A stretch of DNA of 64,000 nt, taken from assembly GCA_965198115.1 (NCBI GenBank), contig OZ240241.1, positions 160,001 through 224,000 of the forward strand. The letters run 5' to 3'. Source of the DNA: Candidatus Latescibacterota bacterium (GTDB lineage: Bacteria; Latescibacterota; UBA2968). The position numbers were made by a program, and so were the translations under genes. Below the pieces are notes generated by a model. The model saw only the letters and a program-made list of their open reading frames with translations. It ran no database searches and was not told the origin of the DNA. Positions 1 through 64,000 of the stretch are shown here, piece after piece (position 1 is the first letter of the stretch; each line of letters starts with the position of its first letter).

Positions 1-1167
1 CTTGACGATTTGGACGATTCGGTTGAGGCCTTCGGCGATGGCGTTGGTAAGACGCGTGTTCACGAATGCGAGGACGCCGAAGAAGTGCTGTCGCAGGGTC
101 CTGACGAACTTTCGCAGGGGTTCAAGTCGACTTCTGAGTGCGGACGTCGTCCAGCATTTCAGGAAGCGTTCGGCAGCCCAGGGCGCTTTGTATTCCCAGA
201 ACTGCTCGAACTCGTCCTTGAGTCTCCAGGCTCTATAGATTCGGTAGTTCGCCTTCTCCAGTGCTTTGAGTGTCCGAGTATCCCCTCTGGAGCGTGTCGC
301 TGAGTGCCGGTAGAGGAGCCATCGGAGGCCCTTCATGGCTTTGCGCTCATCCGGGGCAGCTTTACGCCACTGGTCCTTACGGACCTCGTCAACGGCGGCA
401 TTGAGAGCCTTGACGATGTGAAAGCGATCGAGGACCAGCTTGGCATTCGGACAGTGTTCCTGGATGGCTCCGATGTAAGCTTCGCTCATGTCGCAGCAGG
501 CCCACTCGATCTTGGATCTCCGGTAGGGACTGAGAGCCTCTGTGAAGAACCGATCGATCGTTTTACGCGCCCTGCCGCGGCCAACCCACACCACGCAGGA
601 GCGGTCCAGATCGTAAACGAGCGTGGCGTACCTGTGACGCTTGGCGTAGGAGATCTCGTCGATCCCGATGGTTTTGAGCCCTCGGATACGATGACCTTCA
701 CGAAGCCGCGTGATGGATCGGTGAAGGAGATCCGACAGCGTCGAGGCAGAGATGCGCAGTAACTCGGACGCCGCCTTCTGCGTCATGGTCTGGCAGTAGC
801 GCAGCATGGCATACTCGAAGCGATACGTCACCCGAGAGAACCGCTCCGCCCACGGAATCTCCTCGACCACACGACCGTGGGTAGGACACCGAATCTCCCG
901 AGGATGGTAGAGAAGCCAGACCCTCCACCCGCACACCGGAATGTCACGCCACCGACGCGGATGGGGCATTGTGCGGACGATTTTACCTCGACGGCCGCAC
1001 TCCGGACAACAACAACCATTCTTATGTGGCTTTACGGCGATGACGAAGCAGCTTCTCCCCTCAAACCACCAGCTGACAACACGGAACCCCTTGAATCTCA
1101 GCAGTTTCGATAGTAATCTGCTCCCGGTCATAGGTCGCACCCCCTTCGCTTTGATTGTCCTACACAC
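1..1167 (-). CDS. ISL3 transposase, 3'-partial
   Basis: Same sequence as 14310..15476; CPECG zinc finger and IGIDEISY motif. Confidence 0.9.
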   Translation of the reverse strand, partial: MCRTIKAKGVRPMTGSRLLSKLLRFKGFRVVSWWFEGRSCFVIAVKPHKNGCCCPECGRRGKIVRTMPHPRRWRDIPVCGWRVWLLYHPREIRCPTHGRVVEEIPWAERFSRVTYRFEYAMLRYCQTMTQKAASELLRISASTLSDLLHRSITRLREGHRIRGLKTIGIDEISYAKRHRYATLVYDLDRSCVVWVGRGRARKTIDRFFTEALSPYRRSKIEWACCDMSEAYIGAIQEHCPNAKLVLDRFHIVKALNAAVDEVRKDQWRKAAPDERKAMKGLRWLLYRHSATRSRGDTRTLKALEKANYRIYRAWRLKDEFEQFWEYKAPWAAERFLKCWTTSALRSRLEPLRKFVRTLRQHFFGVLAFVNTRLTNAIAEGLNRIVQIVK

Positions 1168-1240
1168 ACAACCAAGCGTAGGGAACGATCTATGACCTTG
1201 TCATTCTATAGTTTCACCGTTGAGAAACCCGGATAGAGCC
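1..1240 (-). mobile_element. ISL3-family insertion sequence, copy 1 (cut by window edge)
   Basis: Near-identical to copies at 14130, 15559, 19868 and 44503; ends in the terminal IR ...GTTGAGAAACCCGGATAGAGCC at 1240. Confidence 0.95.
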
Positions 1241-1257
1241 TTATTTATTCCGAACCC

Positions 1258-1902
1258 TTAGAGCTCGTCGACCGGCTTTGCGTGGGACTTCTCATCTGCC
1301 CGTTCGATTTCGTGGAAGTGGTAAACCATCAAACCGGATTCAGACACCCGCACCTCGGCATACCCCTGGACGGCGAGGTCTCGGAGCATCGCCTCGGTCT
1401 TGTCTACGGTCAGACGTAGGTCGGTGGCGGCTTCGATGACCGACAGGCTCCCACCCCGTTCGCGTGCAAGTCTCAGGAGACGGTTTTGATCCTTTTCGGC
1501 CCCCCTGCGGTCGGCCGATTTCTGGATCCTTTGGCCGGTCCAGTAGATACATTGCGCGAACACCAGAAGACAGAGACCCACCGTGATCGCATCGTTTTTG
1601 CCCTTGCTGACGCCAGCGATGGCCGCGATCAGTCCACTCAACGCCATCAGAGCCGCGAAACCCTTGGCTGAGTAGGCGAACATGTAGCGCATAAGGCAGC
1701 TCCCGTCCGTCGCGAAATCGGACACACGATTGGGCACGTCTTTGAGCTTGATGCTCGCGGAACGGATGTCGTGCGACGTCTTGGATTCGTTCCACTCCCC
1801 CTTCGCCCAGTGCCACTCACGCCGGATGTTCGTTTCCGCATCCTTCACGGCGTCGGTGACTTCCGAGATGATCTCTTCGACGAAGTTCGCGTGCTTAGGC
1901 AT
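1258..1902 (-). CDS. Two-TM membrane protein with C-terminal winged-helix-like domain, co-transcribed with pspA
   Basis: 214 aa; two hydrophobic segments; C-terminal LARERGGSLSVIEAA...LRDLAVQGYAEVRVSESGLMVYHF; overlaps pspA stop. Confidence 0.75.
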   Translation of the reverse strand: MPKHANFVEEIISEVTDAVKDAETNIRREWHWAKGEWNESKTSHDIRSASIKLKDVPNRVSDFATDGSCLMRYMFAYSAKGFAALMALSGLIAAIAGVSKGKNDAITVGLCLLVFAQCIYWTGQRIQKSADRRGAEKDQNRLLRLARERGGSLSVIEAATDLRLTVDKTEAMLRDLAVQGYAEVRVSESGLMVYHFHEIERADEKSHAKPVDEL

Positions 1903-2572
1903 CGTCCTTCCCCATCCTCTTCTTCAGGGCTTCGAGCTCATCCTCGACGGACTGACGACGCTCGAGTTTTCCGAACTGATCGTCTAGCGATGCGTCAGGG
2001 CCTGCCAGGTCTTGGTGGGCGTCGGCTTCGGCCTCTTCGGTTTCGACGCTGTTGCGGAAACGTTCGAAACTCGAGAAGGCATCGTCGCCTACGCCGGCCA
2101 GTCCCTTCGCGATTTGTTTGCGCGCCTGGGCGGCACGACGACGGGCAATCAGGGCGCCCTGTCGTGTTCTGGCTTCGTCCAGTTTCGCCTTCAATTGCTG
2201 CATCTGGTGTTTAAGCTGTGCCGACGTCTTCTGGCTTTCTTGTAGGGCGGCCTGGAGGTCTTCGAGCGCTTCTTGCAATGCGGCCTTTCGCTCGAGGGCG
2301 CGACGCGCCAGCTCGTCCTCTCCGGATTCGACGGCGAGTTCGGCCTTATTCTGCCAGGCTTCGATCTGATCTTCCTGCGCCAAGTACTGGCGCTCGAGGC
2401 GCTTCTCGTTGGCGACGGCCGTGCCGACGGAAGCGGTAGCCTTGTTGACTGCCTCTTCCATTTCCAGGATCATCTGGCGAATCATTTTCTCCGGATCTTC
2501 GGCCTTCGTCAGAAGATCGTTGATGTTGGCCTTGACGATGTCGGCCATTCGTGAAAAGATGCCCTTTGCCAT
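1895..2572 (-). CDS. pspA: PspA/IM30 family protein
   Basis: GIFSRMADIVKANINDLLTKAEDPEKM N-terminus, GEDELARRAL, coiled coil, VEDELEALK tail. Confidence 0.95.
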   Translation of the reverse strand: MAKGIFSRMADIVKANINDLLTKAEDPEKMIRQMILEMEEAVNKATASVGTAVANEKRLERQYLAQEDQIEAWQNKAELAVESGEDELARRALERKAALQEALEDLQAALQESQKTSAQLKHQMQQLKAKLDEARTRQGALIARRRAAQARKQIAKGLAGVGDDAFSSFERFRNSVETEEAEADAHQDLAGPDASLDDQFGKLERRQSVEDELEALKKRMGKDDA

Positions 2573-2888
2573 ACCGTTCTCCTTTCAACTCCTGCGTATT
2601 GCCAGCGTGGGGTGCCTTGATTCGCACCGCTTACGATGGCAAGGGGCGTGCCGGTATCGGGCTGATGCCTGAATGCGAACCCATATGGTTGTTTTTAATG
2701 GCATTATACGTTCCAGGCTCTCCAGATCAATCTGTCCGAATCTGGTGTATTCCACCAGACTCCAGGTGCTCTCGACCAACTCTCTCGTAAGATACGCTGA
2801 CCGACGCGGGAATAGAAGCCGGTTGTCCGCGCTTCGCAAAGTTGATAAAATCAGACGATCCCCTCTTTAGTCCCCGCTCGCCCAACGA

Positions 2889-3992
2889 ATGTTACTCTAC
2901 CGCACTGCCCTTATCGCGTTGTGCACGTTGCTCCTGGGTGCACCCGCCACCGGTCTTTCTCCGACCTACGAGGTCCGGAGGGGCGACTCGCTGTGGGAAA
3001 TCGCCAGGCGCTTTCGCACCTCGGTGGACCGGATCCGGAGAATCAACGGCCTGAACTCCTCCCGTATCTACCCTGGGCAGCGGCTCCGGATCGGAACGAG
3101 AATCCGCGAATTCCTGCTGCCCAACGGACCCTACTATTACATCCGCCCAAGTCGTGACGTTCAGGATACCAGAGCGTATGCCGAGGGATCCAGCGGTACC
3201 CCAAGGAAGGATTACGCGCGTGCACGCAGCCTGTTGGAGGCCCACTACACGGAATTAGAGGTTCGCTTTCAAAATTTGAAGGGTCGGACACAGCCCCTGC
3301 GTGGGTGGCGGATCGTCCTGGACCCAGGCCACGGTGGGCGGGACCCCGGGGCGATCGTCTCCAATCGTGACGGACGGAATCAGGACGTTCACGTCGTGGA
3401 AGACGAGTATGTCTACGACATTGCCGTTCGCATCCTCGAGAGATTGACGCTCTACGGGGCGGCGGTCGAATTGACGGTCATCAGCCCGAACCATCTGAGG
3501 AGGGACAACACACCGGCTTCACATACTTTCGTGAACGAACAGAACGAGGTCTACAACGATGCGAGGACAAACCGATCGAATGATTCGTCGGTCCGGCCCG
3601 GATCGGACAACATCGAACGGCGTGTCCGCATCGCGAATGCCTTTTTTGGTGGGCGCTCCAAGACGCTGTTTCTTTCCCTCCACGCCGACAACAGTCCCGG
3701 ACGACCAAAAGGACCGCTCGTGATGTTTCTGCAGCGCGGCACGCACGTGGATCGACGGTCGAAGCGGCTTGCCGAGGTCATGCGTCGGACGCTCGATTCC
3801 CCGACCGTGCCCTCTCAGATCGGCGGTCGAAACCTGGCCGTCCTCCGTGACAATCGTGCTCGAGCCGAAGTTCTGGTGGAGATCCGGAACGTGTCGTTTG
3901 TGGGAGATGCCTGGGCTCTGCGTTTTCACGAGACGCGTGACGAAGACGCGGACCGCATCGTGCGGGGGGTGTTGGACTACGTGGAAGGGTGA
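2889..3992 (+). CDS. LysM-domain N-acetylmuramoyl-L-alanine amidase (Amidase_3)
   Basis: Signal peptide; LysM YEVRRGDSLWEIARRF; IVLDPGHGG, SLHAD and VLVE motifs. Confidence 0.9.
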   Translation: MLLYRTALIALCTLLLGAPATGLSPTYEVRRGDSLWEIARRFRTSVDRIRRINGLNSSRIYPGQRLRIGTRIREFLLPNGPYYYIRPSRDVQDTRAYAEGSSGTPRKDYARARSLLEAHYTELEVRFQNLKGRTQPLRGWRIVLDPGHGGRDPGAIVSNRDGRNQDVHVVEDEYVYDIAVRILERLTLYGAAVELTVISPNHLRRDNTPASHTFVNEQNEVYNDARTNRSNDSSVRPGSDNIERRVRIANAFFGGRSKTLFLSLHADNSPGRPKGPLVMFLQRGTHVDRRSKRLAEVMRRTLDSPTVPSQIGGRNLAVLRDNRARAEVLVEIRNVSFVGDAWALRFHETRDEDADRIVRGVLDYVEG

Positions 3993-3994
3993 GG

Positions 3995-6394
3995 TTACGA
4001 GGGTTGGTAGCGCCGCAAGCGGAGCGCGTTCGTGACGACCGAAATCGAACTGAAAGCCATCGCCAGAGCCGCCAGCATGGGCCCTCCCAGGGGGTTGAGC
4101 CAACCCAGGGCAGCAACCGGAATCAACACGACGTTGTAGCCGAACGCCCACGCCAGATTCTGCCTGATGACTCGCATGACGCGGCGAGAGAGCAGGACGG
4201 CATCGTGAACGCGTCGCAGGTCGTCCTGGATGAGCACCACGTCGGCACTTTCGACCGCAACGTCAGTGCCCGTGCCAATCGCGATGCCGATGTCGGCCTG
4301 CACGAGGGCTGGCGCGTCGTTGATCCCGTCGCCGACCATGATGACGCTGCCGCGATCGGCCTGAAGAGCCTGGATGCGGTGGGCTTTGTCCTCGGGGCGG
4401 ACCTCTGCAACGATCAAGTCCAGGTCGATTGTACGGGCGACTGCGGCTGCCGTTCGAGTGTTGTCACCGGTGAGCATGACGGCCTCGAATCCGGCGTCGT
4501 GCAGCTTGTCCACGGTCCCCGCCGCCTCAGGACGTACCCCGTCCGACAGGCCGATCAATCCCTCGATCTGTCCGGACCGCGCGACGTAGATCGTGGTCTT
4601 TCCTTCCTCCTCGAGGTTCGACGCCGGCGCTTGGCCACGCGCGGCGTCGATGCCTTCCGTCTTCAAGAGCCTCGCGCTTCCTAGCAAGATCACAGCACCG
4701 TCAACGGTCGCTCGTACACCTCCACCTGGAATGGCACCAAAGCCGGTAGCCGGTGCGATGTCGATGTGCCTTTTGTGGGCTTCTTCCAAGATCGCCCGTG
4801 CCAGAGGGTGTTCGGACGCCGCTTCTGCGGCCGCCGCCAAGCGGAGGAGGTCACGTTCGGAGGTGGGACCGAGGGTGACGAGATTGGTGACCTCGAGTCG
4901 TCCGGACGTGAGCGTTCCAGTCTTGTCGAACACGATTGTCCGACTCGCCTGGATTGTCTCGAGCGTTTCGCCTTGTTTGAAGAGCACGCCGAACTGTGCT
5001 GCCCGTCCGATTCCGACGAGGATGGCCGTGGGGGTCGCCAGGCCGAGCGCACAAGGGCAGGAAATGATGAGGACGGCGACGGCGTTTATGACGGCGCCCT
5101 CGACCGCGCCCGTGAAGACCCACCAGCCGATGAACGTGGCCGAAGCCAGGCAGAAGACGATGGGAACAAAGATGCCGGCGACGCGATCGGCGAGTCGCTG
5201 AATCGGGGCTTTCGATGCCTGCGCACGTTTGACGAGTTCGACGATTCGCCCGAGGGTAGTGTCGGCGCCGACCGTCTGTGCTTCGAACACGAACGTGCCT
5301 GTCGTGTTGACGCTGCCGGCCAGGACGTCGGCATCTGGCTGTTTTTCGACGGGCATGCTTTCCCCGGTTAGGAGAGATTCATCGACAGCCGAGTGACCTT
5401 CGAGGATCTGTCCGTCGACGGGGATTCGGTCACCCGGCTTTACTCGAATCCGATCGCCGGGAACGACCTGCGCCACGGGTGTTACGACCTCTCGACCTTC
5501 GCGAATGACGAAAGCTGTCTCGGGTCGCAGGTCCATCAAGGCACGAATGGCGTCGGAGGCACGGCGACGTGCCCGTCCCTCCAGGACGCGGCCGAGGAGA
5601 ATGAAGGTGATGATCATCGCCGCAGTGTCGAAGTAGACGTGATCGGCAACGGGTGCTGTCGACAGGATCGGAGCCAGGGTTATGGCAGCGCTGTAACCGT
5701 AGGCAGACAGCGTTCCGACGGCGATCAGGCTGTTCATGTTGGCGTGGCCGTGACGCAGGGCAGAGAAGAATCCCTTGAGGAAGGGCCATCCGCTGAAGAA
5801 CTGGACGGGTGTGGTCACGAGGAGTAAGAGCGAGTGGACGACGGCCATCGACAAGGACGTGTGGGACGCCGTGATGCCAAGGACGATCAGGACAGAAGAC
5901 AGAAGGGCCGCGACGAGCAACCGGGTTCGGAGATCGCGCTCGCCATCGACATCGGGACGGGTTGTTGCTGCGTCGTCTGCTACGACGGCCGCGTAGCCAG
6001 CTGCTTTGGCAGCCTTCGAGACCTGATTGCCGATCGCACCCAGATGCTCGACGGTGGCTTCGCCGGTGGTGAGGCTCACGACCACGCCGTGGACCGCCGG
6101 CAGGGCGGCGATGGCCCCTTCTATGCGACCGACGCACGCAGCGCAATGCATCCCCTCGACCTGAAAGCGGCTTTGCTCGAGAGGAACGTCATACCCGGAA
6201 GACCGAACGGCATCGATGACAGCTCCGACACCGGTCTGCGTCTCGTCGAGCACGAGGTGGACGGATTCCGTCGCCAGGTTGACATCCGCGTTGATGATGC
6301 CAGACGTCCCTGAAAGCGCCCGCTCCACGGTGTCCACGCACGCTGCGCACGTCATGCCGACGATAGGAATGTCGATCTGTCGGGTGTTTGGCAT
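3995..6394 (-). CDS. copA: Cu(I)-translocating P1B-type ATPase
   Basis: Two HMA motifs (GMTCAAC, GMHCAAC), TGES, CPC, DKTGTLT, GDGINDAPAL, YN; start set at ATG 6394 (MPNTRQ). Confidence 0.93.
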   Translation of the reverse strand: MPNTRQIDIPIVGMTCAACVDTVERALSGTSGIINADVNLATESVHLVLDETQTGVGAVIDAVRSSGYDVPLEQSRFQVEGMHCAACVGRIEGAIAALPAVHGVVVSLTTGEATVEHLGAIGNQVSKAAKAAGYAAVVADDAATTRPDVDGERDLRTRLLVAALLSSVLIVLGITASHTSLSMAVVHSLLLLVTTPVQFFSGWPFLKGFFSALRHGHANMNSLIAVGTLSAYGYSAAITLAPILSTAPVADHVYFDTAAMIITFILLGRVLEGRARRRASDAIRALMDLRPETAFVIREGREVVTPVAQVVPGDRIRVKPGDRIPVDGQILEGHSAVDESLLTGESMPVEKQPDADVLAGSVNTTGTFVFEAQTVGADTTLGRIVELVKRAQASKAPIQRLADRVAGIFVPIVFCLASATFIGWWVFTGAVEGAVINAVAVLIISCPCALGLATPTAILVGIGRAAQFGVLFKQGETLETIQASRTIVFDKTGTLTSGRLEVTNLVTLGPTSERDLLRLAAAAEAASEHPLARAILEEAHKRHIDIAPATGFGAIPGGGVRATVDGAVILLGSARLLKTEGIDAARGQAPASNLEEEGKTTIYVARSGQIEGLIGLSDGVRPEAAGTVDKLHDAGFEAVMLTGDNTRTAAAVARTIDLDLIVAEVRPEDKAHRIQALQADRGSVIMVGDGINDAPALVQADIGIAIGTGTDVAVESADVVLIQDDLRRVHDAVLLSRRVMRVIRQNLAWAFGYNVVLIPVAALGWLNPLGGPMLAALAMAFSSISVVTNALRLRRYQPS

Positions 6395-6479
6395 GATATC
6401 AGAATATATCCCAAAGACGCGGATACAAAAACGGCAGCCTCCATCGAGACTGCCGTTCGGACGCGTCGTGATGCGAACG

Positions 6480-7235
6480 TCAGACGCGGAGTCGGAGTAT
6501 CTCGTCACAGAGTGCGTCGTATTCCTGCGCACCTCGGGAACTCGACGCATAGGCGACGACGGGTTTGCCCAACAGGTTGGCCTGGTTGAGCGACTCGCTC
6601 TTGGAGATGACGGTTCGGAGCAATCGCCGCCTATGTTCTTCGAGGAGCTCCTCGAAGAGGGCGTTCGTGCGCGTCGTCCGGATTTCGAACATGGTCGTGA
6701 GAATCCGGTAGGGAAGGTCGTCGATCTCCTCGTCACGCAATTCGGCCGCCGACTCGAGGAGGGTGTCGAGTCCGGTAATCGCGCCTACACCAGGCTGAAC
6801 CGGAACGAGCAGCGTGTCAGCCGCGACGAGCGCATTGTAGGAGAGAATGCCCAACACCGGTGGGCAGTCGAGCAGGATGTAGTCGTATTCGCCGACGTGG
6901 TCGAGGGCCCGCGACAGGCGCTCTTCCCGGCGAATGCGGGTTTGCAGTAATTCGGCCGTTTCGGTCAGCCGATCGGTCGACCCGACGACATCCAGGTGTT
7001 CGTATTCCGAAGGCACGACCGCCCTGGCAGCTTGTGACGGTTTTTCCATGATCAGGTCGGTCACATCCTGGTCGAGGTCGGCCTGCAAGAAGCATCTTGT
7101 GGCGTGGCCCTGCGGGTCCAGGTCGATGACGAGCGTGCGCTTGTTCCGGGCCGCGAGTCCCGTCGCGAGGTTCACGGTCGTTGTCGTCTTGCCTACGCCG
7201 CCCTTCGTGTTCGTTATGGCGATGATCATCCCCAT
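6480..7235 (-). CDS. ParA/Soj family ATPase (no adjacent parB)
   Basis: KGGVGKTTT deviant Walker A, DLDPQG, LDCPP. Confidence 0.9.
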   Translation of the reverse strand: MGMIIAITNTKGGVGKTTTTVNLATGLAARNKRTLVIDLDPQGHATRCFLQADLDQDVTDLIMEKPSQAARAVVPSEYEHLDVVGSTDRLTETAELLQTRIRREERLSRALDHVGEYDYILLDCPPVLGILSYNALVAADTLLVPVQPGVGAITGLDTLLESAAELRDEEIDDLPYRILTTMFEIRTTRTNALFEELLEEHRRRLLRTVISKSESLNQANLLGKPVVAYASSSRGAQEYDALCDEILRLRV

Positions 7236-7254
7236 CTTCCCCTTTTGAGCTGGT

Positions 7255-8378
7255 TCACTTCAGGTTTTCGGGATTGAGGCCATTCAGGTCTTCGACGACG
7301 AATCGACCATCCCGACGCACGAGCTCGTCGTCGAACCAGATTTCTCCGCCGCCGAAATCGGGTGTCTGGATCGCGACCATGTCCCAGTGAACGGCGGAAC
7401 GATTGCCGTTGTCGGCCGACTTGTAGGCTTGACCGGGTGTAAAATGAAAAGACCCGGCGATTTTCTCGTCGAACAGAATGTCGAGCATCGGATTCGTGAC
7501 GTAAGGGTTGAACCCGATCGCGAACTCGCCGATGAAGCGCGCTCCGTCGTCCGAGTCGAGGATCGCGGACAACTCGGTTGGCCGGTCCGCCGTGGCTTCG
7601 ACGATCTTCCCTTTTTTGAAGGTCAGAACGATGTCGCTGAACCGCGTGCCACGGTAGATCGTTGGGGTGTTGAACGCGATCTGGCCCTCGACCGAGTCCA
7701 GGACGGGGGACGTATAGCACTCGCCATCGGGGATGTTGTGCTCGCCCGAGCAACCGACGGCGGGGATATCTTTGATGCTGAACGACAGATCTGTTCCGGG
7801 GCCTGCGATTCGGACACGATCCGTCCGGTTCATCCTGGCTGTGAGCGGCTGGAGCGCTTCTTTCATTCGACCGTAGTCGAGCGTACAGACATCGAAATAG
7901 AACGATTCGAAGGCCTCTGTGCTTTGGTTGGCCTGTTGTGAGCCATCGAGGCCGTTGGCCATCGCAAAACACACCACCTGGTTCGGGGCACCCGAATGTC
8001 GAAGTGGACGGGCCGGAGCCATCGTTTTTCGTAGTGCTCCATCTCCTCGGGTGTTACGTCGGAAAGCTCGGCGATGTTATGGCTGCCACGAAGGGCGATG
8101 TAGGCCTGCACGCGCTCCATGCGAAAGGCCTCGACTTCGCCGATCAGTCCGAGATTCGTGCCTTCATCGTCCGTGCCCCGTATCAGCTCGCGCTGGATCC
8201 GGTTGTGCTTCAGAGTCACGAGAGGGTGGCCACCCCGATTCCGAATGGCGCGTATCAGGGCGATGACCATCCCATCGGGGATGTCGGTCGCTTCGACGAG
8301 CACGTTCTCACCGGCTTCGATGCGGGTGGAATGGCCGGTCAGAAGCGCTGCGAGTTGGTCGTATCTCAAGTCTTGCAC
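7255..8378 (-). pseudogene. M29 (AmpS/PepS-type) aminopeptidase, frameshifted
   Basis: N-half (VQDLRYDQLA...RWPTASMA) and C-half ([10 protein letters not shown]...NIPDGE...[15 protein letters not shown]...HWDMV) are in different frames; 2 extra nt at 7939-7940. Confidence 0.85.
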
Positions 8379-8514
8379 GGTGGGATCGGCCCTCAGGACG
8401 GGCGCTAAGATAAGACACATTCGGACTGCACGCCAGACGATGGTGCGCTTCGCCATCGTTCAGGCTATATTGTCACAGAGATCGCAACTCGCTAATTAAA
8501 GGACACTTACACAC

Positions 8515-9288
8515 GTGAGATTCAGGCCCTGTATCGACTTGAAGGAGGGGCGTGTCGTCCAGATCGTCGGATCGACGATGGTCGAGGACGCGCGTCCGGT
8601 CATGAACTTCGAGTCGGGTGAGGATCCTTCAGCATTCGCGCACCGATATCGGTCGGACGGTCTGACCGGGGGCCACGTGATCATGCTGGGCCCGGGGAAT
8701 GAGGAAGCCGCCCGATCGACGATCGCGGCCTTCCCGGGGGGGTTTCACGTGGGTGGTGGGATCACATCACAGAACGCGGGGGCCTTCCTGCGGCACGGTG
8801 CGAGTCACGTGATCGTCACGTCCTACGTTTTCAGGAACGGTCTGATCGACTGGGGTCGATTGGATGAGATGGTGAGTGCTGTGGGGAAAGACCGACTCGT
8901 CCTGGATCTGAGTTGTCGCCTCCGCGACGAGATCTATTTCGTCGTGACGGATCGATGGCAGCGATTTACCGAAGTGCCGGTGAATGCCGAGACGCTCGAG
9001 TCGCTAGCGGCATATTGTGACGAGTTCCTAGTACACGGTGTCGATGTGGAAGGCAGACGCGTTGGAATCGACGATGACCTGGTGGCCCTGCTGGGTCGCT
9101 CGTGTCCGATCCCCGTCACCTACGCGGGTGGGGCGAGGACCCTCGAGGATCTGGATCGCGTGTGGGAGGTTGGTGGGGACCGGGTAGACCTAACGATCGG
9201 CAGCGCCCTCGATATTTTTGGAGGAGACTTGGCCTACGATGACGTCGTCGCCTGGCATCGAAACGCGAATGGAAAGGGCGCCGTGTGA
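8515..9288 (+). CDS. hisA: ProFAR isomerase, eukaryote-like (His6-type) HisA
   Basis: MRFRPCIDLKEGRVVQIVG, GGHVIMLGPGN, LVLDLSCR, HGVDVEG, DLTIGSALDIFGG. Confidence 0.9.
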   Translation: MRFRPCIDLKEGRVVQIVGSTMVEDARPVMNFESGEDPSAFAHRYRSDGLTGGHVIMLGPGNEEAARSTIAAFPGGFHVGGGITSQNAGAFLRHGASHVIVTSYVFRNGLIDWGRLDEMVSAVGKDRLVLDLSCRLRDEIYFVVTDRWQRFTEVPVNAETLESLAAYCDEFLVHGVDVEGRRVGIDDDLVALLGRSCPIPVTYAGGARTLEDLDRVWEVGGDRVDLTIGSALDIFGGDLAYDDVVAWHRNANGKGAV

Positions 9289-10289
9289 GCGAGCTCAGGG
9301 ACCTGGGCGAGTTTTCCCTGATCGACCGCGTCGCAGCGCACGGGCTGGCTCGCGCGGAGGGTGTGGTCAAGGGAATCGGCGACGACTGCGCTGTGCTCGA
9401 GTCTGGTGACGACACGGTTTTACTTGTCACGACCGACACTCTTGTCGAGGACACACACTTCCGGATCGCAGATACGCCGCCCGAGGGGCTGGGTTACAAG
9501 CTCCTTGCAGTCAGCCTTTCGGATGTGGCTGCCATGGGAGGCGTCCCACGTGATGCCGTACTGGCGGTGAGCGCCCCGGGGTCGTTCGATGCGGGCTATC
9601 TTGAACGGGTTTTCGATGGGATCTTCGCCTGCGGACGTCGGTTCGGCGTCAACATCGTGGGGGGCGATACGACGGAAATCGCCGGACCCCTTGTGTTCTC
9701 GCTCACGTTGTTGGGCAGCGCACCTGCCGATCAAGTGGTATACCGGTCTGGGGCGCGGCCGGGGCAGCTGATCTACGTGTCCGGCATCCTCGGTGATGCC
9801 GGCGCGGGGCTCAGAACCGCTCAAGGAGCCTTCGACATTCCGCCCGAAGACCGGCAGCATCTGCTGCGTCGTTTTCATCGCCCGAAACCGAGGGTGGACC
9901 TGGGGCGGCGACTGGCGAAAAGTCGATTGGTCGGGGCGATGATCGATCTGTCGGATGGGCTGGCATCGGACCTGGCCCACATTGCTCGAGCCAGTGCGGT
10001 AGACATCGTCATCGACCTGGAGGCGATTCCGATTTCGACCGCGACCAGGAGGTTCTGTGAAATCACGGGGGAATCCCCGATCGATCTGGCGCTGGGCGCG
10101 GGTGAGGATTACGAGCTGGCTCTTGCTGGAGATGCCGATATAAAGCATAATGGAGTGTTTAAGGACGATTTATACACGATCGGTGTCGTCGTCGAAGGCG
10201 ACGGGACCGTCCGGAAAAAGACCGTGGCAGGCTCCGAAACTCTGAATATCGGAGGGTTTTCTCACTTTGTAGGAGAAACACCGACGTGA
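9285..10289 (+). CDS. thiL: Thiamine-monophosphate kinase
   Basis: GEFSLI, GIGDDCA, SDVAAMGG, GGDT, IDLSDGL, GEDYEL. Confidence 0.95.
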   Translation: MSELRDLGEFSLIDRVAAHGLARAEGVVKGIGDDCAVLESGDDTVLLVTTDTLVEDTHFRIADTPPEGLGYKLLAVSLSDVAAMGGVPRDAVLAVSAPGSFDAGYLERVFDGIFACGRRFGVNIVGGDTTEIAGPLVFSLTLLGSAPADQVVYRSGARPGQLIYVSGILGDAGAGLRTAQGAFDIPPEDRQHLLRRFHRPKPRVDLGRRLAKSRLVGAMIDLSDGLASDLAHIARASAVDIVIDLEAIPISTATRRFCEITGESPIDLALGAGEDYELALAGDADIKHNGVFKDDLYTIGVVVEGDGTVRKKTVAGSETLNIGGFSHFVGETPT

Positions 10290-10414
10290 TCCCGATCACA
10301 TATCTTACCGCGCGGGTTCTTCAAATTACGATTGGAAGTCTGTTGTCTTATCGGAGCTATAGTTTGTGGTGCTAAGTTGATCTGATAGATTTGACGCCTT
10401 GGAAGGCTCGGGTT

Positions 10415-12112
10415 ATGGCCAATTCTGAAAAGACCTACCAGCACTGGATCGAGATCGTCAGGACGTTTCGGACGTACTACGATCACTTCCGGATTGCGTT
10501 CCCCAACATGCACCAGATTCCCAAGTTTTACACGAACGATTGGGCTTCTGAGTTCAGGCTGAGTGCGCGGGAGTTTGCACGCAAGGAAGACATGGAGGCG
10601 GTCAAACGTCTGTTCGATGGCGCAGGCTACGGCACGGAACGCTGGGAAAAGCTGACGGCCCTGTCTGCCGAATCGATCGCCGAGGTCCTTAGCCAGGCGA
10701 TGCCGATGAACGGAAAGCCGGCGGAGGTCGAATCCCGCCCTGCTGGAGAGGATGTTCTCGGCAGTATCCGGCAAGCCCTGGGTGAGGAACGTTTCAACCG
10801 GTTGCTCGCCGACCCTGCAGCCTTTGGACAGGAACTCGACCGTCTCGAGTCCGATCTCGAATCCGAAGACCAGGAAGTTGTTGATGCAGAGGTCGGGGAG
10901 CCAGAGGCCGAAGCCGAGCCTGTGGCCGAGGTGGTCGAGGAGGAGACCTCCGTGCCTCCGGAAGCCGTTGTCGAGCCAGAGGCTGAAGACTCCGTTGACG
11001 AGCCGGTCGCTCACTTGATCAATGTTCTCGGAGAGACGCGCTGGCAAGCCCTGCTCGATGATCCCGAGGCGGCGGTGAGGGCGCTAGACGGAGCAGGCGA
11101 TGGCGCGGCTGATGAGCCAGTTCTCGAAGCTGAAGCAACCGTAGACGAAGATACAGAACGTGCCCCAGCAGAAAATGGTTCGACCTGGTCGCAAGAAGAA
11201 GCCGAAGCGGCAATCAAAGCCCTGGAGACGAAAAACGACGGCTTGACGTCTGATGTCGAGACGTTGAACGAAGAAAGAGAGGAAGCCGACCAGAACCTCA
11301 AGCGCATTCAGGTTGCTCTGGATGAAAAAGAGCGAGAGCTCCAGACGATGGCGAAGAAGATCAAGTCGCTCGAGGAGAAAGCACAAGAAGCCGAGAGCCA
11401 GAAGGGTCGTGAGCCCGAAAAGGCAAATCTGCCGCCCACGCAGTTATCGCAGCAGCTTGAAGAATATGAGAAGATCGTGCAACGTTCCGAAGAACAGATC
11501 GCGGAGCTCGAGGCACAGACCGAGAAGGACGAGCTCGTCGTTAAGGAGATGGCCGAAGATCTGAAGCGGGAGAAGTATCTGCGGCAAAAGTTCGAGGACG
11601 ATCTTGGAGACGCGAGGAACGCATTGCGCGAGCAAGTCGAGAGGCTGCACAGCGTGCTCAAAGGGGACCCCGAGATTCCTTCGATCGATGAGTTCGAGCA
11701 GATGGAGAACGAGGAGTTGCTGGACTACATCGGGGACGTAGAAAAAGAGAAGCAGCGTGTTCTAGCCGGGCTCGATGCAATCGACGCGCAAGAGGAGAGC
11801 TACAAGAAACAGATCGACGTCCAGCAGGAAGAGCTGGGTGCGATCCAGGAAGACATTCAGAACATGAAGGGCTCCAACCTGGCGATGGAAGTCGAAGAAA
11901 TGAAAGCGACCGTCGAGAAGCAGCGCAGTCAGCTTCAGACGCTCATGGGCTACTCAAAGAACCTCAAAACCCGCGCTGAACAGCTGACAGAGAGGCAGGA
12001 GCCAATGCGGCGCCTCGTTCAGAAGCTGAACCTACAGGAAAAGGCGCTCGTCCGATACGTACGGTTGAACTACGACAACAAGTTCATGCCGGAGAATATC
12101 CTCCGAGCATAG
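10415..12112 (+). CDS. Acidic long coiled-coil hypothetical protein
   Basis: About 565 aa, very E/D-rich, heptad-rich C-terminal half; start set at ATG 10415. Confidence 0.8.
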   Translation: MANSEKTYQHWIEIVRTFRTYYDHFRIAFPNMHQIPKFYTNDWASEFRLSAREFARKEDMEAVKRLFDGAGYGTERWEKLTALSAESIAEVLSQAMPMNGKPAEVESRPAGEDVLGSIRQALGEERFNRLLADPAAFGQELDRLESDLESEDQEVVDAEVGEPEAEAEPVAEVVEEETSVPPEAVVEPEAEDSVDEPVAHLINVLGETRWQALLDDPEAAVRALDGAGDGAADEPVLEAEATVDEDTERAPAENGSTWSQEEAEAAIKALETKNDGLTSDVETLNEEREEADQNLKRIQVALDEKERELQTMAKKIKSLEEKAQEAESQKGREPEKANLPPTQLSQQLEEYEKIVQRSEEQIAELEAQTEKDELVVKEMAEDLKREKYLRQKFEDDLGDARNALREQVERLHSVLKGDPEIPSIDEFEQMENEELLDYIGDVEKEKQRVLAGLDAIDAQEESYKKQIDVQQEELGAIQEDIQNMKGSNLAMEVEEMKATVEKQRSQLQTLMGYSKNLKTRAEQLTERQEPMRRLVQKLNLQEKALVRYVRLNYDNKFMPENILRA

Positions 12113-12121
12113 ATCGGAGCT

Positions 12122-12460
12122 TTATCGATCGAGGCGGCGGCGCAGCATTTTTGTCTGCGACCGCCGCTTTTTTTGTTCAAGGCGCCTCTGAATGGACGTG
12201 CGCGAGGGTTTCGTCCTGCGTCGTGGTTTGAGGCGACGGGATCGGGCAATGAGTTTGCGGCGGAGACGTTCGAGGGCCTCACGCTTGTTGCGCGCCTGGC
12301 TTCGGTGATCGGATGCGACGACGGTGAGGCCGGTGGGAACGTGGGTGGCGCGGACGGCGGATTCGACCTTGTTGCGATGCTGGCCGCCGGGCCCGCCCGA
12401 TCGGAGGGGCTGAAACGTGACCTGGCGGGCGAGTTCATCCAGGTCGATCGCGGTGTTCAC
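12122..12460 (-). CDS. GGQ peptidyl-tRNA hydrolase, ArfB-like ribosome rescue factor
   Basis: [18 protein letters not shown] and basic tail [25 protein letters not shown]. Confidence 0.88.
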
Positions 12461-12462
12461 GG

Positions 12463-13698
12463 CTACAGCAAGCCGGCTTTTCGGAGGGCGTCGGCCATGG
12501 AGCCACCGACCTCGTCGACCTTCTGCTTCTCCTTCGACTGGAACTCGGCCATGTCTTGCTGCTCGGCCTCTTGCTCGGCTGCCGCCTGGGCGGCCCGGAT
12601 GGAGAGCGAGATGCGGTGCTGGACGCGATCGATGTCCTGAACGCGGACTCTGACTTCATCGCCGACGTTCACGACTTCGCTTGGATTGTTGACTCGCTTT
12701 TCTGCCGTTAGCTGTGAGATGTGCACGAGACCTTCGATGCCCGGCGTGAGTTCTACAAAAGCGCCGAAATTCTGGATGGATACGACTTTGCCTGCCACGA
12801 CCTGGCCCTGACGGAATGGGAGGTTCGACCAGGGATCAGGCTCAAGGGCTTTCATGGAAAGACTGATGCGCTCGCGGTCGCCGCCGAGGTCTTTGATGTC
12901 TAGAATCTTGACCTTGATCGTTTTGCCAGTCTCGAGGACGTCGTTCGGGTTGTTCACCCTCGTGTGGCTGATCTCGGAGACGTGCACGAGGCCTTCGACA
13001 CCGCCGATGTCGACGAAGGCGCCGAATCGTTCGACGCGGGTGATCGTTCCGTCGAGCTCATCGCCCTTTGCCAACTTCTCCCGCAGGGCAAGACCCCTTG
13101 CGCGGGCCTGTTCCTCGAGAATGGCACGGTGTGAAACGACCAGATTCCGTCCGCCACCACGAAGCTCGATGATCTTGAACGGCAGGGTCTTGCCCGCGTA
13201 TGACTCGGGGTTTTGGCAGAATCTCAGCTCGATCTGAGACAGCGGACAGAAAGCCCGTAGACCGCCAAGATTGACGACAAGACCTCCCTTGTTGAAGCCT
13301 GTCACGCGTCCGTCGACGGGGAGCCCATTCTCGTGGGCTTCGCGAATGACCTGACGGTTGGAGGAACGCAACGACTTCGTCAGCTGAATTTCGCCTTCGA
13401 GGGAGGCGACGATTGCCTCGATGTCATCACCCTCGGATACGCTCAACTCGCCGTCGTCGGCGCGTAGTTCCCGAAGGTCGATCACGGCTTCACTTCGTCC
13501 GCCGAAGTCGACGAACGCGCTGCTGTCGTCAATTTTCTGAATGCGACCGGTGACCTTCTTCCCGACAGAGACATCCTGCTTTGGATCCACAGTAGGACCC
13601 GTTTGTTCGAGCAGTTTCGCGAATTCGGCGCTCGGCTTCTCTTCGCCGTACTTCTTGTCGAGTTCGGTGATATCTTCCGTTTCTTGCTGGTCGTTCAT
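12463..13698 (-). CDS. S1 RNA-binding protein with four S1 domains (RpsA-like)
   Basis: Repeated [19 protein letters not shown] / [20 protein letters not shown]; SMADALRKA tail. Confidence 0.88.
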
Positions 13699-13888
13699 GC
13701 TGTATCCTCAATCAACTGGAACGGCCCTCGTCAGGGACGCGACGGTTTGATAATAGCTTCTAAAGCTATGACTTTCGGCCCTCGAGGCAAACCTTTTTTC
13801 ATGTTTTTGGAGGTCAGTCGCGGGCATCGCGAAGGCTGTTTGGCACGCGCCTGCGGTCGCGACAAACCGTGCGAAAGGAGTTGAGAGA

Positions 13889-14129
13889 ATGGCTGATGAG
13901 AGATACGAAAATGGGAGACGAGTCTACGCAAGCATGATCGGAGAAGAACGCGCGGCGGCTTCGTCGGCGGCGATGCGAACCCTGCATCCGGTGTTCGAGG
14001 AACAGGTCATGGCTTACGTGATGAACGATCTCTATGCCCGGCTCGGTCTCGATATGAAAACCCGTCTATTGTGTACGATCGCGGCGCTGACAGTGTCGGA
14101 TAGACAAGCCCAGCTGCGGGTTCATTTTG
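13889..14129 (+). pseudogene. Carboxymuconolactone decarboxylase/AhpD-family gene, 3'-truncated by ISL3
   Basis: DLYARLGLDMKTRLLCTIAALT...QLRVH runs directly into the IS end; remainder not found beyond the IS. Confidence 0.8.
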
Positions 14130-15549
14130 GGCTATATCCGGATCTCTCAACGAGATGAAGTGGATGAAGGTGCCGTGGTTCCTGGCATGGGGGCGCGGTT
14201 AGAGTGTGCGGAACCTCTTCGGAATCTGCTCAGGGATGTTTATGTCTCCGACGGTAAGGAAGATCATATCGTTGAATGCGTCGAGTGTGCGGAATCCGCT
14301 GGCTCGGTTCTTGACGATTTGGACGATTCGGTTGAGGCCTTCGGCGATGGCGTTGGTAAGACGCGTGTTCACGAATGCGAGGACGCCGAAGAAGTGCTGT
14401 CGCAGGGTCCTGACGAACTTTCGCAGGGGTTCAAGTCGACTTCTGAGTGCGGACGTCGTCCAGCATTTCAGGAAGCGTTCGGCAGCCCAGGGCGCTTTGT
14501 ATTCCCAGAACTGCTCGAACTCGTCCTTGAGTCTCCAGGCTCTATAGATTCGGTAGTTCGCCTTCTCCAGTGCTTTGAGTGTCCGAGTATCCCCTCTGGA
14601 GCGTGTCGCTGAGTGCCGGTAGAGGAGCCATCGGAGGCCCTTCATGGCTTTGCGCTCATCCGGGGCAGCTTTACGCCACTGGTCCTTACGGACCTCGTCA
14701 ACGGCGGCATTGAGAGCCTTGACGATGTGAAAGCGATCGAGGACCAGCTTGGCATTCGGACAGTGTTCCTGGATGGCTCCGATGTAAGCTTCGCTCATGT
14801 CGCAGCAGGCCCACTCGATCTTGGATCTCCGGTAGGGACTGAGAGCCTCTGTGAAGAACCGATCGATCGTTTTACGCGCCCTGCCGCGGCCAACCCACAC
14901 CACGCAGGAGCGGTCCAGATCGTAAACGAGCGTGGCGTACCTGTGACGCTTGGCGTAGGAGATCTCGTCGATCCCGATGGTTTTGAGCCCTCGGATACGA
15001 TGACCTTCACGAAGCCGCGTGATGGATCGGTGAAGGAGATCCGACAGCGTCGAGGCAGAGATGCGCAGTAACTCGGACGCCGCCTTCTGCGTCATGGTCT
15101 GGCAGTAGCGCAGCATGGCATACTCGAAGCGATACGTCACCCGAGAGAACCGCTCCGCCCACGGAATCTCCTCGACCACACGACCGTGGGTAGGACACCG
15201 AATCTCCCGAGGATGGTAGAGAAGCCAGACCCTCCACCCGCACACCGGAATGTCACGCCACCGACGCGGATGGGGCATTGTGCGGACGATTTTACCTCGA
15301 CGGCCGCACTCCGGACAACAACAACCATTCTTATGTGGCTTTACGGCGATGACGAAGCAGCTTCTCCCCCCAAACCACCAGCTGACAACACGGAACCCCT
15401 TGAATCTCAGCAGTTTCGATAGTAATCTGCTCCCGGTCATAGGTCGCACCCCCTTCGCTTTGATTGTCCTACACACACAACCAAGCGTAGGGAACGATCT
15501 ATGACCTTGTCATTCTATAGTTTCACCGTTGAGAAACCCGGATAGAGCC
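14130..15549 (-). mobile_element. ISL3 copy 2 (1420 bp)
   Basis: IRs GGCTATATCCGGATCTCTCAACG / CGTTGAGAAACCCGGATAGAGCC; flanks TCATTTTG and TTTTTTAT do not match. Confidence 0.95.
14199..15476 (-). CDS. ISL3 transposase, intact
   Basis: 425 aa; CPECG/CPTHG zinc finger, IGIDE, CCDMS, DRFHIVK, TNAIAEGLN. Confidence 0.95.
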   Translation of the reverse strand: MCRTIKAKGVRPMTGSRLLSKLLRFKGFRVVSWWFGGRSCFVIAVKPHKNGCCCPECGRRGKIVRTMPHPRRWRDIPVCGWRVWLLYHPREIRCPTHGRVVEEIPWAERFSRVTYRFEYAMLRYCQTMTQKAASELLRISASTLSDLLHRSITRLREGHRIRGLKTIGIDEISYAKRHRYATLVYDLDRSCVVWVGRGRARKTIDRFFTEALSPYRRSKIEWACCDMSEAYIGAIQEHCPNAKLVLDRFHIVKALNAAVDEVRKDQWRKAAPDERKAMKGLRWLLYRHSATRSRGDTRTLKALEKANYRIYRAWRLKDEFEQFWEYKAPWAAERFLKCWTTSALRSRLEPLRKFVRTLRQHFFGVLAFVNTRLTNAIAEGLNRIVQIVKNRASGFRTLDAFNDMIFLTVGDINIPEQIPKRFRTL

Positions 15550-15558
15550 TTTTTTATT

Positions 15559-16901
15559 GGCTATATCCGGATCTCTCAACGAGATGAAGTGGGTGAAGGT
15601 GCCGTGGTTCCTGGCATGGGGGCGCGGTTAGCGTGTGCGGAACCTCTTCGGAATCTGCTCAGGGATGTTTATGTCTCCGACGGTAAGGAAGATCATATCG
15701 TTGAATGCGTCGAGTGTGCGGAATCCGCTGGCTCGGTTCTTGACGATTTGGACGATTCGGTTGAGGCCTTCGGCGATGGCGTTGGTAAGACGCGTGTTCA
15801 CGAATGCGAGGACGCCGAAGAAGTGCTGTCGCAGGGTCCTGACGAACTTTCGCAGGGGTTCAAGTCGACTTCTGAGTGCGGACGTCGTCCAGCATTTCAG
15901 GAAGCGTTCGGCAGCCCAGGGCGCTTTGTATTCCCAGAACTGCTCGAACTCGTCCTTGAGTCTCCAGGCTCTATAGATTCGGTAGTTCGCCTTCTCCAGT
16001 GCTTTGAGTGTCCGAGTATCCCCTCTGGAGCGTGTCGCTGAGTGCCGGTAGAGGAGCCATCGGAGGCCCTTCATGGCTTTGCGCTCATCCGGGGCAGCTT
16101 TACGCCACTGGTCCTTACGGACCTCGTCAACGGCGGCATTGAGAGCCTTGACGATGTGAAAGCGATCGAGGACCAGCTTGGCATTCGGACAGTGTTCCTG
16201 GATGGCTCCGATGTAAGCTTCGCTCATGTCGCAGCAGGCCCACTCGATCTTGGATCTCTGGTAGGGACTGAGAGCCTCTGTGAAGAACCGATCGATCGTT
16301 TTACGCGCCCTGCCGCGGCCAACCCACACCACGCAGGAGCGGTCCAGATCGTAAACGAGCGTGGCGTACCTGTGACGCTTGGCGTAGGAGATCCGACAGC
16401 GTCGAGGCAGAGATGCGCAGTAACTCGGACGCCGCCTTCTGCGTCATGGTCTGGCAGTAGCGCAGCATGGCATACTCGAAGCGATACGTCACCCGAGAGA
16501 ACCGCTCCGCCCACGGAATCTCCTCGACCACACGACCGTGGGTAGGACACCGAATCTCCCGAGGATGGTAGAGAAGCCAGACCCTCCACCCGCACACCGG
16601 AATGTCACGCCACCGACGCGGATGGGGCATTGTGCGGACGATTTTACCTCGACGGCCGTACTCCGGACAACAACAACCATTCTTATGTGGCTTTACGGCG
16701 ATGACGAAGCAGCTTCTCCCCTCAAACCACCAGCTGACAACACGGAACCCCTTGAATCTCAGCAGTTTCGATAGTAATCTGCTCCCGGTCATAGGTCGCA
16801 CCCCCTTCGCTTTGATTGTCCTACACACACAACCAAGCGTAGGGAACGATCTATGACCTTGTCATTCTATAGTTTCACCGTTGAGAAACCCGGATAGAGC
16901 C
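15559..16901 (-). mobile_element. ISL3 copy 3 (1343 bp, 77-bp internal deletion)
   Basis: Both IRs present; 8-bp target duplication TTTTTATT at 15551-15558 and 16902-16909. Confidence 0.95.
15628..16828 (-). pseudogene. ISL3 transposase inactivated by deletion/frameshift
   Basis: Split into 175-aa and 234-aa ORFs; IGIDE segment lost at about 16390. Confidence 0.92.
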
Positions 16902-16909
16902 TTTTTATT

Positions 16910-17335
16910 TTGGGCGCAGTTTTTCGCGCCGCCGACGGCGTGAATGCCGCAGCTGTCTACCTGACCGGGTTTACAGGAACACCTCCCCGGCGGGAAATCA
17001 GCCGTGTTGCTCTTGGGGCCGAACAGACGGTTCCGTGGTGTTACGAGCGCTCGACTGTCGATACGGTCGACTTGCTTCAGCGACAGGGAGTACAAGTACT
17101 GGCCTTCGAGCACAACGAGCAGAGCGTAGACTATCGCACGGTTTCCGTCGCGTTCCCCGTGGCCTTCGTCCTCGGGCACGAAGTGGAGGGCATCCACCCT
17201 GACACGATCAATCGGTGCGACAGTGTGGCGCATATTCCTATGCTTGGCCGCAAGGATTCTCTGAACGTGTCCGTCGCGGCGGGTATCGCGTTTTACCACC
17301 TGCTGACGTTGAAGGAGTCCGGCGATGCCGGATGA
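16910..17335 (+). pseudogene. TrmH/SpoU RNA methyltransferase, 5'-truncated
   Basis: Begins at GAVFRAAD (normally preceded by ..NxG); VLGHEVEGI and IPMLGRKDSLNVSVAAGI SPOUT motifs; abuts the IS. Confidence 0.82.
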
Positions 17336-17963
17336 AACCGGACGGTTACAAAGTCTTGAAGCGGAGGTGGCCTCGTTACAGAGCGAGGTAGCCCGTCTGC
17401 GTGAAGAGAACAGACGATGGGCAAGACTGGCCGGCACCGATTCGTTGACGGGATTGCCCAACAAGATTTCGTTTATGCGAGCGTTCGTACCGCAGACTTT
17501 CAAGACGGCGTCTGAAGAGCAGCAGTCTGTCGGGCTTCTGCTCTTTTCCCCGGACAATCTGGGTGTTGTCAATGAAACTCACGGTCGAGAGGCTGGCGAT
17601 CAGCTGCTCAAAGGACTGGGCGCCCTGATCCAATCTCTCGTCGGAGATTCGGGGCGTCTGGGATTGCTCGATGGTTCGAATTTCGTGCTTATGATGTATC
17701 CTTCTTCGGTGGAGGAAGCCCGGGGTCGGGGGAACATGATTCGTGCCCGAGTTCGCACACACGCCTTCCCGTGTGCGGATGCGACTGCGCAAATCACGGT
17801 GAGCGCCGGTGTGACGGCCGTCGCACCCAGCGAAGGAGATGATCTTCAGTCGTTGAGTGAGGAACGATTCAAGACGCTGAACGAGGCACTGTTCACGGCC
17901 AAAAAGGCAGGCGGCGATCGCGTCGAAGTCGTGTCCGATTCCAACGAGACGGTTTCCTCGTGA
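17325..17963 (+). CDS. Coiled coil plus degenerate GGDEF-domain protein
   Basis: DSLTGLPNK, VNETHGREAGDQLLK, ITVSAGV, ALFTAKKAGGDR; signature reads DGSNF. Confidence 0.85.
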   Translation: MPDETGRLQSLEAEVASLQSEVARLREENRRWARLAGTDSLTGLPNKISFMRAFVPQTFKTASEEQQSVGLLLFSPDNLGVVNETHGREAGDQLLKGLGALIQSLVGDSGRLGLLDGSNFVLMMYPSSVEEARGRGNMIRARVRTHAFPCADATAQITVSAGVTAVAPSEGDDLQSLSEERFKTLNEALFTAKKAGGDRVEVVSDSNETVSS

Positions 17964-19135
17964 AGTGGCCGATCGTCCTCTTGACGGCCGTCGTCCTGGC
18001 GTCTTCGGCAGAAGGCGCGTCGAGGTTGTTCTACCAGGGTGCGGGGGATCTGGCGTCGGATTTCGATGCCGACGGCGCAGTGACGTTCGCTGACTTTGTG
18101 GCTTTCGCCGAGCAGTTTGGACGGGTTTCCGACCATCCGACGTTCGATCCTGCCTTCGATCTGGATTTCGACGGCGCCATCGGCTTCGGGGACTTTTTGC
18201 GGTTCGCGAACGCGTTCGGAACCCAGGGCCGGCCGCAGCTATTTCCGGACCACTTGCTGTATGTGGTGGATGCCGGGTCGAGCCTGATCGACGTCTTCCG
18301 GCTCAGCGATCACCTCCACCAGGAGTTTCTTCCCTTCAGATCACCGACGGCCATCGTGGTGAGTCCCGACCAGCAGCGCGTCTTCGTGGCCGAGCGGTTC
18401 GGTCTGTTCGTTCTGAACACCGACCATCAGGTTCTTTTGTCGGTTCCGACGGGGGCCCCCGGGCGTCTCGCCATCTCCAGCGATCAGCGAACGGCCTACC
18501 TGGGCGAACAACAGAACGATCTGATTCGGGTGATCGACCTCGATCTGCAGATGACGGTCGACACGGTGAGCGTGGGCAGGGGCCCCGGCGACGTGGGGCT
18601 CTCGCCGGGGGGCCGATGGCTCTACGTGCTGAACGCCGGGGATATTTCGGTGGTCGATCTCTCTCAGCCTGCGGAAGTATTACGTATCGACGTCAACGGC
18701 GTACCCGGTTCGATCGACATCGCCGTCGACGGGCGGCAGGCCTATTACACGTTGGTCGATCGAGGTGCGGTCGGCGTCCTGGACCTGTCGACGAACCAGA
18801 TCATCGGTGAGATCGCTCTGGACGCAAGGGAGGCGAACGACCTCCGGTTATCGATCGACGGCGAGCGTCTGTATGTGAGTGCGGAACGGTCGCTGATCGA
18901 GATCGACTCCCAGAGGAACCTCGTGGTACGAAGCCTGGTGATCGGCGGTGGGACGAGTGCCATCGGACTGACACCCGATGGCGTGTGGGCCTACGTCGGT
19001 GCTTTGGAGCCGAATATCCTTAGGCCAGTCGTGGCTGTGGTGGACCTCGTGGCGTGGGAGGTCGTCGGAAGGATCCAGGGATTGTTGTTCCCCGTGGAGA
19101 TCGCGTTTCGTCAGACGGTGTCCGGCGCGAACTGA
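17960..19135 (+). CDS. Secreted dockerin/EF-hand-like plus YncE-type beta-propeller protein
   Basis: Signal peptide; DFDADGAVTFADFVAFA...FDLDFDGAIGFGDFLRFA; repeated SPDG..LYV blades. Confidence 0.82.
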   Translation: MKWPIVLLTAVVLASSAEGASRLFYQGAGDLASDFDADGAVTFADFVAFAEQFGRVSDHPTFDPAFDLDFDGAIGFGDFLRFANAFGTQGRPQLFPDHLLYVVDAGSSLIDVFRLSDHLHQEFLPFRSPTAIVVSPDQQRVFVAERFGLFVLNTDHQVLLSVPTGAPGRLAISSDQRTAYLGEQQNDLIRVIDLDLQMTVDTVSVGRGPGDVGLSPGGRWLYVLNAGDISVVDLSQPAEVLRIDVNGVPGSIDIAVDGRQAYYTLVDRGAVGVLDLSTNQIIGEIALDAREANDLRLSIDGERLYVSAERSLIEIDSQRNLVVRSLVIGGGTSAIGLTPDGVWAYVGALEPNILRPVVAVVDLVAWEVVGRIQGLLFPVEIAFRQTVSGAN

Positions 19136-19392
19136 TCGGCGAGTCCACCCCTTCCGATGGCGATGACTCGCCATTCGAGCAGGTCTCCGAGGGCAGAGGT
19201 CTCCAGGTCCTGTGTAAGGACGTTCCAGGCGTCGAAGTCTCTCAATCGAGACACGCAGAAGTATGCCCGAGCAGGATCGCGTGTAGAAAGTGTTGATAAA
19301 TAGACGGTTATTGCGTATCGGTTTAGTCGATGACTGGCCGGGTTTTGGGCGGATAAGGGCCACGATGCGGGATAACGACCAGGGCTACACGG

Positions 19393-19809
19393 ATGGCAGA
19401 CGAGAACAACAGAAAGAAGAACGATCAGCCGCCGGAAGGATTTTTTACGAACATCTTCCGGCCCTGGAAGCGGCAACGGGTAACCTTGACACCGCTCGGC
19501 AAGGGGGCCGAACCGAAGGCGAAGGGGCGCGCGAAGAAGACGAAAAAAGTCAAGGGGAAGAAGACCGCAGCCGCCAAGAAAACGAAAAAAGCCGTCGCGA
19601 AACAGACAGCACCCCAGACGAGCGCTCGTCAGCGCCAGATCAACGAACTCAAGACCCTGGCCAAGATCGGAAAGCGAGATCCCGAACGGCTCGTGGCAAT
19701 CATTGCCAAGATGCTGCTCGAGGACGAGGAACAGGCCCGGAACGATCGACTTCGCTTCGAACGTTTAATCTGGGAAAAGGCCGAGAAACGGAATCCAGAC
19801 GAGGAATAA
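19393..19809 (+). CDS. Lys-rich hypothetical protein
   Basis: 138-aa ORF followed by a terminator. Confidence 0.7.
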   Translation: MADENNRKKNDQPPEGFFTNIFRPWKRQRVTLTPLGKGAEPKAKGRAKKTKKVKGKKTAAAKKTKKAVAKQTAPQTSARQRQINELKTLAKIGKRDPERLVAIIAKMLLEDEEQARNDRLRFERLIWEKAEKRNPDEE

Positions 19810-19835
19810 AACGGCCGGCAACAGTTTGAATACGG

Positions 19836-19866
19836 GCGGGGCGTCGAGCGACGCGCCGCTTTTTTA
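19836..19866 (+). terminator. Rho-independent terminator
   Basis: GCGGGGCGTCG-AG-CGACGCGCCGC hairpin followed by TTTTTT. Confidence 0.75.
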
Positions 19867-19867
19867 T

Positions 19868-21289
19868 GGCTATATCCGGATCTCTCAACGAGATGAAGTG
19901 GGTGAAGGTGCCGTGGTTCCTGGCATGGGGGCGCGGTTAGAGTGTGCGGAACCTCTTCGGAATCTGCTCAGGGATGTTTATGTCTCCGACGGTAAGGAAG
20001 ATCATATCGTTGAATGCGTCGAGTGTGCGGAATCCGCTGGCTCGGTTCTTGACGATTTGGACGATTCGGTTGAGGCCTTCGGCGATGGCGTTGGTAAGAC
20101 GCGTGTTCACGAATGCGAGGACGCCGAAGAAGTGCTGTCGCAGGGTCCTGACGAACTTTCGCAGGGGTTCAAGTCGACTTCTGAGTGCGGACGTCGTCCA
20201 GCATTTCAGGAAGCGTTCGGCAGCCCAGGGCGCTTTGTATTCCCAGAACTGCTCGAACTCGTCCTTGAGTCTCCAGGCTCTATAGATTCGGTAGTTCGCC
20301 TTCTCCAGTGCTTTGAGTGTCCGAGTATCCCCTCTGGAGCGTGTCGCTGAGTGCCGGTAGAGGAGCCATCGGAGGCCCTTCATGGCTTTGCGCTCATCCG
20401 GGGCAGCTTCACGCCACTGGTCCTTACGGACCTCGTCAACGGCGGCATTGAGAGCCTTGACGATGTGAAAGCGATCGAGGACCAGCTTGGCATTCGGACA
20501 GTGTTCCTGGATGGCTCCGATGTAAGCTTCGCTCATGTCGCAGCAGGCCCACTCGATCTTGGATCTCTGGTAGGGACTGAGAGCCTCTGTGAAGAACCGA
20601 TCGATCGTTTTACGCGCCCTGCCGCGGCCAACCCACACCACGCAGGAGCGGTCCAGATCGTAAACGAGCGTGGCGTACCTGTGACGCTTGGCGTAGGAGA
20701 TCTCGTCGATCCCGATGGTTTTGAGCCCTCGGATACGATGACCTTCACGAAGCCGCGTGATGGATCGGTGAAGGAGATCCGACAGCGTCGAGGCAGAGAT
20801 GCGCAGTAACTCGGACGCCGCCTTCTGCGTCATGGTCTGGCAGTAGCGCAGCATGGCATACTCGAAGCGATACGTCACCCGAGAGAACCGCTCCGCCCAC
20901 GGAATCTCCTCGACCACACGACCGTGGGTAGGACACCGAATCTCCCGAGGATGGTAGAGAAGCCAGACCCTCCACCCGCACACCGGAATGTCACGCCACC
21001 GACGCGGATGGGGCATTGTGCGGACGATTTTACCTCGACGGCCGCACTCTGGACAACAACAACCATTCTTATGTGGCTTTACGGCGATGACGAAGCAGCT
21101 TCTCCCCCCAAACCACCAGCTGACAACACGGAACCCCTTGAATCTCAGCAGTTTCGATAGTAATCTGCTCCCGGTCATAGGTCGCACCCCCCCTTCGCTT
21201 TGATTGTCCTACACACACAACCAAGCGTAGGGAACGATCTATGACCTTGTCATTCTATAGTTTCACCGTTGAGAAACCCGGATAGAGCC
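19868..21289 (-). mobile_element. ISL3 copy 4 (1422 bp)
   Basis: IRs intact; 8-bp TSD TTTTTTAT (19860-19867, 21290-21297); two extra C in the C-run at about 21187-21193. Confidence 0.95.
19937..21187 (-). CDS. ISL3 transposase
   Basis: 416-aa ORF, near-identical to copy 2. Confidence 0.92.
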   Translation of the reverse strand: MRPMTGSRLLSKLLRFKGFRVVSWWFGGRSCFVIAVKPHKNGCCCPECGRRGKIVRTMPHPRRWRDIPVCGWRVWLLYHPREIRCPTHGRVVEEIPWAERFSRVTYRFEYAMLRYCQTMTQKAASELLRISASTLSDLLHRSITRLREGHRIRGLKTIGIDEISYAKRHRYATLVYDLDRSCVVWVGRGRARKTIDRFFTEALSPYQRSKIEWACCDMSEAYIGAIQEHCPNAKLVLDRFHIVKALNAAVDEVRKDQWREAAPDERKAMKGLRWLLYRHSATRSRGDTRTLKALEKANYRIYRAWRLKDEFEQFWEYKAPWAAERFLKCWTTSALRSRLEPLRKFVRTLRQHFFGVLAFVNTRLTNAIAEGLNRIVQIVKNRASGFRTLDAFNDMIFLTVGDINIPEQIPKRFRTL

Positions 21290-21293
21290 TTTT

Positions 21294-21749
21294 TTATTTT
21301 GGGAGCTGAAGGACTTCGATCATCACGCGGGCGACGCCTTCGCTGACCATGCCGAGTTCCTCTGCCGCGCCGAGCGAGAGGTCGAGGACCCGCCCGGGTA
21401 TGAAAGGACCCCGATCGTTGATCCGAACCCGGAGCTGGTTGCCGTTGCCGAGGTGGGTCACGCGGATGATGGTTCCCAGTGGGAGTTCGCGGTGGGCCGC
21501 GGTCATGGCATACATGTCGAAGGTTTCACCGTTTGCTGTCTTGCGGCCGTGGAACTTGTGGGCGTAGTAAGAGGCTCGACCGACCTGATAGGCTCCCTCA
21601 GTGCTGATTTCGGTTGGCCGAGCGTGAGAAGGGGATCCCGGGTTGGCTGCCGTTTGCGTGCCGACGGGATTCGCCACCGGCTTGCGATACCGCGGTGCGG
21701 CCGTGCAGGCGACGACCAGGGCGAGCGCAATCGGGAAAACTCGGGTCAC
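21294..21749 (-). CDS. rlpA: Septal ring lytic transglycosylase RlpA family lipoprotein
   Basis: Lipobox LVVAC; [33 protein letters not shown]; GTG start overlaps pyrD stop. Confidence 0.92.
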
Positions 21750-22660
21750 GGAAGACGGAGGCTGCTCGTGAGGTCGGTCACGCGATCGATCTCTTTCCGG
21801 CGGCAGTGATCGGCGATGCCATTCGCAATCTGCGGCCCGGCGAGGGGGTCGATGAAGGTGGCTGTTCCTACCTGAACCGCGTCGGCACCGGCCATCATGA
21901 ATTCGATCGCGTCGGTCGCATTGGAGATGCCGCCCATGCCGACGATGGGAACGTTGACAACGGCCGCGACCTTCCACGTGAGGGCGAGGGCCACGGGTTT
22001 GATCGCCGGACCGGAGAGTCCGCCGGTGACGTTGCCCAGAATCGGTCGGGCGGTTTCGGTGTCGATGGCCATGCCGAGCAAGGTGTTGATGAGCGCGATC
22101 CCGTCTGCGCCGCCAGCCTCTACGGCCGTGGCGATGGGAACGATGTCGGTGACGTTCGGGGTAAGCTTGACGATGACGGGTACGGTCGACACGTCTTTGA
22201 CGGCTCGCGTGACGTCGCGGGCGGCCTCTTCCCGACAGCCGAAGAGCATGCCGCCATCTTTCATGTTGGGCGATGAGATGTTGAGTTCGAGCGCGTCGAA
22301 ACCGCCACGGTCGCAAAGGACCTTGGCCATTTCGGCGAATTCATCGCTGGAAGTGCCGGCGATGCTGACGATGCGCGCCGTGGGCAGCGAAGACAACGGT
22401 GGAAGCTTTTCGGCGATGAAGCCCTCCAGCCCGGGGTTCGTCAGACCGATCGAGTTGAGCATGCCGGACGGGGTCTCGGCCGTCCGGGGCGGTGGGTTAC
22501 CGGCGCGCGGGTGACGGGTGATGGTCTTGGTGACGACTCCGCCGATTCGATTGAAATCGAAGAGCCCCTGGTATTCGGCGCCGTGTCCGAAGGTGCCCGA
22601 GGCCATCAGGACGGGGTTGCGGAGCTCGAGTCCGCCGCCGACGTGTACGGTGAGATCCAT
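21746..22660 (-). CDS. pyrD: Dihydroorotate dehydrogenase class 1B, catalytic subunit
   Basis: [43 protein letters not shown]. Confidence 0.95.
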
Positions 22661-23457
22661 TACCAGACGATTTCGTGGGCGTCGACGACGGGACCGTCGA
22701 GACAGACTCGCTTGTAGCGCTCTTCCTCACGTTCGGGTCGGCGTTGTTCGACGACACAGCCGACGCAGGCGCCAAAACCGCACGCCATGTGATTTTCGAG
22801 GGAGGCGAAACAAGGACGCGTCAGGTCGGCGGCGATGTGGGCGACCCGGGCCATCATCGGGTGAGGACCGCACGTGAGGAGGGTCGTTTCGGGGGTCGTG
22901 TTCGTTTCGATCAGATCGGTGACGAAGCCGGCGTGGCCGGTCGTTCCGTCGTCTGTCGCGAGGTGACGGCAGAGCTCTGTGGGGAGGAGGCCATCGAGGT
23001 CGGGGAGCCGAGACGCCGTGTTGGCCCCGATCAGCAGCGTCATTGTGGAGAGTTGTCGCGGGTGTTCCCACGCGAGAAAGGCGAGGGGTACGATGCCGAC
23101 ACCCCCTGCGATGAGGAGGAGGTGTCCATCTGGCGGCACGAAGGGGCGTCCGAGCGGACCGAGTATGCCGAAGGTATCACCCGGTGTTGCCTGCTTCAGG
23201 CGAATCGTCCCAGGTCCGATGACGTCGTAGTAGATTTCGAACCAACCGGCATCGCGGTCGACGCGTAGAAAGCTGAATGGTCTTCGCAAGTAGGGAGCGC
23301 CTGCATCGTCGGTCAGAACCTGCACGAATTGCGCGGGACGGGCGGCATCTGCGATTGAGGCTGCATCGAGACGCATCACGTAGAGATTTCGACCGACCTC
23401 CCTGTTGGAGACGACCGTAGCAGTCTGATCGAGAAAGTTGGGGATCGAAAGGTTTAT
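22660..23457 (-). CDS. pyrK: Dihydroorotate dehydrogenase electron-transfer subunit
   Basis: LRRPFS, GPLG, AGGVGIVP, CGP, MACGFGACVGC...VCLDGPV; homology appears to extend to ATA 23457 (first canonical start 23379). Confidence 0.9.
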   Translation of the reverse strand: MNLSIPNFLDQTATVVSNREVGRNLYVMRLDAASIADAARPAQFVQVLTDDAGAPYLRRPFSFLRVDRDAGWFEIYYDVIGPGTIRLKQATPGDTFGILGPLGRPFVPPDGHLLLIAGGVGIVPLAFLAWEHPRQLSTMTLLIGANTASRLPDLDGLLPTELCRHLATDDGTTGHAGFVTDLIETNTTPETTLLTCGPHPMMARVAHIAADLTRPCFASLENHMACGFGACVGCVVEQRRPEREEERYKRVCLDGPVVDAHEIVW

Positions 23458-23726
23458 CGTGGTTCTCCACCTGGCAGGACGTCACTGGCACACCGAAACC
23501 CCAACGAATTTCGACTGTGATCCCGAGATGCATTCGATCTGAATCGATGGATGTGAAACGCGGTCGGACAAACCTCACTCACGGTCCCTCCTCGGCAACC
23601 TCTTTGGCGACGAGCACCGTTTCGTGGATCGTAGCACCAGCTATTTGCGTTTGAGTGAAGGCTCACGATCGCACGATGTGAATCGAGCGCGCATCGACAA
23701 GGGTCGGACTGTCGACATCACCGGTT

Positions 23727-24644
23727 TCACTTCTCAGGGGCTTGGTCGGTCTCTCGGTTGGTGATCTGGTAGAATCCGTCGATCCAGGCGGTCACCGCCT
23801 TGCCACCTTTCTTGGCTGGCCGATACTCCTGTTGGGAGACGGCGTCTTCAGCGGCTTTTCTTAAGATCTCGGGGCCGCCGGTGATCTCGACCTCCAAAAC
23901 CTTTCCTTCGGGACCGATCTTCGCTCGGTATTCGACGCAGCCGCTGATGCCCTGTTCGGCGACGTCCGGGGGCCACTCTGGATCGACACGCTTCAGGAGC
24001 GATGGTTTAGAGTCAGCCTCTTGAGCAGTGGACAGACTCTTTCCCCCTGAAGCGACGAAGTTGACCTCAACAGCCACCCACGTTCCCGCCTGCGGACGAT
24101 TCTTTTCGGGAATTCGAAACCGCTCCGTCTCTCCGATGGCATCGGCCTCCAACAAGCCTTTTCCGGCAAGAGCCTCTGTTCTGCCCGCTTTCCCATCCTG
24201 ATCGACGCGCATGCCGACGAAGTACTTTCCGACGGCGGAATCCCCGTGGGCATCGCGGAGGTGCGCGGGTAGATTGATTTCGATCTTATAGGGCGCGCCT
24301 ACCTCTTCCTCAATTTTAGCCTTCTGCGAAATGCCGAGATCCTTCCAGCGCTCGAACCATTCCGATGCAGTGGGATAGTCTTCGAGATCGTTGTGGATGC
24401 GCCCAAGGTAGTAGACCGCGCGGGCGTTCTTCGAGTCCGCAGCGAAAGCCTTCTCCATGCATTGTCTGGCTTCTTGCAGATTTCCGCTTTCGTAGATCTG
24501 CAGTCCGAGCATCAGATATCTTCTGGACGCACTGTTCCCCGTTCCATCCGATGCCAACGCCGGGATCGGACACAGAACGAGCACTAAGGCAAGTGCGGGG
24601 CCAATTCTCTTCGTAGAGAGAACGAAACTCTGGATGTTCCTCAT
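23727..24644 (-). CDS. TPR plus TonB C-terminal-domain protein
   Basis: Signal peptide, TPR (YYLGRIH), two TonB_C-like units (KRVDPEWPP..GISGCVEYRAKIGPEGKV); ATGA overlap with upstream gene. Confidence 0.78.
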   Translation of the reverse strand: MRNIQSFVLSTKRIGPALALVLVLCPIPALASDGTGNSASRRYLMLGLQIYESGNLQEARQCMEKAFAADSKNARAVYYLGRIHNDLEDYPTASEWFERWKDLGISQKAKIEEEVGAPYKIEINLPAHLRDAHGDSAVGKYFVGMRVDQDGKAGRTEALAGKGLLEADAIGETERFRIPEKNRPQAGTWVAVEVNFVASGGKSLSTAQEADSKPSLLKRVDPEWPPDVAEQGISGCVEYRAKIGPEGKVLEVEITGGPEILRKAAEDAVSQQEYRPAKKGGKAVTAWIDGFYQITNRETDQAPEK

Positions 24645-27600
24645 TCTAGGCGAAACCTCAGCGAGTGTGACATCCATACAGCTACCGCCCGGCCCTCCAG
24701 GACAGCAGGTTCGAACACCGACTGCCGCGCTGCGTTTCTGGCAGCGTCGTGGAATACGTCGTCTCCCTCGAGGACGACGGTTTCACCGACCCGACCATTT
24801 TCGAGGACAAGAGATTTGACACGCACGCTGCCCTCCAGCCTCGCTTGCCTGGCGACCTGGGGAAACTCTGGCTCCGCCGATTTCAGCAATCGAGGCGCGA
24901 CATCGACGGCGGTTATGTCAACCGGTCCGACCCTCTTGGTGATGAAAGCCCCGTTCGGGTTGTTGAAGTGGACCGACCTGCTCTTCTTGAAGGTAGCCGT
25001 TACCTCGAGAAGGTCATCGGGAAAGATCTCGGGGAGAGGGGAGAAGGGAGCAGCCTGTCTGATGGATTTGAGTCTGGGTTTTACCTCGAGCTCCGTGTAT
25101 TCGTCGTCATCCTCGTGGTCGATCTTATCGGCCCTCCCATCCCGGTGAATCCTGAAACGAATCGTCACTCCTCCGTCCCGAGGATCGGTGTCGGGGGTCT
25201 GATCGGGCGTGAGTGAGGCGTTCGACACGATCTGATCGGCCGTTTCCACGGGAAGCAACTCCCCACCAGGAAGATCCTCGGCCTCCAAATTCGATAGGAT
25301 CCGATAGCGAAGATCCCGCATGTATGGGGCGAATTCCCACTCGTAGCTGCTGAATCGAAGATCGATTCTTCCAACGGACTCCAGGATCGCGGTCGGCACG
25401 CGGATGTTTTCTCCATCCTCGTTGTCTGGGGGCGGCGACCCAGAGGGGTCGGGTGTGGACTCGACGTCGATAGTCGTGGCCATCCAGATGTCGCGCGGGA
25501 TACCTTCGTGGCTGCCCGGCGCAAACCTGAACTTGCCTGCGGCAGCGACCAGTTTGTCTCTCAATCCGAGCCCCAACGGCAGATCGATGTCCTTGATCGA
25601 TCCTTTGGCTCCGACCAGAAATCTCACTTCGGTAGAATCCGTATTCTCCGTCGTTCCGTGAATCCTCAAGAGGACACGTCGAATGATACGCGGTTTGGCG
25701 TCTGCCTCACCGTAAGACAGTGGTTGGAACGAAAACTCACCCGAACTTCGGACTCTACCCCTGAACGGGACAGACTCGCTGTCGACGGCAATCGGGATCT
25801 CTACCCACGCGGCTACCGGGTCGCCAAGGTAGGTGGCTGGTTCGAATCGGTGGCTGGTGACGAACCGTTTGGCCGTTCGGTCGAGCCCCCGAGGGCCGCT
25901 TACGTACTGCACGTCCTCTACGCGGCCGTCGGTGCCGACCAGGGCGCTTACGATGGCCGTCGCCCCCTCGAATCTCGGATTCGGCGTTCCGAGATCAGCT
26001 GCCGAGGTGATCACGGGTGGGGTATCGGTCTGGAAGACCTGGAGAACCGGTCTCGCGCCGTCTTTCGAATCTTTTTTCGTGGGCCGTTCGAGGATGTCGA
26101 TGCCTGTTTCCATCCAGACATCCCTCGGCTTGCCTCGATGCTTGCCCGGTTCGAATTTAAACTTCTTCGCGGCTGCCACGACCTTCCTCGTCAGGTCAGG
26201 GGAGCGATACTGTGGCTCGATCAGTTTTGCGGTCCCGTCTTCACCTACGAGGAATTTGACCCCGATCCATTCAGGATGGGCGTGGGCTTCGTCGATTCGG
26301 ACTTCCGATCTTTCGACGATGCTGGGTTTGGTCTCGGCATCGGCGTAGGATAGGGGTGGCAGGGGGACGGGGCCCGAGCGTTCGATCTGACCCGTGAACG
26401 GACGAGACGCCTCCCGTATGTCGATCGGGATCTCGATCCAAGAAGCCACGTAGCTCCCGAAGTGACGAGCGGGAATGAATCGGTGATCCCGAGCCAGTTT
26501 TTCACCCGTCGATTTGAGTTTCGAGGGTCCGTTGACGTAGGTCGTTCGTTTCGGCACACCGTCGCGCCCGACGAGTATTCTGACGATCACGGTTGCCTCT
26601 TCATCGGGCGTCTCTTCGGGTTCGGCAGTTTTGTAAACGATCGGGGGTGTGTCCGTGTCAAACGCCTCGAAAGGTGGTGTTCCCGGATCGCCAGAATCGA
26701 GGTGCTTTCCGTCGAGTTTCTCTTCGACCGTTTCTGCAAAGCTGGTTCCGATGTAGTCGTTCAGGACTCTCTCGTAGTACCTGCGGGCGTGAGGGAGATC
26801 CTTTAGGTGATTTTCATAGATCCAGCCCGTCGTGAACAGCGCCTGTGGCGCAAAGAAACTGTTCGGGTATTCCTCGGCGACCTGTTCGAGGATGGTCACG
26901 ATCTCCTCCGGCGCCACTCCTTCTTCCAGAAGCGATTCGGCCTCGAGGTAGCGGGCTTCTGCCAGAAGGTCGTCAGATCGATTGGCGTCGATCCGGTTGC
27001 GTGCTTCGACGGCATAGGGGGTTGTGGGGTAGGCCTCGAGCAGTCGTGTGAAGGCCTGCCGTGCCTCCGTCTCGTCTTTCAGGCTGTCGGCGTGGATGAG
27101 GGCGATCGCGAATAGGGCCTTCGGAGCCAGCTGCGGGTCATCGGCTTCGGCACGATTCAGAGCCCGTTCGTAGGTCGCGAGGGCCGAGTCGATTTCTCCC
27201 AGGTTGAAGAGGTAGAGCTCGGCGAGATCGAACATTGAAGCCAGGCCGCGTTTGCCGTCCCTTTCCGATTGCTTTCGGACTTTGTCGAGAAGGAAGAGTG
27301 TCTTCTCCATCGCTCCGGCGCGTTCGGCTGCCGTCGTGCCTCCCCGCTCGAGCCGGGCAGCTTTGAGGTGCTCCATGGCCGCTTCGCTGTCGCCTAGCGT
27401 TCGGTAGTCGATCAGCCCCATCTGGTAGTAGGCTTCGGCGCTGTGTTCGGTCCTCGGATACTGCTTGATGATGGCATTGTAGGCGTCGACCGCGTCTTCG
27501 ATTTGCCCTCTCAGGGTGAATACGTTCGCCTTCATCAGTTGAACTCGCGGCCTGTAGTCTTCGAACCTCTTGATTCTAGCAATGCCTTCGTAGATCCTTA

Positions 27601-28339
27601 GCGCGGCATCGAAATCGCCATTCAGCTCGTGAACGCGGCCAATCTGTTGGCGGGCGTAGAAGCCGGTGACGTCGTCCGGATCGCTGCGGAGAACGTTCTG
27701 GTAGGCTGCGAGTGAGGCGTCGAGGTTTTCCGTGTCAAAGTGAGCGTCTCCGAGATCACGCCAGATGCGCGCCAGAAGGTTTTTGTCGCGCTCCCCTTCG
27801 AGGAGCCCATTGAACAGGTCGATCGCTGTTTCGACGTTGCCTTCGGCGAACTCGAGCTCGGCCAGCGCAAGACGGGCGTGCCAAGCGAATGGTCCAGTGC
27901 TCTGTCCTACCGCGGCGAGTGTCGAGCGGGCTTCTGCGAATTCTTCACGCCCCCACAAGGAAAGACCCATCCAGTAGCGAGCTTCGACGAGGAGTGAACT
28001 TTCGGGGAAGTTGTCCACGAGCTCGTTGAATTTCTGGACGGCATCGGTGTGCTCCTCACGCCAGTAGTAGGCTTTGCCCATGAGGAGCAGGCTGTCATCT
28101 ACCAGGTCGCTGTCGGGGTGGAGCTGCAGGATCGAGGAGGCTTTTCGGATCGCGGAGAGGTAGTAGGTGAGGTAGTTGTTTTTGAGGCCCCGGTTTTCTG
28201 GGTCGGCTTCAGACTTGGCGCGTTCTTCTTCGGCTTGCCTATATCGCTTCTTGGCGTTGTAGAAGGTGTTGTAGTAGACGCACGACTCGAGGAAGAATGC
28301 GGTGGCTACGCAGAGGCTGAGTCGAAGGAAGCGAGTCAT
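24641..28339 (-). CDS. Large TPR lipoprotein with tandem TonB/TolA C-terminal domains
   Basis: LESC lipobox followed by VYYNTFYNAK; about 540 aa of TPRs; six TonB/TolA_C-like repeats. Confidence 0.85.
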   Translation of the reverse strand: MTRFLRLSLCVATAFFLESCVYYNTFYNAKKRYRQAEEERAKSEADPENRGLKNNYLTYYLSAIRKASSILQLHPDSDLVDDSLLLMGKAYYWREEHTDAVQKFNELVDNFPESSLLVEARYWMGLSLWGREEFAEARSTLAAVGQSTGPFAWHARLALAELEFAEGNVETAIDLFNGLLEGERDKNLLARIWRDLGDAHFDTENLDASLAAYQNVLRSDPDDVTGFYARQQIGRVHELNGDFDAALRIYEGIARIKRFEDYRPRVQLMKANVFTLRGQIEDAVDAYNAIIKQYPRTEHSAEAYYQMGLIDYRTLGDSEAAMEHLKAARLERGGTTAAERAGAMEKTLFLLDKVRKQSERDGKRGLASMFDLAELYLFNLGEIDSALATYERALNRAEADDPQLAPKALFAIALIHADSLKDETEARQAFTRLLEAYPTTPYAVEARNRIDANRSDDLLAEARYLEAESLLEEGVAPEEIVTILEQVAEEYPNSFFAPQALFTTGWIYENHLKDLPHARRYYERVLNDYIGTSFAETVEEKLDGKHLDSGDPGTPPFEAFDTDTPPIVYKTAEPEETPDEEATVIVRILVGRDGVPKRTTYVNGPSKLKSTGEKLARDHRFIPARHFGSYVASWIEIPIDIREASRPFTGQIERSGPVPLPPLSYADAETKPSIVERSEVRIDEAHAHPEWIGVKFLVGEDGTAKLIEPQYRSPDLTRKVVAAAKKFKFEPGKHRGKPRDVWMETGIDILERPTKKDSKDGARPVLQVFQTDTPPVITSAADLGTPNPRFEGATAIVSALVGTDGRVEDVQYVSGPRGLDRTAKRFVTSHRFEPATYLGDPVAAWVEIPIAVDSESVPFRGRVRSSGEFSFQPLSYGEADAKPRIIRRVLLRIHGTTENTDSTEVRFLVGAKGSIKDIDLPLGLGLRDKLVAAAGKFRFAPGSHEGIPRDIWMATTIDVESTPDPSGSPPPDNEDGENIRVPTAILESVGRIDLRFSSYEWEFAPYMRDLRYRILSNLEAEDLPGGELLPVETADQIVSNASLTPDQTPDTDPRDGGVTIRFRIHRDGRADKIDHEDDDEYTELEVKPRLKSIRQAAPFSPLPEIFPDDLLEVTATFKKSRSVHFNNPNGAFITKRVGPVDITAVDVAPRLLKSAEPEFPQVARQARLEGSVRVKSLVLENGRVGETVVLEGDDVFHDAARNAARQSVFEPAVLEGRAVAVWMSHSLRFRLE

Positions 28340-30165
28340 GACGTTGGTGCGATGGCTGCGTGGAACTCCTGCAGCGTCCGAATTCGGACCCCGCGGTCTT
28401 TGACCATCGATTCGATTGCAGAGACGACGGCGGTGGCACCGGCAAGGGTGGTCGTGTAGGCGACACCGTATTGCAGGGCGGCCCGACGAATCTGGTGATC
28501 GTCGGATCGCGCCTTTTCTCCTGCTGGCGTGTTGATCATCAGGGCGATGTTCTGGTTCTTTATCTCGTCAAGAATGCTCGGACGTCCTTCCCGAATCTTG
28601 TAAATCCTCTCGACAGCGATTCCTTCCTCGGCGAGGCGCCGCTGGGTGCCCTGCGTCGCGATGATACGGAACCCCAGCCCTTCGAGTCGGCTTCCGATGT
28701 CCACGGTGTCGTTCTTGTCGCGGTCGTTCACGCTGATGAAGACGGTCCCCTCCGTAGGGAGTCGGACGCCCGCGCCCAGCTGCGCTTTTTGAAAGCTGAG
28801 TCCGAAGTCGTTGTCGATACCCATGACTTCGCCGGTCGATTTCATCTCGGGACCGAGTAGCGTGTCGACGCCCGGAAACTTGTTGAACGGGAGCACGGCT
28901 TCTTTGACTGCGATGTGGTCGATGCTGACTTCCTCGGTGACGCCCTGTTCTTCGAGGGTCAAACCGACCATCGCCCGAGCGGCCACCTTGGCTAGCGGAA
29001 TCCCGATCGCCTTGCTGACGAACGGCACCGTGCGTGACGCCCGGGGATTGACTTCGATGATGTAGACTTCGCCATCCTGCACTGCATACTGCACGTTCAT
29101 CAACCCGACGACGTCGAGCGCGCGAGCGAGATCGTGCGTTTGGGATCGGATTTGAGCCAGGTTCTGATCGGATATGGCATACGGTGGGAGGACACAGGCA
29201 CTGTCGCCCGAGTGTACACCCGCGCTCTCAACGTGCTGCATGATACCGCCTATGACGGTGGCAGTCGAGTCGGCGACGGTGTCGACGTCGAACTCGTGGG
29301 CGTTCTGAAGGTATCGGTCGACGAGAACGGGTCGCTCGGGCGAGGCATCGATGGCGTCGGCCATGTAGCTGACGAGGGCGTCGCGGTCGTAGACGATGGC
29401 CATGGCTCGGCCGCCGAGGACGTAGGACGGTCGGACGAGGACGGGATAACCGATCTTGTCGGCAATGGAGACGGCCTCGTCGACGTCCGTCGCGGTATCG
29501 TTTTCGGGTTGCCGGATGCCGAGCCGGGCGATGAGGGCGCCGAAGCGCTTTCGGTTTTCGGCCAGGTCGATGCTGTCGGGGGACGTGCCGACAATCGGCA
29601 GCCCACCGCGCTCGAGGTCGTGGGCGAGGTTGAGCGGGGTCTGCCCCCCGAATTGTACGATGACCCCGTCGGGCTGTTCGAGGTCGGCGATGGCGAGCAC
29701 ATCCTCGGTGGTCAAAGGCTCAAAGTAGAGTTTGTCGGACGTGTCATAATCGGTGCTGACGGTCTCGGGGTTCGAGTTGACCATGATGGTCTCGAACCCG
29801 TCTTCTTTGAGCGCGTAGGAAGCGTGGACGCAGCAGTAGTCGAACTCGATGCCCTGACCGATCCGGTTGGGCCCGCCCCCGAGGATCATGATCTTGCGTC
29901 GATCGGACCGCACGGCCTCCATCTCCGCCTCGTAGGTCGAGTAATGATAGGGCGTGAAGGCCTCGAACTCCGCCGCGCACGTATCGACCGTTTTGTAGAC
30001 GGGAGTGACGTCGAGTTCCTTTCGCAAAGCGCGAACGATCCATTCGTCGGACCGCCAGAGGTGGGCGAGCTGGCGATCGCTGAATCCGTGCGCCTTGGCT
30101 TTGAGCAGGACCTCGCGCGTGACGAACGACCTCAATCGCTCGAGATGTGATGTTTCGATGGACAC
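28336..30165 (-). CDS. carB: Carbamoyl-phosphate synthase large subunit, C-terminal part
   Basis: GFSDRQLA, VDTCAAEF, GGGPNRIGQGIEFDY, second ATP-grasp domain, MGS domain. Confidence 0.95.
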   Translation of the reverse strand: MSIETSHLERLRSFVTREVLLKAKAHGFSDRQLAHLWRSDEWIVRALRKELDVTPVYKTVDTCAAEFEAFTPYHYSTYEAEMEAVRSDRRKIMILGGGPNRIGQGIEFDYCCVHASYALKEDGFETIMVNSNPETVSTDYDTSDKLYFEPLTTEDVLAIADLEQPDGVIVQFGGQTPLNLAHDLERGGLPIVGTSPDSIDLAENRKRFGALIARLGIRQPENDTATDVDEAVSIADKIGYPVLVRPSYVLGGRAMAIVYDRDALVSYMADAIDASPERPVLVDRYLQNAHEFDVDTVADSTATVIGGIMQHVESAGVHSGDSACVLPPYAISDQNLAQIRSQTHDLARALDVVGLMNVQYAVQDGEVYIIEVNPRASRTVPFVSKAIGIPLAKVAARAMVGLTLEEQGVTEEVSIDHIAVKEAVLPFNKFPGVDTLLGPEMKSTGEVMGIDNDFGLSFQKAQLGAGVRLPTEGTVFISVNDRDKNDTVDIGSRLEGLGFRIIATQGTQRRLAEEGIAVERIYKIREGRPSILDEIKNQNIALMINTPAGEKARSDDHQIRRAALQYGVAYTTTLAGATAVVSAIESMVKDRGVRIRTLQEFHAAIAPTS

Positions 30166-30172
30166 GGTTCCT

Positions 30173-31621
30173 CTATTCGACGAGTGAAGCCAGTTCGTGT
30201 TCGACCTGGACGATTTCGAACAGGTTGCGAAGAAACCAGGGGTCGATTCCCGTCAGTTCGAACAGCTCTTCGGGACCCAATCCCATTTCGAAGGCCGCGC
30301 GGATGTAGAACAGACGTTGCGAGTTGGGGACCCGGAGTTGGTGTTCGAGTGTTTCGTGGTCGAGCGTCGTCGGGTCGATGTTCTTTCCATCGGCTCCGAA
30401 GCCCGCGCTGCCGATTTCGAGCGACCGCAGTCCCTTTTGGAAAGCCTCTTTGAATGTCCGTCCGATGGCCATCGTCTCGCCAACCGACTTCATCTGCGTG
30501 CCGAGGAGGTCTTCCGTCTGCGGAAACTTTTCGAACGTCCATCGAGGAATCTTGACGACGCAATAGTCGATTGTCGGCTCGAACGAGGCGGGTGTCTCAC
30601 GGGTGATGTCGTTACGGATCTCGTCGAGCGAATACCCAACCGCGAGCTTCGCGGCGATTTTTGCGATTGGGAACCCCGTGGCCTTCGAGGCGAGCGCCGA
30701 GCTTCGGGAGACGCGGGGATTCATTTCGATCACGACGAGCCGCCCCGTGTCGGGATGGACCGCGAACTGGATGTTCGACCCCCCTGTTTCTACCCCGATT
30801 TCGCGGATGCAACGGAGTGCGGCGTCCCGCATGACCTGATACTCCTTGTCGGTCAGGGTCTGCGCTGGCGCGACGGTGATGGAGTCTCCGGTGTGGACAC
30901 CCATGGGGTCGAAATTCTCGATCGAACAGATGACGACGACGTTGTCCTTCAAGTCGCGCATGACTTCGAGCTCGAATTCCTTCCATCCGATGATCGATTC
31001 TTCGATCAGGATTTCGGTCGTGGGCGAAAGATCCAGACCGGTGGCCGCGGCACGCTCGAACTCTTCGGGATTGTAGGCCGTTCCGGCGCCCGTACCACCG
31101 AGGGTGTAGGATGGGCGGATGATGGCGGGATAGCCGATGTCGTCGACGACAGCTGTCGCCTCGTCGAGGGTGTAGGCAAAGCCGCCCCGAGGCAAGTCGA
31201 GTCCGATTTTGCGCATGGCACTCTGAAAGGCCTCTCGGTTCTCCGCCTTTTCTATGGCTTCGGGCTGTGCGCCGATCATTTCAACCCCGAATTCGGCGAG
31301 GACGCCGTCGTGATGGAGGTCCATGGCCACGTTCAGCCCGGTCTGGCCGCCGAGCGTGGGGAGGATCGCATCGGGGCGCTCTCGCTCGATGACGGCGGCG
31401 CAGACTTCGGGTGTGACGGGCTCGACGTAGGTTCGGTCGGCCATTTCGGGGTCGGTCATGATCGTGGCCGGGTTGCTGTTGACGAGAACGACCTTGTAGC
31501 CCTCCTCTTTGAGGGCCTTGCAGGCCTGGGTTCCGGAATAGTCGAACTCGCACGCCTGGCCGATGACGATCGGGCCGGAGCCGATTAGAAGGATGGAGTG
31601 CAGGTCGGTACGTTTGGGCAT
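30173..31621 (-). CDS. carB: Carbamoyl-phosphate synthase large subunit, N-terminal part
   Basis: [25 protein letters not shown], first ATP-grasp domain, ends IDPWFL... Confidence 0.95.
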
Positions 31622-31717
31622 TTTCAATTCTTGCGGACGACGATTCCTGCGGGCATAGAAACGCCTGCGACAACCGAAGCATCGCAGGCGGGGAGCACGA
31701 TACGGGCGTCTATAAGC

Positions 31718-32236
31718 CTAGAAATTCTGCTGGAGCAACACAAGGTAGACGAGGAGGAGTACGAACAGCAATGTGACGACGTAGAAAACTTTGAAAAACA
31801 TGTCCCGAGCGGTCGTTTTGCCGCTCCCGCTGTTGAACGGAAGCGGACCCTCACTGTCCTGGATGAGGGAAGGATAGCGCTCTTTTTCGATCAGTTCTTC
31901 GAGCTGGGGGTTGCAGTCTCGAATCGTCTTGAGAATCAAGCATTTGTTCCGAGCCACCTTTTCGGCAAACCGCTCGCGTGCGGATCGATCCTCGCCCTGG
32001 TCTTCGATGGGGAGGTCGTCATCGTCTTGCTGGTCTTCGATCAGACTGAGCGCCCGTGTGCGGGCAAGCTTCTGCGCTAATTCCTGCATCTGCTTCCGAT
32101 CGTGGACGTGCTGGCGGATGACTTTGCCGCAGACTTCGACGAATCGGTCGAGGTCTGCCCGAATCTCTTCTTCCGACAGCCCGAGGAGATAGGATTCCTC
32201 GATGAGCTGGTCGATCGTTTCGCTGGCTTCTGGCAT
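31718..32236 (-). CDS. Hypothetical protein with C-terminal TM anchor
   Basis: 172 aa; hydrophobic C-terminus; lies in the acpS-nnr gene run. Confidence 0.7.
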   Translation of the reverse strand: MPEASETIDQLIEESYLLGLSEEEIRADLDRFVEVCGKVIRQHVHDRKQMQELAQKLARTRALSLIEDQQDDDDLPIEDQGEDRSARERFAEKVARNKCLILKTIRDCNPQLEELIEKERYPSLIQDSEGPLPFNSGSGKTTARDMFFKVFYVVTLLFVLLLVYLVLLQQNF

Positions 32237-32248
32237 GTTCGTCTCGAG

Positions 32249-33835
32249 TCAGTGCAGCGCGTCGAGGAAATTCGACGGTGGCCGAACCGACTGTACGTAG
32301 CGATTCAATCCTGCTGTGATTTCTGCGTCCGCGGCGGGCAAAGCATCGACGATATCGCCGGCGATCAACCCTCGTTGCCCGGTGCGCGTTGCCGAAACAT
32401 CACCCGACAGCCCGTGCAGGTAGACGGCCAGGCAAGCCGCGCGGTCGGCGTCGCATCCCTGGGCGATCAGGCCCGCGATCGTGCCGGTCAAGACATCGCC
32501 GGATCCGCCCGTGGCCATGCCGGCGTTGCCACTGGGGTTAATATACATCCATCCGTCGCCAGAGGCGATGACGGATGGGGCACCCTTGAGAACGACGGTC
32601 GCCCCTGTCGCGTCGGCCAGCGACCTCGCGTCAGCCACGGGATCGTCCACCGAGCGTCCCATCAGCCGGGCGAATTCGCCGGGATGGGGCGTCAGGACAC
32701 GTGGGTAGTCCGACGCGAGCTGTTCGGGTCGACCCGTGTGCGCGTTCAGCGCGTCTGCGTCGACGACGGCCGGCATCTTTGCCGTCGCGAGCGTGCGACG
32801 GCAAAGATCGACCGTTTCGTGGTGCGTTCCGAGGCCGGGACCGATGGCCAAGACGTCGGCTTTGGCAAGCAGGCGGTCGATCTCGCCCGTCGCCCGACGT
32901 GCCAGGCACCGTGCTTTTCGCAACTCCGGCAGGGGGTGCGTCATCGACTCGGTCGAGTGGGCCTCGATCAGATCGAGTGTCGAACTTGGGGCGCCCACCG
33001 TAACCAAACCCGCGCCGACTCGAAGCGAGGCCCGAGCGGCCAGCGCTGCCGCACCCGTCGTGCCTGCAGCCCCAGCGATGAGGATGACGCGGCCGGCATC
33101 GCCTTTGTGTGCGCGAGGGTCTCTGTCCGGCAGCGCGGCTCCCAGCGCGTGATTCAAGAAGATCGGAGGCTGTGCCTCGATCGCCCCGGGCGAAAGACCG
33201 ATGTCGACGAGATGGAGCCGACCGCACGCCGCCCTGCCGGGGTAGAGAAAATGTCCGAATTTGGGCTGGCCGAACGTGATCGTATCGCCGGCGGCTGCGA
33301 CGCACCCGGCGCCCGTGTCGGCGTCCATTCCCGAGGGGACATCGATGGCAAAGATCGGTGGAGCGACCTCACGGAGGCACTCGATGACGTGGGCGACCGG
33401 GCCTTTCGGGGGCCCATTCAGGCCGGTTCCGAGCAGTGCATCGACAACGGCATCGGCTCCAGCGAGTTCGGCCTTCAAATCGCCCGGGACGGCGTCGTGA
33501 AACGTGACGTCCACGCCTTCACGCTCGGCACGGTCGAGGTGCGTTCGGGCATCACCGGCGACACGCTCTCGATCGGCGAACAACAGACACCGCACGTTCG
33601 AACCGAATCGACGGGCGAGACGTGAAATGACGAACCCGTCGCCGCCGTTGTTTCCCTTTCCGCAGAGGGCGATGATACGTCGCCCCCCGAATCCGCCGAG
33701 CGCGTCCCGGATGACTGTGGCCGCGCCGGCTCCAGCCCTTGCCATAAGAAGATGGCCGGGAGTACCTGCCTGGATGGTCTCGGCGTCGATCCCGGCCATC
33801 TGCTGGCCGGTGACGAGCCGAAGATGCTGGGTCAT
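32249..33835 (-). CDS. nnr: Bifunctional NAD(P)H-hydrate epimerase/dehydratase
   Basis: CGKGNNGGDG, DALLGTG, DVPSG, HKGDAG, IGPGLG, LTPHPGEFARL, ATGGSGDVLTG. Confidence 0.95.
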   Translation of the reverse strand: MTQHLRLVTGQQMAGIDAETIQAGTPGHLLMARAGAGAATVIRDALGGFGGRRIIALCGKGNNGGDGFVISRLARRFGSNVRCLLFADRERVAGDARTHLDRAEREGVDVTFHDAVPGDLKAELAGADAVVDALLGTGLNGPPKGPVAHVIECLREVAPPIFAIDVPSGMDADTGAGCVAAAGDTITFGQPKFGHFLYPGRAACGRLHLVDIGLSPGAIEAQPPIFLNHALGAALPDRDPRAHKGDAGRVILIAGAAGTTGAAALAARASLRVGAGLVTVGAPSSTLDLIEAHSTESMTHPLPELRKARCLARRATGEIDRLLAKADVLAIGPGLGTHHETVDLCRRTLATAKMPAVVDADALNAHTGRPEQLASDYPRVLTPHPGEFARLMGRSVDDPVADARSLADATGATVVLKGAPSVIASGDGWMYINPSGNAGMATGGSGDVLTGTIAGLIAQGCDADRAACLAVYLHGLSGDVSATRTGQRGLIAGDIVDALPAADAEITAGLNRYVQSVRPPSNFLDALH

Positions 33836-34212
33836 GAAGACGTGGCGCTCTCGGCGACGACCACCGCGATGGCTTGTGTGTCGGTGTGGGTCAGGCTGAC
33901 GAGGAAACGCCGGTCTCCGGCTAGTTCACCCGAGCGCCCGTGCAACGTCATTTGGGGTGCGGCCCCCGGGGCGCGGGTCACCTCGAGGTCGACCCACCGG
34001 ACACCCTTCTTCCACCCGGTACCGAGCGCTTTCATGGCTGCCTCTTTTGCGGCGAATCGGGCAGCCAGAGATCGATGGTTTTCGCCCTTGCGAAAGCAGT
34101 AGGCCTGCTCTTTGGGGGTATAGACTCGGTTCAGAAACCGATCGCCCCACCGGGCGACAGCGGCCTCGATTCGCGCGACGTCGACGAGGTCGATACCGAT
34201 CGAATGGATCAC
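33832..34212 (-). CDS. acpS: Holo-ACP synthase
   Basis: IGIDLV, ARFAAKEAAMKALGTG, VSLTH. Confidence 0.95.
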   Translation of the reverse strand: MIHSIGIDLVDVARIEAAVARWGDRFLNRVYTPKEQAYCFRKGENHRSLAARFAAKEAAMKALGTGWKKGVRWVDLEVTRAPGAAPQMTLHGRSGELAGDRRFLVSLTHTDTQAIAVVVAESATSS

Positions 34213-34311
34213 GGGACAGGCTTATCTCGACCCGATTGGGAAACCGTCGAAATAATACAGGAAGGGCCGGTGCCAGGCAACAACTTTGCCTTTCAACAGG
34301 GCGTTTTAAGG

Positions 34312-34806
34312 CTATTGGGTGAGGGTATCTACCGTTCCGTCGGGGTGACGGATCTCGAGCAGGTCTTCCTCGAAAACCATGGTCAATCCTTCTCCGTCCG
34401 ACCACGTCCACTTTTCGCCCTCTTCTGTGATCGTACCGGACGTCGATCTGTACTCTGTACTCACTCCCTCGGTGTAGTGCTGCGACAGGCCACCATTGAT
34501 TTTCATGTAGGTTAGCCTATCGTAGGAATCGGTGCCGTGGATGGCAATGTGGTCACCCTGAACCTGAACCGATTCAGGATCGTACGTTGTGAGAAAACTG
34601 AGGTGTGCGTGCGACGGGTCGGTCGGGAACCATTCCATTCGCCCACTGATCTGTGGAGGTCTGATCTCCCGGCCGTCGGGTAGCACGCGTGATTCCAGAA
34701 CCCAGATTTCTTTGAACGGGTCTTGCCATTCATCATCAGCCGTGCAACCGAAAGTCCCAGCGAGAAGAGGACAGAGAACGAGGGCAAAACGCCAGAAGAT
34801 CCGCAT
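34312..34806 (-). CDS. Hypothetical lipoprotein
   Basis: Signal peptide ending in TFGC; 164 aa. Confidence 0.65.
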   Translation of the reverse strand: MRIFWRFALVLCPLLAGTFGCTADDEWQDPFKEIWVLESRVLPDGREIRPPQISGRMEWFPTDPSHAHLSFLTTYDPESVQVQGDHIAIHGTDSYDRLTYMKINGGLSQHYTEGVSTEYRSTSGTITEEGEKWTWSDGEGLTMVFEEDLLEIRHPDGTVDTLTQ

Positions 34807-35066
34807 GGAGGCCTCAGATTTTCAGTTCGGGTCAAGTCAAATCGCCGCGAAATAAATGCCGGCCGTTGTCTTGTGTCAACTCGAATCCGGGATCGGTAGC
34901 TGCGGTAGCGCCCATCGAACGAGGGTCGTGTTATTGAAGCCCTCGCTCATCCGGGGCTGCTAAGCCGGTTTGCGGACATAGCGCTTGCTGCCCGAGACGG
35001 GAAAGAGGATATTTCGACGTCGTCCGGGAAGATCGTACCGTCGACATTTCAGTTTTTGGTTTGACA

Positions 35067-35154
35067 GGTGGGGTGTCCGAGTGGTTTAAGGAGCTGGTCT
35101 TGAAAACCAGTGACCTTCACGGGTCCGTGGGTTCGAATCCCACCCCCACCGCCA
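35067..35154 (+). tRNA. tRNA-Ser(UGA)
   Basis: GGTGGGG/CCCCACC acceptor stem, CTGGT-CTTGAAA-ACCAG anticodon arm, long variable arm, GTTCGAATC, CCA. Confidence 0.95.
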
Positions 35155-35245
35155 AGCCGACCCTTCGAAACCCTCCCAAGCTTGCGATAGTCCCTTGTTT
35201 TAGTTAATCTTGAAGTCTGAATTTTCCGATGTTAGATAAACTCAA

Positions 35246-35337
35246 GGAGAGGTGCTGGAGTGGTTGAACAGGGCGGCCTGCTAAGCCGTTGCAGGGGTAC
35301 TCCCTTGCCGAGGGTTCGAATCCCTCCCTCTCCGCCA
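35246..35337 (+). tRNA. tRNA-Ser(GCU)
   Basis: GGAGAGG/CCTCTCC acceptor stem, GCGGC-CTGCTAA-GCCGT anticodon arm, long variable arm, CCA. Confidence 0.95.
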
Positions 35338-35348
35338 AAAATCTCGTG

Positions 35349-35473
35349 GGTCGTGGGCGGTTTGCGGTCGGTGGTAGCTGATTTCCGCCCATCCTGATGT
35401 GCCACCGAGCAGGGCCACATCCTGAATGACAAGGTCGGGCGGTGCCCACGACCGCCCACCGCTCACCACCGAC
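35349..35473. repeat. Imperfect inverted repeat of degenerate 7-mers
   Basis: GGTCGTGGGCGGTTTGCGGTCGGTGGT ... GCCCACGACCGCCCACCGCTCACCACCGAC. Confidence 0.55.
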
Positions 35474-35479
35474 GACCTC

Positions 35480-36913
35480 ATGTCCACGGAAGTTCTCCGA
35501 TTCGCCCCCTCGCCGACCGGCGGATTCCACGTCGGCAACGCACGAACGGCCATCTTCAATCATCTCTACGCGAAGCACTACGGAGCATCCCTTCGACTTC
35601 GTGTTGAAGATACGGATCGCGATCGATCGACGGACGCATCGCTGGAGACCATCGAGCAGGGGCTTGCGTGGCTCGGTGTCGATTTCGATGGCGAGCCCGT
35701 CTATCAGTCCAGGAACGAGACCGCCCATCGGCTTGCGGTCGAACAGTTGCTTGCCTCTGGCGTGGCGTACCGATGCTACGCCGAGGCGGACGAGTTAGAG
35801 GCGATTCGGAAGCAGGCGCAGAAGGACAAGCGCGGTGCCAGGTTCCCCGTCGCTGCGCCTGAAGAAATCGAGGCGCTCGAGGCGGCCGGTCGTTCTCCCG
35901 TCATCTATTTTCGCATCCCCAGTGGCGAAACTACGTGGGACGACGTGATCCGGGGCGAGAGTCGATGGGAGAACGAGGTGATCGGCGACTTTGTCATCCA
36001 GCGCTCGGATGGCACGCCGACCTACAATCTGGCTGTTGCGGTCGACGACCACGACATGGGTGTCACGCTCGTGCTTCGAGGCGCCGATCACATCTCCAAC
36101 ACCCCCAAACAGATCATGTTGTGCGAAGGGCTCGCGTGGACCGTCCCTCGATATGGCCATTCGACGTTGATTCTCGGTTCGGACGGGAGCAAGCTGGGTA
36201 AACGTCACGGCGCCACGACCGTGACGGAGTATCGCGAGCAGGGACTTCTGGCAGCGGCCCTCTACAATTTTCTGGCTTTGCTGGGATGGGCACCGGGTGA
36301 CGGCAGGGAGGTCTTTACGGCGACCGAACTGGCGGATGCGTTCACGGTCGAAGGCCTGCTCAAGAAGGACGCGATCTTCGACGAAACAAAGCTTCTGTGG
36401 TTGAACGGCGAGCACGTAAGAGCTATGACGGGTGACGCCCTCCTGCCGCTGGCTGTGCGCGAGTGGGTCGACGCCGGTTTCCTGTCGGAGCCGGAGGTCG
36501 ATGCGCGTCGATCCGAGCTCCTCAGGATCGTTGCCATGATGCAGCCGCGCGTTGAACGTCTTTCGGATTTTAGACACGCGCACTACTTTTTCGCCGAGCC
36601 CGAAGGATACGATGAGAAGGCGCTCAAGAAGCACTGGAAGACCGACACACCCGATCGTCTGACACGATTCTCCGAACGTCTGCGCGCGCTCGGCGCGTTC
36701 GACGAGGGCGCTGTCGAGGGCGCAACACGGACCCTCGCCGGCGAGTTGGGGCTCTCGGCCTCGAAGCTGATCCACCCGACGCGTCTGGCCCTGTGCGGGG
36801 TGAGTTTCGGGCCTGGACTTTTCGAACTGATGGAGGTCATGGGCAAAGAAACGTGCCTGCGCCGGATGGACTGGGCGCTGGCCGTGCTCGCCCCAGAGCA
36901 ACGCGTGTCCTGA
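35480..36913 (+). CDS. gltX: Glutamate--tRNA ligase
   Basis: RFAPSPTG, HVGN, RVEDTD, RGADHISNTPKQ, KLGKR. Confidence 0.95.
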   Translation: MSTEVLRFAPSPTGGFHVGNARTAIFNHLYAKHYGASLRLRVEDTDRDRSTDASLETIEQGLAWLGVDFDGEPVYQSRNETAHRLAVEQLLASGVAYRCYAEADELEAIRKQAQKDKRGARFPVAAPEEIEALEAAGRSPVIYFRIPSGETTWDDVIRGESRWENEVIGDFVIQRSDGTPTYNLAVAVDDHDMGVTLVLRGADHISNTPKQIMLCEGLAWTVPRYGHSTLILGSDGSKLGKRHGATTVTEYREQGLLAAALYNFLALLGWAPGDGREVFTATELADAFTVEGLLKKDAIFDETKLLWLNGEHVRAMTGDALLPLAVREWVDAGFLSEPEVDARRSELLRIVAMMQPRVERLSDFRHAHYFFAEPEGYDEKALKKHWKTDTPDRLTRFSERLRALGAFDEGAVEGATRTLAGELGLSASKLIHPTRLALCGVSFGPGLFELMEVMGKETCLRRMDWALAVLAPEQRVS

Positions 36914-36921
36914 ATCTGCGC

Positions 36922-36995
36922 TGCCCCCTCGTCTAATGGCAAGACGCCTGACTCTGGATCAGGTAATCGGGGTTCGAATCCCTGGGGGGCAGCCA
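36922..36995 (+). tRNA. tRNA-Gln(CUG)
   Basis: TGCCCCC/GGGGGCA acceptor stem, CCTGA-CTCTGGA-TCAGG anticodon arm, GTTCGAATC, CCA. Confidence 0.95.
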
Positions 36996-37050
36996 TTTTT
37001 ATGCCCACGCAAGAGCGTTCGGTAGCACACGTGATACATAGGTGGACGAT

Positions 37051-38751
37051 ATGGCAGAAGAAAAACGGACCGAAGACAAGAACGAGGGTCGGAACACACT
37101 CGGCTTCATTCGCGAGGAAGTTGAAGCGGATACGGCGAGCGGCCGATTCGACGGCAAGGTAATGACGCGTTTTCCGCCGGAACCGAACGGCTACCTCCAC
37201 ATCGGTCACGCGATGGCCTTCGCACTGGACTTTCGTGTGGCCGAAGAATTCGGGGGGGTTTGCAATCTGCGCTTCGACGATACCAACCCCGCCCGCGAAG
37301 AGACCGAGTATGTCGATGCGATCCTGGAGGACATCAGGTGGTTGGGATTCGACTGGGGGGACCGTCTCTACTTCGCGTCGGACTATTTCTCGACACTTTA
37401 CGAGTATGCCGTCCGGCTGATCGAGAAGGGCAAGGCGTATGTGTGCGATCTCTCGCCCGATGAGATGCGCGAATATCGTGGGACGTTGACCGAGCCGGGC
37501 AAGGATAGCCCCTACCGGGAACGAAGCGTCGAGGAGAATCTGGATCTGTTCGAACAGATGGTGGCCGGCGCATTCGAGGAGGGGGAAAAGACGCTTCGTG
37601 CGAAGATCGACATGGCTTCGCCCAACATGAACTTGAGGGATCCAGTGATGTATCGGATCCTGAAAACACCGCATCACCGAACCGGCACACGATGGAAGAT
37701 CTACCCGATGTACGACTTCGCACACGGTCAGTCGGATTCGATCGAAGGGGTGACGCACTCGCTGTGTTCTCACGAGTACGTCGATCACCGACCGCTCTAC
37801 GACTGGTATATTGAGGAACTGGAGATCTTTCCGTCCCGTCAGATCGAATTTGCCCGAATCAATGTCACACACTGTGTGACGAGCAAACGAAAGCTGTTGC
37901 CGCTGATCGAGCAGAGCGTCGTGAGTGGATGGGACGATCCTCGGATGAACACGCTACGGGGCATGCGGCGACGGGGTTACACGCCGGAGGCCATTCGCGC
38001 CTTCATCGATCGAATCGGCGTGACGCGTAGGCAGACCACGGCCGAGATCGAGTTACTCGAGGCGATGCTCAGGGAGGACCTCAACAGGAGAGCGCCGCGT
38101 CGATTGGGTGTGATGCGCCCGCTCAAGGTGATCATCGAGAATTATCCAGAGGGTGAAGAAGAGACGTTCGATGCGGTCAACAATCCCGAGGACGAGGGCG
38201 CCGGGACACGACCGATTCCGTTTTCGCGTGAGATCTACATCGAGCGCGACGACTTTATGGAGGATCCGCCGCGCAGGTTCCAGCGGCTGGCCCCAGGTCG
38301 CGAAGTTCGGCTGCGTTACGCCTGCTACGTGACGTGTAAGAATGTCGTGAAGGATGAGCAGGGAGAAGTCGTGGAGCTACGGTGCACGTTCGATCCCGAA
38401 AGCCGAGGTGGAAGCACGCCGGATGGCAGAAAGGTGCGAGGGACGATTCACTGGGTGTCTGTCCAACACGCCCTCACGGTCGAAGCACGGCTCTACGACC
38501 GCCTGTTCACGGTTCCCGATCCGGAGGATCACGAAGAGGACTTCGCCGAGGTGCTGAATCCGGATTCGCTGGAGGTGATTCCTGAAGCCTACGTAGAGCC
38601 GAGTCTGGCGAGGGCAGAGTCAGGGTTTCAGTTTCAGTTCGAACGACTGGGGTACTTTTGCGTGGATCAGGATTCAACGGACGATCGGCTGGTGATCAAC
38701 CGCACGATCAGCCTTCGTGATTCGTGGGCGAAGATCGCAGCGAAGAAGTAG
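37051..38751 (+). CDS. glnS: Glutamine--tRNA ligase
   Basis: [46 protein letters not shown]. Confidence 0.96.
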
Positions 38752-38816
38752 GCGTAACTGCCCGTTGCTGAAAAATGGAGATGCGGCCCCGTCGCGTGGT
38801 GGTGATGGGCCGCTTG

Positions 38817-39956
38817 CTAGTTGGGAAGACCTGCTTCGAGGAGGGCTGAACGCAACTGGGGCTCCGTTCGATACCCCACGAGGTGTTTGCGGACGGTACC
38901 CTCCGGGCCGAGAATCAGCGTCGTGGGAATGCCAGTGATGCCGTAACTGCGACTCACGGTGTAGTTCTGATCGATCAACGTTGTGAACGTGTAAGCGTTT
39001 TCGTTCAGAAACTGCTGCGCGACGACCGGCGCATCGGTGCTGATGGTGAGGACCACCAGGTCGGTGCGCTCTTGCGACAGCTTTTGAATGTGCGGGAGAG
39101 CTTTACGACACGGCGCGCACCAGGTCGCCCAGAAGTCGATCAGTACGTGCTTGCCGCGCAGTGACGCCAGCGAAACCGTCCAACCTTCGAGCGAGGGGAG
39201 TGAGAACAGGGGCGCCTCGCGTCCCTCGAGTCCTGAGCGCGACGGGGCACGCTCGCGCGCCGTGAGTTCGGCCGCACGTATCGTGAGATCGCCTTCTTTC
39301 TGGACGTATACGAAGTCGTTCGGATTGGCCGGACTCCCGAAACGGATGTTTTCGATCGTCAACAGTGCACGGGGTTCCCCGTCGGGCCCGAAGACTCGCA
39401 TCTGACGGAGAAACAGGTCCGATCTTCCCAGATCGAATTCCGCACCACCCTCGCCCGGATCGGCGCTGCGGAGTTCGACCAGGAGCGAGGGAGCTTCGCC
39501 GGTGACCGAGGCTACGCGAAGTCGATCACCAGCCAGTTCGATGAACGTCTGCGTGCCGATACCGCCGAGCGCTAACAGAGGGTCTACGGCCGCCTCCCGG
39601 TCTTGAGCTGTGGCGAGGTCGTATTCGACAACCCGGCGGCGCACGGAGTCGTCGGTTTCAACGATATGCCAAAGGTGCTGTCCGTCTGTCTGTAGGACGG
39701 TTTCAATTCGGCCGTTCGGTGTGTCGATGTTGAGGTCCACCTTGGCTCCGGGGGCCTGGTAGACGCCGCGGCCCTGACCCACGAGTGGACCGTCGGTCCC
39801 GATCGTACGGTGCGTGAAGTCGAATCGTACAGTCCGTTGCTTCGCCGCTTCGACGATCTGGTCCATCAGCGCATCGATCTGCTCGGCGCAGAGCGTGACC
39901 TGACCACTCAGAAGACTGACGACGAGGAGCGTCGCGGTGTAAAGGCGTGTGTTCAC
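38817..39956 (-). CDS. Exported LolA-like domain plus TlpA/redoxin fusion
   Basis: Signal peptide; beta-rich N-domain; LIDFWATWCAPC and GIPTT. Confidence 0.8.
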   Translation of the reverse strand: MNTRLYTATLLVVSLLSGQVTLCAEQIDALMDQIVEAAKQRTVRFDFTHRTIGTDGPLVGQGRGVYQAPGAKVDLNIDTPNGRIETVLQTDGQHLWHIVETDDSVRRRVVEYDLATAQDREAAVDPLLALGGIGTQTFIELAGDRLRVASVTGEAPSLLVELRSADPGEGGAEFDLGRSDLFLRQMRVFGPDGEPRALLTIENIRFGSPANPNDFVYVQKEGDLTIRAAELTARERAPSRSGLEGREAPLFSLPSLEGWTVSLASLRGKHVLIDFWATWCAPCRKALPHIQKLSQERTDLVVLTISTDAPVVAQQFLNENAYTFTTLIDQNYTVSRSYGITGIPTTLILGPEGTVRKHLVGYRTEPQLRSALLEAGLPN

Positions 39957-40106
39957 GGGATTCCTGTGGCCTGTTGCCTACCCGTAGAGACCGGGGTTCG
40001 GTGTAACCTACGTGATTCATTGAATATACGTTTGTGAAGGGTTGGGTCACCGGCTATTTTACGCGCGATCTTGCCAAACGTGAACACAGAGGACGGAGGA
40101 ACGCAC

Positions 40107-41699
40107 GTGGAACCTCACGGAAACAATCTGATCGGTTACGGTTCGTCGGGGGAGGGAACGACGATGTTCAAGTCGTACGCACCGGCAACTGGTACGGAGA
40201 TGGACCCTCTATTTCGCGGTGCGACGGCGGCTGAGGTCGATCGTGCTGTGGCACTGGCCGCTGAGGCTTTTCCCGCATTCAGGAAGCTGTCGGGGGATAC
40301 GCGCGCAACCTTCCTGGAGACGATTGCCGACGAAATCGAGGCGATCGGTGATCCGCTGCTCGAACGGTGTGACGCAGAGACGGGTCTGGGTATCCCACGT
40401 CTGACGGGTGAGCGGGGGCGTACGACCGGCCAGCTGAGGCTCTTTGCCTCGCTGATTCGCGAGGGCTCCTGGGTCGACGCACGAATCGATCACGCCATCA
40501 CCGACCGGGAGCCGCTTCCGAAGCCCGACGCACGACTGATGTTGATGCCGGTCGGTCCGGTCGTCGTCTTCGGCGCCAGTAATTTTCCGTTGGCGTTCTC
40601 GACGGCCGGTGGCGATACCGCATCGGCCCTGGCGGCAGGATGTCCGGTGATCGTGAAGGCACACCGCTCCCACGCCGGGACGGGCGAGCTCGTGGGCCAG
40701 GCGATTCAGCGCGCGGCCCAGACGTGCGGCATGCCGAACGGTGTGTTTTCGCTGATTCACGGGGCGGGCGCGCAGGTCGGATCCGCCCTGGTTGAACAGC
40801 CCCAGATCAGGGCCGTGGGGTTCACGGGTTCTCTGTCCGGTGGCCGGGCCCTGTTCGATCTTGCCTCGCGACGCCCCGAGCCGATTCCAGTTTACGCGGA
40901 GATGGGCAGTCTGAACCCTGTCTTTGTGCTGCCGGGTGCGCTGTCTGAACGTGGAAGTGAATTTGCCGAGGGGCTGCGTGGGTCGGTCACATTGGGTGTT
41001 GGACAGTTCTGCACGAATCCAGGGCTGGTGCTGGGGATCGAGGACGAAGCCATGGACGGGTTCATCGAGACTGCGGAGACGTTGTTCGAGGAGGCATCGC
41101 CGGCGACGATGCTCAACCCGGGGATTCGCGATGCTTTCGAGAATGGATTGGCGACGATGGAAGGGGCAGCGAACGTTTCGCTGATTGCCCGATCGGATCA
41201 GTCTCCCGATGCCACGAAGACGGAGGCCAGCCCACACGTCTGGGTGACAGACGTGACATCCTTCCTCGACAACCCGGACCTGAGTCACGAAGTGTTCGGT
41301 CCGTCCAGTTTGGTTGTGAAGTGCAAGACCAGAGAGGAGATGATCGATGTGGCGAATCGGCTGGAAGGTCACCTGACCGCGACGATTCACGGCACCAACA
41401 AGGATCTGACCGAACACGCCGATCTGGTCGAAGTCCTGGAGCGCAAGGTCGGGCGTGTCATTTTCAATGGATTCCCGACGGGTGTCGAGGTATGCCACTC
41501 GATGCACCACGGGGGACCCTACCCTGCGACGACGGATGGCCGGTCGACTTCCGTTGGGACGGCGGCCATATTCAGGTTCACGCGACTGGTTTGCTACCAG
41601 GGTTTTCCGAGCGCGGCGCTACCGGATGAGCTGAAAGACGGAAATCCCCTTGGCATCTGGCGCACGGTGGATGGGACGGTGACGAGGGATCCTTCGTAA
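40107..41699 (+). CDS. NADP-dependent aldehyde dehydrogenase (2,5-dioxovalerate/KGSA dehydrogenase-like)
   Basis: FGASNFPLAFSTAGGDTASALAAG, GFTGS, AEMGSLNP, GQFCTNPG; GTG start after GGAGGA. Confidence 0.9.
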   Translation: MEPHGNNLIGYGSSGEGTTMFKSYAPATGTEMDPLFRGATAAEVDRAVALAAEAFPAFRKLSGDTRATFLETIADEIEAIGDPLLERCDAETGLGIPRLTGERGRTTGQLRLFASLIREGSWVDARIDHAITDREPLPKPDARLMLMPVGPVVVFGASNFPLAFSTAGGDTASALAAGCPVIVKAHRSHAGTGELVGQAIQRAAQTCGMPNGVFSLIHGAGAQVGSALVEQPQIRAVGFTGSLSGGRALFDLASRRPEPIPVYAEMGSLNPVFVLPGALSERGSEFAEGLRGSVTLGVGQFCTNPGLVLGIEDEAMDGFIETAETLFEEASPATMLNPGIRDAFENGLATMEGAANVSLIARSDQSPDATKTEASPHVWVTDVTSFLDNPDLSHEVFGPSSLVVKCKTREEMIDVANRLEGHLTATIHGTNKDLTEHADLVEVLERKVGRVIFNGFPTGVEVCHSMHHGGPYPATTDGRSTSVGTAAIFRFTRLVCYQGFPSAALPDELKDGNPLGIWRTVDGTVTRDPS

Positions 41700-41730
41700 G
41701 GAACTGGAGCAGGGAAACCGGGTAAAAATC

Positions 41731-41762
41731 AGGGCCACTCGATCGTGCGATCGGGTGGCCTT
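41731..41762. terminator. Hairpin between convergent genes
   Basis: GGCCACTCGATCG-TG-CGATCGGGTGGCC. Confidence 0.6.
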
Positions 41763-41784
41763 CTGCGTATGGGCTTCGCAGTTA

Positions 41785-42741
41785 TCAGACGGGGACGGAT
41801 GCCACGAGGTATTCGCAGTCAGTGTGAGGGTCGACGGTGACTCCGCGCCCGGCCGGTACGAGAAACGTGTCGCCCCCGGTGGCTGCGGCGGTTTCCGGAT
41901 CGGTGCGGAGGCTGGCGCTGCCGCTGACGAAGGTGAGCGCCGTGAATGAGGCGCTAGAATGATGGTCGCGAGACTGTGTCGGGCAGTGGCGATCGAGTGT
42001 GAAGTGATCGGTCGTCACCTGGCGGGTCTCTCGAATTCGATGGGGAGACGTATCGATGTCGGTACGAGCGACGGCGAGACCCCGATCGATGTGTAATTCC
42101 CGCGGTTGCCCGTCGGGCCCCGGACGGTTGTAGTCGTAGAGTCGAAACGTGATGTCGCTGGATTGCTGGACTTCGTAGACCATCACTCCCCCGCAGAGTG
42201 CGTGGACTGTTCCGGGGGGGATGGTCACCACATCGCCAGGTTTCACGTCGTGGTAGATGACAGCGTCTTCCACACGTCCCACCTCGATCGCGGCTCGCAG
42301 GTCCTCGACATCCACACCCTCGTGGAGACCCGCAGCAACCCGCCCGTTGTCCGAAGCCACGACATACCAGGCTTCGTTCTTTCCATAGCGACCGAGTCCC
42401 TGGTCCCGAACGTATCCATCGCCGGGATGGACTTGGATGGACAGGTCATCCTGAGCGTCGAGCCATTTGATCAACAGGGGGAAGTCGGCGCCGTATCGGT
42501 CGATGACGTCCTTTCCGATCAGTTCGTCGCCGAACGTGTCGAGCAGGCCTGGCAGGGGTGTGCCAGCCAACGGACCGTCTGCGACGACGCTCTCCATACC
42601 CGTCACACACGACAATTCAAGCGACTCGCCAACGCGTTTCCCGGGGGGGAGGGGTTTTCTGAATTCGGTTTCGAGACGTCGTCCCCCCCAGATGACTTCG
42701 CGTAGGTAGGGAGCCATTTTGAGGATCGAAGGGAGTGACAA
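41785..42741 (-). CDS. Type I mannose-6-phosphate isomerase (cupin)
   Basis: IWGGRRL, FPLLIKWLDA, LSIQVHP, GKNEAWY, PGTVHAL, EVQQSSDITFRLYDY; start uncertain. Confidence 0.88.
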   Translation of the reverse strand: MSLPSILKMAPYLREVIWGGRRLETEFRKPLPPGKRVGESLELSCVTGMESVVADGPLAGTPLPGLLDTFGDELIGKDVIDRYGADFPLLIKWLDAQDDLSIQVHPGDGYVRDQGLGRYGKNEAWYVVASDNGRVAAGLHEGVDVEDLRAAIEVGRVEDAVIYHDVKPGDVVTIPPGTVHALCGGVMVYEVQQSSDITFRLYDYNRPGPDGQPRELHIDRGLAVARTDIDTSPHRIRETRQVTTDHFTLDRHCPTQSRDHHSSASFTALTFVSGSASLRTDPETAAATGGDTFLVPAGRGVTVDPHTDCEYLVASVPV

Positions 42742-42930
42742 AGAGGTTCCAAAGATAGAGATGGAGTCAGGCTGCGACCTCGTGACGCTCACGGCACGAA
42801 GCAAAGGTACGGCCCCGCGTTGAGGAGTCAAACCGACCGTCCCGACAGGGAATCCGCTTGCATCGAGGGGGTCCCTGCCGTTACGTTAGCCCCCCAAAGT
42901 TCTGGTATCTGGCGGCAGGAAGGAGCAGGC

Positions 42931-43743
42931 ATGGTCAAGCTCAGCACGATGACGAGCGTCTGTCCCGATTGGACGGTAGACGAGATCGTAGAAGGGATGC
43001 AGCGGCACGGGTACGAGGGTCTGGAACCACGTGTCGGTTGGAATCATAAAGCGGGTCTCGAACTCGATACACCACTCAAGGAAAGGGACGCGGCGCGCGT
43101 CAAACTTGAAGACGCCGGTTTCCGCGTTTGCTGTGTGGCGACCGGAGCCCGGTTTGCGACGGAGGATCGATCGGAGCTCGCGAATTACATCGACGAAGCG
43201 CGGAAGGGCATCGATCTGGCCGCGGATCTGGGGGCCCCCGTCGTTCGGACCTTTGGTGGCGCTCGTGGGAAGGGCGAGCTCCTGGGAATCGTCAACCGAA
43301 CCGCTGAGGCTTACAAACAGGTGATGGACAAGGCGGCTGAACGGGGTGTTACGGTGATGCTCGAGACGCACGATGAATGGTGCGTCTCTGCCCAGGTTCG
43401 GGCTGTGGTCGAGCGCGTGAGTCATCCGAACATGGCCGTCCTGTGGGATTTCATGCACACCCAGCGAGTTCAGGAACGTACCGAGGAAACGATGGTCACG
43501 ATCGGGTCGCTCACCCGTCACATCCACGCGCACGATGGAAACTATCGGGATAACGGAGCCAAACTGGATACGGTCGATCTCGGGCAAGGGGAACTCGACC
43601 ACGGCACGCCTTTGAAACTGTTGGACGAGATCGGCTACGACGGCCACTTCTCGGTCGAGGTGATCCATAAACCGGGAAGCGACCACGATGCGGATGGGAC
43701 GCTGAAGAACTACGCCGAGGGGTTCGCCAGGATAAAGCCTTGA
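42931..43743 (+). CDS. Sugar-phosphate isomerase/epimerase (AP endonuclease 2 TIM barrel)
   Basis: GYEGLE, LETHD, WDFMH, HIHAHD, FSVE. Confidence 0.85.
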   Translation: MVKLSTMTSVCPDWTVDEIVEGMQRHGYEGLEPRVGWNHKAGLELDTPLKERDAARVKLEDAGFRVCCVATGARFATEDRSELANYIDEARKGIDLAADLGAPVVRTFGGARGKGELLGIVNRTAEAYKQVMDKAAERGVTVMLETHDEWCVSAQVRAVVERVSHPNMAVLWDFMHTQRVQERTEETMVTIGSLTRHIHAHDGNYRDNGAKLDTVDLGQGELDHGTPLKLLDEIGYDGHFSVEVIHKPGSDHDADGTLKNYAEGFARIKP

Positions 43744-43935
43744 AAGGCGCCACTGAGGGCACTGAGATCGCTGAGGTCAGCAGGAGGGATAGGAGGATGT
43801 CACCCCGGCAGTGTGTTGAGCCGAGGCCCACTTTCGATTCTCTGCCGCGCGATCGCAACAATAGCGCGAGGCGGAAAACGGATCCCGGCCCAGAAGCATA
43901 CCGGGATGACATTCACTTGTTGCAATAGATCAATT

Positions 43936-44496
43936 CTACTCACCAGGTCGAACAGTCAGAAAGCCCTGCAGTGGAACGTCGCCTTTGTTGCGAAAGCCGT
44001 GGGTGAGGTCGGCCTGGTAGGTGATAGAGTCGCCCTGATTGAGGGTCGTGACGTTGTCGCCCGAGACGACATCGCACGTACCCTGGCTGATGTAGAGGAT
44101 TTCGATCGTTTCGGACGTATGTGGTGGGGAAACCACTTCTCCGCCGACTTCGATTTCCATGAAGTAAGTTTCGACTTCCCGGACGGTTAGTGGGCTGACG
44201 ATGCGAAAGGTCCCCTGACCATTTTCGCTCTGTACGATGGTCACCTGATCGGCGTGGACGGGATCGAACAGCGATGGTCCTGGCGCGTCGAACAGCTCTT
44301 CGAGAGGAATGCCCAAGCCGTTCGCGATCTTCCAGATTGTGGCGAGAGTCGGGTTCGTCCGGTCGCCCTCGATCTGGGATAGCATGCCCTTGGATACACC
44401 GCATCGGTTGGATAGCTGATCCAGGCTGTAGTCCATGCGCTTACGGAGACGCTGGACGTTCTTCCCGATTTTGGGAGGATGGGGGATACCAGGCAT
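43936..44496 (-). CDS. XRE-family HTH plus cupin transcriptional regulator
   Basis: SLDQLSNRCGVSKGMLSQIE..NPTLATIWKIA; cupin LNQGDSITYQADLTHGFRN. Confidence 0.9.
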   Translation of the reverse strand: MPGIPHPPKIGKNVQRLRKRMDYSLDQLSNRCGVSKGMLSQIEGDRTNPTLATIWKIANGLGIPLEELFDAPGPSLFDPVHADQVTIVQSENGQGTFRIVSPLTVREVETYFMEIEVGGEVVSPPHTSETIEILYISQGTCDVVSGDNVTTLNQGDSITYQADLTHGFRNKGDVPLQGFLTVRPGE

Positions 44497-44502
44497 TTAA
44501 AC

Positions 44503-45922
44503 GGCTATATCCGGATCTCTCAACGAGATGAAGTGGGTGAAGGTGCCGTGGTTCCTGGCATGGGGGCGCGGTTAGAGTGTGCGGAACCTCTTCGGAATCT
44601 GCTCAGGGATGTTTATGTCTCCGACGGTAAGGAAGATCATATCGTTGAATGCGTCGAGTGTGCGGAATCCGCTGGCTCGGTTCTTGACGATTTGGACGAT
44701 TCGGTTGAGGCCTTCGGCGATGGCGTTGGTAAGACGCGTGTTCACGAATGCGAGGACGCCGAAGAAGTGCTGTCGCAGGGTCCTGACGAACTTTCGCAGG
44801 GGTTCAAGTCGACTTCTGAGTGCGGACGTCGTCCAGCATTTCAGGAAGCGTTCGGCAGCCCAGGGCGCTTTGTATTCCCAGAACTGCTCGAACTCGTCCT
44901 TGAGTCTCCAGGCTCTATAGATTCGGTAGTTCGCCTTCTCCAGTGCTTTGAGTGTCCGAGTATCCCCTCTGGAGCGTGTCGCTGAGTGCCGGTAGAGGAG
45001 CCATCGGAGGCCCTTCATGGCTTTGCGCTCATCCGGGGCAGCTTTACGCCACTGGTCCTTACGGACCTCGTCAACGGCGGCATTGAGAGCCTTGACGATG
45101 TGAAAGCGATCGAGGACCAGCTTGGCATTCGGACAGTGTTCCTGGATGGCTCCGATGTAAGCTTCGCTCATGTCGCAGCAGGCCCACTCGATCTTGGATC
45201 TCCGGTAGGGACTGAGAGCCTCTGTGAAGAACCGATCGATCGTTTTACGCGCCCTGCCGCGGCCAACCCACACCACGCAGGAGCGGTCCAGATCGTAAAC
45301 GAGCGTGGCGTACCTGTGACGCTTGGCGTAGGAGATCTCGTCGATCCCGATGGTTTTGAGCCCTCGGATACGATGACCTTCACGAAGCCGCGTGATGGAT
45401 CGGTGAAGGAGATCCGACAGCGTCGAGGCAGAGATGCGCAGTAACTCGGACGCCGCCTTCTGCGTCATGGTCTGGCAGTAGCGCAGCATGGCATACTCGA
45501 AGCGATACGTCACCCGAGAGAACCGCTCCGCCCACGGAATCTCCTCGACCACACGACCGTGGGTAGGACACCGAATCTCCCGAGGATGGTAGAGAAGCCA
45601 GACCCTCCACCCGCACACCGGAATGTCACGCCACCGACGCGGATGGGGCATTGTGCGGACGATTTTACCTCGACGGCCGCACTCCGGACAACAACAACCA
45701 TTCTTATGTGGCTTTACGGCGATGACGAAACAGCTTCTCCCCTCAAACCACCAGCTGACAACACGGAACCCCTTGAATCTCAGCAGTTTCGATAGTAATC
45801 TGCTCCCGGTCATAGGTCGCACCCCCTTCGCTTTGATTGTCCTACACACACAACCAAGCGTAGGGAACGATCTATGACCTTGTCATTCTATAGTTTCACC
45901 GTTGAGAAACCCGGATAGAGCC
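44503..45922 (-). mobile_element. ISL3 copy 5 (1420 bp)
   Basis: IRs intact; near-perfect TSD ATTTAAAC / ATTTAAAA. Confidence 0.95.
44572..45849 (-). CDS. ISL3 transposase, intact
   Basis: 425 aa. Confidence 0.95.
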   Translation of the reverse strand: MCRTIKAKGVRPMTGSRLLSKLLRFKGFRVVSWWFEGRSCFVIAVKPHKNGCCCPECGRRGKIVRTMPHPRRWRDIPVCGWRVWLLYHPREIRCPTHGRVVEEIPWAERFSRVTYRFEYAMLRYCQTMTQKAASELLRISASTLSDLLHRSITRLREGHRIRGLKTIGIDEISYAKRHRYATLVYDLDRSCVVWVGRGRARKTIDRFFTEALSPYRRSKIEWACCDMSEAYIGAIQEHCPNAKLVLDRFHIVKALNAAVDEVRKDQWRKAAPDERKAMKGLRWLLYRHSATRSRGDTRTLKALEKANYRIYRAWRLKDEFEQFWEYKAPWAAERFLKCWTTSALRSRLEPLRKFVRTLRQHFFGVLAFVNTRLTNAIAEGLNRIVQIVKNRASGFRTLDAFNDMIFLTVGDINIPEQIPKRFRTL

Positions 45923-45937
45923 ATTTAAAAAGACCGT

Positions 45938-45966
45938 GTTCAGTGGTTCAGTGTTCGGTGTTCAGG
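45938..45966 (+). repeat. GTTC-based tandem repeat block, copy 1
   Basis: GTTCAGTGGTTCAGTGTTCGGTGTTCAGG; 28/29 identical to 49593..49621. Confidence 0.75.
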
Positions 45967-46044
45967 GAAGACGCTTCGCTCAATGATCGATCGTGTTTTG
46001 TAGCAGTCGTTTGAAGTACGCGGAATATACCTGAAGGGGATGTG

Positions 46045-47475
46045 ATGGCCAAACGGAAGCGCAATCTGATCCTGTTGGGGGTGGACAGTCTGTGGGCAGA
46101 TCGCATGAGTTGCTATGGATATCGCCACCAGACTTCCCCCCATATGGACAAGCTGGCCTCACAAGGTGTTCTGTTCGAAAACACCTACAGCCCGCACATT
46201 CCGACGACGTCAGCCTATGCCTCGATGCTCACTGGCAAGGATTGCTTTTCAACTGAAGTCGTCGCGCTGCGTCACCGGGGAGGGTTGACGAAGAAGGTCA
46301 GGACGTTACCTGAAATCCTTCGAAAAGCAGGCTACAACACGACGTGCGTGGGCTTTACTGGCAACCCGAGCTCGCGGGGATTCGATACGTATCACGAGTA
46401 TGCGGCGTGGGGGAGCTGGGAGCAGCGTCCCTTGCGAAAAGCCGAACTGTTGAACGACGAAACGATCCCAGAGTTGGAGCGGCTCTCGCGCAGCAAGAAG
46501 CCGTTCTTTCTGTTTCTGCGTCACATGGATCCGCACGCGCCCTACCTCCCGCCTGCACCGTATGACACGATGTTCTACAGCGCCGACCCGTGCGATCCCA
46601 AGAAGAAGAGCATGGAGGTGCCCCGGGCATTCAAGCCATTTCGAGACTTCCATTTGAGCTGGATGCCGCCGGGGATCACCGACGCGGACTACGTGAACGC
46701 ACAATACGATGGCGAAATCGCCTACATGGACGCGTGCATTCAGCGTCTGCTGCAGCGGGTCGACGAACTCGGTCTTGCTGAGGACACGCTGGTTGTTCTG
46801 AACGGAGACCACGGGGAGACGTTGGACGAGCACGAATGTTACTGGGACCATCACGGGTTGTACGAGTGTACGCTCCACGTCCCGCTGATGTTGCGTTTGC
46901 CCGGCGTACTGCCTGAAGGGAAGCGAATCGCGGGATACAACACGCACCAAGATCTCGTTCCGACTTTGATGGAGCTGCTGGGGGTGCGTCCGGGGATCAA
47001 GTTCGATGGCCGGAGTCTGTTGGGCATGGTCAGAGGTAAACGTCGGACGCATTCACCCGAATTCTACATCACCGAAGCGACCTGGATGCGGAAGCACGGT
47101 TGGCGTACGCCGGAATGGAAGCTGATCGTTGCTCTGGAGCCGGATTTCCACTTCAAGCCGGAGGTCGAGCTCTACAATCTGATCGAGGATCCAGGCGAGA
47201 CCAGGAATCTTGCCAAGAAGGAAAAGGCAGTGGTCGAGTTGCTGCGTGGGCGGATGGAGGCGTGGGTTGTGAAGCGCGAGAGGGAAACGGGCAATGTCAA
47301 TCCGATGTATACAAACCTGGACTGGCACGGGAAGACCGGCCACGGGCCGTTCAAGTCGTCGCAAGAGGCCTACGACATGACGCATATCGGATCGGCGGAG
47401 CGCGCACGGCGGCTTCAGGCGGGAGACAAAAGCAGGGGACCACGGAAGACACGGAAAACACGGAAGAAGGGCTGA
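46045..47475 (+). CDS. Sulfatase-like alkaline-phosphatase-superfamily hydrolase
   Basis: NLILLGVDSLWAD, ASMLTG, MDPHAPY, YDGEIAYMD, GDHGE, ELYNLIEDPGE. Confidence 0.88.
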   Translation: MAKRKRNLILLGVDSLWADRMSCYGYRHQTSPHMDKLASQGVLFENTYSPHIPTTSAYASMLTGKDCFSTEVVALRHRGGLTKKVRTLPEILRKAGYNTTCVGFTGNPSSRGFDTYHEYAAWGSWEQRPLRKAELLNDETIPELERLSRSKKPFFLFLRHMDPHAPYLPPAPYDTMFYSADPCDPKKKSMEVPRAFKPFRDFHLSWMPPGITDADYVNAQYDGEIAYMDACIQRLLQRVDELGLAEDTLVVLNGDHGETLDEHECYWDHHGLYECTLHVPLMLRLPGVLPEGKRIAGYNTHQDLVPTLMELLGVRPGIKFDGRSLLGMVRGKRRTHSPEFYITEATWMRKHGWRTPEWKLIVALEPDFHFKPEVELYNLIEDPGETRNLAKKEKAVVELLRGRMEAWVVKRERETGNVNPMYTNLDWHGKTGHGPFKSSQEAYDMTHIGSAERARRLQAGDKSRGPRKTRKTRKKG

Positions 47476-47507
47476 ACGGATAAGGACCCATTCCGCGGAG
47501 GAACACA

Positions 47508-48392
47508 ATGGCTTTGGGCGAAGGCGATTATCAGTATGAATTGGTAGATGGCTGGCCGAAGACTCCCGAGGGATGGGAGCTAAGTCTCGTTTCCGATGCG
47601 GCGGTCGACGGGCAGGGACGGGTCTACGCATTCACGCGGGGTAAGCATCCACTGATCGTTTTCGACAAGGACGGCCGCTTCATCACCTCCTGGGGATACG
47701 GTGAGTTCGGAATCTCACCCCACCTGGTAAGCCAGTCGCACGGGATCTTCATCGGGCCGGACGACCAGGTCTATCTGACAGATGCCTACCAACACATCGT
47801 GCGAAGGTATTCCAAGCTCGGGGAGAAGAACCGCGAGTGGGGCGTGCTAGGGGTGGCCGGCGTCACGTACCACCGCCGTGAATACAACATGCCGACTGGC
47901 GTCACGTTCTCGTCCGACGGGCATATGTTCGTATCCGATGGGTACGGCAATCGATGTATCCACAAGTACACCTCGGAAGGTGAGCACATCACGTCGTGGG
48001 GAGAGGGTGGTTCGGGCCCCGGACAATTCGCGGTGGTCCACAACATCGGATGCGATAAAGAGGACCGGCTCCTCGTGTGCGACCGGGAGAACAACCGGAT
48101 TCAGTTGTTCGACCTGGACGGCGAGTACATCGAAGAATGGACCGGCGTGTCCAGCCCGGGTGACGTCTGGATCACAGACGACGGGATGATCTACGTCGTG
48201 GAGCAGGGCACCGGCGGCCACGTGAGCGTGTGGACACCGAAGGGTGAGTGCATCAGCCGATTCTCCGGCGCGAATGGCGGTATCGTGGAAGCCCCCCACG
48301 GTCTGGCGGTGGACGACGAGGGCAGCATCTACGTCGCCGAGATTGGTCAGGGTGACAGAGGCCAGCGGATTCTGAAATTTGCGCGAGTCTGA
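47508..48392 (+). CDS. NHL-repeat beta-propeller (peptidyl-hydroxyglycine lyase-like)
   Basis: VSDGYGNRCI, GSGPGQFAVVHNI, DRENNRIQLFD, PHGLAVD. Confidence 0.85.
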   Translation: MALGEGDYQYELVDGWPKTPEGWELSLVSDAAVDGQGRVYAFTRGKHPLIVFDKDGRFITSWGYGEFGISPHLVSQSHGIFIGPDDQVYLTDAYQHIVRRYSKLGEKNREWGVLGVAGVTYHRREYNMPTGVTFSSDGHMFVSDGYGNRCIHKYTSEGEHITSWGEGGSGPGQFAVVHNIGCDKEDRLLVCDRENNRIQLFDLDGEYIEEWTGVSSPGDVWITDDGMIYVVEQGTGGHVSVWTPKGECISRFSGANGGIVEAPHGLAVDDEGSIYVAEIGQGDRGQRILKFARV

Positions 48393-48466
48393 AAAGCAGA
48401 ACCAAGAAGACACGAAGGTGAGAAGCGGGGAGAGACTCCTCGATAGTGTGTTTCAGGGGGTACTCG

Positions 48467-49555
48467 ATGACTGATGAACTGCCGGTTCTGACCGTGAGCG
48501 GATCGCCCCTAGAGCGCGGACGGGCGCACGGAGAGACGTTCAAGGACCTGATTCAGGACCTCATTCCCGCCTACTTCGACGACCTCGAGAAGACCAGCCT
48601 GAGCCACGGGATCGAGGCGATCACGAGGAATCGGGCACTCGAGATCGCCGTACCCTATTCGGAACCCTGTAGCGTGTACGCGCCGGAGCTCTTCGAGGAG
48701 CTCGAAGGGATTTCCGAAGGATCGGGGATTCCCGTGGACGAGGTGCTGTGTCTGAATGCTTTTCTCGAACTTCACGATTACCTGTCTGACGCTTTCGTCG
48801 TGCCGGGTTGCACGTCGTTGATGGTTCCGGGCGACACGAAAGGCGAAGGCGCGTTGATCGCTCAGAACTACGATCTGTCGTCGATTTACGCCGAGGCGGC
48901 AGTGCTGATCAAGGTGGAACAGGATGACGCGCCCGATGTGCTTTTCTACACGTCGGCGGGAATGCTCGGGTGCGCGGGGCTGAACGATGCGGGGATCGGT
49001 GTGGTCATCAACAATCTTGTCCCTTCGGATTCGGGAGCGGGGGTGATCTATCCCTTCATCATTCGACGCATCCTCTCCTCTATACGAATTGGGGATGCCA
49101 TCGACGCGGTGATCTCGAGGCCCAGGGCATCGGGTATGAATTACGTGCTGTGCGATGAGAACGGTGAGATCTACGATCTGGAGACATCGGCGCGTGACTA
49201 CGAGGTGATCTGTCCGTTCGATGGTCCGATGGCGCACTCGAATCACTATCTGCAGGACAGGCTGAAACACCTGGAACGGCGTCACTGGGGTGCGCGCGGG
49301 TCAAGTATCCTGCGATGGGGTCGCGCGAATCGGCTTCTCAAGTCGATGGGTGCTTTCGATCCGGATGTGTTGAAGGATTGTCTATCCGATCGCGTGAACG
49401 CACCGATTGGAATCTGTCGTCACAACGAGCTCGTTGGCGGTGAACCGTGCGGGCAGACGATCGCGGGAATCGTGTTGGATCCTCCGGGCCGGAAGGCGTG
49501 GTTTACGAGGGGCCCGACGGGAGAGCACGCGTGGACGGAGCACGAGCTCCTATGA
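48467..49555 (+). CDS. Peptidase C45 (Ntn-hydrolase/acyltransferase)
   Basis: ERGRAHG, EELEGISEG, G|CTS cleavage site, AQNYD, GLNDAGI, HSNHY. Confidence 0.88.
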   Translation: MTDELPVLTVSGSPLERGRAHGETFKDLIQDLIPAYFDDLEKTSLSHGIEAITRNRALEIAVPYSEPCSVYAPELFEELEGISEGSGIPVDEVLCLNAFLELHDYLSDAFVVPGCTSLMVPGDTKGEGALIAQNYDLSSIYAEAAVLIKVEQDDAPDVLFYTSAGMLGCAGLNDAGIGVVINNLVPSDSGAGVIYPFIIRRILSSIRIGDAIDAVISRPRASGMNYVLCDENGEIYDLETSARDYEVICPFDGPMAHSNHYLQDRLKHLERRHWGARGSSILRWGRANRLLKSMGAFDPDVLKDCLSDRVNAPIGICRHNELVGGEPCGQTIAGIVLDPPGRKAWFTRGPTGEHAWTEHELL

Positions 49556-49592
49556 TCGTGTCGAAGGTGGATCGCACGGCTGGGAAGAGGGG

Positions 49593-49621
49593 GTTCAGTA
49601 GTTCAGTGTTCGGTGTTCAGG
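49593..49621 (+). repeat. GTTC-based tandem repeat block, copy 2
   Basis: GTTCAGTAGTTCAGTGTTCGGTGTTCAGG. Confidence 0.75.
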
Positions 49622-49707
49622 AAAGCGGCTGTAGCCTATCCGCGTTCCCTTTAGCATCAGATATCTTCAGAATCCGATTTCCCCCACTTGTAGGAAAGGA
49701 ATCCAAG

Positions 49708-50412
49708 ATGAAAGTGGAGATCAGGAACTTGTTTCGTTCGTCGTATGGCGTACCTAACGGTCTGCAGATGACTAACGATGGATTGTGGATTGCCGACCAG
49801 GTGACCGATCGGTGTTCGTTGATGGATGTCCAAGAGACGGACGATTACTACGGTGTTGCGAAGCAGATCCGCGAGATTCCCTCCGAATCGTCGAACACTA
49901 GTGGTCTGACTTATGGCGATGGCCTGTTGTGGTTCGCGGCCAACGGTGCTGGTGGCAGGTGGCGAACAGCGCGCGATACCGATGCCCCGACCGGGGAAGC
50001 CCACGGTGTGGATCCTGCGACAGGAGAGACGAAGCGGCGCGAGAAGATCCCCGATGGCGGGGGAACACACGGTATCGAGCACGACAAGTTCGAACCCGAG
50101 ACCCTGTGGTTGACTACGCTCAAATCACAGACGGCTACGCAAGTGAAGATTTCTGACTGGTCGATTCAACGGACCGTCAACCTGCCGCTCAAGCGAGCGC
50201 ACGGGATGGTTCGCGTCGATGACGGACTCTGGGTCACGCACACGGGTGACCGCGTCATCGTCAAACTGGATATCGAGACGAGCGAGGAAATGGATCGCAT
50301 CGAGATTCCCGAGCCGCATCCTGAGCCCCACGGGCTTTCGCCCTATAAAGAGGGTTCCTGGGTTTACTGCGACGCGACCTCGGGGTGGATCGCGGAGATC
50401 CAGCTCAGCTGA
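49708..50412 (+). CDS. Small beta-propeller protein (glutaminyl cyclase/Vgb-like fold)
   Basis: ATG after AAAGGA; repeated PNGL/TSGL/THGI/AHGM/PHGL blade motifs. Confidence 0.75.
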   Translation: MKVEIRNLFRSSYGVPNGLQMTNDGLWIADQVTDRCSLMDVQETDDYYGVAKQIREIPSESSNTSGLTYGDGLLWFAANGAGGRWRTARDTDAPTGEAHGVDPATGETKRREKIPDGGGTHGIEHDKFEPETLWLTTLKSQTATQVKISDWSIQRTVNLPLKRAHGMVRVDDGLWVTHTGDRVIVKLDIETSEEMDRIEIPEPHPEPHGLSPYKEGSWVYCDATSGWIAEIQLS

Positions 50413-52577
50413 TGATTCACGGGCATATCCGCGTTCAGTCGGGTGACCGCGTGCCTCGCGTACAGGTGTCCAACAGCCGCGAAGTGGTGTCTGCGGATGT
50501 ACGCGATAGCTACCGACTCCCACGACGGGAAGAAGATCGATTCGTTTTTCTGACGGTGCCCTCGGGTTACGAGTGCGTGGGTCCTTCGTATCAGAGGCTA
50601 GGGGCACCGGAGAAGTACGATTTCGAGCTTCGACCGAGCCTCGCGCGATCGGTCGAGACCTTCTCGTTTGTCCACATTGCCGACGTCCACGTCTCTTCCA
50701 CGCAAAGAGGAGACAACGCGACCGACGTCGACCTGCGTCACGATCTGGACAGGATCTGGAAGGATGTGGGCGACGAAGCCTCGTTTGTTCTGACGACGGG
50801 TGACCTGACGGATCTCGGGACGCGCGACGAGTTCGAGGCGTTTCTCCGTGCCACCGAAGATTTTCCGATCCCGATCTACCCCTGTATCGGGAATCACGAC
50901 GACGGGGATCCAGAAGCGTTACTCGATCATTTCCACGACGCGTTCGGTCCAACCTATTACTCGTTCGATTTCGGCCCAGTTCACTTCGTGGTCTATGACG
51001 GGGTCGGCCACCACTGGCGGGATCCCGATCACCAGGACGCCTGGGTTCGTGCGGACCTCGATGCAATTCCGGCCGGGACCCCCGTGATCTTTGCGCTGCA
51101 TTATCCCTGGGGTCGGTCCTTCTTCGATCGCTTCAGCCAGGACAGGGTGGTCGCCTCCCTTTCGGGCCACTGGCACTGTACACGTATCTTTCGGGATGGC
51201 CCGACCGTTCATTATAACACCCCGACGCTGTGTTTCGGTGGCGTCGACCAGAGCCCGAGGGGCTATCGATTCTGCACCTATCGCGAAGGCTCGGTGACCT
51301 CAGAGATTCGCACACTCGATCCGAATGTCTTCTCGGGCACGAGCTTTCGTCCCGAGCACGACAGGACGGGTGGGCCCGTTGGTTTGTCAGACGACAAGCC
51401 GTGTCCCGATCGGGCGTGGCCGTTGTTCAGGGGTGGGCCGAGACGAACCGGGGAGTCGGAATCCGGACCACGACCCCCGCTCGTTCCCTCGTGGAAGGCT
51501 GGGACTGGCGGCGGGTTGCACATCGGTTCTCCGATTCTCGTCGACCGAACGCTCGTAATCGGTACGCAGAACGAAGACCGGCCCGAGGCGGCGTCCGTCG
51601 TCGCGCTGGACGCGGTCGAAGGCGATACGCTCTGGTCACGACCGATGGAGAATTCGGTCAAACTGTCACCAGCTGCGTACGATGATCTCTGCTTCGCGGT
51701 TTCGGTTACGGGAGAAGTTGTCGGCTTAAAGCTAGCGGATGGCGAACCAGTGTGGTCTTACCGCCTCGGCGATGCGTCCGAGCGGTGGGTCTACAGTTCG
51801 CCTCTCGTTTCGGATGGGCGCTTATACCTCGGAATGAGCCCTCACTTCGTGTCGCTCGATCCGGCAACCGGGGAGGTCCTCTGGCTGAAGGATGATATCG
51901 GGACGAGGGATTGGGTCGCCTCCTACCCCTCGCCCGCTGGCTACGCTGGCTTCGTTGTCATCGCGTTCCACGGTCCGGAGACGAATCTTCTCGTTGTGGA
52001 GAGGGATACGGGTCGGACCGTTTGGAGGAACGAGGAGCACAAGCGTTTTCGGATAAGTTCTACGCCGGTCATCTCTTCGGACGGCTCGATCTACGTGGTG
52101 AGCGCTGCATTGAGCGGTGCGACGTCGCTGGTTCGATCTTTCGATGTTCACACGGGCAACGTTCGATGGAAGTCAAATCTCGGCCGGACACGCTGTATGG
52201 CGTCGCCTGCCCTGTCGAACGGGTTACTGCTGGTACCGACCGGCGATGGCACGCTTCACGCGCTGGACGCAGTGACGGGTCAGGAGGTCTGGTGCTGGCA
52301 AGCCAAGGACGGACTGGCATCGTTTACCCCGTACATTCGGGGTGGCAAAGGGCAAGTTTCGTCGCCGGTCGTTGTGAGTGGCACTGTGTTTTTCGGGTGC
52401 GCTGACGGCTTTATCTACGCCCTGGACATTCGGACAGGCGAAGCGCTCTGGTCTTTCGATCTGGGGGTTCCGACGCTGTCTTCGCCTGTCGTATCAGGGT
52501 CCGGGTTGTGGATCGGCTCGTGCAATGGGATGGTTCACGCGTTCTGTGGACACGCGAATGAGGTGAGTGGTGACTAA
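50412..52577 (+). CDS. Calcineurin-like metallophosphoesterase fused to PQQ/BamB-like beta-propeller
   Basis: ADVH, TGDLTD, GNHD, LH, SGHWH; WPLFRG then SSP..G..YALD..TG..LW repeats. Confidence 0.88.
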   Translation: MIHGHIRVQSGDRVPRVQVSNSREVVSADVRDSYRLPRREEDRFVFLTVPSGYECVGPSYQRLGAPEKYDFELRPSLARSVETFSFVHIADVHVSSTQRGDNATDVDLRHDLDRIWKDVGDEASFVLTTGDLTDLGTRDEFEAFLRATEDFPIPIYPCIGNHDDGDPEALLDHFHDAFGPTYYSFDFGPVHFVVYDGVGHHWRDPDHQDAWVRADLDAIPAGTPVIFALHYPWGRSFFDRFSQDRVVASLSGHWHCTRIFRDGPTVHYNTPTLCFGGVDQSPRGYRFCTYREGSVTSEIRTLDPNVFSGTSFRPEHDRTGGPVGLSDDKPCPDRAWPLFRGGPRRTGESESGPRPPLVPSWKAGTGGGLHIGSPILVDRTLVIGTQNEDRPEAASVVALDAVEGDTLWSRPMENSVKLSPAAYDDLCFAVSVTGEVVGLKLADGEPVWSYRLGDASERWVYSSPLVSDGRLYLGMSPHFVSLDPATGEVLWLKDDIGTRDWVASYPSPAGYAGFVVIAFHGPETNLLVVERDTGRTVWRNEEHKRFRISSTPVISSDGSIYVVSAALSGATSLVRSFDVHTGNVRWKSNLGRTRCMASPALSNGLLLVPTGDGTLHALDAVTGQEVWCWQAKDGLASFTPYIRGGKGQVSSPVVVSGTVFFGCADGFIYALDIRTGEALWSFDLGVPTLSSPVVSGSGLWIGSCNGMVHAFCGHANEVSGD

Positions 52578-53811
52578 GATCAGGATCGCGCTCGTCGGGT
52601 GTGGTGGCATGGGTACGCGACACCTTTACGGGCTCACAGAGTTGACGAAGACGCCATTCTGTCGCGTGGAACTGGCGGGCCTTTGCGATATCAATCCGGA
52701 AAACGGAGAACGGGCGGCCGGTGAAGTGGAAGGGTTGCTGGGGTTTCGCCCACCAGTGTTTACCGACCTGGCTACGATGGCGAAGGATCTCGGGGATCTG
52801 GACGCTGTCGATGTCGTTACAGATCCGTCGTTTCATCACGAGGTCGTGTGCCAGGCGCTCGACCTGGGTCTGCACGTGATGGTCGAGAAGCCGTTCGGCG
52901 TGAGCGTGCGCACGTGCCGGATGATGATGGAGGCCGCCGAGCGAAACGACCGTCTCATTTCCGTTGCCGAGAACTATCGGCGCGATCCTTCTGCGCGGCT
53001 GCTACGATATCTGATCGACCAGGAGGTAGTCGGCAAGCCCTACGGCGCGGTTTTCCACTCGGTTCGCGCGGGGCGAGACATCTTCATTACCCCGTGGCGC
53101 CACCTCAAGGAGCGGGCGGGACCACTCCTCGATCTGGGCGTGCACTTCACCGACCTGATTCGTTACCAACTTGGTGAAGTGGGCGAGATCTATTCCGATG
53201 CCCGGCTGATCGAGACGGAGCGCGAAAAGCCTTTGTCACTCAATTCACCATACGAGTTTTATCGCGCCCGACACGATGCGATGGATAAAACGGTTCCAGC
53301 GACCGCTGAAGATTCGTCTTCGGCTCTGTTTCGAATGGAGAGCGGCATTGGCGTGAACTGGTTTCTCCAGTTGGCGGGGCCGGTGAGCTTTGGCCGCCAA
53401 CTGATCTTGGGGGAGAGAGGCGCCTTCGAGGGATTCGGTAACAGAGGGGGTCGCATCCGTTTGATCGAACCGGACGGCACGACAGTCGAGCAAGAGGACT
53501 TGATCACCCAGTTCAGCGATTTTACGATAGAACCCCTGGCCGAACACTTCTTCCCGACAAAGGTGACAGTCGGCGACGACGCCGTGGACTGGAAGATTAT
53601 TGCCCTCGAGTATCACGAGTTGTCAGAAGCGATTCTGGATGGACGAAAGTTGGAAGTAGACGGTGAAGAAGGGACGCGTGATGTGGCTGTTGCCCACGCC
53701 CTGTGCGAGTCGGCGGTAGCAGGGCGTGCGGTAACGTTGGAGGAGATGATGGGGATGGAGGTTTATGAGTACCAGAGAGAAATCGATGGCTTGTTAGGGA
53801 TCGAACATTGA
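52567..53811 (+). CDS. Gfo/Idh/MocA oxidoreductase
   Basis: VGCGGMG, HVMVEKP, AENYR, DLGVH. Confidence 0.9.
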   Translation: MVTKIRIALVGCGGMGTRHLYGLTELTKTPFCRVELAGLCDINPENGERAAGEVEGLLGFRPPVFTDLATMAKDLGDLDAVDVVTDPSFHHEVVCQALDLGLHVMVEKPFGVSVRTCRMMMEAAERNDRLISVAENYRRDPSARLLRYLIDQEVVGKPYGAVFHSVRAGRDIFITPWRHLKERAGPLLDLGVHFTDLIRYQLGEVGEIYSDARLIETEREKPLSLNSPYEFYRARHDAMDKTVPATAEDSSSALFRMESGIGVNWFLQLAGPVSFGRQLILGERGAFEGFGNRGGRIRLIEPDGTTVEQEDLITQFSDFTIEPLAEHFFPTKVTVGDDAVDWKIIALEYHELSEAILDGRKLEVDGEEGTRDVAVAHALCESAVAGRAVTLEEMMGMEVYEYQREIDGLLGIEH

Positions 53812-53843
53812 CAGGCAGCCGGTCACATTCGATTCCGATCCCA

Positions 53844-53923
53844 CTCATCCCGAGTAGACCACCTCACAGAGCCTTTTGACTATTCCGGTGCATAGCAACT
53901 AAACCTGGTGGTATCGAGGGAGA
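53844..53923 (-). repeat. Fixed-end, variable-core REP-like unit 1 (inverted)
   Basis: CATCCCGAGTAGAC-N51-GTATCGAGGGAGA. Confidence 0.8.
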
Positions 53924-54004
53924 CGGGATCCTACCGAAGGTCGGGACTTTCAACTCGAACGACGGATCTGGCGCGTAATCGAAGTCAATGTATCGCCTGA
54001 AGGC

Positions 54005-54081
54005 TCTCCCTCGATACGACCAGGCATCTGTTTGACCTGACAGAAGAGCGATTGAATCCACGAATTCGTCTACTCGGGATG
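54005..54081 (+). repeat. REP-like unit 2
   Basis: TCTCCCTCGATAC-N50-GTCTACTCGGGATG. Confidence 0.8.
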
Positions 54082-54158
54082 CGGATGGGTCTTCGCAGTG
54101 GCTTGATTCCGAATGTGTTCTGTGCTCCAATGTAGTAGCCAGGAGCGAGGAAGACGGG

Positions 54159-54467
54159 ATCGATTACTACTGTTACATGCTTCGGTGCGCTGACAAGTCG
54201 ATCTACGTTGGCCACACGGATGAACTCGAAACACGCATCGCAGAACATCATCAGGGCATCGCGTCAACTTACACAGCCGCACGGCGACCCTTGGTTCTGA
54301 TCTGGACGGAAATGTTTCCCAGCCGCGACCGGGCTTTCGTTGCAGAGCGCAGGATCAAGAAGTGGAGCCGCGCGAAGAAACTCGCACTGGCTGATGGTGA
54401 TTATGAACTGTTGAGTGTGCTGGGCAAGAAGAAAACGTGGAAGGAACACAGGGAAGGGCGACTATAA
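54159..54467 (+). CDS. Standalone GIY-YIG nuclease (UPF0213-like)
   Basis: YCYMLRCADKSIYVGHT..RIAEH..YT..RRP..ERRIKKWSRAKK; first ATG at 54177, likely start ATC 54159. Confidence 0.88.
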   Translation: MDYYCYMLRCADKSIYVGHTDELETRIAEHHQGIASTYTAARRPLVLIWTEMFPSRDRAFVAERRIKKWSRAKKLALADGDYELLSVLGKKKTWKEHREGRL

Positions 54468-54491
54468 GGTCACGCTGACTAAGCGGTGGGC

Positions 54492-54566
54492 TCTCCCTCG
54501 ATACGACGAGTATCTGGCTTCTATATCGCCGCCCATTGACACTTCTGATTTCGTCTACTCGGGATG
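54492..54566 (+). repeat. REP-like unit 3
   Basis: TCTCCCTCGATAC-N48-GTCTACTCGGGATG. Confidence 0.8.
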
Positions 54567-54738
54567 AGCGGATGGTGTTGCACAAGATGTCTTGTCAGAT
54601 TTTAACGCGGTCTGAGCGGAGTGGGTTAGCCATTCCGGATTCATTGCCTTCCTCCAAAAGTATTGTGAGTATGTAGCGCGATCATAGTCAGGATGGACGT
54701 TCACAACAATGTTCTATCTACAAGGTTCTATGTTCCAT

Positions 54739-56183
54739 GGAGCTCAGGTCAATAGGTGTGTAAAAGAAATCAGGCGGCCATCTTCCCGGCTTCGACCTGC
54801 GGTCCGGTTGAGTGTTTCTGATCGTAGACTTGTTGTAGCAAGTGTGGCGCGGTGAGTTTCCTGAATCGGCTCTCTGCGACCTTGAGCGTACGCCAGATGA
54901 GAGTCGTGGCGTTCCTGACTTTCTTGAATCGCCTGGCGGCGTTTGTGCGAAGCCGAACGGAAGCAAAGGGGCTCTCGACGACGTTCGTGGTTCTCAGGTG
55001 TTTCCAGTGTTCCTTCGGGAAGTCGTAGAACGTGACCATCCGATCCCAGTTTCTTTCGAGCGTCTCCACGGCGGCAGGGAACTGTGAGCGATACCGTGCG
55101 GCAAAGCGTTTCCGGAGCTTCTCGGCCTCCTTTTTCGTGCCGGCATAGGGGATCTGGACGAGCAGTGCGCGGGCTTCAGCCTGTGCACGCTTGGCGACCT
55201 TGTCGAGCACGTTGAGGATCTTGTGGTTCCAGCACCGTTGTTGCCGGCTCTCTGGCCAGACCTGATCAACGGCCGCCCAGATGCCCATATTCCCGTCCGC
55301 GGCGATCAGGACAGGATGTTCGAGCCCGCGATCCCGGAGATCCCGGAGCACCGTGAGCCAGGATTCTGTAGACTCTCGATAACCGGGTTCTATCGCCAGG
55401 ATCTCCTTGCTGCCGTCGCTCATCGCGCCGATCACGACCAGCAGACACGCCTTCTCGCGCTCGAGCCCGGCTTTGACGTAGATGCCATCAGCCCAGGCGT
55501 AGACCAGTTCGCGATTATCCAGACGCCTTTCTTTCCAGTCCTGGAAGTCGACCTCCCACTTCCCTCGAAGACGAGCGATCGAGGTCGGCGAAAGCGGCGC
55601 GCCATCACCGAGCAGCGCACGCAAAGACAACTCGAAGTCGCCCTGGGAGAGACCGTGGAGATAAAGGTCGGGAAGCAGATCTCCAATGGCCCTGGTTCTC
55701 CGGGCGAACAGGGGGAGGATGCGGCTTTCAAACCGCTCTTCCAGACCACGAACCCGGGGACGCCGGACCTTGATCGTTCCGCAGCTCGTCGAGAGACGCC
55801 GGGGCTTGCCGTAGCCGTTCCTGTAGCCCCTGGAGCTATCGACCTCGGCTCGGCGCTCATACCACGACCGGCCCAAGAACGCGGTCGCCTCCTCCTCCAG
55901 AATGGACTGGAACCGGCCCTGGATCTCTTCACGGATCCAATCGTCAACCGTCTCCCACGTCGGCATGGACTTCAATGGGGCTCTATGCGTATGTTCCTTC
56001 ACGGCGATCCTCCTTCCCAACCGGGCCTCTCACCCGGTTTTGTGTGAATCAACTATCTCACGGGACTCACCGCGCCACACTTGCTACAACAAGTCTACGA
56101 TCAGAAACACTCAACCGGACCGCAGGTCGAAACCGGGAAGATGGCCGCCTGATTTCTTTTACACACCTATTGACCTGAGCTCC
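54739..56183 (-). mobile_element. IS256-family element bounded by 119-bp inverted repeats
   Basis: 54739..54857 is the reverse complement of 56065..56183 with one mismatch; no target duplication. Confidence 0.88.
54770..56002 (-). CDS. IS256 (Mutator-type) transposase
   Basis: YRNGY, LYLHGLS, WADG, ADG, QRCWNH, LRTTNVVES; GTG start after AAGGAGG. Confidence 0.93.
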   Translation of the reverse strand: MKEHTHRAPLKSMPTWETVDDWIREEIQGRFQSILEEEATAFLGRSWYERRAEVDSSRGYRNGYGKPRRLSTSCGTIKVRRPRVRGLEERFESRILPLFARRTRAIGDLLPDLYLHGLSQGDFELSLRALLGDGAPLSPTSIARLRGKWEVDFQDWKERRLDNRELVYAWADGIYVKAGLEREKACLLVVIGAMSDGSKEILAIEPGYRESTESWLTVLRDLRDRGLEHPVLIAADGNMGIWAAVDQVWPESRQQRCWNHKILNVLDKVAKRAQAEARALLVQIPYAGTKKEAEKLRKRFAARYRSQFPAAVETLERNWDRMVTFYDFPKEHWKHLRTTNVVESPFASVRLRTNAARRFKKVRNATTLIWRTLKVAESRFRKLTAPHLLQQVYDQKHSTGPQVEAGKMAA

Positions 56184-57092
56184 GGTGAGGCCGAACTCGT
56201 CTACGTGGTGGACGTTCACGGGCCGTCGGCGAAGTCGCTAGCGGAAGAGTACGGGTCCAAGGTCACCGATTCCGCTGGGGCACTGGGGGATCCAAGCGTG
56301 GACGCTGTTGTCATTGCGTCGTCGACGGACACGCACCTCGATCTGATTCTGGCTGCGATAGAGGCCGGGAAGCCGATTTTCTGTGAGAAGCCGGTCGATC
56401 TCAGCCTCGAGCGGGTGGATGAACAGATGGACGCGATCGAGGCGGCTCCTGTTCCCGTCCTGATCGGGTTCCAACGGAGATACGACAGACATATCAGCGG
56501 TGTCAAAGCAGCGATCGACGAAGGCCGACTGGGCGATGTTGAAGTTGTGAAGATCACGAGCCGCGATCCTTCCCCGCCACCGATCGAGTACATCAACGTC
56601 TCGGGCGGGCTGTTCCGTGATATGATGATCCACGATTTCGATCTGGCACGATGGCTTCTGGGTGAGGAGCCGGTCGAGGTGTGTGCGTTGGGAAGCTGCC
56701 TTGTGGAGGAAACCATCGGTGACGCTGGGGACATCGACACGGCAGCCGTGACGATGAAGACGTCATCGGGCAAGCTCGCGCAGATCGACAACAGCCGGCG
56801 CGCCACCTACGGCTACGATCAGCGTGTCGAGGCGTTCGGATCGAAAGGGATGGCGCGAGCGGAGAACGTGCCGACGACGACGGTTGAAGTCTGGGATGCC
56901 GTCGACGTGGCGCGAGAGAAGCCGCCCTACTTTTTCCTTGAGCGATACGCCGATGCCTATCGAGCCGAGTTCGATCACTTTGTCGACGTGGTGAAGGGAG
57001 TCGCAGAGCCCGCCGTGACCGTTCGTGATGGGCGGCAGGCCCTGGCGTTGGCCGGTGCAGCGCTAACCTCGTCGAGTCGGGGCGAACCGTGA
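56184..57092 (+). pseudogene. iolG: Inositol 2-dehydrogenase (IolG-like), 5'-truncated
   Basis: CEKPVD, GFQRRYD, ITSRDP, GGLFRDMMIHDFD, YGYDQRVE, FFLERY; N-terminal GxGxxG missing. Confidence 0.82.
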
Positions 57093-57118
57093 CCCCTTCG
57101 ACGATCGGATGACGTCAC

Positions 57119-58708
57119 TTGAGCGAATCCGAACAACGACTCGACCCCAAGATTGTCGAGGCCCTCGGCCAGCTTCTCGACCTAGCGCCGGAAGACGAGT
57201 GCTTCGAGGCATTTGCGAAGCTTGTGCACACCTACCATTTCGAAGCCGACTCGCTCTACGACGATCGTCTTGACTACAGACTTCCCCCTGCACTCAGCTA
57301 CCATCCACCTATCCCGCCCGGGACAGAACCCGAAAGTCGATTCACCTTCCGCGAGTCTGACGTTGTTCGTCCGAGTGGTGACGAGGCTCTCGCCTTTGCG
57401 CCCGTCCGTGTCCTATCGAATCTGATTGCGACGAAGCAGGTTTCCCCCGTGGAGCTCACGCAGCTCTACCTCGATCGGCTGGAACGCTACGGCAGCTCAC
57501 TGCATTGCGTGGTGACGCTGACGCCCGAACTTGCGTTGGAGCAAGCGCACGCCGCAGAGGAGGAGATCGGTAGAGGTGAGGTTCGCGGCCCACTGCACGG
57601 GATCCCTTGGGGGGCGAAGGATCTGCTCGCGACAGCAGGTGTTCCGACGACGTGGGGGGCCACGCCCTATCGGGACCAGGTTTTCCCCTACAACGCGGCA
57701 GTTGTCGAGAGGCTGACACAGGCAGGTGCTGTTCTGGTGGCGAAGCTGTCGATGGGATCGCTGGCGATGGGGGCGTACTGGTTCGGGGGGATGACGAGAA
57801 ACCCGTGGGATCCGGATTCGGGATCGAGTGGATCTTCGGCCGGCTCTGGTGCGTCGACTGCCGCGGGTATGGTGGGCTTCAGCATCGGGACAGAGACACA
57901 CGGGTCGATTACGTCACCGAGTCACACCTGTGGGGTTGTGGGGCTACGGCCGACGTTCGGACGTGTGAGCCGCTACGGGGCGATGGCCCTGGGCTATTCG
58001 CTCGACAAAATCGGCCCCATGTGCCGGTCGGTCGAGGATTGCGCGGCTGTGTTCGCCACGATTGCCGGCCGCGACGATCGTGATGCGTGTACGGTGGACG
58101 CTGGATTCGGGTGGCCGGTTGACCGTGACGTGCGAGGTCTGCGCATCGGATATGTCGCATCCGAATACGAACAGGTGGAGGAGGATGACGCCTCCGTTTA
58201 CGAAGACGCGCTCGATGTGCTCAGACAGCTCGGATGCGACGTTCGGCCGATCGCGCTTCCGGATTGTCCGAAAGGGTTAATGATGACCGTCTGGGTGGAG
58301 GCGGCGACGGCCTTTGGAGATCTGGCGAAGACCGATGCGCTCGATACGGTGACGGAGAACGATAGCAGCAAATGGGCCTCCGTTTTCCGTGCGGCACAGA
58401 CCATTCCCGCACCGGCCTACCTGAGAGCGCAGAGGCTCCGCACGAAACTGATTGATGATTTCTCCCAGCTGATGAGCGATTGGGATCTGATCGTTGTCCC
58501 GGGGCCCGGCAAGACGAGTATGACGATCGGCAATCTGACGGGTACTCCGGCGCTGACCATTCCGTGTGGATTCGTCGATGGCAAACCCCGCGGCATGACG
58601 TTCATCGGCTCGTTTTACGACGAGGCCGGTCTGCTGGCAGCGGGACTGGCGTACGAATCAGCGACAGACTGGCACTCGCGTCATCCTGATCTGTCGGGGC
58701 TCGGGTGA
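57119..58708 (+). CDS. Amidase-signature family enzyme
   Basis: GPLHGIPWGAKD, SGSSAGS, IGTETHGSITSP. Confidence 0.92.
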   Translation: MSESEQRLDPKIVEALGQLLDLAPEDECFEAFAKLVHTYHFEADSLYDDRLDYRLPPALSYHPPIPPGTEPESRFTFRESDVVRPSGDEALAFAPVRVLSNLIATKQVSPVELTQLYLDRLERYGSSLHCVVTLTPELALEQAHAAEEEIGRGEVRGPLHGIPWGAKDLLATAGVPTTWGATPYRDQVFPYNAAVVERLTQAGAVLVAKLSMGSLAMGAYWFGGMTRNPWDPDSGSSGSSAGSGASTAAGMVGFSIGTETHGSITSPSHTCGVVGLRPTFGRVSRYGAMALGYSLDKIGPMCRSVEDCAAVFATIAGRDDRDACTVDAGFGWPVDRDVRGLRIGYVASEYEQVEEDDASVYEDALDVLRQLGCDVRPIALPDCPKGLMMTVWVEAATAFGDLAKTDALDTVTENDSSKWASVFRAAQTIPAPAYLRAQRLRTKLIDDFSQLMSDWDLIVVPGPGKTSMTIGNLTGTPALTIPCGFVDGKPRGMTFIGSFYDEAGLLAAGLAYESATDWHSRHPDLSGLG

Positions 58709-59407
58709 TTCCGTCTCGTTCGGCGTGTCGAACTGCCGATTCCGACACTGGCTGGGTGGACTGTCATCGCTGCGTGTGTGGGAATGGCATCGATCGTGTT
58801 CATCGGAACGATCTATCCATTCTTGGCCGTGAACCAGCCGATCGGGTCGGGTTCGTTGGTCGTCGAAGGTTGGATGAACCGGACAGACGTGCTCGAAACG
58901 ATCGCATTGTTTCAGCGGGGAGACTACGAGGGGATCTATACCACGGGTGGCCCGGTTTCTGACGGATCCTATCTTTCGCTTCTCTACCCGACACATAAGA
59001 CTCTGGCTGAGATTGCTGCTCATCAGTTTGTGGTGGCAGGGGTCGCCGACGACAGAGTCACGGCTGTTCCCCGGGGTTCTGTCACCCGGAATCGCACTTA
59101 TTCCTCAGCGCTAGCCCTGCGATTTCGGCTGGTGGCTGATGGACTCGACGGTTACCGGCTCGATGTTCTATCGAGCGGTCCTCACGCGAGGAGATCCTGG
59201 CTTTTGTATCAAGCAGCGCTTAGGGATATCGCTGACGTGGGAGTTAAGTCTCTCCCTCCGACCTCCTACGACTCGAATCGGTGGTGGATGACGAGTTCGG
59301 GATTCCGGACCGTGATCTCCGAATGCATCGCGTACTGTTACGCGAAGTTCCTGTTCTATCCGGATGTAGAAGGGGACATTGCCAAATTGCGGCGTAACCC
59401 AAATTGA
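58705..59407 (+). CDS. YdcF/DUF218-like membrane protein, possible 5' frameshift
   Basis: PTLAGW plus TM, LVVEGW, TTGGP, RTYSSA, GPHARRS, RWW.SS.GFR.VISE; GTG 58705 is one base out of frame. Confidence 0.72.
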
Positions 59408-59416
59408 GGACCACTT

Positions 59417-59495
59417 ATGGACAAGGGATATGCCAACCCGCAGCTGCTCTGGTCCGCAGAGCAACTTAGCGATCGGCTGGGGGACGAGCATCTTA
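59417..59495 (+). pseudogene. Rhodanese/sulfurtransferase 5' fragment, interrupted by IS630
   Basis: GAGGA RBS; MDKGYANPQLLWSAEQLSDRLGDEHL joins in frame to RIVDAR after the IS. Confidence 0.88.
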
Positions 59496-60757
59496 GTGCA
59501 TGGGTTCATAAATATTATTACGTATGTTCTGAACATTATTTGTAGCTTATGTTCTCCTTCAAAAGGAGGAGAACAATGCCAAGACGTTCGCCTTATGTGG
59601 TGCTACTGTCTGAGAAGGAACGGGTCGACCTCGAGCGAATGGCTGGACAATATACGTTACCGTATTATCAAGTGATCCGATCGAAAATCGTGCTTCTCGC
59701 CGCCGAGGGATTATCCAACAAGATTATCGCCCAACGGTTGGATGTCCCGCGTCCGATCGTAAGCAAATGGCGTAAGCGCTTTTTCGAAGAGCGTCTTTCG
59801 GGACTCGAAGATAGATCTCGTCCCGGGCGCCCGCCCGGTTTTCCCCCCTCAGGTGGTCGTTCAGATCAAGGCGCTGGCGTGTGAACTACCGAGCGAGAGC
59901 GGGATACCGCTCTCGCGGTTCAGCTGTTCCGAGATTGCCGCCGAGGCAGTGCAAAGGGGCTTCGTTGCCAAGATCAGCGGCGCCACTGTCTGGCGCTGGT
60001 TGAACGAGGACGCGATTCGTCCTTGGTATCATCGTTCCTGGATTTTCCCACGGGACCCGGACTTCCAAACCAAAGCAGGTAGAGTCCTTGATCTGTATCA
60101 CCGCCAATGGCAAGGAAAGCCTTTAGGGCCGAGGGAATATGTACTTTCTGCCGACGAAAAGACCAGTATTCAAGCACGAGCTCGCAAGCACGTTACCCTA
60201 CCGCCAGCCTCGAACAGAGCGGCACGCGTTGAAACACGAATACGAGCGGAAAGGAGCCCTGGCCTATCTGGCTGCTCTCGACGTGCACAATGGTCGAATC
60301 TTCGGTCTCTGTGAGTCTTCTTCGGGTATCGAGCCCTTCAACCGGCTCCTGAGCCTGATCATGAGCCGGAAACCCTATTGCTCGGCAAAGAAAGTCTACC
60401 TCATCGTGGATAATGGCTCCTCGCACCGAGGGCAAACATGCATCGACCGTATCCAGGGGAAGTGGCCAAACATCCACCCCGTTCACCTTCCGATCCACGC
60501 AAGCTGGCTCAATCAGATCGAGATCTACTTCTCGATCCTCAAACGCAAGGCTCTGACACCTATCGAATTTGCATCGCTCGAAGAGCTTGAGGCAAGAATC
60601 CTCGGTTTTCAGGAACGCTACGGACGTATCGCCACACCCTTCAAATGGAAGTTCACACGAACAGATCTCGCGGAGATGATCGACAAACTCAGGTTCTACG
60701 ATACGCCCTTGGCAAAGTCTGCTTAGAATACGTCACCGTATTTGCGAACAGGAGTAC
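59496..60757 (+). mobile_element. IS630-family insertion sequence
   Basis: Imperfect IRs (A)GTGCATGGGTTCATAAATA / TATTTGCGAACAGGAGTAC(T); inserted at CTTAG with (T)TA duplicated. Confidence 0.9.
59576..60726 (+). pseudogene. IS630 transposase: HTH orfA plus DDE orfB, with an extra frameshift
   Basis: KWRKRF..RPGRP, likely programmed shift at TTTTCCCCC (~59840), SADEK, DNGSSH, SWLNQIE; extra A at about 60234 breaks VEHEYER. Confidence 0.88.
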
Positions 60758-61509
60758 TTAGGATCGTGGACGCGCGTCCGCTTCAGGATTATGTCGAGGG
60801 CCATATTCCCGGCGCGATCCACCTGGACGTCTATGGCATCAGCCTCAACGATACGTCGGACGAACCGTTCAACGCGTTCATGTGGATGTATGCCTATCTG
60901 TTTGGCAGCCGAGGGATCGGATCGGACCAGACGATCGTCTTTTATGGCCAGAATTCCGATATGCGGGCCGCTCGGGCGTTCTGGGTTTGCGAGTACCACG
61001 GGCACGGAGATGTGCACGTGCTCGATGGCGGCTATGGTGCGTGGATGGCCGATGGGTATGAAACGTCGACGGTGTGCGAGAACGCAGAGAGTACTGTGTT
61101 CGAAAGCCAGGCAGAACCAACCTGCGCGATCGGCTATCAGGAACTGTTGGACTCGCTGAGTCGTGACCACTTCGTTCCACTCGACACGAGAAGCGAAGGT
61201 GAATACACGGGGGAAACGGTTCGGGCGGCACGAGGTGGGGCGATTCCGGGTGCAGTGCACATCGAGTATGTGAACAATCTCGATGATAACGGTTTCTTCA
61301 AACCCGCGGACGAACTCCGGATGATGTATGAGCGTGCGGGTGTGATGCCGGAACAGACCGTCGCCTGCTACTGACAGGGCGGCTACCGCTCTTCCCACAG
61401 CTACCTGGCGTTGCGGCTGATCGGTTACGAGAAAGTTCGCAACTACATCGGCTCGTGGAAGGAGTGGGGGGATAGACTGGAGTTGCCAGTCGAGAAACCG
61501 AGAGGCTGA
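60758..61509 (+). pseudogene. Two-domain rhodanese (TST/MST) 3' part with in-frame TGA at the catalytic site (putative Sec)
   Basis: GHIPGA, LDGG, DTRS..EYTG, GAIPGA, VACY-TGA-QGGYRSS...[12 protein letters not shown]; frame stays open to TGA 61507-61509. Confidence 0.88.
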
Positions 61510-61736
61510 AGGCACCAAGAAAACATTCCACACGAAGGCGCGAAGAGATTGTGGGGGAGCAGTCTCTGACTGAACTTCTGTCGGTCGACGAAAGATCAGT
61601 CGGCGGTCGGCGGTGCGCTGTGGGCGGAAGAGACGGCTTCGCCCCTGTGAATTTTTGCCAATTGCGTGTCCAAAAGAGGAGTGGCAGGTCGTCTTAGTGT
61701 ACTGGCTGAGCATATCCGGATGAAGATGGGCTGACA

Positions 61737-62006
61737 ATGCCGACGGTTTCCTTTACCCAGAATATTCAGCGTCACATCGCCTGCCCGACGATGGAAGTTA
61801 GTGGATCGACGGTGGGGGAGGCCCTGTCAGCCGTTTTTGAGCAGATTCCGAAAGCGAAGGGGTACGTACTCGACGAGCGAAGCGCGGTACGTCGGCATAT
61901 GGTGATTTTTGTGGATGGGGAAGGCATTTCGGATCGAAACGGGTTGAGCGATCCGGTGCGGGCGGATTCGGAGATTTATGTGATGCAGGCTCTTTCTGGA
62001 GGTTGA
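61737..62006 (+). CDS. MoaD/ThiS family ubiquitin-like protein
   Basis: 89 aa; TVGEAL, IFVDGE, C-terminal ALSGG. Confidence 0.92.
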   Translation: MPTVSFTQNIQRHIACPTMEVSGSTVGEALSAVFEQIPKAKGYVLDERSAVRRHMVIFVDGEGISDRNGLSDPVRADSEIYVMQALSGG

Positions 62007-62008
62007 GT

Positions 62009-63124
62009 ATGAGTGATCGACTACTCGTGGGGACGCGTAAGGGTTTGTTTCAGATAAAGCGATCGAGTTCCGGTTCGTGGGAAATCGTTGACAGAGACTT
62101 CCTGGGCGACAACGTGAACATCGTCGCGGCTGATCCACGCGAGGGGCAGGTTTTCGCCAGTCTGGATCACGGGCATTTTGGAACGAAGCTGCATCGATCG
62201 AGGGACGATGGGAAGTCGTGGGAAGAGATTGAGGTTCCCGAGTATCCGGAGCAGCCTGATGGATGGGAAGAGATTCCGAATCCGTTCACGGGGAAAGTGG
62301 CGCCGTGGAGTCTCCATATGATTTGGTCCATCGTTCCGGGATTGTCGACCCAAGCGGGCCGTGTCTGGTGCAGGACGATTCCCGGGGGACTGTTTCAGAG
62401 CGATGACGCCGGGGACAGTTGGACGTTCGTGCGATCGCTTTGGGACCTCGATGAACGAAAGTCGTGGATGGGGGCGGGAACGGACTACGCTGGGATCCAT
62501 TCGATTCTGGTGGATCCGCGAGACGAGGATCACGTGACGGTGGGTGTCAGCGTCGGGGGAGTCTACGACAGCGCTGATGGCGGCGCGTCGTGGCGAGCCA
62601 GGTGCGACGGGATGAGGGCGGAGTACGTGCCGCCCGAACAATCGGAAAACCCAGAGGTCCAGGACCCCCATTACGTCGCCCAATGTCAGGACGATCCGGA
62701 TACACTTTGGGCGCAGCACCATAACGGGGTTTTCGTGACACAGAACGGGGGCGATCAATGGAGCGAGATCGAGAAAATCGATCCTTCAACTTTCGGCTTC
62801 GCGGTGGCAGTTCATCCACGGGACGGCAATACCGCGTGGCTCGTTCCGGGTGTGAAAGACGAACACCGAATTCCGGTCGATGGGAAGCTGGTGGTGACGC
62901 GCACACGAGATGGAGGGAAGACGTGGGAGAAGCTCTGGAAGGGGTTACCGCAGGAAGACGCCTACGACCTGGTGTTTCGGCACGCGCTCGACGTGGACGA
63001 ATCGGGCGATCGTGTTGCGTTCGGGTCGACGACGGGGAATCTATGGATTTCGGAAAACCAGGGAGATGACTGGTCTCAGGTCTCCGGGACGCTGCCGCCG
63101 GTCTATTGTGTACAATGGGGATGA
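62009..63124 (+). CDS. BNR/Asp-box beta-propeller (sialidase-like) protein
   Basis: LLVGTRKGLF; S.D.G.SW repeats; QDPH, QHHNG, STFGF; no signal peptide. Confidence 0.88.
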   Translation: MSDRLLVGTRKGLFQIKRSSSGSWEIVDRDFLGDNVNIVAADPREGQVFASLDHGHFGTKLHRSRDDGKSWEEIEVPEYPEQPDGWEEIPNPFTGKVAPWSLHMIWSIVPGLSTQAGRVWCRTIPGGLFQSDDAGDSWTFVRSLWDLDERKSWMGAGTDYAGIHSILVDPRDEDHVTVGVSVGGVYDSADGGASWRARCDGMRAEYVPPEQSENPEVQDPHYVAQCQDDPDTLWAQHHNGVFVTQNGGDQWSEIEKIDPSTFGFAVAVHPRDGNTAWLVPGVKDEHRIPVDGKLVVTRTRDGGKTWEKLWKGLPQEDAYDLVFRHALDVDESGDRVAFGSTTGNLWISENQGDDWSQVSGTLPPVYCVQWG

Positions 63125-63137
63125 ACATCTGAACCAC

Positions 63138-63176
63138 CCCTTCGATACGCGGCCTTCGGACGCTACTCAGGGCAGG
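63138..63176 (+). repeat. Short-core REP-like palindrome related to the GIY-YIG-flanking units
   Basis: CCCTTCGATACGCGGCCTTCGGACGCTACTCAGGGCAGG. Confidence 0.65.
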
Positions 63177-63216
63177 CAAGACGCCAAGACACCAAGAAAG
63201 ACGATACAGATTCTTA

Positions 63217-63250
63217 GGGGTGCCTCGGTGAACCGGGGTGCCCCTTTGTT
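63217..63250 (+). terminator. Possible intrinsic terminator
   Basis: GGGGTGCCTCGG-TGAA-CCGGGGTGCCCC then TTTGTT. Confidence 0.5.
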
Positions 63251-63264
63251 CGTTGGAGACCTCG

Positions 63265-63714
63265 TTGATTTACGAAGGTAACGATGTCAGTGCGGGTGAA
63301 GTGCGGATTGGTCGTCCGGCGGGTGCTCCGGAGAGCGATGACAAAGAGTGGCTTCGTTGGTGGTCAGAGGCACAAGCGCGCGAGGACATCATCTACTTCG
63401 GGATCTGGGAGGGCGAACGAGAGGTGGGGCAGATCTTTCTTCACGACATCGATCGGGCGACATCGAGCGGGATGATCGGGTATCACATTTTTCGAGAGGG
63501 TGACAGGGGAAGGGGAATCGGTAGTAGCGCATTCAGGCTTCTGGGGGACTATGCCTGGCGAGAGGCTGGGTTGAACGAGCTGGTCATCATTACCGGGAAG
63601 GACAACGAGGCGTCTCGCCGTCTGGCTGAAGGGGCGGGATTCAGGCTTTCGGGTGTAGCTAGGGAGCATCCAGAGCGAGATGTCGTCTATCGACTAAGTC
63701 TATCTTCTGGGTGA
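63265..63714 (+). CDS. GNAT (RimJ/RimL-like) N-acetyltransferase
   Basis: IGYHIF..DRGRGIGS, DNEASRRLAEGAGF; TTG start after GGAG. Confidence 0.85.
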   Translation: MIYEGNDVSAGEVRIGRPAGAPESDDKEWLRWWSEAQAREDIIYFGIWEGEREVGQIFLHDIDRATSSGMIGYHIFREGDRGRGIGSSAFRLLGDYAWREAGLNELVIITGKDNEASRRLAEGAGFRLSGVAREHPERDVVYRLSLSSG

Positions 63715-63738
63715 GAGAAAAAGCTTGCAATCCGATCG

Positions 63739-63813
63739 TCCCTCGATTCGACTGTCGTCTGGCAGCGCGTAATTGAGATCAATGGCACGTCCTGAATACG
63801 TCTACTCGGGATG
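63739..63813 (+). repeat. REP-like unit 4
   Basis: TCCCTCGATTC-N50-GTCTACTCGGGATG. Confidence 0.75.
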
Positions 63814-64000
63814 ATCGGGTCTATATCAGGCCGTCGGCTTTCATCCAGTCGAGGGTGGTTTCGAACGCAGATAGCGTCTGCTGGATATCCTCGGCGGAGT
63901 GGGAGGCCATTGTGATAGGCGTCCCTGGAAGGTCGATGCCATTCAACAGCATTCCGCACCGCAGGTTCCGAGCGAGGTCCGGGCGGGACTGCGACTTGAG

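Follow-up and report, generated by a model that had tools for sequence, protein, structure and literature searches.

The window, that is the whole 64-kb stretch of DNA that was analysed, contains a short series of features that all lie on the forward strand. Codons 1-25 of a tandem-domain Sec-rhodanese gene (59417..59491) are severed from the rest by an IS630-family element (59497-60756; 59492..60761 with the flanking CTTAG copies), which was recognized by its HTH and DDE_3 matches and its copies in the genome. The 3' piece of the rhodanese gene, a sulfurtransferase of the UxxG type (60757..61509; Pfam Rhodanese, E 9e-34), is followed after 227 bp (61510-61736) by the gene for a MoaD/CysO/SAMP1-like beta-grasp protein of 89 amino acids with the C-terminus ALSGG (61737..62006), assigned by Pfam ThiS and aligned homologues. 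Two nucleotides past the stop codon of this carrier begins the gene for a cytoplasmic seven-bladed Asp-box propeller of the 3B7F family (62009..63124, 371 amino acids), as judged from its model, structure match and conservation. A terminator-like hairpin of 13 pairs with a T-rich tail (63216..63255), predicted by a consensus scan only, may close the pair. An initial annotation of this DNA had described a (Sec)sulfurtransferase, a MoaD/ThiS-like protein ending in SGG and a signal-less propeller. The carrier, whose ThiS match is above the cut-off, was verified, as were the start of the propeller, its missing signal peptide (strand 1 of the fold begins at residue 4), its DPH and QHHNG motifs (residues 219-221 and 236-240) and the size of the gap.

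The rhodanese gene upstream of the pair

Judged from its coding sequence, the rhodanese gene is a true selenoprotein gene whose TGA at the catalytic codon (61372-61374, context CY-U-QGG) is in frame and kept in relatives. The TGA codon was found in 29 of the 30 loci L042-L071, the window's own included, with TGC in the remaining locus; among the rhodanese matches of relatives, 49/54 contain one TGA, and TGC is present instead in G032 and G058. Selenocysteine machinery is encoded in the window's genome by tRNA-Sec (selC), selA, selB and selD, with selB called from a reading of the ORF beside selA. A SECIS search behind the UGA yielded single folds with z values of 0.5 to -1.8, and the consensus hairpin right behind the UGA has a UAC loop and no notable two-sided changes, unlike the canonical G-loop model. 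Sec-containing rhodanese-related sulfurtransferases are listed among the known selenoprotein families in a table of PMC13188914. The UxxG Sec-rhodaneses share PF00581, the UxxG motif and the existence of Cys homologues with the window gene, but the window copy is split by an IS630 element. Relatives also have rhodanese paralogues with TAG stops, for which a pyrrolysine reading was rejected because their active site is Cys (TGC).

The initial annotation was correct about the selenocysteine codon but not about a single open reading frame, as the IS630 element was inserted after codon 25 and is flanked by CTTAG copies at 59492 and 60757. Its transposase is spread over three overlapping frames, its inverted ends are imperfect, and 66 full-length copies with 99% identity are present in the genome. 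Without the element, the rhodanese frame is 276 codons long, and the Sec codon 231 is the single stop ahead of its end at codon 276; the MDKGY(A)NP motif at its start also opens the intact genes of relatives. There is no intact copy of the gene at the window locus. The contigs of the probable source sample span both IS junctions, each by less than the bridging threshold of 31 letters, and no empty-site joint was present among the matches listed from these contigs.

The initial annotation proposed that sulfur or selenium passes from the Sec-rhodanese to the Gly-Gly carrier and on to the propeller. The distribution of the genes largely refutes this selenium relay, and the proposal is considered very improbable. 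Apart from being split in the window's genome, the rhodanese is present in 54 of 60 relatives and the propeller in 6, and the two adjoin only in the window's genus (congener G001), with a decayed remnant in a sister genus (G007). Order and strand are the same in G001, where the gap is 88 bp, which favours the relay, but the pair carries a frameshift in G001, which may be an assembly error, and is broken in G007. In three of the four other relatives that have both genes and a judgeable contig, namely G009, G051 and G056, rhodanese and propeller are unlinked. The neighbourhood survey that had been suggested as a check recovered the link in the congener and the remnant but no rhodanese in the vicinity of the pair at 119 further close loci (phmmer; congener excluded), i.e., local synteny instead of a recurring operon. 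In G002 and G010, genes other than the pair come after an amidase-DUF218-rhodanese block, and the pair therefore looks inserted behind this block. Two other arrangements speak for a relay: in G652, an unrelated Cys-rhodanese is located about 600 bp past the pair, and in G299, a propeller without carrier faces a convergent cysO-moeZ-rhodanese operon. A rhodanese is no substitute for an E1 enzyme, as the Gly-Gly tail needs to be adenylated first in the established MoeB/MoeZ chemistry. The transposon-split gene upstream of the pair is likely a chance local neighbour.

The conserved pair of carrier and propeller

The MoaD-like protein and the propeller form a conserved two-gene unit that travels together in either order or fused. 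Pairing was observed in 171/194 loci overall. The carrier is located directly upstream of the propeller in 28 of 29 close genome loci, the last being cut by a contig end, and in 74 of 80 metagenome loci, the other six starting less than 90 bp from a contig end. In diverse loci, the carrier adjoins the propeller in either order in 69/85, and the other 16 propellers lack a carrier within 1.5 kb but keep all conserved residues. A search with P0069 matched 283 carrier-propeller fusion proteins; among the 120 matches listed, 117 are full-length, and 116 of these keep the internal GG, followed by a linker of about 0-34 residues. When longer forms were sought with the carrier as the only query, one match was obtained. 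Comparable JAMM-cleaved MoaD-MoaE fusions are described in a passage of PMC8832034. In the AlphaFold model of a natural fusion (120-row alignment), both domains fold (pTM 0.79) and the Gly-Gly linker has low confidence. The complex prediction for separate propeller and carrier scored 0.00 and was counted neither for nor against docking.

The carrier matches PF02597 (Pfam ThiS) with 25.5 bits against a cut-off of 22.5, and its best NCBIfam match is SAMP1 (E 1.9e-10), which remains under the cut-off. A QxLSGG motif is invariant among 28 aligned carrier homologues. The carriers end in GG in 27/28 close genome, 70/74 metagenome and 65/69 diverse loci; the exceptions across these loci are eight carriers with two to four residues behind the GG and one without GG (three and one, respectively, in the diverse loci). 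The absence of an E1 gene reported in the initial annotation is true of the neighbourhood, and genome-wide ThiF and ThiS searches gave no further match within the 64-kb window, but a MoeZ-type E1 with a rhodanese domain and a JAB protein are encoded elsewhere in the genome, together with CysO, MoaD-MoaE and four ThiS-family genes. The one ThiF + rhodanese gene of this genome is distant from the pair. Beyond this genome, moeZ is found in an operon with the pair in G343, the order propeller-carrier-moeZ being noted once (L254).

The propeller model is of high confidence (pLDDT 96, pTM 0.93) and matches PDB 3B7F (Reut_B4987, YP_299179.1) in structure (TM 0.87, Z 49.3, rmsd 1.8 over 350 residues) and sequence (E 5.9e-54, 33% identity). 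This structural-genomics entry without function shares the HS, DPH and Q-x-H motifs and Arg324 with the window propeller. A wide fold search gave many seven-bladed propellers at Z 22-27, among them lactonases, selenium-binding protein, thiocyanate dehydrogenase and N2O reductase, with none outstanding below 3B7F. The residues K11, H164, S181, D/C219, H221, Q236, H238 and R324 are conserved in 85/85 diverse loci, except for K11 (84), and position 219 is Cys in 60/85. His164, His221 and His238 together with Asp/Cys219 likely represent a metal centre, as predicted from this conservation.

No function of the 3B7F family was found in the literature, even though a crystal structure exists, and the view that the pair recurs without an assigned function agrees with our searches. 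No publication on the pair was found in the openly accessible main texts searched, and a gene table may mention it. The propeller of P. aeruginosa is presumably PA1356, based on gene order and the locus number. A passage of PMC11538994 states without data that PA1356 promotes colonisation and biofilm. The terms 'propeller' and 'BNR' were absent in term searches of PMC1779556, PMC2948915 and bioRxiv 2020.01.30.927608.

Genomic context and candidate functions

Genomes with the propeller were compared for PF02738, the xanthine-oxidase family of molybdoenzymes. This family was detected in 20/22 propeller-positive and 19/58 negative genomes of Bacteroidota and in 20/20 versus 23/60 genomes of Pseudomonadota. 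MoaC is present in all positive genomes of the two phyla (22/22 and 20/20), and negative genomes with MoaC contain PF02738 in 16/30 and 23/49 cases. The excess persists in size-matched subsets, and the p values of the association are overstated because kin are not independent. Chloroflexota show no enrichment (35/40 versus 31/40, p 0.38), and the PF02738 search gave no match in five propeller-positive genomes of this phylum and in 2/22 of Bacteroidota. The co-occurrence with xanthine-oxidase-family genes that a Moco sulfuration accessory of the XdhC/NifS type would show is strong in two phyla and absent in a third, in counts that ignore kinship. Four PF02738 genes are present in the window's genome. 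As many genomes with such molybdoenzymes lack the pair, it can be at most accessory to them.

In 7/22 sampled Bacteroidota genomes, and in Chondrinema, the pair lies beside Moco or molybdoenzyme genes (within about 6 kb in the sampled genomes). The neighbour is xdhC in G473, G289 and Chondrinema, xdhAB/xdhC in G463 and G459, a moa cluster with xdhC and coxMSL in G345, moaC-moaE-moeB-moaD in G189 and moeZ in G343. A quick propeller tree places the Moco-linked cases on two deep branches, with four xdhC-linked cases in one clade. Outside Bacteroidota, the window's own subfamily shows no recurring Moco, E1, JAB or sulfur gene among its neighbours; phmmer detected none near the pair in 119 loci of this subfamily (congener excluded), and Pfam scans of its neighbours gave one MoCF_biosynth gene and one molybdopterin oxidoreductase.

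A different context, consisting of YciI, VOC, SRPBCC, DUF1579, DoxX and DUF6596-type sigma factor genes, flanks the pair in Bacteroidota, Chloroflexota, Pseudomonadota and P. aeruginosa. It suggests a stress or detoxification regulon in which carrier and acceptor enzyme act on a small molecule or a damaged metabolite, while molybdoenzymes would co-occur because the pair depends on MoeB/MoeZ and its hosts are aerobic and versatile. The MoaC of all positive genomes in the two phyla, which fits the need for a Moco E1, and the missing signal in Chloroflexota are consistent with this explanation, which nevertheless appears rather unlikely given the PF02738 excess even among MoaC-positive genomes and the xdhC, mocA-like and xdhAB genes that directly adjoin the pair in several arrangements. 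DUF6596, used as a control family, is also no predictor of the pair in Bacteroidota (8/22 versus 12/58, p 0.16). It is distinctly unlikely that the carrier is a protein tag in a SAMP/Urm1-like conjugation and the propeller a ligase, reader or metal-dependent de-conjugase. The SAMP1 match below cut-off, the peptide-binding Asp-box propellers sortilin, Ycf48 and DAIP among the structural neighbours, and the conserved site of stand-alone propellers would fit, but phmmer queries found no JAB or E1 gene near 120 loci, Pfam scans of part of the neighbours of these loci no E2, E3 or proteasome/AAA gene, and the fixed 1:1 pair with its head-to-tail fusion is closer to MoaD-MoaE than to a tagging system. 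Database names ('exo-alpha-sialidase', 'glycosyl hydrolase') and the GH74 enzymes that come next in sequence and Foldseek searches would make the propeller a sialidase or glycoside hydrolase with an unrelated carrier gene next to it. Sialidases of GH33 have a six-bladed fold and GH74 enzymes tandem propellers, and both are usually exported. This assignment is most improbable for a single seven-bladed propeller without signal peptide that matches 3B7F, as all Pfam BNR-type scores except Sortilin-Vps10 are under the cut-off, the invariant residues are His, Lys, Arg and Gln with no acid pair (219 being mostly Cys), and pair and fusions are left unexplained. In the part of PMC2716378 that covers 3B7F, its family is given as 'Not known'.

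We favour, tentatively and somewhat short of regarding it as probable, that the pair consists of a sulfur carrier and a new, predicted metal-binding acceptor, likely supporting xanthine-oxidase-family molybdoenzymes, and that the rhodanese is a chance neighbour. The retained Gly-Gly, the fusions and the invariant histidines are in keeping with the propeller as the acceptor of the carrier, as proposed in the initial annotation; a relay of selenium or sulfur from the rhodanese is not supported. By analogy to MoaD/CysO chemistry, the carrier tail would be adenylated and then thiocarboxylated by a MoeZ/MoeB protein encoded elsewhere; in fusions, and where the carrier has a short extension, the tail would be released by a JAMM protease. 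Residue conservation suggests that the tail enters a site formed by Lys11/Arg324 and the predicted His164/His221/His238 and Asp/Cys219 metal centre. In the least certain step, based on genome context, sulfur might be passed to the molybdenum cofactor or a molybdo-hydroxylase, accessory to XdhC and a cysteine desulfurase. The pair recurs near xdhC, xdhAB, coxMSL and MocA-like genes, but the XdhC + NifS4 route of Rhodobacter capsulatus takes its sulfur from a cysteine-desulfurase persulfide, unlike the proposed carrier thiocarboxylate.

MoaD-MoaE, including the fused form MoaX, resembles the pair in a GG beta-grasp carrier beside or fused ahead of its partner with the GG kept, in an E1 supplied in trans and in links to Moco genes; the partner in the pair is an Asp-box propeller and not MoaE. 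No MoaE match was found in 120 loci, and as moaE is also encoded in the window's genome (in a separate moaD-moaE) and in the clusters of Chondrinema and G189, the pair is no MoaE replacement. Carriers with dedicated acceptors are also known from CysO-CysM-Mec-MoeZ, ThiS-ThiG and CysO-BexX. The short post-GG extensions of a few pair members are a further likeness to these systems, but the pair lacks a PLP or TIM-barrel partner, and the window's genome has a separate cysO operon. To our knowledge, every Gly-Gly carrier pathway is defined by its partner enzyme, and a carrier with a propeller partner and a likely metal site would, if true, be a new kind of pathway. In a more speculative and rather improbable extension, the thiocarboxylate carrier and a His-triad propeller metalloenzyme would form a stress-linked repair route that gives xanthine-oxidase-family enzymes their terminal sulfido ligand or replaces a lost one. 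A 2026 review (PMC13653126) states that no bacterial route for repairing desulfo enzymes has been identified, and its main text contains no MoaD, thiocarboxylate, rhodanese or propeller. The molybdoenzyme link makes the orphan pair a directly testable hypothesis. The propeller family comprises at least 7979 clusters at E 1e-20, and thousands of bacterial proteins labelled 'sialidase' belong to it.

The carrier and propeller genes as a conserved unit

On the forward strand, positions 59417-63124 hold the three genes described in the initial annotation: a rhodanese gene region (59417-61509), a MoaD-like gene (61737-62006) whose 89-aa product ends in ALSGG, and, beginning 2 nt past it, the gene for a 371-aa propeller (62009-63124), with a terminator-like hairpin downstream. 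The 227-bp gap between rhodanese region and carrier gene is as claimed.

The conserved unit is the carrier and propeller pair. Of 29 close genome loci, 28 have the carrier gene upstream of the propeller gene. The same holds for 74 of the 80 best among 568 metagenome loci; contig ends cut the remaining six. Four further loci, at 22-25% identity, encode BNR proteins of other kinds and are left out of the close-locus count. Among 85 diverse loci (five from the same phylum, five plasmid records, 25 Bacteroidota, 20 Pseudomonadota and 30 of 74 Chloroflexota matches), a carrier gene adjoins the propeller gene in 69, on a side that varies with the subfamily; in the other 16 no carrier lies within 1.5 kb. 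These counts bear out the earlier statement that a MoaD-like and BNR pair recurs in bacteria. Natural carrier-propeller fusions are common (283 matches); among the 120 listed, 117 are full length, and 116 of those keep an internal Gly-Gly followed by a variable linker. They parallel MoaD-MoaE fusions, described as cleaved by JAMM proteases (PMC8832034). No study of the pair was found in the main texts of the open literature. AlkZ-like DNA glycosylase genes (L125:1938-3020 and L173:206-1396) occur at two pair loci, between carrier and propeller in one and just downstream in the other. In the 704-aa protein P0056, a propeller of this family is fused to a Ser/Thr kinase-like domain. Loci L265, L266 and L176 comprise tandem duplicate propellers in two Chloroflexota genomes, one of which lacks a carrier in the vicinity, and a Nonomuraea carrier that terminates without Gly-Gly.

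The propeller model (pLDDT 96) matched PDB 3B7F with TM 0.87 and Z 49.3, and other propellers scored far lower; 3B7F is recorded as of a family not known (PMC2716378). His164, Ser181, His221, Gln236, His238 and Arg324 are invariant in all 85 diverse loci, Lys11 is kept in 84, and at position 219 there are 60 loci with Cys and 25 with Asp. In the QHHNG motif singled out initially, the Gln and second His are family-wide across these loci and the other residues are not. Judged from sequence, the propeller has a putative metal site, whose basic residues could bind a carboxylate or thiocarboxylate.

The selenocysteine rhodanese

The rhodanese is a genuine selenoprotein gene in this lineage. It is present in 54 of 60 relatives, and 49 of these matches contain one in-frame TGA, which is the catalytic codon in every case checked; two have TGC there. 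The window's genome (G000) encodes tRNA-Sec, selA, selB and selD, and rhodanese selenoproteins of the UxxG type have been catalogued before (PMC13188914). A search for a SECIS element for the rhodanese UGA gave none convincing. The selD gene (G000:C1:4008906-4009829) carries an in-frame TGA itself and likely encodes a Sec-containing SelD. An IS630 element, with a CTTAG copy on each side, breaks the rhodanese gene after codon 25, an interruption absent from the initial annotation; without it, the frame stops only at codon 231 and the terminus. The 8.4-Mb genome holds 66 full-length, near-identical copies of this IS630 element, which targets a CTWAG-type site and has expanded recently. An IS256/Mutator transposase (54770-56020, reverse strand) occupies the 5' end of a gene for a Gfo/Idh/MocA oxidoreductase (running to 57092). 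This is a second IS-struck gene within 5 kb, and its start is apparently lost. Elsewhere in the genome, a dense one-strand array of 20 tRNA genes (G000:C1:2870558-2872531), separate from the normal tRNA set, resembles the tRNA arrays of mobile elements.

This rhodanese is most likely no functional partner of the carrier and propeller. The propeller was found in 6 of the 60 relatives, versus 54 for the rhodanese, and five carry both. The two adjoin in the congener G001, where the pair is frameshifted, and are unlinked in G009, G051 and G056; the G050 contig, at 5 kb, leaves linkage undecidable. Behind the rhodanese gene of G007 lies a broken remnant of the carrier gene. In both G002 and G010, the amidase-DUF218-rhodanese block continues into other genes, and the pair thus looks inserted behind this block. 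The neighbourhood survey suggested initially was run by phmmer on 120 propeller loci (851 kb) with the genome's own MoeZ, JAB, MoaE, CysM, IscS and rhodaneses as queries, and no match was obtained outside G001. A more diverse locus set contained one unrelated Cys-rhodanese 600 bp past a pair and one cysO operon converging on a lone propeller gene. The selenium relay originally proposed, in which the Sec-rhodanese charges the carrier and the propeller is the acceptor, is therefore not supported.

Molybdoenzyme association and possible function

In an annotated Chondrinema record, the pair lies beside xdhC, moaE, sufU and a cysteine desulfurase gene. Of 351 evenly sampled Bacteroidota genomes, 22 carry the propeller gene; in seven of these it lies no more than about 6 kb from xdhC, xdhAB, coxMSL, moa genes or moeZ, including one propeller-carrier-moeZ operon, and one further propeller lies ~11 kb from xdhC-moaA. 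On a quick tree, the linked cases are split between two deep branches, and six belong to the Bacteroidota clade that is sister to the window's own subfamily. All 22 positives were compared with 58 of the 329 negatives, taken as runs of handle numbers from which five early ones, among the smallest, were left out. MoaC was found in 22/22 versus 30/58, and the xanthine-oxidase-family large subunit in 20/22 versus 19/58 (20/22 versus 16/30 among MoaC-positive genomes). The 20 positives of 301 Pseudomonadota genomes all have the large subunit, versus 23 of 60 of the 281 negatives (23/49 among MoaC-positive ones). The difference persists in size-matched subsets; the genomes are incomplete MAGs, the comparison is uncorrected for kinship, and the phylum searches scored only the best 5-10 candidates per genome. 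Chloroflexota show no such enrichment (35/40 among the first 40 full-length positives of 66, versus 31/40 negatives), and clustering of the pair with molybdo genes is nearly absent outside Bacteroidota.

The pair would be a carrier-plus-partner arrangement with a new partner type, and a sulfur-carrier function, whatever the substrate, is probable. What the data show directly is the pairing of the genes, the retained Gly-Gly, the fused proteins, the invariant residues and the co-occurrence with molybdoenzymes; the steps that follow are inferred from them. MoeZ, which is encoded in the window's genome, would activate the carrier in trans, a carrier thiocarboxylate would form, its tail would bind in the propeller, and sulfur would pass on at the putative metal site; the sulfur acceptor is the least certain step. 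A molybdoenzyme-related role for this function is a tentative reading, somewhat short of an even chance, and gives the pair a testable target. A substrate other than molybdoenzymes is rather unlikely; genes for YciI, VOC, SRPBCC and DUF6596 sigma factors form a second recurrent setting of the pair, and DUF6596 is a weak genome-level predictor (8/22 positives versus 12/58 negatives). Within the sulfur-carrier reading, the patchy occurrence of the unit and its link to stress would be in keeping with a role in repair or as an accessory. Another MoaD-like gene of the window's genome, ending in SGGR, directly follows a three-gene xanthine-oxidase-family operon (G000:C1:1173486-1177402, reverse strand).

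Follow-up and report, generated by a model that had tools for sequence, protein, structure and literature searches.

A 64,000-nucleotide stretch of the genome of a Candidatus Latescibacterota bacterium (NCBI GenBank assembly GCA_965198115.1, contig OZ240241.1, positions 160,001 to 224,000 of the forward strand; hereafter the window, whose numbering is used unless another contig is named) carries a two-domain rhodanese gene of the SseA/COG2897 type that is split by an IS630-family element and probably inactive. The gene very likely specifies selenocysteine (Sec) at its catalytic position, the probable recoding signal being a split SECIS: a hairpin about 100 nt distant would be brought beside the UGA by a predicted long-range helix. 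Comparative sequence analysis gives this reading a probability of roughly 0.7. The selenoprotein family is known, having been predicted since 2005; new here are the proposed architecture of the recoding signal and its likely shifted register in this genus.

The gene begins at an ATG at 59417, behind a Shine-Dalgarno-like GAGG (59406-59409, + strand), with a 5' piece of 26 codons plus 2 nt (59417-59496, +) homologous to the N-termini of intact orthologues, and resumes beyond the insertion with a 3' piece (60762-61509, +) that includes the stop codon. The initial annotation had the gene extend over 60758-61509 only and was thus too short. Its claim that the frame stays open for 44 codons past 61374, where the ORF called from 60742 ends, is borne out when TGA is translated as U, the frame then running to the TGA at 61507-61509. 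Its placing of the earlier TGA (61372-61374, +; motif Y-U-Q-G-G-Y-R, the inferred Sec codon) at the catalytic cysteine agrees with alignment to the catalytic Cys of the Thermus rhodanese 1UAR and of mycobacterial SseA 3HZU. Removal of the IS in silico yields a product of 275 aa, with the TGA as codon 231 and no further lesion. This protein contains two PF00581 (rhodanese) stretches (Pfam, E 2e-34) and matches the NCBIfam SseA model at 105.6 bits, below the model cut-off of 250; a structure model of the congener's protein has pLDDT 93 and a TM score of 0.87 to 1UAR. At one position of the rhodanese C-terminal signature the window copy has Ile and orthologues have Ile or Val, where the PROSITE pattern presumably has D, E, A or P.

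Short-read contigs (two runs of one sample) do not differ from the window at any base of 60732-61395 or 61440-62100, and since the TGA and the distal hairpin described below both lie inside these stretches they are not assembly errors. Around the UGA (61322-61435) contig depth rises from ~10 to ~500 through near-identical DNA of other organisms, which is consistent with nucleotide-level conservation there. The gene order amidase, DUF218, rhodanese, MoaD-like, BNR is unbroken in the congener (G001), where the rhodanese gene is intact. The neighbours give no pointer to the substrate, no cluster of named function (sulfatase, amidase, EVE, aminotransferases) being found at more than 25 of 80 loci; the largest neighbour cluster (66/80 loci) has as its representative a frame antisense to the rhodanese gene itself. 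A sulfur relay with the downstream MoaD/ThiS-like gene was rejected, such a neighbour being present at only 2/80 loci.

The structural evidence comes from 77 Sec genes and 80 Cys genes that align without gaps, drawn from 200 loci less duplicates and 3 that were too short; positions marked + are counted from the base that follows the UGA. The 5' strand of the long-range helix (+12..+21; 61386-61395, + strand) begins 11 nt after the UGA and pairs with a 3' strand at +83..+93 (61457-61467, +), closing a looped-out domain of 82 nt; all 10 pairs are present in 71/77 Sec genes vs 1/80 Cys genes. Beyond it lies the distal hairpin region (+97..+117; 61471-61491, +), the candidate SelB-binding element, in which +97..+103 pairs with +111..+117. 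In the register used by the family, seen in 75/77 Sec genes, this hairpin has 6-7 bp, a UGGANYU loop and a folding energy of -9.5 to -13.1 kcal/mol. Among the 71 distinct Sec rows 97.2% of cells are paired, as compared to 35-49% in slid controls, and the cells changed on both sides number 71 vs 22 in shuffles (0/500 as good). Four pairs are compensatory: +15:+90, +18:+87, +99:+115 (a Val/Ile switch) and +100:+114. These four also have the highest mutual information of the 35 Sec column pairs retained by a pairing filter, and in the Cys set no column pair rises above 0.15. On a tree of the protein upstream of the codon the four pairs show shared changes in 4/6, 3/5, 3/3 and 4/4 cases, against a background with mean 0.19 and 95th percentile 0.50, in which 55 of 1500 pairs reach 0.6 and 3 reach 0.75; the sequences are phylogenetically related, and only 3-4 shared changes stand behind each compensatory pair.

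Both helices also come out of RNAalifold without prompting, and on the same alignment the program finds no conserved structure inside the looped-out domain. The mean ensemble probability of the long-range helix in Sec genes is 0.85, rising to 0.99 when +1..+8 are left out, vs 0.01-0.05 in Cys genes; the window sequence +10..+121 itself folds with this helix (z -3.7). Variable pairs break down in the Cys genes: +15:+90, for example, forms in 40/80 and +19:+86 in 4/80. In 15 Cys genes hand-picked for lying near the Sec clade or for having Ser-Ser, roughly half of the rows or more lose the variable pairs, yet many bases are fixed by the protein and 75% of cells therefore remain paired. Two Cys-type genes (L132 and L130) keep much of the helix strand or distal hairpin sequence and are possibly recent Sec-to-Cys reversions. 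A search of Rfam at four rhodanese loci returned no family at the structure. Taken together, the covariation makes it very likely that both helices are a real, selected RNA structure.

That the distal loop binds SelB is a further step, judged likely from the behaviour of the loop sequence: its CTG codon never varies among the Sec genes (77/77) but does among Cys genes, and the published G[G|U] pattern is matched by the loop. Covariation shows structure and not binding, so that the UGA could encode Sec while the helices serve to pause the ribosome, to shield the UGA from RF2 or to stabilize the mRNA, with SelB bound elsewhere, for example in the looped-out domain. Such an arrangement would accommodate the window and congener genes, both of which break the distal stem of the family, and the weak near hairpin that occurs at a spacing of 35 in 13/77 Sec genes. 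It is unlikely, however, given the invariance of the loop codon and a looped-out domain that is devoid of conserved structure in the alignment fold. A near hairpin at about +24..+45 was also tried as the SECIS and rejected, its folds being clade-dependent, without covariation and missing from the alignment fold; near hairpins of -7.5 kcal/mol or better are absent from all 77 Sec genes, the 13 referred to above being found at -4.

In the preferred reading, i.e. SelB delivery by the distal hairpin, a ribosome with the UGA in its A site would cover about the first ten bases and thereby remove the proximal hairpin (+2..+18) that can form directly behind the codon. The +12..+21 strand would then pair with +83..+93, looping out the 82 nt, and the G-containing distal loop would come to lie ~21 nt from the UGA in the family (11+3+7 = 21 nt, with the 82-nt domain skipped) or 24 nt in this genus along the unlooped path, there to be bound by SelB-GTP-Sec-tRNA for insertion of Sec. 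The element could exist only if transcription ran more than 117 nt ahead of the ribosome under coupled transcription, and this was counted against it. The comparison set of 11 other TGA read-through candidates of the genome (10/11 matching redox families in Pfam; picked by eye from noisy genome-wide read-through scans, with a twelfth near-copy left out) and selD have near hairpins with loops at 16-21 nt, so that SelB in this organism normally meets canonical spacing, and the rhodanese has no way of matching this except by the loop-out. Rhodaneses of the TST/SseA type carry sulfur as a cysteine persulfide, and by analogy the intact enzyme might shuttle sulfane sulfur via an enzyme-bound selenenyl-sulfide in place of the Cys persulfide. 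More generally, the alignments lend somewhat better than even support to a natural class of bacterial SECIS that would act at a distance, in which a helix within the coding region would exclude 82 nt as a loop and so present a SelB-binding hairpin from 100 nt downstream, SelB would read spatial and not linear spacing, and the hairpin would be evolvable enough for one genus to have re-formed it in a shifted register.

The window and congener genes are the 2 exceptions among the 77, each having an A-A mismatch at +100:+114 plus one further break. The window distal region instead folds four bases over, at 61475-61491, with 6 Watson-Crick pairs around an AGUUG loop (61481-61485); the congener has AGUUA, and the shifted folds reach -7.9 and -7.1 kcal/mol, respectively, vs 0 and -1.7 in the family register. 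The G of the shifted loop comes from a GAG codon found in 3/77 genes (window, congener and one sister genus), and the shift predates the IS, given that the congener has an intact gene. A further selenoprotein candidate gene in the same genome (L258, whose protein lacks a family match) likewise has an AGUUG loop, at 21 nt, and a UGGAU loop occurs in L261 of this genome, outside the minimum-energy fold. Taken alone, the shifted register is matched by 7-10% of synonymous redraws and is seen in two related genomes only. The comparison tips slightly toward a distal hairpin that in this genus has moved to another register and gained a new AGUU(G/A) loop, the rival being simple decay of the stem.

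The insertion that splits the window copy at codon 27, and so leaves no intact reading frame in this genome, is a 1260-bp IS630-family element (59497-60756, +) flanked by CTTAG target repeats at 59492-59496 and 60757-60761; besides the repeat on both sides, the frame is restored across the IS and the gene order is intact in the congener. Features of IS630 are evident in the HTH and DDE_3 transposase, short terminal inverted repeats, a TA-containing target with its repeat, and multiple copies (60 full-length, 99.4-100% identical, among 96 BLAST pieces in the 8.43-Mb genome). The transposase (59576-60726) lies in three overlapping frames, one or two being usual, and each piece scores under the NF033545 cut-off because of this division. 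Unlike the family at large, the element uses CT(A/T)AG as target, and left and right 5-mers are equal in only 31/60 copies; 18/60 read CTTAG on the left and CTAAG on the right, and several copies have a common left flank. These flanks may reflect a TA repeat within CTTAAG, or recombination between IS630 copies in what appears to be a recent burst. Long frames cross fewer IS630 sites (16-25/60, depending on the join rule) than random sites (218/300). On the minus strand at 54770-56020 is a second transposase-like ORF, IS256-like by eye, that appears to cut the 5' end of an oxidoreductase gene (55902-57092).

The insertion in the rhodanese gene is taken as recent because the IS-free frame has no other lesion. 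No contig joint skipping the IS was found among contigs of three runs; as such contigs lose rare variants and extend no more than 25 bases into the element, this was given no weight. This rhodanese copy is quite probably inactive; the initial annotation, almost certainly right in its reading of the UGA, had thus treated as the finding a gene remnant interrupted by IS630. It is improbable that the copy, its family correctly read, still yields a shortened selenoprotein from GTG 60766. The right end of the IS does supply an AGGAG 11 nt before this GTG, the gene caller starts a 202-aa protein there, the catalytic domain would be intact in a product lacking the first 29 residues, and the 3' piece is free of further lesions. 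One weak promoter-like site is present at 60652-60680, but such sites are near chance (3 found vs 1.6 expected), the residues lost take in the first strand of domain 1 as well as a helix, and with so recent an insertion the lack of decay is uninformative.

The stem-loop that the initial annotation described directly behind the TGA is indeed present, one base after it (AGGGCGG-CTA-CCGCTCT, +2..+18; 61376-61392, +), and is foldable, but its proposed role as the SECIS is not sustained and is very improbable. Alone it folds at -9.7 kcal/mol (z -1.9, with 8/200 shuffles as good), only 0.9% to about 2% of 2000 synonymous redraws fold as well, and all 7 pairs form in 43/77 Sec vs 1/80 Cys genes. However, its CUA loop begins 8 nt after the UGA and lacks a G, and it has 0 compensatory pairs in the 71 distinct Sec rows (500/500 shuffles equal). 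The Sec-specific constraint falls on the 3' arm, which is the 5' strand of the covarying long-range helix, the two structures being mutually exclusive. The 5' arm is no better kept in Sec genes (+3 is paired in 65/77 Sec vs 74/80 Cys genes, +6 in 70/77 vs 64/80). In Sec genes the mean ensemble probability of this hairpin is 0.10 for free mRNA, falling to 0 without +1..+8, and in fdhF the corresponding lower stem comes apart on the ribosome (PMC4513850).

That the UGA encodes Sec in this rhodanese family, as first proposed from the window, is almost certain on comparative grounds. Orthologues at 59-75% identity have TGA at the column in 37/40 cases, the window included, and TGC or TGT in 3/40 (a match was found in 40/41 related genomes; 42 loci were examined, and two distant Cys paralogues at 33-34% identity were dropped). 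The best 80 of 323 GTDB matches comprise 65 TGA and 15 Cys forms, and the best 80 of 523 metagenome matches 11 and 69; in all three sets every locus without TGA at the column has TGC or TGT. Among the GTDB matches the TGA form is present in Latescibacterota, Poribacteria and one Nitrospinota record, the nearest relatives being mostly Candidatus Latescibacterota. A class-wide search found a match in 54/132 genomes, 49 of the 54 with one TGA, and in 0/76 genomes of one family (f4) at E 1e-60. The source genus has only two GTDB members; three close proteins (P0005-P0007) are 75-81% identical to that of the congener. A quickly built protein tree (155 rows, with 2 left out) requires at least 6 switches of the Sec/Cys label, 3 of them forced by starred branches. 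Of 119 other top protein matches, 24 end exactly at the UGA codon, i.e. public gene calls cut Sec rhodaneses there. One orthologue (L057, G019:C241) lies over two frames in its MAG and yet keeps the TGA and both helices.

The genome also has the machinery that the initial annotation suggested looking for, with selA and selB adjoining tRNA-Sec (selC) and a selD with a TGA of its own, and its SelB has winged-helix domains; the situation that would have pointed to a nonsense mutation, i.e. no machinery and only TGC or TGT in orthologues, is thus not what is found. Among the 41 related genomes selA and selD are each present in 40; one selD (L069, in G003) has two in-frame TGA codons vs one in the other 39. 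In 44 further genomes selA occurs in 28/29 TGA carriers and 12/15 Cys carriers, so that the machinery is required but does not discriminate. Reading of the UGA as Cys or Trp by a special tRNA or reassigned code, or its being a plain nonsense mutation in a dead gene, was rejected as exceedingly improbable: the gene is broken in this genome and SECIS-dependent UGA-to-Cys tRNAs exist in some bacteria (PMC13582414), but intact orthologues in three phyla retain this TGA, tRNA-Sec is the sole tRNA with a UCA anticodon among the 74 called, Trp codons 28 and 31 are TGG in 77/77 Sec genes, and the terminal stop alternates between TGA, TAA and TAG among orthologues.

The same genome holds selA, selB, a WAxxUGC-type selenoprotein gene and tRNA-Sec in one cluster (L264, C1 3,585,303-3,590,000) and at least 11 further candidate selenoprotein genes (L252-L263), including peroxiredoxin/thioredoxin-like, UGSC and ArsC types; L258, with the motif T-U-G-V-C, has no Pfam or NCBIfam match, and L252, L255 and L256 look like truncated or frameshifted copies. 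At C1 2,870,558-2,872,531, 20 tRNA genes, all in the same orientation, form an array of a kind typical of mobile elements.

By sequence comparison, made with the Sargasso fragments, the window gene is a member of the known, predicted COG2897 selenoprotein family. Three COG2897 rhodanese selenoproteins are given in the Sargasso paper (PMC1088965), two reviews carry the family as COG2897 or form 4 (PMC9312934, PMC13188914; the latter with the UxxG motif) with MQG53192.1 and MCY3690685.1 as form 4 reference proteins, and a COG2897 Sec rhodanese is also counted in Olavius symbionts (PMC1976440). Features of form 4 are present here: two tandem PF00581 domains, UGA at the catalytic Cys with UxxG, Sec/Cys homologue pairs and host machinery. 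Likeness to the Sec rhodanese family extends to widespread Cys homologues, and likeness to the Sargasso genes to Sec at the catalytic column and, in two supplement sequences, a Y-U-Q-x-G-x-R loop. However, the two Sargasso sequences continue with R-A-A-H and show by eye a hairpin of the ordinary kind, its stem 5-6 bp long and its CGGCG loop 16 nt behind the UGA, whereas the window lineage continues with R-S-S-H/Q and has no such hairpin but a predicted long-range structure instead, the window copy being in addition split by the IS. The Thermus 1UAR protein, M. tuberculosis CysA2/CysA3/SseA and A. vinelandii RhdA share the fold and the catalytic column; unlike these two-domain Cys sulfurtransferases, to which it is ~30% identical, the window family has Sec for Cys and a QGGYR loop.

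In the bacterial SECIS consensus, as outlined in one review (PMC13188914), the apical loop lies 16-37 nt after the UGA with a G in its first two positions; the canonical criteria used here were a 4-16 bp stem, a 3-9 nt loop, G within the loop's first two positions and an MFE of -7.5 or better. Neither rhodanese hairpin lies at canonical spacing (8 nt for the proximal, more than 100 nt linear for the distal), and the CUA loop of the proximal one departs from the consensus as well. The distal hairpin has canonical stem, loop and energy in 75/77 Sec genes and in the window (-7.9, AGUUG), with the congener just short at -7.1. The upper stem-loop of E. coli fdhF starts 11 nt after the UGA (PMC8659212). 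The rhodanese element resembles it and canonical SECIS in its short stem, G[G|U] loop, first helix at 11 nt and predicted effective spacing of 21-24 nt; it differs in a loop at +104 to +111 linear that needs the 82-nt looped-out domain, and it escapes searches of the bSECISearch type, whose windows span 40-60 nt. A 3'-UTR SECIS was reportedly engineered in E. coli by Su, Li and Gladyshev (2005), an indication that a UGA-displaced SECIS can direct Sec insertion in a bacterium; in contrast, the putative element here is natural, lies in coding sequence and is kept by synonymous and Val/Ile covariation. The literature searched, mostly outside subscription journals, contained no natural long-range bacterial SECIS, and the Sargasso figures and BSepDB per-family tables could bear on the point. 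Atypical SECIS elements are acknowledged, as uncharacterized, in deep-Sep and BSepDB (PMC12013277, PMC13326102), the latter placing canonical elements in 87.4% of entries and calling the rest (12.6%) uncharacterized; the review cited above notes a subset of selenoprotein genes that fits no SECIS model (PMC13188914), and a 2026 hydrogenase study examined only 40-60 nt downstream of the UGA (PMC13582414).

The gene itself is of modest value, with its family long predicted and this copy probably dead; the recoding signal matters more, since it gives one of the cases without a SECIS model a covariation-backed structure, with specific pairs to break and restore. If the proposed architecture is true, SECIS searches need windows beyond 60 nt, and such elements could explain part of the 12.6% of catalogued bacterial selenoprotein genes that lack a canonical SECIS. 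For the rhodanese family it would mean that Sec is placed without recoding residues right behind it, which suggests how an active-site loop incapable of forming the hairpin may still become that of a selenoprotein.
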